From positions 1-33,469 of the forward strand of contig NW_021831964.1 of the NCBI RefSeq assembly GCF_006345805.1: a DNA stretch of 33,469 nt. Direction: 5' to 3'. A model generated the notes under the pieces. That model was not told where the DNA came from and ran no database searches. It saw nothing but the letters and a program-made list of their open reading frames with translations. A program made the translations under genes and the position numbers. This document shows, piece by piece, positions 1-33,469 of the stretch (positions are counted from its first letter, which is position 1; each line of letters opens with the position of its first letter). Source of the stretch: Octopus sinensis (Eukaryota).

Positions 1-384
1 AGATACACACACACAGCCCTTCTCTATCTCTTTCTCTCTGTGTCTATCCCTCTCTGTCGTTATCTATCCATCTATCTTACATACACATTCTCACACACAC
101 ACAGACACACACAAACACATTCTCACAAACGGAACACAGATACGCACACACACGCACGCACACGCACACGCACACACATGCATGCATATACACACACATG
201 CTTATATAAATATATGCATAGCTCCTCACACTCAGACAAAAGCCACACTTAGAGACACGCTCTGTCCAACACTCACAAACGCTCATTGACATGTCTGTCC
301 TCAACACAACATGACGTCTGTACATTCCTCTTCTGATATAATATATAACATAACCACAAGGTTTCACATTCGCTACGAGCCATT

Positions 385-545
385 AACTGATTAAATCGAC
401 CCCAGCCTTTCAATGGTACTCTATTTTATCGACCACGGTAGGGTGAAAGGTAAGGGTACTCTGGACGGGATTTGAACGTCAGAGAGTTCTAACCGAATAC
501 CGCAAAACAATTTGTTTGGTTCAGCGCTCTCCCGATTCTGCTGCT
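385..545 (-). mobile_element. Diverged tRNA-derived SINE (type B family)
   Basis: Degenerate match to the GGCGAGCTGGCAGAA...GTTCAAAT...CTTTCATCC...GGTCGATAAA...GTACC motif order seen in better copies in this window. Confidence 0.6.
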
Positions 546-608
546 AAGTAACATATCTCATACGTGTACAGATACGCTGAACACAAATACACTTGTAATG
601 TATATATG

Positions 609-1070
609 GGATCTTTTCGGTTTGACCGGTAGTTTTTTTTAAATAATTTCCACATAACTAAACACTTTTAAACTTCGTATACTGGTAGAATGTGTTTATA
701 AAACATCTTTTTCTCTTGGCTTTATTGAGAAAATTCTATGATTTGTAAGATATTTGTTGTTTTTTTTTCTTCAATTTCTGCAATTTCAACCAATCACTGA
801 CGTCTATTGAGGTAAAAAAAACATTCTGTGCCGTATGAATATGTCTCTCGTTTAAGAAACAGATAGGGTTTATTTACATTTGTGAAGAAAAAAAGATACC
901 TTTCCCCCTAACCCTAACCCTAACCCTAACCCTAACTAACCCTAACTCTAACCCTAACCCTAACCCTAAAACAGATTGAAATGCAATAGATCGATACTAG
1001 GGTCATAATTATGGGTGACAATTTCATATGACACCGCTAGAAAAAACTGCCGTTCAAACCGAAAAGATCC
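609..1070 (+). mobile_element. Non-autonomous DNA transposon (MITE), copy 1, with internal (CCCTAA)n tract
   Basis: TIRs GGATCTTTTCGGTTTGACCGGTAGTTTTTT (609) and AAAAAACTGCCGTTCAAACCGAAAAGATCC (ends 1070). Exact 8-bp TSD TATATATG at 601-608 and 1071-1078. Homologous inverted copy at 4168-4589. Confidence 0.93.
906..969 (-). repeat. Interstitial telomere-type (TTAGGG)n tract, about 10 units, inside the MITE
   Basis: CCCTAA units 906-969 with two variant units (CTAA, CTCTAA). Confidence 0.95.
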
Positions 1071-1259
1071 TATATATGTATATATAGATATAAACAAGAT
1101 ATATAAAACAAGATATATAAAACAAGATATATAAAAGAGATGCAGCACGAAAGTTTGTCAGTTAATGCAGGAGTCAGTCCTGATTTGGTTAGACTTGAAT
1201 CTCCAAAATACTAGCAAGGCACAATATGTGTACAAATGGTCCTAATACCATGAAACGTA

Positions 1260-1670
1260 ATTCTTAAATATTCTTAGGTATGGATTAGCTAATTATGAAC
1301 TAATCAACTTGTGTAAATAACTAATTCAATTAGACTTTAAGCTCCAGTTATGAATTACATTGAATATTACTCCTTAGACACAAGTAATACTTAAATGAAA
1401 ACTTAAGAAAAAAAATCGGGTATGGAAAGACAAATTAAGAAGTTTTAATTAGACATGTAATTAGGAATTAATTAGACTTTGTGCTTCAGTGTCAATTACT
1501 TCGCAGAAATGTTCACTAAACCCAACTGAATCTATTCATGTCACTTAACAACCATTTTAGGTATGGATTTCTAATTTAAGAAGCATTTTCTCCTAATCAC
1601 TATACACTAATTAAGAAGAAACATGCAGAAACACTGTTTTCAAGATAGTGCTTATTTCTCCTTAGAATAT
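1260..1670. repeat. Degenerate ~142-bp tandem repeat, 3 copies
   Basis: GGTATGGA at 1277, 1419 and 1560. AATTAGACTTT at 1328 and 1470. Confidence 0.6.
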
Positions 1671-1744
1671 AAACTTGTGTGGTGTGGCACTATCACATCA
1701 TTAGTGTATTTGTCCTTTGGGTCGAACTCGACCAAGATCGTTCT

Positions 1745-2085
1745 ATAAGTTCAAATCCCACCCCTGTCAGGGGGCGTAGTTCAATGAAGCCCCAAAACGG
1801 CTGGAAAAACAGTTCTTTTCTTTCCAAAGGAAAAATTATAGGATTCCGTTCCTTTTTTTTTTCTATTAAAATAAATTACTTCCTTTCGAAGAGGAACAAC
1901 AGTTCAAATCCCACCTTCGTCAGGGTGAGGGGCGCAGCTCAAATAAAGAGCCTAAAACGGCTGAATACAGGGGGGGGGATCCAAAAGAAAATTGTAGGTT
2001 TCCACCGTTCAAAAAATAAACTCCTTGCAATAGGAACAACAGTTCAAATCCCACCCCCTGTTTGGGGGCGGGGCGCAGTTCAGCA
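1745..2085 (+). repeat. Degenerate 140-158-bp tandem repeat with tRNA-like A/B-box motifs
   Basis: AGTTCAAATCCCACC at 1748, 1901 and 2041. GGGGCGYAGYTCA at 1771, 1929 and 2070. Shared AAAACGGCTG and AGGAACAAC blocks. Confidence 0.75.
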
Positions 2086-2581
2086 ATACCTACAAAAGCT
2101 AAATTTTAAAAATGCACTCCGTTGAAGAATCCAATCGAATAAACAATTGCCAAATGGCTACAGAATATTCACTATTCCCAAGAAGACTTGGAAATAAAAT
2201 TGTCCACCACAGCCTACAAACAGGCAACAGTTCACTATAATAATTTTCAATAATAAATTTTCAATAACAGTTTACGATAATTAACAGTTTCAACAATAAA
2301 AAATGACAACTCACAGATCGCCAGAAAAACACGATCGATTCTTCAACCGGAAGCAAGCTTCTTTATTTCATGGAAATTGGTCATAAAGAGGACAGCACAA
2401 GGTGGGGACAAAAAAAAAACGAATGGAATTAATGAAATTGTACGATGAAAGGTGAAATGAAGCCACTGGGCCCCACCCCCGAGCGACTTCATTGAACCTG
2501 TTAATACATCATTTTTAAAAAAATAGCTTATAACAATTATAATAATTAACGACAGCTATTTGTCCTTCATCAAAAGGATGT

Positions 2582-2971
2582 TTAAGTTAAGTTAAGTTAA
2601 TTTTTTGGCTCAAAAATCAAAGAGCAAGGCCATGTAGGGGGACATGGAGTTATGTACAGGGAGGGTGTTCATGCAAAGAGTTCAGGCCATTTCTGGTCAA
2701 GAGAGACTTTGAACCGAGCGGTCGTCGGCATCTTCACTATCTCGTCCGGCAGCTTGTTCCACGGATCCGCAACCCGGACGGAGAAAGCCCCTCTCCTTCG
2801 ATTGAGACGAAATCGTGGCAGATAGAGCTTTTCGGAGTGACCCCGCAGCCGACGCTCTGGAGCAGGAGTGAAGAACAGCTCTTTCGAGAGGTTACAGTTT
2901 CCGCTTATGATGTTGTGAGCAAGAATGAGATCACCACGGCGTCGTCGTTTTTCTAGAGAATAAAGGTCATG
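2582..2971 (-). mobile_element. 5'-truncated CR1-like LINE (ORF2 C-terminus, 3' UTR and (TTAAC)n tail)
   Basis: 2968->2669 reads open for 100 codons: DLYSLEKRRRRGDLILAHNII...RLRGHSEKLYL...AFSVRVADPWNKLPDEIV...FKVSLDQKWPELFA*. This is the typical CR1/L2-group ORF2 end. (TTAAC)3 tail at 2582-2600. Confidence 0.85.
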
Positions 2972-3142
2972 TTTGCGTTATACTTCTTTAGAATCTCGTG
3001 AACACTTACTTGTTTAGGCATTGAGCTGGTGTCCAGCTTCTGTTCCGGTTGGGCACCGATTAGCACAACCAGTCACAGTAAAATGGCGGGAACAGAATTA
3101 GAGATCTCTTCTTACTTTGTAGCGTCCTCTATTTCGGTGTCT

Positions 3143-3182
3143 GATGCTGAAGAAGAGACACTCACTCCGAAATGCATGCATC
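3143..3182 (+). ncRNA. Degenerate minimal hammerhead-ribozyme-like motif (probable Penelope-like relic)
   Basis: GATG-CTGAAGA-(aGAG..CTCc)-GAAA-TGCA-TG-CATC. Stem I is GATG/CATC and stem III is palindromic, but the cleavage site reads UG rather than UH. Confidence 0.45.
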
Positions 3183-3724
3183 TATAAGTCTTGTTAGAGA
3201 GCATTGCAAATTGACTTCGTTTGTCTACGGCGATAAATTTTCTCCATCACGAAATACAGTGAATAGCATTCTTAACGAGGTGGAATGTGCCCCAAGCGTA
3301 TTTGCACTGGTAACAAGTTTGTATATATCTAATCAGCTCAGAGTTGCCTTTCTTGGCATCTAGTACTGAATAGAACTAACGTAATCGATAGGTAACTATC
3401 TATTAATAGAGAGTGCTCTGAGCTGGCGGCCATGTTCTAAAATTATACAAACATATTTTTATTCAGACCATCATCAGAAGGATAATTCTTATAAAATGGC
3501 CGATAGACATAGGTTCGTGGCGATGGTTAATTAATAGCTTGTTTTAATTCATGTTACCTTGAGTTGGTAACAAGTCAAGCTTTACATGAACAGGCTCGGC
3601 CACAAGGATCGAATAGATTATTGATAGCCATAGGGTTTCATGCGGTTTCCTTTCATTGTGTTTAATTTTAGTTTTGTGTGTTTGATACGATTCTCTTCAA
3701 AATCCTTGGATGTATTGCGAGTAT

Positions 3725-4030
3725 GTTTGTTCCTTCTCGAGCCATACTTGGCTCATAAGGGCCGGTTTCCCGGTTTCCTTGGCGTATAGGTTCACCACCT
3801 GGACGGGACGCCGGTAGTTGCAGGTGAGTTGCAAGATGCAGGAGGAAAAAGTGAGAGAAAGTTTATTGGCGAAAGAGTCAGCAGAAGTTCGCCATTACCT
3901 TCTGCCGGAGCCGCGTAGAGCTTAGGAGTTTCGCTCATAAACACACCACACATCGCCCGGTCTGAGATTCGAACCTGCGATCCCTCGACCGCGTGTCCGC
4001 TGCTCTAACAACTAGGCCATGTGCCTCCAC
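3725..4030 (-). mobile_element. tRNA-derived SINE (type C head with GGAAACCGGCCCTTATGA tail)
   Basis: Minus strand begins GTGGAGGCACATGGCCTAGTTGTTAGAGC (A-box) ... GGTTCGAATC (B-box). Head matches the inner SINE at 24952-25338 and tail matches the outer SINE at 25349-25462. Confidence 0.85.
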
Positions 4031-4167
4031 TATTGCGGGTATGTTTCTCCTTGATGCCGAATCACTCGCAAAGTTCATGACTTGACATATGAGTTTTGCA
4101 GTGATGTACATTTGATGGTTGCTTGCACCTTGCAATGCTTCATCTTTTCTTGTATCTATAAATGCTC

Positions 4168-4589
4168 GGATCTTTTCGGTTTGAACGGCAGTTTTTTCTA
4201 GCGGTGTCATATGAAATTGCCACACATAATTATGACCCTAGTATCGATCAATTGCATTTCAATCTGTTTTAGGGTTAGGGTTAGTTAGGGGTGGGGGGAA
4301 GGGTATCTTTTTTCTTCAGAAATGTAAATAAACCCAATCTGTTTCTTAAACGAGGGACATATTCATACGGCACAGAATGTTTTGACCTCAATAGACGTCA
4401 TTGATTGGTTGAAATTGCAGAACTTGAAGAAAAACAACAACACATATCTTACAAACTATAACATTTTCTCAATAAAGCCAAGAGAAAAAAAGATGTTTTA
4501 TAAACACATTCTACCAGTATACGAAGTTTAAAAATGTTTAGTTATGTGGAAATTATTTTTAAAAACTGCCGGTCAAACCGAAAAGATCC
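4168..4589 (-). mobile_element. MITE copy 2, inverted relative to copy 1
   Basis: Same GGATCTTTTCGGTTTGA.CGG TIRs. Exact 8-bp TSD AAATGCTC at 4160-4167 and 4590-4597. The reverse complement aligns closely with 609-1070 but has only 2-3 TTAGGG units. Confidence 0.93.
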
Positions 4590-5039
4590 AAATGCTCTTT
4601 CCAAATGTGAAATTCAATGACTTTTGAAGCCTACAAGTTGTTTGGCGAGCTGATCACAAATGCTGTATGCATACATGCGTACATACTGCCTTATTCTATA
4701 CATACAATAAATACACACATAATACACATTCACACACACACATATACATATACAAGAACATAAATACATGCATACATACATATATGCTTGTAAATGCAAA
4801 TATATATAATTGCCTGCTAACAGAGATACTTACGTGCATCATGCATGCCTACATGCATGCATGACTGCAAATACGCATATATGCATACATACATAGATGC
4901 AGAACAGATATGCGGATAAGTGAACAAACGGTTACATAAAAGAAAACGGGGAAAAAAGAGAAAAAGAGAACAGGATAGAGAGGAAAAGAAAAGGAGTATG
5001 ACAATAAGCGAAGAAAAACAAAAAGAATGGCAATAAGAG

Positions 5040-5829
5040 AGAACTGAGAGAGTGAGGGAGAGACAGAGACAGACAGAGACAGGGAAAGAGAGAGGGAGAG
5101 AGAGAGATGGAAAAAGAGGAAGAAAGATAATTGTTAGGAACTAAGAGTAAGTTGCTTGAGAAGAGAGTGAGTCATCGTTAGTCATTAAGGTAAGAGTAAC
5201 AACCGGAAGTTGTGACACTTGACATCTGGAGGAAAACAGACGACAGTATATTGTGTCTTTTGACTGTCTGAATTGGTAGGAGGAAGAGAAAGGGGGAGGA
5301 AGAGGAGAAAGAAGAAAAAAGAGCGAAAGAGTGTGGGTATGTATGTTTGAGGTAGAGAGAGAAGAAGGGAGGGAATTGGAGTTGAGAGATGGGGAGAGAG
5401 AGGTGGAGGTGTACTTTTGTGAATGATAGAGATTGAAGAAAGAAATTATGAGTGAAGGAGAGAAACAGAAAACAGAAAGGGGGAAATGTTTGAAAGAGAA
5501 GTGTGTGTGTGTATGTGTGTGTGTGTGTATGTGTGTGTGTGTGTATGTGTGTGTGTGTATGTGTGTGTGTGTGTGTATGTGTGTGTGTGTGTGTGTGATG
5601 GAGGGAGAGAGGGCGGGTGCGAGGGAGAAATAAATGAGAGAATGAAAGACGAAAATGTATGTTTGTGTGCGTGTGAGTGTGAGTAGAAGATAGATAGAGA
5701 GATAGATAAATTGAGAGAAAAGAGAAAGAGGGAGAGAACGAGAGAGAGAGAAGATAAAGTTATCAGTGAAGGAGATGGAGAGAAAGAAGGATGAAAATAT
5801 GTATGTGTGTGTGTGTGTTTGTATGTGTG

Positions 5830-5874
<45 letters not shown>

Positions 5875-6019
5875 TTTGTGTGTGCGCGCGTGTGTGAGAG
5901 ACATTAGGAGAAAGATAAACGGATGGATAGATAGACTGATAGACACAAAGAGAGAAACAGAGAATGAGAAGGAATGAAAAAGACAGAGAGAGGAAGGGAC
6001 AGATAGATAGGTAGGTAGG

Positions 6020-6054
<35 letters not shown>

Positions 6055-6055
6055 G

Positions 6056-6122
<67 letters not shown>

Positions 6123-6238
6123 TTAGGGAGAGCGTATAGTTGTGGAAAGAAAAAGATGAAAAATAAAGATATGAAACAGAAAGTGAAAGGAAGAAAAATA
6201 TGTGTAACGGTCAAAGAGGAGAGGGTAAACGGTAAAGA

Positions 6239-6271
<33 letters not shown>

Positions 6272-6480
6272 TATCGCTTGAATTAGAGAGTGGGAGGAGC
6301 AAGTGGGAGGAGTAAGTGTGGAGGAGAGGAAGGAGAATGGAAAGGAATAGAAGGGGAGGGTGATGAGGTGAATTTGTGTAGTAGGAGTTAAGTATTTACG
6401 GTAAGAGGGAACTAATTAAAAGACACTAGAGACACAGAGGGAGAGAGAGAGGGGGAGAGAGAGAAAGAAGGAAGGGGGAG
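5040..6480. repeat. Compound microsatellite block: (GA)n, (GT)n, (GATA)n, purine-rich
   Basis: Directly visible arrays, e.g. (GATA)n ~6000-6122 and (GT)n ~5500-5597 and ~5830-5870. Confidence 0.95.
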
Positions 6481-6596
6481 GCAGGCTGACATGTGTAGTG
6501 GAACCCGTTGGAGTAGGAGGGTTAATAGAATGGGATTGGGAGTGGACAGGGTAAAGGGTGCTGGGGCGGGTGGCAGGGGCGGGGCTTCTTTCGCTA

Positions 6597-6975
6597 GTTT
6601 CAATCATTTGACTGCGACCATGCTGGAGCACAGCGTTTAAGTCGAACAAGTCGGCCCCACACGACTTATTCTTTGTGAAACTCGTATTTATCCTATCGGT
6701 TTTTCTTTGCCGAACCGCTAGGTTACGGGGACGTAAACACCACCAACATCAGTTCTCAAGCGATGTGTATGTGTGTGTGTGTTGGGGGGGGGGTACACAC
6801 ACACACATATATATATGACGGGCTTCTTTCAGTTTCCGTCTACCAAATCCACTCACAAGGCTTTGGTCTGCCGGAAGCTATAGTAGGAGACACTTGCTCA
6901 AGGTGCCACGCAGTGGAACTGAACCCTGAATCATGCGATTGGGAAGCACGCGTCTTACTACACAGCTACGCCTGC
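6597..6975 (-). mobile_element. Type A composite SINE (tRNA-like head, internal CA/TA microsatellite, conserved 3' module)
   Basis: Plus strand reads CATTTGACTGCG.CCATGCTGGAGCAC...GCCGAACCGCTA...[microsatellite]...GACGGGCTTCTTTCAGTTTCCGTCTACCAAATCCACTCACAAGG...CACAGC. About 10 homologous copies in the window. Confidence 0.9.
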
Positions 6976-6992
6976 ATATATATATGTACACA

Positions 6993-7023
<31 letters not shown>

Positions 7024-7044
7024 ATTCTTTTATTCTATTTTTCC

Positions 7045-7446
7045 CTTTTACATGTTTCAGTCATTTTGACTGTGGCCATGCTGGAGCACCGCCATTTAGT
7101 CGAGCAAATCGACCCTAGGACTTATTATTTGTAAGCACGGTACTTATTCAATCGCTCCCTTTTGCCGAACCGCTAAGTGACGGGAACGTAAACACACCAG
7201 CATCGGTTGTCAAGCGATGTTGGGGTGGGGACAAACACAGGCACACAAACATACGCAATATACATATATATATATATATATAGAAACATATACGACGAGC
7301 TTCTTTCAGTTTCCGTCTACCAGATCCACTCACAAGGCTTTGGTCGGGTCGAGGCTATAGCAGAAGACACTTGCTCAACGTGCCACGCAGTGGGACTGAA
7401 CCCGGAATTATGTGATTGGTAAGTAAGCTACTTACCCCACAGCCAT
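7045..7446 (-). mobile_element. Type A composite SINE
   Basis: Same three-part structure as 6597-6975. Confidence 0.9.
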
Positions 7447-7695
7447 TCGAGGAAGTCAAGTCCTCATTAGGGATTATGAAATCCAAGGTATTCCACAGGT
7501 TCAATCCGTATCGTATAATGGTAAAGTCTTTGGTACATATTTAGGATTATTGAAATTTTCGATATTGAGGGAAAACAAAGAGAAGAGAATGGAGAATAAA
7601 TGTATTCTGTTGTGTCTGGGGAGAGTCATTTTCTTTTTGTGCCTTATAATATAACACACTCACCGGTAAAATTTCCACTTTTTTCTTATTTTTAT

Positions 7696-7736
7696 TTTCC
7701 TAAAATTTTCGTTGCGTCTTGCAACCTTTTCAATAG
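7696..7736 (-). ncRNA. Degenerate hammerhead-like motif
   Basis: Minus strand TTGAAAAG-GTTGC-aagac-GCAAC-GAAA. Perfect 5-bp stem II before GAAA, but the core is mutated. Confidence 0.3.
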
Positions 7737-8460
7737 TTATATGGCTTATACTTCCTTCTTTCTCTGAGCACATCCTACACTGTGGCGAGTCAGTGCTTTT
7801 ATCAATGTGATATTTGGAATAGTTCGTTCTGAGAGCTTATTCTTGAGCCCTGCACTCTAATGCCTCAGTGAGCCCTTTAAAGTCTACTTTCTGCAGCCAT
7901 TGCCAGGTTCTATTCCAATCAATCTCATCTTTATTCTTCAAGAAATAACTGTGCATTTTCTTGTCCTGCCAAATTTTCTTCGTCTGCTCTCTCTGGTCAT
8001 TCTTAAATTGTGTTGGATCTACAACTTCGTTCACTTCTAAGCTTCCCTGCATTTTCCCTGCTCCAATCATTTCTTCTTTACTCCCCTTGACATACCAAGC
8101 CAGGCTGTTCCCCTCTTCCCTTACGCAACCTTCAGAACACACCAATCCCCATCTTCCTTCTTTCCTCTTTACACACAATCTTGACACATCACTCTTGGGG
8201 TGTAGTTTCTTGTTCATTATCATTAATTTACATGTTCTCCGGTGTATTTCTTGTAATTCAACGTTTCTTCCAAGATACAAATTCCTGCCCCATATCTCAT
8301 CAAAACAACCACCCGCGTTTTAATTTCTCCGATCTTTTAGCGGCCATTTAGCTTCGATCGGAGCACAAGCCGAGTTTTCCTCAAATACTCTTTCATATAC
8401 ATTTCCTTCATCTTGTGTTCATTCATCTTATCTCTTTCAATGATACCCAGGTGCTGATGA
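7735..8460 (-). pseudogene. Decayed R4/Dong-clade (RLE-type) non-LTR retrotransposon ORF fragment
   Basis: HLGIIERD...EYLRKTRLVLRSKLNGR*KI...LMRYGAGI...ELQEIHRRTCKLM...LHPKSDVSRL...WQWLQK...AQE*ALRTNY...CRMC...SISHI. Post-RT region and start of the CCHC knuckle, with in-frame stops. Confidence 0.85.
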
Positions 8461-8823
8461 CAACTATTGAAGAAGAAACACGTATCAATGACTGCACTCT
8501 TATTTTCAGACAATAAGCTTCTCCTTTTATTTAACGGCGTGTCAGCCGTGAAGAACTCTTGAATTTTGAGATTATCACCCCCTTCTTAAATGGAACAGGT
8601 CTTAATCGGCGTTAATTTGAATAAGCCAAGCATTTACGTTGCATGGTATCTGACATACTCATATTTAAGTGGTATGACGAGTGTGTGTGCGGGTGTGGTT
8701 GGACTCATTTAAGTTTGTATATGTGTGTGTATGCGCGTGTATATGTTTGTGTATGTATGTGCACAAACTCTTACACTTTCCCTCTCTCTCTCTTCTCTCT
8801 CTCCTCTCTATATATATATATAT

Positions 8824-8854
<31 letters not shown>

Positions 8855-9047
8855 ATATATATATAATATATATATATATATATAATATATAGTAAGATAT
8901 ATATATTATATATATAACAATTAAGGATAAAATCTTAATAAGAAATCTTAACAAGAAATTATCAGGTAGTTAGCGTTATTTATTTTTGGTAGTAATGACT
9001 TTGAAAGTCCCTCCTAGCGTGTGGCATTTATGTGTAATAATGCCCTC

Positions 9048-9085
<38 letters not shown>

Positions 9086-9320
9086 AGATTGAGATGAGAC
9101 ATGAGATGTGAAGCAGTGGGACAAATTGGAGCAATCTCAAGAATATTCAGCCGAAATTGCGATGATAATCTGGTGTTTAACTGAAGAAAGAAAACTTCGA
9201 ATGACCCGTCCTTGTTTTCTTTGTATCATCTATCTGGATGTTTTCTTGTCCCTTTTTGTATCACCTAGCTGTCCAGATGTTTTGCGTTCTTGTCTCATTT
9301 TGTATTATATATATATATAT

Positions 9321-9660
9321 TCTTTTATTCTTTTACTTGTTTTAATCATTTTGACCCCCTGAACTTTCTATTTTTAAGCCTGGCACTTCTTCTATTTGTC
9401 TCTTTTACCGAACCGCTAAGTTACGGGGACGTAAACACACCAAGATCGGTTATCAAGCAATAGTAGGGGAACAAGCATATATATAAAGATACACACACAC
9501 ACACACGGTGAGCTTCTTCCAGTTTCCGTCTACCAAATCCACTCACAAAGTTTTGGTCGGCCTGAGGCTACTGTAGAAGACACTTGGCCAAGGTGCCACG
9601 CCGTAGGATTGAACCCGGAACCATGTGGTTGGGAAACAAACTTCTTACCAAACAGCCACA
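9321..9660 (-). mobile_element. Type A composite SINE (internally deleted 3' module)
   Basis: Homology to the other type A copies. Confidence 0.85.
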
Positions 9661-9666
9661 TATGCT

Positions 9667-9879
9667 CTCTTTTTTCTTTTTACTTCCTTCAGTCATTTGA
9701 TTGCGGCCATGCTGGAGCATCACCTTAGATGATTTTAGTCAAAGAAATCGACCCCATGACTTATTCTTTGTAAGCCTAGTTTTTATTCTGTCGGTCTCTT
9801 AGGCAGAACCGCTAAGTTACGGGTGACATAAGCATACCAACATTGACTGATAAGGGATGGCGGGTGGGGTGGGGAACAA

Positions 9880-9952
<73 letters not shown>

Positions 9953-10116
9953 CGACGGCCTTCCTCCAGTTTCCGTCTACGAAATCCACTCTCAAGGCTT
10001 TGGTCGGCCCGAGACTATTATAGAAGACACCTGCCCGAGGTACCACGCAGTGGGACTGAACTCGGAACCATGTGGCTGGGAAGCAAGTTTGTTACCACAC
10101 AGACACGTCTGCGCCT
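9667..10116 (-). mobile_element. Type A composite SINE
   Basis: Full three-part structure, directly adjacent to the previous copy. Confidence 0.9.
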
Positions 10117-10326
10117 ATATTTACAGACACGCCAATTGATATAGGTGGAGTGATGCGAACAGGAAAGAAAACAGAACTCAAAACATGAGTATACGTATGT
10201 ATATTTTTATTAATATTAAGCAGAAGCACGAAACTGTCGGACCTTGAGTCACTCTGACGCTTTTGCTAAATATCAATACACACACACACACAACACACAC
10301 ACACATATATATTTTTTTCTTTAATT

Positions 10327-10724
10327 TTCTTTTACTTGTTTCAGTCATTTGACTGCGGCCATGCTGGAGCACCGCCTTTAGTCGAGCAAATCGACCCCGG
10401 GACTTATTCTTTGTAAGCCAGCTACAGTACTTATTCTATTGTCTCTTTGGCCGAACCGCTAAGGTGACGGGGGACGTAAACACACCGCATCGGTTGTCAG
10501 CAATGCTAGGGGGACAAACACACACATGCACACATATATATACATATATATACATATATACGACGGGCTTCTTTCAGTTTACGTCTACCAAATCCACTCA
10601 CAAGGCATTGGTCGGCCCGGGGCTATAGCAGAAGACACTTGCCCAAGATGCCACGCAGTGGGACTGAACCCGGAACCATGTGGTTGGTTAGCAAGCTATT
10701 TACCACACAGCCACTCCTGCGCCT
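10327..10724 (-). mobile_element. Type A composite SINE (near-consensus)
   Basis: Full three-part structure. Head on minus reads AGGCGCAGGAGTGGCTGTGTGGTAA...GGTTCAGTCCC. Confidence 0.92.
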
Positions 10725-10732
10725 ATATATAT

Positions 10733-10965
10733 CTTTCTTTACTACCCACAAGGGGCTAAACATAGAGGGACAAACAAGGACAGACAAAAGGATTAAGTCG
10801 ATTAGATCGACCCCAGTGCGAAACTGGTGGTACTTTATTTATCGACCCCGAAAGGATGAAAGGCAAAGTCGACCTCGGCGGAATTTGAACCCAGAACACT
10901 TAACGGCAGACGAAATACGGCTACGCATTTTCGCCCGGCGTGCTAACGATTCTGCCAGCTCGCCG
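10733..10965 (-). mobile_element. Type B tRNA-derived SINE
   Basis: Minus strand GGCGAGCTGGCAGAATCGTTAGCACGCCGGGCGAAA...GTTCAAATTCCGCCGAGGTCGACTTTGCCTTTCATCCTTTCGGGGTCGATAAA...GTAAAGAAA. Confidence 0.9.
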
Positions 10966-11027
10966 ACATGTGTGCGTGCGCGTAAGGATGTATGTTTGTA
11001 TTTAAGGAAGAGTAAGAAAAACAATGA

Positions 11028-11063
<36 letters not shown>

Positions 11064-11841
11064 CAGACAGACAGTCAGACAGTGAGAGACAGATACAGAG
11101 AGAGAGAGAGAGAGAGAAACAGAATGACAGAGACAAAGAGAATGAGAGGGGGGGGGTGACGGCCGACGCGCAGACATCTTCGGTTATCGACCTTATTTAT
11201 ATAAGTTACTCTATGTCACGCTGACCCAAAAGTAAGTATATATACCAGTGGCCAGTTAGCCATGTTAATTATACAGGCTGGCGCTGTTCCTTTATAACCA
11301 ATCTGTTATTATGTTTGTACAACACTTCTTCCCCCATCGCCTTCAATCCCTTCTCCCCCCCACCACCTCAGCCTTCTACCGACCCCCCTCCTCCCTCCTA
11401 TTTCCCTTATCCGTCGCCGTTAATAGTCGCAGATGAGCTGAGTCGGACCGTAGAGGGTGAACGCGTGTGTATGTTGGTGCGTGTGTTTGTCAGTGTGAGT
11501 GTGTGTGTGTTAGTGTGTGTGTTTGTGAGTGTGTGTATGGGTTTGTGTGTGTCTGTGTGTGCGCGTGCGATCTTAGGTCCGACATGTCAACGGGATTGCT
11601 TCTGTCCTCTTCCCTCTCTCCCTCCCTCTTTCTATCTGCCCCCTGTCTATATTTCTCCCTTTCCTCCCACTCCCCCTCTCATCTCTCCCTCCCATCCTCT
11701 CTCTTTCTATATCTCTCTCCCTCTCTCTCTTTCTATCTATCTATCTATCTAACTATCTCTTTCTCCATGAGCAGTGGGTTCCGTAATTTCTGATTTCCTC
11801 AATCTACCTAAATGTCGGTCAACTTGATGACGACGTTGATG

Positions 11842-11886
<45 letters not shown>
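11842..11886. repeat. (ACT)n trinucleotide microsatellite
   Basis: Perfect array. Confidence 0.95.
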
Positions 11887-12049
11887 GGTGACCGAGGCGT
11901 GACGTGTCTACAAATCCATAATTCGGTCTTGGATGGGTCTTGGATGGGCGCAATTAAACAGTAGAGTTTAATGTCTACCTCGACAATCTACAAGAGTTTG
12001 AATAGCTACTTCAATATCTGGCAATTTCTTCAGTTGATTTTGAGAAGCC

Positions 12050-12730
12050 AAATAGTTTTGTACAATTCTGTGGTCATCCCAGTTGGACTTGTTCACAAGC
12101 TAGATGTATTCCACTAGATGTCCCTCCGCAAAATTCTTAGCATCTCTTGGCAAGACAGAAAAAAAAAACAATGAAGAGGTCTATGGGAGAACCGGGAAGA
12201 AACCATTAAGCATCACAGTGAAAGATCGTCGTCTCAGATTCCTTCGACATGTGTTTAGAATGCCTATTTCTTTACTGCCCACAAGGGGCTAAACACAGAG
12301 AGCACAAACAAGGACAGACATAGGTATTAAGTCGATTATATCGAACCCAGTGCGTAACTGGTACTTAATTTATCGACCCGAAAGGATGAAAGCCATAGTC
12401 GACCTCGGCAGAATTTGAACTCAGAACGTAACGGCAGACGAAATACCGTTAAGCATTTCGCCCGGCTTGCTAACGGTTCTGCCAGTTCGCCGTCTAAACA
12501 TGTGTTTAGAATGCCACCACACAAGATTCCGAAAGCGCTCCATCGATCGGAAACCAGAAGGTGAAAAAGGAAATGTGGACGCCCATTAGCATGGAAGGGG
12601 ACAGTTCTAAAGGATCTAGATGCAGAGGAGTTGAGCTGGGTTGATGCCAAGTCTCTTGCAGAAGATCATAGAGGATTGAGATCTTTTGGTGCTGCCCAAT
12701 ATTCCGCCTGGAATAAGAGGAACTAAAGAA
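12050..12730 (+). pseudogene. Decayed RTE-clade LINE 3' ORF fragment, split by a SINE
   Basis: KLDVFH*MSLRKILSISWQDR..NEEVYGRTG...RRLRFLRHVFRM[SINE]PPHKIPKAL...KRKCGRP..W...DL...SWVDAKSLAED...* (stop at 12724-12726). Typical RTE C-terminus. Confidence 0.85.
12265..12497 (-). mobile_element. Type B SINE inserted in the RTE fragment
   Basis: 18-bp TSD ACATGTGTTTAGAATGCC at 12247-12264 and 12498-12515. Confidence 0.93.
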
Positions 12731-12954
12731 CCAAGACTCCAACTTCACACGTTTATGTTAGATAAACTTGGTTGCTACGGTTTTGTAGACGACTGTTGCG
12801 CCTGGCAGAAAACTGAGAGAACTCCCAGGCCTGTGAGCCAGGATAAAGGCACTGCTAAGGAAAGGCAATACAAGAGAGTCAATCTTGTAGTTTCATTCCA
12901 CTAATCCCGAAGTTTGTAATGCCAAAACTTTTGGCCAATGCGCTCGTACGTATA

Positions 12955-13182
12955 CTCTCTTTTTACTCTTTTACTTGTTTCAGTCATGTGACTGTGGCCA
13001 TGCTGGAGCACCGCCTTTAGTCGATCAAATCGACCCCAGGACTTATTCTTTGTAAGCCTAGTACTTATTTTATCGGTCTCTTTTTTGCCGAACCGCTAAG
13101 TTACAGGGACGTAAACACAACACCACCGGTTGTCAAGCGATGTTGGGGGGACAAACACAGACAAACACGCACACACACACAC

Positions 13183-13214
<32 letters not shown>

Positions 13215-13397
13215 TATATATATATATATATATACGACGGGCTTCTTTCAGTTTCCGTCCACCAAATCCACTCACAAGGCATTGGTCGGCCCGAGGCTAT
13301 AGTAGAAGACACTTACCCAAGGTGCCATGCAGTGGGACTGAACCCGGAACCATGTGGTTGGTAAGCAAGCTACTTACCACACAGCCACTCCTACGCG
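12955..13397 (-). mobile_element. Type A composite SINE
   Basis: Full structure with (CTTTTA)n-type tail and internal CA/TA tract. Confidence 0.92.
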
Positions 13398-13589
13398 TAT
13401 AGTTGATAGTGTTGCTTGACTGCGAAAATCAGTGTGACTCCGAGAAGATTCATCCACAGCAACCTTTATCTCATGTATTATATTACAGAGGCGCAAAGAG
13501 ACAGGCTTGACCTCGACGAGGCACTAATAGATGTCGATCAGTCTAACGTACTAATCATTGACAAATCCCTATCACCGCATGCCAGCTGT

Positions 13590-14070
13590 ACAGCCAATTT
13601 CTGCACTTTTTCATCTCGATACAGTCAATCTCTATCTCTATGTGTCAGGTAGAATAAGTACCGCCAATTTCTATAACTATATATCTAGGCATAGTCAACA
13701 ACTATCTCTACACGTCAGCTAGCATGAGTAGAGTTGGTTTTGAAACTATTCAAATAGATATGGTCAATTACTATCGCTAATTGTCGACTAGCTTAAGTGG
13801 AGCCAGTTTCTGAAAATATTTATCTAGACATAGTCAAGCCATATTCAACCAGACATGGCCAGCCACCATCTCACCATGTCGACTGACTTTGGTAACTTTT
13901 GATCAAAGATATGGTCAAGAACTCCCCCTACATCTCCTTAATTGTTTCAAGTGTTGCCAGTTTCTATAACTTTTCACTTCGCCATGGTCAACCACTGTCA
14001 GTCAATGTCAACTGGCTGACATTTTCTGCAACTATTCTTCTAGACATGGTCACCAACTCTCACGACAAAT
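13590..14070. repeat. Degenerate ~70-bp tandem repeat, about 7 copies
   Basis: GTCAA/GTCAC anchor at 13624, 13694, 13763, 13833, 13914, 13987 and 14049, within the consensus GCCAGTTTCT..AACT.TT...CTAGACATGGTCAA. Confidence 0.7.
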
Positions 14071-14315
14071 CGACTGGCTTAACTACAACCAACTTCAAAT
14101 ATTATCCAACTCAGCGCTGTCAAACCCTTTTAACACATAAAACCTGGACAAAAATTATAACAATTCAAAAGCCTGCAGGAAACTAAAATGAAGCAACATC
14201 AGATATGCCCCCATCACCCTCCTATGTACACCTTTGATCATTCTAGAATAGATAATCCTTACCTTCGTTGGTACACATATCTTCCTTCTCTCTAATCCGC
14301 AACACAGATTCACAC

Positions 14316-14601
14316 TTTTCTGCTATAGACACAAAGTCCGAAATTTTGGGGGAGGGAGCCTGCGTTTCTTATTTCTTTACTGCCCACAAGGGGCTAAACA
14401 CAGAGGGGACAAACAAGGACAGGCAAACGGATTAAGTCGATTATATCGATCCCGGTGCGTAACTGGTACATATTTAATCGAACCCGAAAGGATGAAAGGC
14501 AAAGTCGACCTCGGCAGAATTTGTACTCAGAACGTAACGGCAGACGAAATACGGCTACGCATTTTGCCCGGCGTGCTAACGTTCTGCCAGCTCGCCGCCT
14601 T
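14316..14601 (-). mobile_element. Type B SINE with an extra second 3' tail
   Basis: 17-bp direct repeat GCAACACAGATTCACAC at 14299-14315 and 14602-14618 brackets the SINE plus about 50 bp of extra 3' sequence. Confidence 0.88.
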
Positions 14602-15785
14602 GCAACACAGATTCACACCATTGCACTCAACAAGTCAACTGTACCAAGCGACACATAGTGGCTGAGAGTGAACACGGAACTATATGACTGCGAGGCGAAC
14701 TTTTTAACCATCGCAGCCATGTTGTAGATTAAAAAAGGAAATAAACTAAAGTCAGTAAATTGAAAATAATACACAGGTTGAACTGAAAACTAAGCTGCTT
14801 CCAAAATATGTTACATGACTAAAAAATGAATGTAATGATTGAGCCATTGAGATTAGCGAGAGGAGAGAAGGGTGGGGAGAAGGTAAAAAGTAAGAACGAA
14901 AGGTAGAAAAAGAAAGAGAGAGAGAGAAAAAGATGAAACAAGGTTAAATTGAAGAGGGGGAAATGAGAAGGAAGGCAGGCGAAAACGAAATGAAGACAAA
15001 AGAAAAGGATATTACATTAGAAGATAGTAGTGACGGTGGCGTAACTGTATACGTAAAAAGGAGACAGAGAAGGAGGAAGAGAGAAAGAAAGGAAGAACCA
15101 GAATGAAGGAAGAGGAAAATAACATGAAAACGAAAGATTATATACAAGTAGAAGACAGTGTGTGTATGAGGGCGAGGAAAAAAGAGAGAGAAGGTGAGAG
15201 AGACTGAAGGAAGACAAAAAGAATGAACAGAAAATGAAAGAAGGAAAAGCTACTTCGTGATAAATATAACTTAGTTTAGTTCAGTTTAAGAGTTTTGATA
15301 AATAAAGAGCCATTTGTTCAGCATTCTTCATCCTGGTTTATTTAATGAAATTATTTTTCAGTCATACAAAAGAAACAAAGTTAGACTTGTTACCAAGTTA
15401 CATTTGATATCGTCTGCTTATGCGCGCGTGTGTGTTCGTATGTGTTCTTGGCCTCATGAAAAATATTTTCCATCTTTCATCGTTATATTTCAGTAAAGTT
15501 TAAATAACATTCCCTCACACAAAACAACCAAGAAAAATGTCCTGTCCGATCGTATGGTTTTGTTTCATTAATAGCTCGTTAAAATTCTTTAAAACCAGAC
15601 GACACCTATTTTATGAGTCTATGCTTTTACATGTGACTGTGTGCGTCAGACACAAACACACACACATACACAGATACAAACAAACACACACTATTGCACA
15701 CGCACGTACGTATGTATGTATGTATATATGTATATGTATGTATATATATATATAGAGATATATATTGTATATATATGTATATATC

Positions 15786-15847
<62 letters not shown>

Positions 15848-16089
15848 ATCTATCTATCTATCTATATCTATCTATTATATATAATAATATATTATATATA
15901 TATATATATATATACATAATACATACATATATTATATATATGTGTGTGTGTGTGTGTGTGGTGTACGGACTGCTTTCTCGTATACGAGCAAAGCCATTGC
16001 TAGAAAGAATCATTGAAATGAGTCATTGATAATGCAATGTGAGGCCCTTATATAATTCACATACATATGTATACACACACACACACACC

Positions 16090-16480
16090 ACACACACACA
16101 GAGGAGAACCTCGCAACATTGTACGAGTGATTAGCTATACGAGCCGAGACCCGTGCAAATTTTTGTCTTGAAGTACGAGTAGAAATCCGCAGTACGAGCA
16201 CACAAATCGTCCCATCTTTAATGTAATTCACTTCATAATGAAACCACTTTATGTATTTCTTTTGCATTCTCATTTTTATAATTATCATTTCACTTGTAAC
16301 TAATATCTTTTCTGTTTTAAAACCCATAGAAAAATAATTTTGAGTGGTCTTGGGGGAGCTGGAACGGATTAATTATATTTTAGTTAATTTCAAAGGGTGA
16401 AAATTGATTTGTAAATCGAGTAAATCGTAAGACGAGCTCGGTCATGGAACGAATTATACTCGTTCTGTGAGGTATCACTG
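16090..16480. mobile_element. Probable Tigger/pogo-like non-autonomous DNA transposon remnant (one end)
   Basis: Right end CTCGTTCTGTGAGGTATCACTG (reverse complement CAGTGATACCTC...) resembles Tigger-type TIRs. Repeated TACGAG and TTAATCCGTTCC-like motifs. The left TIR was not found. Confidence 0.5.
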
Positions 16481-16517
16481 TCTCTGTGTGGTGTGTGTAT
16501 ATATATAATATATATAT

Positions 16518-16611
<94 letters not shown>

Positions 16612-16615
16612 GATA

Positions 16616-16651
<36 letters not shown>

Positions 16652-16674
16652 TGTATGTATGTTATGTATGTATT

Positions 16675-16950
16675 TCTCTTATCTTTTATCCTTTCGTTGC
16701 TTCAGTCATTAGATTGCGGCCATGCTGGGGCACCGCCTTGAAACTTTAGTCGAATGAATCAACCCTGGAACTTTTTCTTTAAAACCCGGTACTTATTCTA
16801 TCGGTCTCATTTGCCGAACCGCCAACTTACGGGGACGCAATCACCCCAACGCCGGTTGTCAAGCGGTGGTGGGGAGACAAACATAGACACAAAGATACAC
16901 AGACACACAGACACAGCCACAGACACACACACACACACACACACAACATA
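16675..16950 (-). mobile_element. Type A SINE, 5'-truncated (3' module and CA tract only)
   Basis: 3' module homology; no head follows the (CA)n tract. Confidence 0.85.
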
Positions 16951-17250
16951 CACTTGTGAAGCTTAGTGAACGAAATCGTGAAATCTGCTGTGTTGTCTTA
17001 TTTACCAGTCTTTCTGAGCTGATATTTTACTGTAGTTCCAATATCTACCGTTAGCAAACTGAATCAAATACTACTTCGAAGCATAAATATAATTACACGC
17101 ACGCACGAACGCACACACACACACACACACACACGCATATACACACCCACCCACATATACTCACCCTCCACACATATATCTAAATGTGTACATGCATGTA
17201 TACATATGTATGTATATCTGCACACACGTATATATGATCTATCTATCTAC

Positions 17251-17330
<80 letters not shown>

Positions 17331-17530
17331 TTACTATCTATCCATCTATCTATCTTCTGTCGATCTATCTATATACATATATATACATACATACATACAT
17401 ACATACATTATATACACACATATATATATATATGTATGTATGTATATATATATATATATATTATATTATATATATTATATATATTATATATGTATGTATG
17501 TATGTACACCCCCATGCACACACACACCAC

Positions 17531-17561
<31 letters not shown>

Positions 17562-18335
17562 CAACACACACAACAAGATAGGACACATCGTGTTTCTACA
17601 ACATGGCCACCATGGAAAAATAAGTGGTACCAGGAAATTCCTCAGATAGAATTAAAAGAAGATCGGCTTCATTTTGTATTTCTTTGTCTCTCCTCCCTCT
17701 CCCTCGCCGGCAACAATAGCATTACAATGCATCAGAATTCGGTGAAACTTCATAAGAATTAATGCCTTCCATACTTAAACACACCAATGCTCGACAAAAA
17801 CCAAACAACAAGTACAGGGAACAACTGTATTCATAGCTATGAATACACCATTCTCCACAACAGGTCATGAGATGTACTCTGCGATCAGCGGCTTCAAGAG
17901 TGCCTTATAAACTAATTTCTAGAGCTTTATATTACGCTGGGAAGGAAAAAAATATCTGTAATTGAATAAATATACATAAACGGGACACATTGTGTTTCTG
18001 CAAACTGCTTGATTCATTAGAAAGTTTAGTCACGATATTTTTCAACGTAAATTAAATGAAGATTGACTTTTATTGTAGCCGGAATATTTATTCAGGAATA
18101 ATTCAGGTCGACCTTCTGTTGAATTCGAGTTAATGAAGGCCGTGGTAAAACTTCCTGGTGATGCAAATATTTCATAATTTATCCGGATAGGTCTAGCATT
18201 TCATAAGATCCACGTGTCTATGTTGGCATAGATATACATGTGTGGATATACATACGATATATGCGTGTGGATATACATACGCTGAAACATGCATACATGC
18301 ATGCATATATTCATACAAGCGTACATACATACATA

Positions 18336-18770
18336 TTCTTTTATTCTTTTATTCGTTTTCTTGTTTCAGTCATTAGACTGCGGCCGTGCTGGGGCACAGC
18401 CTTGAAGAAATTTAGTTGAAATAATCAATCCCAATTTTTATTTTTATCTTTTAAAGCCTGGCATTTATCCCATTGTCTCATTTGTGTGTGTGTGGTGGGG
18501 GAGGGTCATAAACACACCAACACCGGTTGTCAAGCGGTGGCAATAGTCAAACACACACACGCACACACACATACACACAACACACACACACATTCACACA
18601 CATATATATATATATACTTATATACGACGGGCTTCTTTCAGTTTTCGTCTACCAAATCTACACACATGGCTTTGGTTAGCCCGAAGTTATAGTAGAAGAC
18701 ACTCCAATGGGACTGAACCCGAAACCATGTGGTTGGTAAGCAAACTACTACCACACAGCCACTCCTGCGC
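18336..18770 (-). mobile_element. Type A composite SINE (small deletion in head)
   Basis: Homology to the other copies. Confidence 0.88.
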
Positions 18771-18891
18771 TTAAATATATTATAATAATATATATAGATA
18801 TATACATATATATATATATATTATATATATATATATATCTATATATATATATATATATATATATATAGATATATATATATATAATACTTTA

Positions 18892-19036
18892 TTTAAAGCA
18901 GCAGAAAATTCAACAAAGCCTGTTACTCTGAGTTTCCCGTTTCCGTTCGTCGGACAGTTTTTAGCAAAAACTGTCCGACGAACGGAAACGGGAAACTCAG
19001 AGTAACAGGCTTTGTTGAATTTTCTGCTGCTTTAAA
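18892..19036. repeat. Perfect 71-bp-arm palindrome (3-nt loop AGC) made of two inverted hammerhead-like units
   Basis: 18892-18962 is the exact reverse complement of 18966-19036. Each arm reads CTGT-CCGACGA-acggaaacgg-GAAA-CTC-A-GAG-TA-ACAG. Confidence 0.95.
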
Positions 19037-19573
19037 AAAGCATATTACTCTACCACTGGTATTTGAGTACTCTTTTTTCCACCTTGTTTCACATTTATGT
19101 GTACTCCGGTATATATATATTATATATATATATATATGGGTGTGTGTGTGTGTGTGTGGGTGTGTGTGGTGTTGTGTGTGTGAGTGGTGTGGTGTGTGTG
19201 TGTTCTTATTATAGAATTATGAATGATTTAGCGGAATGCTAATGCGTATATAAAAAGTTAATATAAACAGCTAAGCGCAATGCGATAGCATAAAGGAAAA
19301 ATCTAACTCTTATTTCTTGCAATATTTGTTTACAGTTGACAACACATCCTCATAATTCCATTATCTTTTGGTATTTTCAGAAAATGTTTGCAAATTTGTA
19401 TTGTACACTAGGGAATTCATACAATTATGCAAAAATAAACACCCAAGATTTTGGTTCGTGAATTAAACTATTTAGCTTTTATTTTTACAACCACCTGACA
19501 CCTCATGAGTTTTAAGCATTTAATAAACAAAAAAAGGATCATGAGGCTAAGCGACTTGGTAACGGCTTGGCTT

Positions 19574-19618
19574 GTTACTATGGAAACAGGCATTTATTTA
19601 TCTGTGGTTTTTGATTGG
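19574..19618. promoter_or_regulatory. Candidate RFX X-box plus inverted CCAAT box
   Basis: GTTACTATGGAAAC (19574-19587) fits the 14-bp X-box consensus GTHNYYATRGNAAC. ATTGG at 19614-19618 and an extra GGTAAC half-site at 19558-19563, all in non-repetitive DNA. Confidence 0.45.
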
Positions 19619-20689
19619 CTAAAAGTTCTCCAAATTTACAAACTTTAGAAGCTATTGACTCTTTATCGATTTATGGCGAAAATGAATTTCACGTTAAATA
19701 ATGAACCTACAAAGCTACACCAATTCACCAAATATGAAAGCAAATGGAAGAAACATTGAAAAAATTGAAAAGTGGCAGCCGAGCAGAAAAGATCCCATTT
19801 CTACTCCTACATAAAGATAATAACAACACATACGCCCACAAGAATTAGGGGAAATAAACTGGAAATTTAAATATAAATTGATTGTAAAAGCAGTTAGATA
19901 TAAAAGAGGAAAAGAAAATTAAGATAAACTTTCACATTTTAATGGCAACAGCAACAACAAAAACAACCAAACCGACATCGACTGTAAATATTCTGGAGTT
20001 CTTTGTTGGCAAAATGAAACGTAAAATGAAGAAAGCAGCTTTCCATTCTTTTATCAAATTAAACGTAGCAAATATATTCTCTTTCCCTAGAGCAGTTACA
20101 CGCATGAATTCACCGCAAACAAGAACAACAACAGCAGCAACAACATCAGCAATAGGACGAGCAGTAAAACCAGGGGCGGCGGCGACGGCGGCGCAGCAAT
20201 ATCAACAACGAAAACAACATGATCAGAGACATTCGTTTGCTTCTGTGGCAACATTGAGTCGATTACACAATCACTCGATGACGAGGAAGAATATCTCTCA
20301 CTCCCTCCCATCTTCCGCTCTGTATCTCTCTCTATCTATCTATCTTTCTCTCTCGCCCACATACTTTCTGTTTCGCTGAGACATTGCGATATTAATAAAC
20401 TGGTGTAGAACTCAATAAACGTATGCTTCAAAACAAAATGTTAGTCAAGTACAGAGCAGTAACAAAAAAAGTGATGACAAATGAATAAATGGTTATGTTA
20501 TGGACTTCATTACCTTACAGCTGTTTCCGTTATAGGATTCACTGGACTCATAGTACAATGCTTGAATGAAACCTTACAGCTCTCTGAATATTGGAAAAGA
20601 GTTACCTGTACGATGACGATACCCGGGTATCAAAATGCGGACATCATGACTGCTGCTCAATGCTCTGTGTACACTCTGAAGGCTGTAAG

Positions 20690-21075
20690 GCTTGATATGG
20701 ACATCATAAAAATCAAGTCCCTCTAAAATGTGATGGCCCTTGGGTGTGCCTCCAGTGAGGGTGATGTCATGCTACCCCACAGATTTGAACAGACAACAAT
20801 GTGAAGCTGTTGGAGACTGTGGTCAAACTCTGGCTGGAGTGGTTGCCACTGGATGGCCAGATGTGCGACAGAAGTGTTCGGCTACTTGCCATATTTTCGG
20901 AAAGAGCCAGAAGCAGTTAGAGGAATTTTCACGACTTTACTAGCCCCCATTTCTGACCTAATTCTCACTGTTGTAACCCCATGGGTTACTATGTGTAGGG
21001 TGCAGTTAAGAAAGGCCCCACAGATCTGCCTGCACCACCAAGGCGAATCTGATAGCCAAGATGAAGGAGTGAATA
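20690..21075 (+). pseudogene. Decayed Tc1/mariner-superfamily transposase, maT/DD37D-like
   Basis: Frameshifted pieces VMALGCASSEGDVMLPHRFEQ, VKLLETVVKLWLE, VATGWPDVRQKCSATCHIFGKSQK and DFTSPHF*PNSHCCNPMGYYV*GAV. These match the maT catalytic region as I recall it (VSSEGDVMPPH...WQQDSAPCH...WPPNSPDCNPMDYYVWG). Confidence 0.7.
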
Positions 21076-21109
21076 AAGCGTCTCATTAGTTCCATTTGCT
21101 GTTTCTCTC

Positions 21110-21204
21110 GCGTGACACCTTGGACAAATGTCTACTACTAAAGCCTCGGGCCGACTAAAGCCTTGTGAGTGGATTGCGTAGACGGAAACTGAAAGAAGCC
21201 CGTC
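21110..21204 (+). mobile_element. Type A SINE head fragment (plus strand)
   Basis: GCGTGACACCTTGGACAA...GCCTTGTGAGTGGATT..GTAGACGGAAACTGAAAGAAGCCCGTC. Confidence 0.85.
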
Positions 21205-21317
21205 GTATATATGTATATATACATCAACATCTCGGTGGTGGTTTCGGGATCTCGTCACAAATGATGCGAGGGTACATTCTGAGGCTGATACAGCGACAAG
21301 AATATCGGGGCCGCTGT

Positions 21318-21602
21318 GATGACGTTGATGCTGACGACGCTGATGCTGACGACGTTCATGCTGACGACGTTCATGCTGACGACATTGGTGCTGACGACAT
21401 TGGTGCTGACGACGTTGGTGCTGACGACATTAGTGCTGACGACATTGGTGCTGACGATACTGATGCTACCGACGTTGATGCTGACGACGTTGATGCTGAC
21501 GATGTTGATGCTGACGACGGTGGTGCTGACGACGTTGGTGCTGACGACGTTGATGCTGACGACGTTCATGCTGACGACGTTGGTGCTGACGACTTTCATG
21601 CT
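21318..21602 (+). repeat. 15-bp minisatellite, 19 units (GACGACGTTGATGCT consensus)
   Basis: Exact 15-bp phase. Translates as DD(V/I)(D/G/H)A pentapeptides. Confidence 0.95.
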
Positions 21603-22507
21603 GACGATAAATCATGAGTGGACAAGTACAGACGCCTTTTGTGCAACCCGGCTTCCCGCAGCTTATGTCTTTGACCAAACCGCAATTCTAGGTTAACGCT
21701 GAGACCAAAACTGGAGGAGACTGGATGCTTGGCATTTAGAACATTACCAGGCTCTCACAGCACTTCATTATTTGAACAACGCCTTCGCTTAGATAACATC
21801 TCTCGCATATTAAAGAGGATTATTGTAATTTATGAGCGACGATGCCTAGACAAGGGAACCACTTTGGATTTCGCATAAAGTAATCTGAGTAGTCTATTCT
21901 GGAGGATTTCATAGTCAAGGACTACTGATGGGGAGCATTACCTGTTCGAAATAAGTTTTATAGTCACGAAAATGCCAGCAGCCGAACCCATCCGAGATGC
22001 TTACAGCTCGACGAAAGCCTTCAGGCGAGGTATCCTGCCGCATCCATTCATTACTGATCTGCTGTCTTGTGTCGAACAACTGCTGTTGGCTGTAGAGCGA
22101 ATCTGTTTATCAGCCGAACCTGTAGTAATAATAATAATCGACGCGGTGCATTCCTTTAGCAGAGAAAACTGGTTACGTTTTTCTCTGTCTGTTGGCTGAA
22201 AGCATAAGGCACTGTTTGAAAAGTTTGAAAACAAGTATTTTTCCTGTTTGGCCAAACTCGTTAACTTCTTGAAGTACCACTTGAAGAGGGGATGGTGGCA
22301 GAGTGAGAGGAAGATGCTGCCTTCTAGTATGGGCGGGAGTGGGGGGGAGACTAGCGAGATTGAACGGGCGGTCGTACGCTGAACGAGTATTTCAAAGTAG
22401 AATGAAAGACACAGAGACGAAGTGCTTTTGAGGTTTTCAACCTTTCTACGGGATTTCCTTTCCTTTGAATTGCTCCAAGAAGTCAACCGCCACCAATGAA
22501 GAACTTT

Positions 22508-22660
22508 TCTTGTCTGTCTTCATGTTCTGAGTTCAAATTCCACCAAGAGCGACTCTGCCTTTCGTCTTTGCGGGGTCAATGAAATAAGTACCAGTCAAGT
22601 ACTGGGGGCCAATGTAATCAATGTAATCCCACCAAATTATGCCTTTAGCAAAAAGGATTA
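22508..22660 (+). mobile_element. Type B SINE, 5'-truncated, with an alternative tail running into (AAT)n
   Basis: TTCTGAGTTCAAATTCC...AAGTACCAG...GCCTTTAGCAAAAAGGATTAT. Confidence 0.75.
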
Positions 22661-22662
22661 TA

Positions 22663-22711
<49 letters not shown>

Positions 22712-22848
22712 CATAATAATAATAATAATAACAACAACAACAGCAGCAGCAGCAGCAGTAACAACAACAACAACAGCAGCAGCAGCAGCAGTAACAACAA
22801 CAACAACAACAATAATAAAAATATTAATAATAATAATAACAATAATAA

Positions 22849-22879
<31 letters not shown>

Positions 22880-22927
22880 AATAATATAATAATAATAATA
22901 ATGATAATAATAATAATAATAATAATA

Positions 22928-22989
<62 letters not shown>
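22660..22989. repeat. Compound (AAT)n/(CAA)n/(CAG)n array that inverts to (ATT)n at 22960
   Basis: Directly visible. Confidence 0.95.
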
Positions 22990-22990
<1 letters not shown>

Positions 22991-22996
22991 GGTGAA

Positions 22997-23152
22997 GGTA
23001 GAGAGCTGGCAGAATCGTTAGCACGCTGGACGAAATGCTTAGCGTTATTTCACTCGTCGCTACATTCTGAGTTCAAATTTCGCCAAAGTCGACTTTGCCT
23101 TTCATCCTTTCGGGGTCGATAAATTAGGTACCACTCGAGTAACGGGGTCGAC
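22997..23152 (+). mobile_element. Type B SINE (3'-truncated)
   Basis: GAGCTGGCAGAATCGTTAGCACG...GTCGACTTTGCCTTTCATCCTTTCGGGGTCGATAAA. Confidence 0.85.
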
Positions 23153-23197
23153 GAAGCCAGTGAGAGATTTTATTGGCAAAAGATCCTCCCAAAATAC

Positions 23198-23234
<37 letters not shown>

Positions 23235-23413
23235 TTTTTAATTCTCACTTTCCGTTTGTCCCACTGTGGAACTGAACCCGAAACCACGTGGCTGCAAGGC
23301 GAACACATCTATCTGTCCATTTCTCTCCCCCCATCCTCTCTATCTAACTGTCTATCTATCTATCTATCAATCTCCCTGCCCCTCCCCTCTCTTCTCTGTC
23401 TCTTTCACTCCCT

Positions 23414-23464
<51 letters not shown>

Positions 23465-23774
23465 AATCCATCAATCTACTTATCTATCTTTCTCTCTCTC
23501 TCTCTCTCTCTGCAATTATCGCACCTTCTTTCAAAATTGACGCATAAAATACAAAAGCAATGTCTTACAGAAAGGCATTCGAAAATGAATTTCGGTCTAA
23601 ATGCAAGGGAAAGAACTGTAACTAAATTTCTTATTAGTCAATCTGTAGTTATATCCCTTAAACCAAACGAAACTCGTAATGATATGGAGTTATCTCCCTT
23701 GACAGATAAACTGAATATGACTCTCCCCAGACTTAGTGTTTACACTAAAATTGATGGCAACTAAATTTGATAAC

Positions 23775-24219
23775 CTTTTACTTGATCCAGTCATTTGACT
23801 GCGGCCATACTGGATCACCGCCTTAAAGGGTTTTAGTCAAAGAAATCGACCCCAGGATTTATTATTTGTAAGCCTAGTACTCATTCTTTCTGTATCTTTT
23901 GCCGAGCTGCTACGTTACGGGGACATAAACACACCAGCATCGGTTGGTGGGGGACAAACATAGACACAGACACAGACACACGCACACACACATACATACA
24001 CATACATACATATATATATATAAATATATGTATATATATATATATGTATATATATATAATATATATATATATATATAATATATTATATATATATATAATA
24101 TATATATATATATATGTATGTATGTATGTGTATGTATGTATATATATTATATATATATATAATATATATATATATATAATATATATATATATATAATATA
24201 TAAATGTGTATATATATAT

Positions 24220-24304
<85 letters not shown>

Positions 24305-24482
24305 ATATATATATACATCAGGCTTCTTTCAATTTCCGTCTACCACATCCACTCACAAGGCTTTGGTCGCCCGAGGCTATATTACAAGATAACTACCGAA
24401 AGTGCCACGCAGTGAGACTGAACCCGGAACCATGTGGTTGGGAAGGAAGCTTCTTACTTACCACACAACCACATCTGTGCCT
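23775..24482 (-). mobile_element. Type A composite SINE with a ~330-bp expanded internal (TA)n tract
   Basis: 3' module 23775-23970, TA-rich tract ~23990-24318, head 24319-24482. Confidence 0.9.
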
Positions 24483-24810
24483 ATTATATTCTTTATACAA
24501 CTTTTAAAATACAATTAGTTTACTTGCATCCATCTGTGTATGTATGTGTGCGTGTGGGCGTGCGTGTGTGTGTGTTCTTATGCAACACGTCATAGAGAGT
24601 GTGGGTAAAGAAATTGGCGTTGGTTGAATCATGATGTCTTCAGATAAACCAAAAGCTTCCCACAGCTCCGCCCACCAACATTTGTTGGCTCTCAACATCG
24701 CAGCCGTTTCCGTCATCCTCTTCCGCACTTGAGTTGCTGCAACGTACAGCGATGTCTGCCCAGTGGTGTGGTGAATGGTCGCTCATTGGGACCATTCCCT
24801 ATCAAGCGCT

Positions 24811-25462
24811 GTGGAGGTGCGTGGCTTAGTGGTTAAAGTGTTGGATTCATCATCGTAAGATTGTGGCTTCCATTCCTGGACCAGGTGACGCGTTGTGTTC
24901 TTGAGCAAACCACTCCATTTTCACGTTGCTCCAGTCCATTCAGCTGGTACAGTGCGGAAGCACTCCGTCGGTTACGACAATGAGGGTTCCGGTTGATCCG
25001 ATCAACGGAACAGCCTGCTCGTGAAATTAACGTGTAAGTGGCTGAGAACTCCACAGACACGTGTACCCTTAACGTAGTTCTCGGGGATATTCAGCGTGAC
25101 ACAGAGAGTGACAAGGCCGGCCCTTTGAAATACAGGTACAACAGAAACGGGAAGTAAGAGTGAGAGAAAGTTGTGGTGAAAGAGTACAGCAGGGATCACC
25201 ACAATCCCTGCCGGAGCCTCGTGGAGCTTTAGGTGTTTTCGCTCAATAAACACTCACAACGCCCGGTCTAGGAATCGAAACTGCGATCCTACGACCGCGA
25301 GTCCGCTTCCCTAACCACTGGGCCATTGAACCTCCACAAGCTGGTACAAATGAATACCTCTGATGGACTGGCGCCCCATCCAGGTGGGGAATTTACAAGC
25401 CATGGAAACCGGCCCTTATGATTCTGTATGACTCAAGAAGGTAACCTTTAGCTTTACCTTTT
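24811..25462 (+). mobile_element. tRNA-derived SINE (outer), interrupted by a second SINE
   Basis: GTGGAGGTGCGTGGCTTAGTGGTTA head at 24811. Resumes at 25349 with GATGGACTGGCGCCCCATCCAGG...GGAAACCGGCCCTTATGA...CTTTACCTTTT tail. Confidence 0.85.
24952..25338 (-). mobile_element. Nested type C tRNA-derived SINE (inner)
   Basis: 10-bp TSD AGCTGGTACA at 24942-24951 and 25339-25348. Minus-strand head GTGGAGGTTCAATGGCCCAGTGGTTAGGG...GTTTCGATTCC. Confidence 0.9.
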
Positions 25463-25921
25463 CACTATCATGTGATTGGTTTCTGAGGGTTGTCCTATCA
25501 TATCTCTTCTGTATTTACTGTTGCTAGAACCACTGCTGTGTAAACAGGAGACATCGAATGAAATCCCTCGAGTACCAGGACGGAGAAGGACCATGTCGGC
25601 ATTAGCGGATGATGTCACCGTCATAGTGTATTACATCAGGTACATAGACCGCCTCGTAAAGCGGTGACAAGAGGAAAATATCAGCCAAGAAAAGTCAGTA
25701 GTCCTGTAGCTCGGCACCTGGAAAAGTGGGTCCATACCGTTCAGTAACGTCGTAGGATCCTGGACAGACGGGATCGCTTTAATTGCTCAGGGTCTAGTTT
25801 GTCCAGAAATGAGACGAAATGACAGACTGGGTGGCCAATCTCATCCACAAATGGGCCGAAAGAAAGCTATCCCCCAAAAAGTCGGACAGGGGTAGCAAAT
25901 GAATACATCGTCTCTGTTTTA

Positions 25922-27202
25922 CGAAGGGCGTTCAATAAGTAATGCCCCTGACCAACTTCCCATAGCAGTAGAGCAACGAAACTTGGCACAGTTATTAGTC
26001 TTTTTCTACATAGGAACCACTCAGAGGTACGCATTTCTCCTATCGTTTGATGCAGCTCTGGAGACCATTTTTGTAGAAGATCCCAGCTTGTTCCTCCAAC
26101 CACGACGTGACTTCAGAAATCAAGGCTGCATCATCGGGGAAACGCGTTCCTTTCAAAAACAACTTCATGGCTGGGAAGAGGTGAAAATCAGAGGGTGCAA
26201 GGTCAGGAGAGTAGGGGAGATGGGGTGGAGTTCATAGCCGCACGCCTGTACTTCTGATCTGGCGACAAGCGAGTTGTGGACCGGAGCGTTGTCCTGCAAG
26301 AGGAGGATGCCTTTGCTGATCTTGCCCCGCCTCTTGATTTTGATAGCTTCTCTTAATTTCCTCAAAAGTGAAGCATAATAGGCTCCTGTAATTGTGGTAC
26401 CCTTTGCCAGGAAATCTGTCATCACTACTCCGTCCTGGTCCCAGAAGACTGTGAGCATGGCCTATCCAGCGGAGGGCTGCACCCTTGCCTTCTTTGGAGG
26501 AGTAGAGTCACGGTGCTTCCACTGCATTGACTGGGCTTTGGTCTCTGGATCATAGTGATGGATCCAGGTTTCATCCTGTGTAATCAGTCTTTTGAAAAAT
26601 TTTGACTCATCTTCTTGGCACATCTCCAAATTCATCCTCGAGCACTCGACGAGTTCTTGCTTCTGGAAAGGTGTGAGCAGCCTGGAAATCCATCTGGCAG
26701 ACACCTTTTGCATATGCAAATGGTCATGAATGATAGTTTCCACAGACCAGGTACTAATCTTGACCTCATGGGCTATTTGGCGAATAGTTATGCGTCGATC
26801 TTCCAAAATGGCAGCCTCAACTTGACGGACAGATGCCTCATCAATGGCAGAAGTGGGGCGACCAGATCTGGGAGCTGTTTCCACAGAGTTCCGACCATGT
26901 TTGAATTCACGATGCCAGCGTTTTACAAGGTCATATAATAGGGCATCATCACCATAAGTTACTTTCATTTCATCAAAAGTCTCTCATGGTGTGCGTCCTT
27001 TCAATTACAAAAACCGGATCACTGCTCGACACTCAACAGGCTCCATTTCACACTTGACTCAGTTCAAACACCTGTAAATCAGAAACCACAATTGGCTCAG
27101 AGCTGTAATTTTCCACTCAATCTATAGAGATATAAATAATTGCACATGCAAGATCAAACAACTGCAAGTAGGTTAGAGGTATTACTTATTGAACGTCCCT
27201 CG
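25922..27202 (-). mobile_element. Full-length mariner element (1,281 bp)
   Basis: 32-bp imperfect TIRs CGA(A/G)GG(G/A)CGTTCAATAAGTAAT(G/A)CC(C/T)CT(G/A)ACC with 5 mismatches. TA TSD at 25920-25921 and 27203-27204. Confidence 0.96.
25995..27046 (-). pseudogene. Mariner DD34D transposase pseudogene
   Basis: ATG at 27046. HTH region, SGRP, WISRLL (WVPHEL equivalent), QDETWIHHY, QDNAPVH and YSPDLAPSDFHLF motifs, with 34 residues between the 2nd and 3rd D. Four in-frame stops and one frameshift near 26225. Confidence 0.95.
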
Positions 27203-27660
27203 TATATTATCGCCTGACCACCGTACTTTGCCGCATTTCACATCTGACCAGACTGTGGCGCTTACTATTCCGCTTTTTGTCTGGCGTGCTATCTATTCAG
27301 CCAGCCTTAATGATAATAATCGTACTGATGAAGTACCAGGTACTGACTCTCATGGCTTTTGATCTTAACTGATTGGAAGTGTTAACATGTGCAAGTTTTG
27401 TCTGGGTGTAAAAAAATGGCTACAACAAATACTCTGCTCAATACCACAGATGTGCTTGTCAGTTGCTTGACCATAACCAGTATGAGCATGTCCCTTAGTG
27501 GCTGACAATATGTGCATCTCTGATCACAAACAGAAACAGTTGGGGAGCATCATGACCATGTGTTGAGAAGAATTCTTTGAAGTTTGATGAATGCACCCTT
27601 GAGAACATGGGTGCTTCGTTTATCGTCCTTAAACAACCATTATTATTATTATTATTATTA

Positions 27661-27720
<60 letters not shown>

Positions 27721-27721
<1 letters not shown>

Positions 27722-28696
27722 TGTTTGAGTTTTGCTTTATATTTGTACAAGTTGGCTTTATGTCTGTACAAGTTGGCTCCAAGTCTCACCCAGAGACCTC
27801 AAGAGACAACAGGTTAGAAGTTCTGTGCCATATATTTGGGGTTTTTTTTCCCCTTTTTTTTGGTGTTGTACTAGTGAATGTCTAATACATAAAAATAAAA
27901 TAAAAAAATAAATAAATAAATAAAAACAAGTTTGTTTTAAACCTTGGGATTACATTGAGAGTATTTTGCGTAGGATATGAGCAGTTCCCATGAGCACTAT
28001 CTTTTGAATTTCTGCCATTTTGGGGTTTCCTGGTATCTGAGTTAGGTAGCAATCAGTCCCTTTCGCTATCATTCCCAGGGCACCTATGACAACAGGTATT
28101 GTTTTAGTCTTCAGCTTCCACATTTTGCTGATTTCTATTTCAAGATCTTTATATTTGCTCAGTTTTTGGTAGGTCTTGACTGATACGTTTATATCGATTG
28201 GGACAGTCATATCAATGAGGAGGCATGTTCTTTGTCTGAAGTCTTTCAATATGATATCTGGCCTATTTGCATCTATCTTCCTGTCAGTTTGAATGGTGAA
28301 GTTCCAGAGGAGTGAGATGTGGTCATTTTCAAGCACAGGTGGTGGATTGTGTTCCCACCAGTTTTTTTCATGGGGCAAATCCAGGTTTTTGCAAATTACC
28401 CAGTGAATATATTGTGCTGCTCTATCATGCCTACTGAGGTACTCTGTAGGCGCTAGAAGACTGCATTTGGAGACAACATGGTCAATGGTTTCATTTTGTT
28501 GTCGGCATACACGACATGTTGGGCTACTGCCGTTCTTTAAAATGTTAGCCTGGTAGTTTCTTGTTGGTAGGCATTGATCTTGAGCTGCTATGATAAACCC
28601 CTCTGTTTCAGATTTTAAGCCAGAGGCCATTAGCCATTGATGGGTCAGGGCTTTGTCGATATCTGCATTATTCGCTCTCTTTGGGTATTTGCCATA
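27721..28696 (-). mobile_element. 5'-truncated R4/Dong-like non-LTR retrotransposon inserted in (TAA)n
   Basis: Uninterrupted frame 28696->27950: YGKYPKR...HQWL...AAQDQCLPTRNY...CRVC..HVVSKC (CCHC knuckle), RHD, PDII..D..KLSKY (RLE). 3' UTR runs into (ATT)n 27639-27720, and (ATT)n 28698-28719 lies on the 5' side. Confidence 0.92.
27950..28696 (-). pseudogene. C-terminal zinc knuckle plus restriction-like endonuclease domain of the R4/Dong ORF (truncated, no stops)
   Basis: ORF track 27950..28630, with in-frame extension to 28696. Confidence 0.9.
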
Positions 28697-28960
28697 GATT
28701 ATTATTATTATTATTATTATCAGGGAGCTTTTGAGCGGATTGAGTTGCTCGACCTGAAGAAAATCCTAACTTTGCTCCACCTGCAACGTCATGCGATGTT
28801 TATATTGACATGAGGTCAGCATGTTGCGCAAGTGCGGTTGTGATTTGCCTCACCCACCGCAGATACTCTATCTTTGTCTATGCTTTCATATAGTTTTGTT
28901 AAATTCCATCTGATTCAAGTCTTCCCAGTATTTGTAACCGAATTCAAGTTCGTGGACTCT

Positions 28961-29042
28961 AGTGCTTGACTGGTACTTATTTTATCGAACCCTAAAGAAA
29001 GAATGGCAACGTCGACCTCGGCGGGAGTTGAACTCGGAACGC
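28961..29042 (-). mobile_element. Type B SINE fragment
   Basis: CTGGTACTTATTTTATCGAACC...GTCGACCTCGGC..GA.TTGAACTC. Confidence 0.7.
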
Positions 29043-29160
29043 AAAAACGAAATTGATAAAGATAATGCATATTCCACGCGTTATGTAACTGATGACGTTA
29101 TCAATCAATGGAAGGTTATTTATCGAAATATTGTATGAAACAAATGAACAAACTAACTAA

Positions 29161-29192
<32 letters not shown>

Positions 29193-29196
29193 ATAT

Positions 29197-29600
29197 AGGA
29201 GTGGCTGTGTGGTAAGTAGCTTGCTAACCAACCACATGGTTCCGGGTTCAGTCCCACTGCGTGGCATCTTGGACAAGTGTCTTATGCTATAGCCCCGGGC
29301 CGACCAATGCCTTGTGAGTGGATTTGGTTGACGGAAACTGAAAGAAGCCTGTCGTATATATGTATATATATATATAAGTGTGTTTATATGTTTGTGTGTC
29401 TGTGTTTGTCCTCCTAGCATTGCTTGACAACCGATGCTGGTGTGTTTACGTCCCCGTTACTTAGCGGTTCGGCAAAACAGACCGATAGAATAAGTACTGA
29501 GCTTACAAAGAATAAGTCCCGGGGTCGATTTGCTCGACTAAAGGCGGTGCTCCAGCATGGCCTCAGTCAAATGACTGAAACAAGTAAAAGAGTAAAAGAG
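29197..29600 (+). mobile_element. Type A composite SINE (plus strand) within (AAAT)n
   Basis: AGGAGTGGCTGTGTGGTAAG...GGTTCAGTCCC head, TA/GT tract, ...GACTGAAACAAGTAAAAGAGTAAAAGAG tail. (AAAT)n on both flanks. Confidence 0.93.
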
Positions 29601-29604
29601 AGAG

Positions 29605-29639
<35 letters not shown>

Positions 29640-29994
29640 ATATATAAAAAAATAAATGGAGTCACGCCGGAATTTCAACCTCGATAGTCCTTGGAATTGA
29701 CAAAAATAAATTGAATTCATAGTTTTATGAATATTACGCAAAGACTACTGCCGTTTTCACCGATGATGAAAACGGAAACACTATATTTACATCAAATGAT
29801 ATAAACGTTGGTGTTGTGTTACACTTCGCCAATTATTTTTCAAAAAATCGCAAAAGCGAAACATGTGTCAAGCAATAAATTTCTCGGCTAATTTTTCTTT
29901 TTGAGCAGATTTAATGCAAAACAATTTAGTGTTTGTTAAAAAGTCAGGCAATTAATTTGTCTGCAATGATCAGCTATGACATTAATTGGAACTG

Positions 29995-30170
29995 ACTACA
30001 TATATACACACATATATACATATATACATATATATACATACATACGTGCATACATACATACAAACATACATACATACATACATACGTGCATACATACATA
30101 CGTATGCATGCATGCATACATACATACATACATGCATACATACATGCATGCATACATACATTCATACATA

Positions 30171-30203
<33 letters not shown>

Positions 30204-30217
30204 CATACATACGTGCA

Positions 30218-30251
<34 letters not shown>

Positions 30252-30650
30252 CATATATATACATACATACGTGCATACATACATACATACATACAAACAT
30301 ACATACATACATACGTGCATACATACATACATACATACGTACATACATACATACATATATACATGCATGCATGCATACATACATACATACATACATGCAT
30401 GCATACATACATACATACATACATACATACATACATACATGTATATATATTTATATAATGGCGGTGCCCCAGCATGGCCACACCTCGTGAGCTGAAACTA
30501 GATAAAATGCTAAAATGATACATACATACACACACATACATATATACATACATACATACAGACATACATACATACATACATACATACACACACACATACA
30601 TACATACATACATACATACATACATACTTGCACATACATACATACATACA

Positions 30651-30684
<34 letters not shown>

Positions 30685-30770
30685 CATACATACATATATA
30701 CATATATACATACATACATGCGCACACATAATACATACACTCACAAACACACACACATATATAAAATTAC
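29995..30770. repeat. Long (TACA)n-type array containing a ~60-bp type A SINE 3'-end fragment at 30457-30517
   Basis: Directly visible. GGCGGTGCCCCAGCATGGCC...CTGAAAC...AAAATG interrupts the array. Confidence 0.92.
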
Positions 30771-30956
30771 TAATAATGAGAGAAATATAAAATGTATTTT
30801 ACCATTGCAAATTGTTAATTAACGACAATTGTTTCGTTGCTTAACAAACATGGATAGAAAATTTGTTTTATTATATTTTATAATAGGTAATAAATTATTT
30901 ACATGTCTGCATTAATACACGTACAATCTTTATATCATATATATATATCCTACCAA

Positions 30957-31141
30957 ATGGTCACGTGAAGAAAAGAAAGATGGACGCTGGTCACCGCCGG
31001 AACTAAACAAAGGCCCCATAATAAAAGCCACACTGATTACATTAAAATACGTCATATTGTATCAAATAAGTGTTTAACTCTGACCACCAGTGAAAACAAA
31101 AATGAGACCATCGTCCATATTTCTTTCCCTCACGTGACCAT
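30957..31141. repeat. 30-bp imperfect inverted repeat pair (27/30 identical) enclosing 185 bp, possible MITE
   Basis: ATGGTCACGTGAAGAAAAGAAAGATGGACG (30957-30986) versus the reverse complement of 31112-31141, ATGGTCACGTGAGGGAAAGAAATATGGACG. No clear TSD. Confidence 0.6.
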
Positions 31142-31559
31142 CTTTCTTTTCCTGTACGGATGTTCAAAAGAACGGATGCCTTTTTACTCTCTCTTCTATT
31201 TTTCTCTTTTCAAAAAAAAAAAAAAATGTTTCTCACAGTGTTCTCTATTTTCATCTCGTTTTGGTCAAACGATCCTCCATGTTCGTTTCGTTCGTTTTCC
31301 TTCTACGTCTCCACTGTCATGGTTTTGTTCCCAACTTTGACCTTCCATAAATCCAAAATTTTATTTTAGAATTTATGGAAGCAACTGTCCTTGAAGACTC
31401 ATATTGCTGAATGCTCGAAATGAGGAGTAGAATGACAGCCGACAACTGATGAAGGGTCCTTTCTCTGTGTTTGCTTGTCCTGTTTTCCATTTTTCTCGTT
31501 GTTCACGTATTTCATGTTGTTTGAACCGTTGGTGACGTCCTGTACACATATACTCATGT

Positions 31560-31593
<34 letters not shown>

Positions 31594-31594
31594 T

Positions 31595-31643
<49 letters not shown>

Positions 31644-31903
31644 TATATATATAATAACATCTATCTATCTATTCTATCTATCTATCTATATAAACATAAG
31701 AGGTTTTGGTATCCAAAAGGCATCCAAAATCTATAAGGCTATGTAAGTGCTACGGAAGGATTGTAGTTAGACTCCCGGTTCGATAATAGTATGAGTGGGG
31801 AGTCTAACATGGGTCGTGTGTGAGCGTTTATCGGTCAAATAAAGTGGGACAACCAAGCCAAAGTAGTGTGAAATTTTGGGGACATTTTATAAAGAAAAAG
31901 GTA

Positions 31904-31951
31904 GTCTTACAGCTGTTTCAGGGATATAAAAGATATCCCATCATCAGAGAC
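31904..31951 (-). ncRNA. Type I minimal hammerhead ribozyme (Penelope-like-element type)
   Basis: Minus strand GTCT-CTGATGA-t-GGGATAT-ctttt-ATATCCC-t-GAAA-CAGCTG-TA-AGAC. Intact core, 4-bp stem I, 7-bp stem II, palindromic stem III and GUA cleavage triplet. Confidence 0.85.
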
Positions 31952-32258
31952 GATGTAAGGAAATAGTAGAGTTCAATATAAGAAGTTATTTTGGAAGGGA
32001 GAGATATAAGAAATATAAATGGAAATATAAGAATAAGAATAAAGATATATGTTGGATGTTGACATCCAACTTATGTAGAGGTGGGAAAGCGTAAAAGATT
32101 GAGACAGTTAGGCAGATGTTAACGTCTAACTTATATCATTATTTTTATTTTTATATTTCTCTTTATACTTCCTATATCTTTCCCTTTCCAAAATAGCTTC
32201 TCATATTGAGCTTTTCTATTTTCTTCCTCTCCCATATCGTCTCTGATGGTGGGATATC
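31932..32258. mobile_element. ~140-bp imperfect inverted repeat (31932-32066 / 32115-32258), consistent with a Penelope-like inverted pseudo-LTR
   Basis: Arms align (GATATCCCA.CATCAGAGACGAT...TATTTTGGAA.GG...GATGTT.ACATC). The right arm carries a half hammerhead (GTCTCTGATGGTGGGATATC) cut off by a SINE. Confidence 0.7.
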
Positions 32259-32263
32259 ATTTA

Positions 32264-32581
32264 GGCGGCGAGCTGGCAGAAACGTTAGCACGCGGGGCGA
32301 AAGGCGTGGCCGTATTTCGTCAGTCGTTACGTCCTGAGTTCAAATTCCGCCTAGGTCGACTTTGCCTTTTATTCTTTTGGGGTCGATAAATTAAGTACCA
32401 GTTAAGCACTGGAGTCGGTGTAATAAACTTAATCCGTTTGTCTGTCCTTGTTTGTCCCCTCTGTATGTAGCCTCTTGTGGGTAGTAAAGAAATAGGTAAT
32501 TCGTCTGTCTTTACGTTCCGAGTTCAAATTTCGCCGAAGTCGACTTTGCCTTTCATCCTTTCGGGGTCGATAAATTAAGTA
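32264..32581 (+). mobile_element. Type B SINE followed by a partial tandem second copy (32498-32581)
   Basis: GGCGGCGAGCTGGCAGAAACGTTAGCACG...GTAAAGAAATAGG, then restarts at TTCGTCTGTCTTTACGTTCCGAGTTCAAAT. Confidence 0.9.
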
Positions 32582-32583
32582 TA

Positions 32584-32873
32584 TAATTCATTTAACGCTG
32601 CTCTGAGACTACTTTGACAGCCGACGCATCCGTATTTTCAGATATACTGTGCAACCGTATAGTCAATCCAATTTTTTAAATAATTTTGTTATATATTTAA
32701 ATAATATAAATTAAATAATCTTATGTATTGGCTTAAGTATTTCATTGTTTGATTTGCCTAATAGTGGTTTTGTCTCTAATTTAATATAATATAATATTTT
32801 ACTATAAAAATTGGATTCAATCCTAAATCTGATTTTCCCTGTAAGTTTGGATTTATTCCTTAATATTTATTAT

Positions 32874-32941
<68 letters not shown>

Positions 32942-33037
32942 AATATTAATTCATTTAACGCTGCTCTGAGACTACTTTGACAGCTGACGCATCCGTATTT
33001 TCAGATATACTGTGCAACCGTATAGTCAATCCAATTT
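32584..33037. repeat. 91-bp direct repeat pair (32584-32674 and 32947-33037), one mismatch
   Basis: TAATTCATTTAACGCTGCTCTGAGAC...GTCAATCCAATTT occurs twice, with C32621 versus T32984. Confidence 0.95.
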
Positions 33038-33130
33038 GATCGCTTAAAGCTAATCATCTGTGCGCAGGTTGTTCAGCAAAAGAAAGTTTTTGGACTCGAG
33101 TAACCACCAAGGATATATATATATATATAT

Positions 33131-33300
33131 TCTATTATATAAATGAAAATGTATACGTGTATGTCACCGAAAGGCTCCTAAACGGTGCATCTCAGAGAAG
33201 AACAGACTTGATTTACGAAATCGGAGTCTAAAGAAGGCTTTGGGGTATTAGTAATAAAAGAATATAATTTGTTACGAGAAATAGCTCAACTTCCAGATCA
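33131..33300 (+). mobile_element. Possible Helitron-like non-autonomous element 5' end
   Basis: TCTATTATATAAATGAAAATGTATACGTGTATGTC resembles the TC(T)A.TATATAA start of non-autonomous Helitrons. No 3' hairpin/CTRR was identified. Confidence 0.3.
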
Positions 33301-33380
33301 CAAACATTGAACGTCTTTAAAAGCCGTCTGTCTATCTACCTCTTTCTCTAACTGACTGTCTATCTACGTCTTTCTCTCTG

Positions 33381-33440
<60 letters not shown>

Positions 33441-33469
33441 GCTATCTATCTTTTACGCTCCCCTATCCC

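What the first reader, a model, noticed from the sequence alone, without database searches (positions are those of the whole stretch)
609..4589. A MITE family that carries and apparently expands telomere-type TTAGGG arrays
Two copies of the same ~420-460-bp element each have their own perfect 8-bp TSD (TATATATG, AAATGCTC), so they inserted independently. Both hold a TTAGGG seed at the same internal position: 2-3 units in copy 2 and about 10 in copy 1. The element therefore distributes interstitial telomere-like, G4-capable tracts that change length after insertion. GG...CC termini with an 8-bp TSD suggest a Merlin-like rather than hAT mobiliser, which is inference.
Basis: partly seen in the sequence, partly recalled or inferred. 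Interest (0 to 1): 0.7.

Follow-up and report, generated by a model that had tools for sequence, protein, structure and literature searches.

The report
Octopus mini-transposon carrying telomere-type repeats
Two independent insertions of one small non-coding DNA transposon in an octopus genome both carry a short run of the telomere repeat TTAGGG at the same internal spot, at different lengths; this is a real but fairly ordinary case of a mobile element carrying an unstable simple repeat.

Summary
Copy 1 (609-1070, 462 bp) and copy 2 (4168-4589, 422 bp, inverted) share about 30-bp GG...CC terminal inverted repeats. Each has its own perfect 8-bp target-site duplication. Similarity stops exactly at the termini.

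Outside the repeat tract the copies differ at 20 of 390 sites. Both carry TTAGGG repeats 101 bp from the same end, with the same odd TTAG half-unit, so their common ancestor already had the tract. Copy 1 has 10 hexamers and copy 2 has 4, one of them degenerate. The 36-bp difference splits as 3 + 3 units around the TTAG.

The host is an Octopus of the vulgaris/sinensis group: the window's SINE copies are 90-95% identical to O. sinensis DNA. TTAGGG is the only experimentally determined cephalopod telomere motif.

An abundant SINE in the same window has an internal (TA)n(TG)n tract of 14-355 bp, so length change in transposon-borne repeats is routine in this genome.

GG termini with an 8-bp duplication fit the published Merlin signature, and Merlin is abundant in O. 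bimaculoides. No transposase partner could be examined.

No further copy was found in any reachable collection. Family-wide claims, the direction of change (expansion or contraction) and its timing therefore remain untested. I rate this a new member of a known kind, of modest interest.

The parts
601..608 (.). Left target-site duplication of copy 1 (TATATATG)
   Evidence: Identical 8-mer at 1071-1078, immediately outside both termini.
609..1070 (+). MITE-like element, copy 1 (462 bp, 33.5% GC, non-coding)
   Evidence: Aligns end to end with copy 2. Its longest ATG/GTG/TTG-initiated ORF is 31 aa; a 60-aa ORF at 966-1148 runs out through the right terminus into the flank. Six-frame peptides have no protein relatives.
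609..641 (+). Left terminal inverted repeat of copy 1 (starts GGATCTTTTCGGTTTGA)
   Evidence: Pairs with 1038-1070 at 30/33. Forms the only long stem in the DNA fold.
906..969 (-). Telomere-type tract of copy 1; G-strand (TTAGGG) is on the minus strand: (TTAGGG)3 TTAGAG TTAGGG TTAG (TTAGGG)5
   Evidence: TRF reports 11.0 units at 90% match, and also a 28-bp period with 2.0 copies at 96%. Pattern hits. Unit-by-unit reading.
1038..1070 (-). Right terminal inverted repeat of copy 1
1071..1078 (.). Right target-site duplication of copy 1 (TATATATG)
4160..4167 (.). Left target-site duplication of copy 2 (AAATGCTC)
   Evidence: Identical 8-mer at 4590-4597.
4168..4589 (-). MITE-like element, copy 2 (422 bp, inverted relative to copy 1)
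   Evidence: Aligns end to end with copy 1. 94.9% identity outside the tract (20/390 mismatches).
4168..4196 (+). Terminal inverted repeat of copy 2, the end nearest the tract
   Evidence: Pairs with 4561-4589 at 28/29; stem in the fold.
4269..4298 (+). Telomere-type tract of copy 2, G-strand on plus: (TTAGGG)2 TTAG TTAGGG GTGGGG GG
   Evidence: TRF reports 2.7 perfect units at 4269-4284. The remainder was read. Canonical G4 motif at 4272-4298.
4561..4589 (-). Terminal inverted repeat of copy 2, far end
4590..4597 (.). Right target-site duplication of copy 2 (AAATGCTC)

Best explanation
These are two independent cut-and-paste insertions of one roughly 400-bp non-autonomous DNA transposon (MITE-like) in the genome of an Octopus of the vulgaris/sinensis group. 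The element has about 30-bp GG...CC terminal inverted repeats and makes 8-bp target-site duplications. That is the published signature of the Merlin superfamily, so a Merlin-type transposase supplied in trans is the most likely mobiliser (inferred).

The last common ancestor of the two copies already carried a short interstitial telomeric tract: at least four TTAGGG units with a diagnostic TTAG half-unit, 101 bp from one end. Transposition therefore copied a telomere-type seed to new loci (shown for these two loci).

The tract then behaved like any transposon-borne microsatellite in this very repeat-rich genome. Replication slippage or unequal exchange changed the unit number on both sides of the TTAG interruption, giving 10 hexamers in one copy and 4 in the other (mechanism inferred). 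Direction and timing are undetermined.

The tract most probably began as one-step telomerase- or telomere-templated filler at a double-strand break in a progenitor element, possibly at the internal-deletion junction that created the MITE. Chance birth of exactly the host's telomeric hexamer seems less likely. This last step is speculative.
For: - Element anatomy, duplications and exact homology boundaries.
- Non-coding.
- Same tract position and shared TTAG interruption in both copies.
- No other (TTAGGG)2 in the window or in the 118 kb of L108-L112.
- Host is Octopus: the window's ~400-bp SINE copies match O. sinensis locus L109 at 90-95% and O. bimaculoides L108 at about 86%. The best named protein hit of a window RT ORF is O. 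bimaculoides at 77%.
- TTAGGG is the only experimentally determined cephalopod telomere motif (PMC13218726).
- Merlin diagnostics are 5'-GG termini, 8-9-bp TSD and TIRs of 24-462 bp (PMC8101967). O. bimaculoides has 191 Merlin sequences, singled out there as among the most abundant bilaterians.
- Length change of transposon-borne repeats is routine here: the SINE's internal (TA)n(TG)n tract spans 14-355 bp among 7 copies in this window.
- MITEs with hitchhiking microsatellites are an established class (Coates 2011, cited in PMC6947457; DTC84, PMC3879986).
- Short interstitial telomeric sequences are documented as one-step insertions at double-strand breaks (PMC8537989).
Against: - Only two copies are known. 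None was found in 56 kb of O. bimaculoides plus 20 kb of O. sinensis DNA, so high copy number, a usual MITE criterion, is unshown.
- No transposase-bearing partner with this TIR could be examined, so the Merlin assignment rests on terminal features alone. MULE elements and some rarer superfamilies can also give 8-bp duplications.
- Copy 1's tract also reads as a 28-bp unit repeated twice at 96%. One larger duplication, rather than unit-wise slippage, may explain part of the difference.
- Nothing here bears directly on a telomerase origin.
- In vertebrates, transposons were judged not to be involved in spreading one class of interstitial telomeric sequences (TERC-ITSs; PMC8537989).
Confidence: 0.75

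Rival explanations
1. The length difference arose before insertion. Two source (master) copies already had different unit numbers, each daughter simply inherited its state, and nothing changed at these two loci afterwards.
For: The copies differ by about 5% outside the tract. They may therefore descend from different source copies, and two paralogous insertions cannot time the change.
Against: This is not really against the core model, since slippage still happened somewhere in the lineage. The SINE-borne tracts in this window show wide variation between individual copies (14-355 bp), which suggests in-place instability is common.
Confidence: 0.4
2. The mobiliser is not Merlin but another superfamily that gives duplications of about 8 bp (hAT, P, MULE/Mutator, Zisupton, Novosib).
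For: An 8-bp TSD is also typical of hAT and P, and possible for MULEs (own knowledge). No transposase was linked to this TIR.
Against: The termini GGATC...GATCC do not fit the hAT YARNG start or the P-element CA... start. Neither duplication fits the hAT target consensus nTnnnnAn or nnnTAnnn (own knowledge of these consensuses; sequences). The TIRs are about 30 bp, not the long TIRs typical of MULEs. All described Merlin families start with GG and give 8-9-bp duplications, and Merlin is abundant in Octopus.
Confidence: 0.3
3. The tract is an ordinary microsatellite born by chance inside the element, from a G-rich or TTAGGG-like proto-repeat. It has no link to telomerase or telomeres, and its identity with the telomere motif is coincidence.
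For: The genome is extremely rich in simple repeats. The tract abuts a G-run (GGGGGAAAGG / GGGGTGGGGGG). Birth of microsatellites inside transposons is well documented.
Against: True hexanucleotide arrays are rare in this window; almost all arrays have 2-4-bp units or are variants of them. Landing by chance on the one hexamer that is the host telomere repeat is a priori unlikely. Short interstitial telomeric sequences are known to be inserted in one step at breaks.
Confidence: 0.3
4. The telomere-type cargo is functional or selected, for example recruiting telomere-binding proteins, forming regulatory G-quadruplexes, or acting as fragile or recombination sites. The family spreads such sites through the genome.
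For: Both copies contain a canonical G4 motif, 2 of the 6 in the window. A CCAAT box plus a CRE-like TGACGTC is conserved in both copies.
Against: There is no evidence of constraint. The tract is degenerating in copy 2 (GTGGGG unit) and has a TTAGAG variant in copy 1. The copies have diverged about 5% overall. The region is a transposon- and repeat-rich stretch with no recognisable host gene.
Confidence: 0.05
5. The two copies are products of a segmental duplication, an inverted-repeat assembly artefact, or one composite element, not independent transposition events.
For: They lie only 3.1 kb apart in inverted orientation (pair I12).
Against: Each copy has its own perfect 8-bp duplication, and the two duplications differ. 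Similarity ends exactly at the termini. The outer flanks (TATATATG and AAATGCTC) do not match, so this is not a composite transposon. The copies differ by about 5% and by several indels.
Confidence: 0.02

Closest known systems
MITEs with hitchhiking microsatellites: (GTCY)n MITEs of Lepidoptera (Coates et al. 2011, cited in PMC6947457) and the DTC84/pearl tandem-repeat MITEs of bivalves (PMC3879986)
   Same: A small non-coding element with inverted termini and target-site duplications carries an internal simple repeat at a fixed position. The unit number differs between copies, so transposition spreads repeat seeds.
   Different: Here the cargo motif is the host's telomeric hexamer TTAGGG. The termini and 8-bp duplication point to Merlin, whereas DTC84/pearl elements have an AA duplication. 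Only two copies have been seen.
Merlin superfamily of DNA transposons (Feschotte 2004; PMC8101967)
   Same: 5'-GG termini, TIRs within the 24-462-bp range and an 8-bp TSD. The host genus is reported as unusually rich in Merlin transposases.
   Different: There is no transposase here, and no autonomous partner with this TIR could be examined. Membership is by terminal signature only.
Short interstitial telomeric sequences inserted at double-strand breaks (Nergadze/Giulotto model; PMC8537989)
   Same: A short, nearly exact run of the host telomere repeat at an internal, non-fusion site. A plausible one-step origin at a break in a progenitor copy.
   Different: Those loci are single insertion events, and transposons were judged not to spread them. 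Here the tract sits inside a mobile element and has been copied to at least two loci by transposition. No telomerase-RNA-like flank could be tested.
The octopus tRNA-derived SINE with an internal (TA)n(TG)n tract, seen in this same window
   Same: A transposon-borne simple repeat at a fixed internal position with large differences between copies (14-355 bp). It is the in-genome comparator for how the MITE tract behaves.
   Different: It is a class I retroposon, its repeats are dinucleotide, and it is present in many copies.
Telomere-associated retroelements ending in telomeric repeats (Penelope-like/Athena elements; subtelomeric non-LTR elements, e.g. PMC4522978)
   Same: Mobile elements that physically carry the host's telomeric repeat units.
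   Different: Those are reverse-transcriptase elements with terminal telomeric repeats used for priming at chromosome ends. This is a DNA transposon with an internal tract at interstitial loci.

Membership tests
MITE (miniature inverted-repeat transposable element) | Terminal inverted repeats | tested here: met
   29-33 bp at 91-97% in both copies.
MITE (miniature inverted-repeat transposable element) | Target-site duplication of fixed length flanking each copy | tested here: met
   A perfect 8-bp duplication at each copy, and the two duplications differ.
MITE (miniature inverted-repeat transposable element) | Small size and no coding capacity | tested here: met
   422-462 bp. Longest stop-to-stop frame 67 aa. 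No protein relatives for six-frame peptides among 5.8 billion proteins.
MITE (miniature inverted-repeat transposable element) | High copy number in the genome | not testable with these tools
   Two copies in the window. None in 77 kb of octopus loci, and none in the metagenome, viral or prokaryote collections. No whole octopus genome can be searched here.
Merlin superfamily | 8- or 9-bp target-site duplication | tested here: met
   Exactly 8 bp at both copies. Criterion from PMC8101967.
Merlin superfamily | TIRs begin with 5'-GG and are 24-462 bp long | tested here: met
   The TIRs begin GGATCTTTTCGG... and run about 30 bp. Criterion.
Merlin superfamily | Autonomous partner encoding a DDE_Tnp_IS1595 transposase with the same termini | not testable with these tools
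   No such element is in the window (ORFs). Octopus genomes cannot be scanned here. The literature only shows that Merlin is abundant in O. bimaculoides.
hAT superfamily | 8-bp target-site duplication | tested here: met
hAT superfamily | Short TIRs starting YARNG, and target consensus nTnnnnAn (Ac-type) or nnnTAnnn (Buster-type) | tested here: not met
   The termini are GGATC. The duplications TATATATG and AAATGCTC fit neither consensus on either strand. The consensuses come from my own knowledge of the family, and only two sites were available.
Mutator/MULE | 9-11-bp target-site duplication and long (often over 100 bp) TIRs | tested here: not met
   8-bp duplication and about 30-bp TIRs. Criteria from my own knowledge; atypical MULEs are not excluded.
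Short interstitial telomeric sequence (break-repair type) | A few nearly exact units of the host telomere repeat at an internal site | tested here: met
   Host and motif.
Short interstitial telomeric sequence (break-repair type) | One-step insertion relative to an empty orthologous or ancestral sequence | not testable with these tools
   This needs a family member or autonomous element lacking the tract. None is available.
Microsatellite-hitchhiking MITEs | Internal simple repeat at a fixed position with a unit number that varies among copies | tested here: met
   Same position and shared TTAG interruption; 10 versus 4 hexamers. Only two copies.

The most novel reading that the evidence does not exclude
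The element is the visible tip of a sizeable octopus MITE family that was created when telomerase healed a break or deletion junction inside a Merlin transposon. Since then it has seeded hundreds to thousands of expandable interstitial TTAGGG tracts across the genome. That would be a transposon-driven route for spreading interstitial telomeric sequences, with possible consequences for G4 formation, telomere-protein binding, fragile sites and the extensive chromosome rearrangement of coleoid cephalopods.
Probability: 0.15. Interest if true: 0.6.

Novelty: new member of a known kind. Interest (0 to 1): 0.3.

Why it matters
Interstitial telomeric sequences are usually explained as relics of chromosome fusion or as one-off telomerase insertions at breaks. 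In vertebrates, transposons were judged not to spread one such class, the TERC-ITSs (PMC8537989).

A DNA transposon that carries a telomere-type seed and copies it to new loci would be a third route. It would be easy to quantify in the chromosome-scale octopus assemblies now available. It would also give a natural series of paralogous TTAGGG tracts for measuring hexamer slippage.

With only two copies in hand, and with transposon-borne repeats changing length routinely in this genome, what is shown so far is an ordinary hitchhiking microsatellite whose motif happens to be telomeric.

Tried and rejected
Searches for more copies, all negative:
- The 17-mer TIR in viral contigs gave 7 single hits in phage contigs with no second TIR.
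- The 21-mer TIR in metagenome contigs gave 0 hits.
- The 17-mer TIR in metagenome contigs gave 100 single hits. An nhmmer model of the element matched none of the loci fetched up to then, 107 records.
- The 21-mer TIR in bacterial and archaeal genomes gave 0 hits.
- A 599-aa concatenate of all six-frame peptides of both copies against 5.8 billion proteins gave 0 hits.

The only route to octopus DNA was exact-protein look-up:
- It gave 36 kb plus 20 kb of O. bimaculoides and 20 kb of O. sinensis, with no copy in any of them. No (TTAGGG)2 was found either.
- Four ENA contigs fetched through mariner relatives turned out not to be octopus. They share only the mariner.
- Looking up the window's own 226-aa ORF found nothing on record.

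Other negative results:
- Rfam and tRNA scans of the window found nothing.
- Nine full-text literature searches found no description of a MITE with internal TTAGGG repeats. Repbase and Dfam could not be consulted.

Ideas rejected:
- Penaeid shrimp as host, my first guess from the repeat density. It was rejected by the SINE match to O. sinensis.
- Segmental duplication or a composite transposon. It was rejected by the distinct duplications and the exact homology boundaries.

I prepared but did not run a Pfam scan of the six-frame ORF segments of 50 aa or more that passed a complexity filter. It was judged not decisive.


Full report
**1. What is in the sequence**

The region was read directly and the two elements were aligned.

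- Copy 1 occupies 609-1070 (462 bp). It is flanked by TATATATG at 601-608 and again at 1071-1078.
- Copy 2 occupies 4168-4589 (422 bp) in the opposite orientation. It is flanked by AAATGCTC at 4160-4167 and 4590-4597.
- Neither duplication can be extended to 9 bp.

The terminal 17-mer GGATCTTTTCGGTTTGA occurs exactly four times in the 33.5-kb window, at the four element ends. No further site appears even with three mismatches allowed (0.08 expected by chance).

blastn and an nhmmer profile of the two copies show that the inverted repeats run 29-33 bp at 91-97% identity. They also show that similarity between the copies stops exactly at the termini, and that the window holds no other full or partial copy. 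Single-strand folds show only the roughly 30-bp terminal stem.

The elements are AT-rich (33-34% GC against 39% for the window). Their longest stop-to-stop frame is 67 aa. The distinct duplications, unrelated flanks and opposite orientation make independent insertion the only reasonable reading. Segmental duplication, assembly artefact and a composite transposon are excluded, because the outer flanks differ.

**2. The tract**

Tandem Repeats Finder reports 11.0 units of CCCTAA at 906-969 and 2.7 units of TTAGGG at 4269-4284. (TTAGGG)2 with at most one mismatch occurs only in these two places in the window (9 overlapping hits against 0.13 expected).

Read unit by unit on the C-rich strand:

- Copy 1 is CC (CCCTAA)5 CTAA CCCTAA CTCTAA (CCCTAA)3, followed by AACAG.
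- Copy 2 is CC CCCCAC CCCTAA CTAA (CCCTAA)2, followed by AACAG.

Both tracts end 101 bp from the same terminus, and both contain the same irregular 4-base CTAA (TTAG) unit. The tract, including that irregularity, was therefore present in the common ancestor of the two copies. It was not acquired separately.

The 36-bp length difference resolves into three extra hexamers on each side of the shared CTAA. Copy 1 can also be read as a 28-bp unit repeated twice at 96%, so one larger duplication may have contributed.

Outside the tract the copies differ at 20 of 390 aligned sites (p = 0.051, K2P 0.053) and by five small indels. The 101-bp arm (3 mismatches) is more conserved than the 297-bp arm (17 mismatches).

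**3. The host, and whether TTAGGG is its telomere motif**

The very high repeat density first suggested a penaeid shrimp, whose telomere repeat is TTAGG. That would have changed the meaning of the finding, so I tested it.

- A reverse-transcriptase-associated ORF (27950-28630, minus strand) has its best named relative in Octopus bimaculoides (77% identity, next best 64%).
- A mariner ORF was not diagnostic. Its best named hit is a mantis shrimp at 86%.
- Two octopus proteins from that search gave access to genomic DNA.
- The window's abundant ~400-bp SINE-like repeat matches the O. sinensis locus L109 at 90-95% identity in many copies. It matches O. bimaculoides L108 at about 86%.

The window is therefore from an Octopus close to O. 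sinensis/O. vulgaris. [quoted passage not shown] 2014, as cited in PMC13218726). 'Telomere-type' is thus correct for this host.

**4. The hunt for more copies**

I could not reach it.

- TIR scans of viral contigs gave only single chance matches.
- TIR scans of metagenome contigs gave nothing or single chance matches.
- The nhmmer profile confirmed that none of the 107 records fetched up to that point holds more than the 17-mer.
- The TIR scan of prokaryote genomes gave nothing.
- A concatenate of all six-frame peptides of both copies found no relative among 5.8 billion proteins.
- The 77 kb of genuine octopus DNA that could be fetched contains no copy and no (TTAGGG)2.
- Four further contigs obtained through mariner relatives are not octopus.

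Copy number, the family consensus and the distribution of tract lengths therefore remain unknown.

**5. How it most likely works**

*Shown.* A non-coding element with inverted termini transposed at least twice, making 8-bp duplications. It carried the tract with it each time.

*Inferred, mobiliser.* Merlin elements are defined by TIRs of 24-462 bp that begin with 5'-GG, by 8- or 9-bp duplications, and by a DDE_Tnp_IS1595 transposase (PMC8101967 citing Feschotte 2004).

- All three terminal criteria are met here.
- The same paper singles out O. bimaculoides for abundant Merlin sequences (191).
- hAT is disfavoured. The termini do not start YARNG, and neither duplication fits the hAT target consensus (my own knowledge of that family, two sites only).
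- The decisive feature, a transposase gene between these termini, could not be tested.

*Inferred, length change.* The same window offers a direct comparator. The octopus SINE has an internal (TA)n(TG)n tract at a fixed position. Its length ranges from 14 to 355 bp among seven copies in the window, and from 42 to 92 bp in the copies measured cleanly in the other octopus loci; one 218-bp measurement in L109 ran through part of a second SINE copy.

Length instability of transposon-borne repeats is thus routine in this genome, and slippage or unequal exchange is the economical explanation for the MITE tract.

- Direction is open. Copy 2 has only two consecutive perfect units and a decayed GTGGGG unit, while copy 1 has a TTAGAG variant. 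Expansion in copy 1 and contraction plus decay in copy 2 are both compatible.
- Timing is also open. The two copies may descend from source copies that already differed.

*Speculative, origin.* True hexanucleotide arrays are rare in the window, so chance birth of exactly the host telomere hexamer seems unlikely. Short interstitial telomeric sequences are known to be inserted in one step during double-strand-break repair (PMC8537989).

MITEs arise by internal deletion of autonomous elements. A telomerase-made filler at that deletion junction would explain a tract lying between a 297-bp arm and a 101-bp arm. Only comparison with the autonomous parent can test this.

**6. Claims about G-quadruplexes and function**

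A regex for the canonical G3+N1-7 motif finds one in each copy (918-942 on the minus strand; 4272-4298 on the plus strand). That is 2 of the 6 in the whole window. G4 capability is therefore a property of the element whether or not the tract is expanded. Nothing in the data indicates selection: the copies have drifted about 5%, and both tracts carry degenerate units.

**7. Comparison with what is known**

The closest class is MITEs with hitchhiking microsatellites: the (GTCY)n MITEs of Lepidoptera (cited in PMC6947457) and the tandem-repeat MITEs of bivalves (PMC3879986).

What is unusual here is the motif. In vertebrates, transposons were judged not to be involved in spreading TERC-ITSs, one class of interstitial telomeric sequence. 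Nine full-text searches found no description of a MITE with an internal telomeric tract. Repbase and Dfam could not be consulted, and uncurated octopus repeat libraries very probably already contain this family.

Telomere-associated retroelements that end in telomeric repeats (for example PMC4522978) are a different mechanism.

**8. Verdict**

- Inheritance of a telomere-type tract by transposition, and a length difference between copies, are shown for two loci.
- The Merlin inference is consistent with published criteria.
- 'Family', 'expands' and 'after insertion' are untested.

I rate this a new member of a known kind, a microsatellite-carrying MITE that is probably Merlin-type, with modest interest (0.3). 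It would be more interesting only if a genome-wide survey showed a large family seeding many interstitial TTAGGG tracts.

Noticed in passing
window 6587-7448, 9356-10731, 12955-13396, about 23800-24450, 29182-29609 (and L109 at several sites): An abundant ~400-bp tRNA-derived octopus SINE carries an internal (TA)n(TG)n microsatellite at a fixed position. Its length ranges from 14 to 355 bp among 7 copies in this window. Much of the window's extreme repeat content sits inside or beside these SINE copies.
   Followed up: partly
window 25920-27207 (minus strand; ORFs 26462-26968 and 26165-26458): A frameshifted Mos1/SETMAR-type mariner is 89-91% identical at the DNA level to copies in four ENA contigs that lack any octopus SINE (L111-L114). 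It is 86% identical in protein to a mantis shrimp (Oratosquilla oratoria) sequence, but only 52-65% identical to octopus-annotated relatives. This pattern suggests recent horizontal transfer between distant marine animals.
   Followed up: partly
window 790-804 (copy 1) and about 4390-4415 (copy 2): Both MITE copies conserve a CCAAT box followed 3 bp later by a CRE-like TGACGTC (CAACCAATCA[C/A]TGACGTCTATTGAGG), a promoter-like module. No test of function was possible.
   Followed up: no
window 1700-2100: Three tandem ~135-bp units each contain a tRNA-3'-like GTTCAAATCCCACC box followed by a G-rich segment. ARAGORN and Rfam call nothing here. This looks like a tandemly repeated SINE-head or tRNA-derived fragment.
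   Followed up: no
window 3795-4025 (minus strand), directly left of copy 2: A second tRNA-derived SINE-like sequence (GGCCTAGTTGTTAGAGCAGCGGACACGCGGTCGAGGGATCGCAGGTTCGAATCTCAGACC...) ends about 140 bp from the copy 2 insertion site.
   Followed up: no
window 2672-2977 (-), 7840-8585 (-), 27953-28765 (-): Fragments of non-LTR retrotransposon reverse-transcriptase genes. The last has a weak zf-RVT match (below Pfam's curated cut-off), and its best named relative is in O. bimaculoides (77%). The wider family (52-64%) is spread across cnidarians, echinoderms and unnamed marine assemblies.
   Followed up: partly
window 21317-21607: A 15-bp minisatellite (TGACGACGTTGATGC, 19.4 copies, 88% match) reads in frame as a D/V/A-rich repeat on one strand. 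No protein-family match was sought for it.
   Followed up: no
window 601-608 / 1071-1092: Copy 1 inserted into a TA-rich microsatellite-like stretch (TATATATG within ...GTATATATG | TATATATGTATATATAGATAT...). Both duplications fit nAnnnnTn on either strand. With only two sites this may be chance, but it could hint at an AT-rich or palindromic target preference.
   Followed up: no
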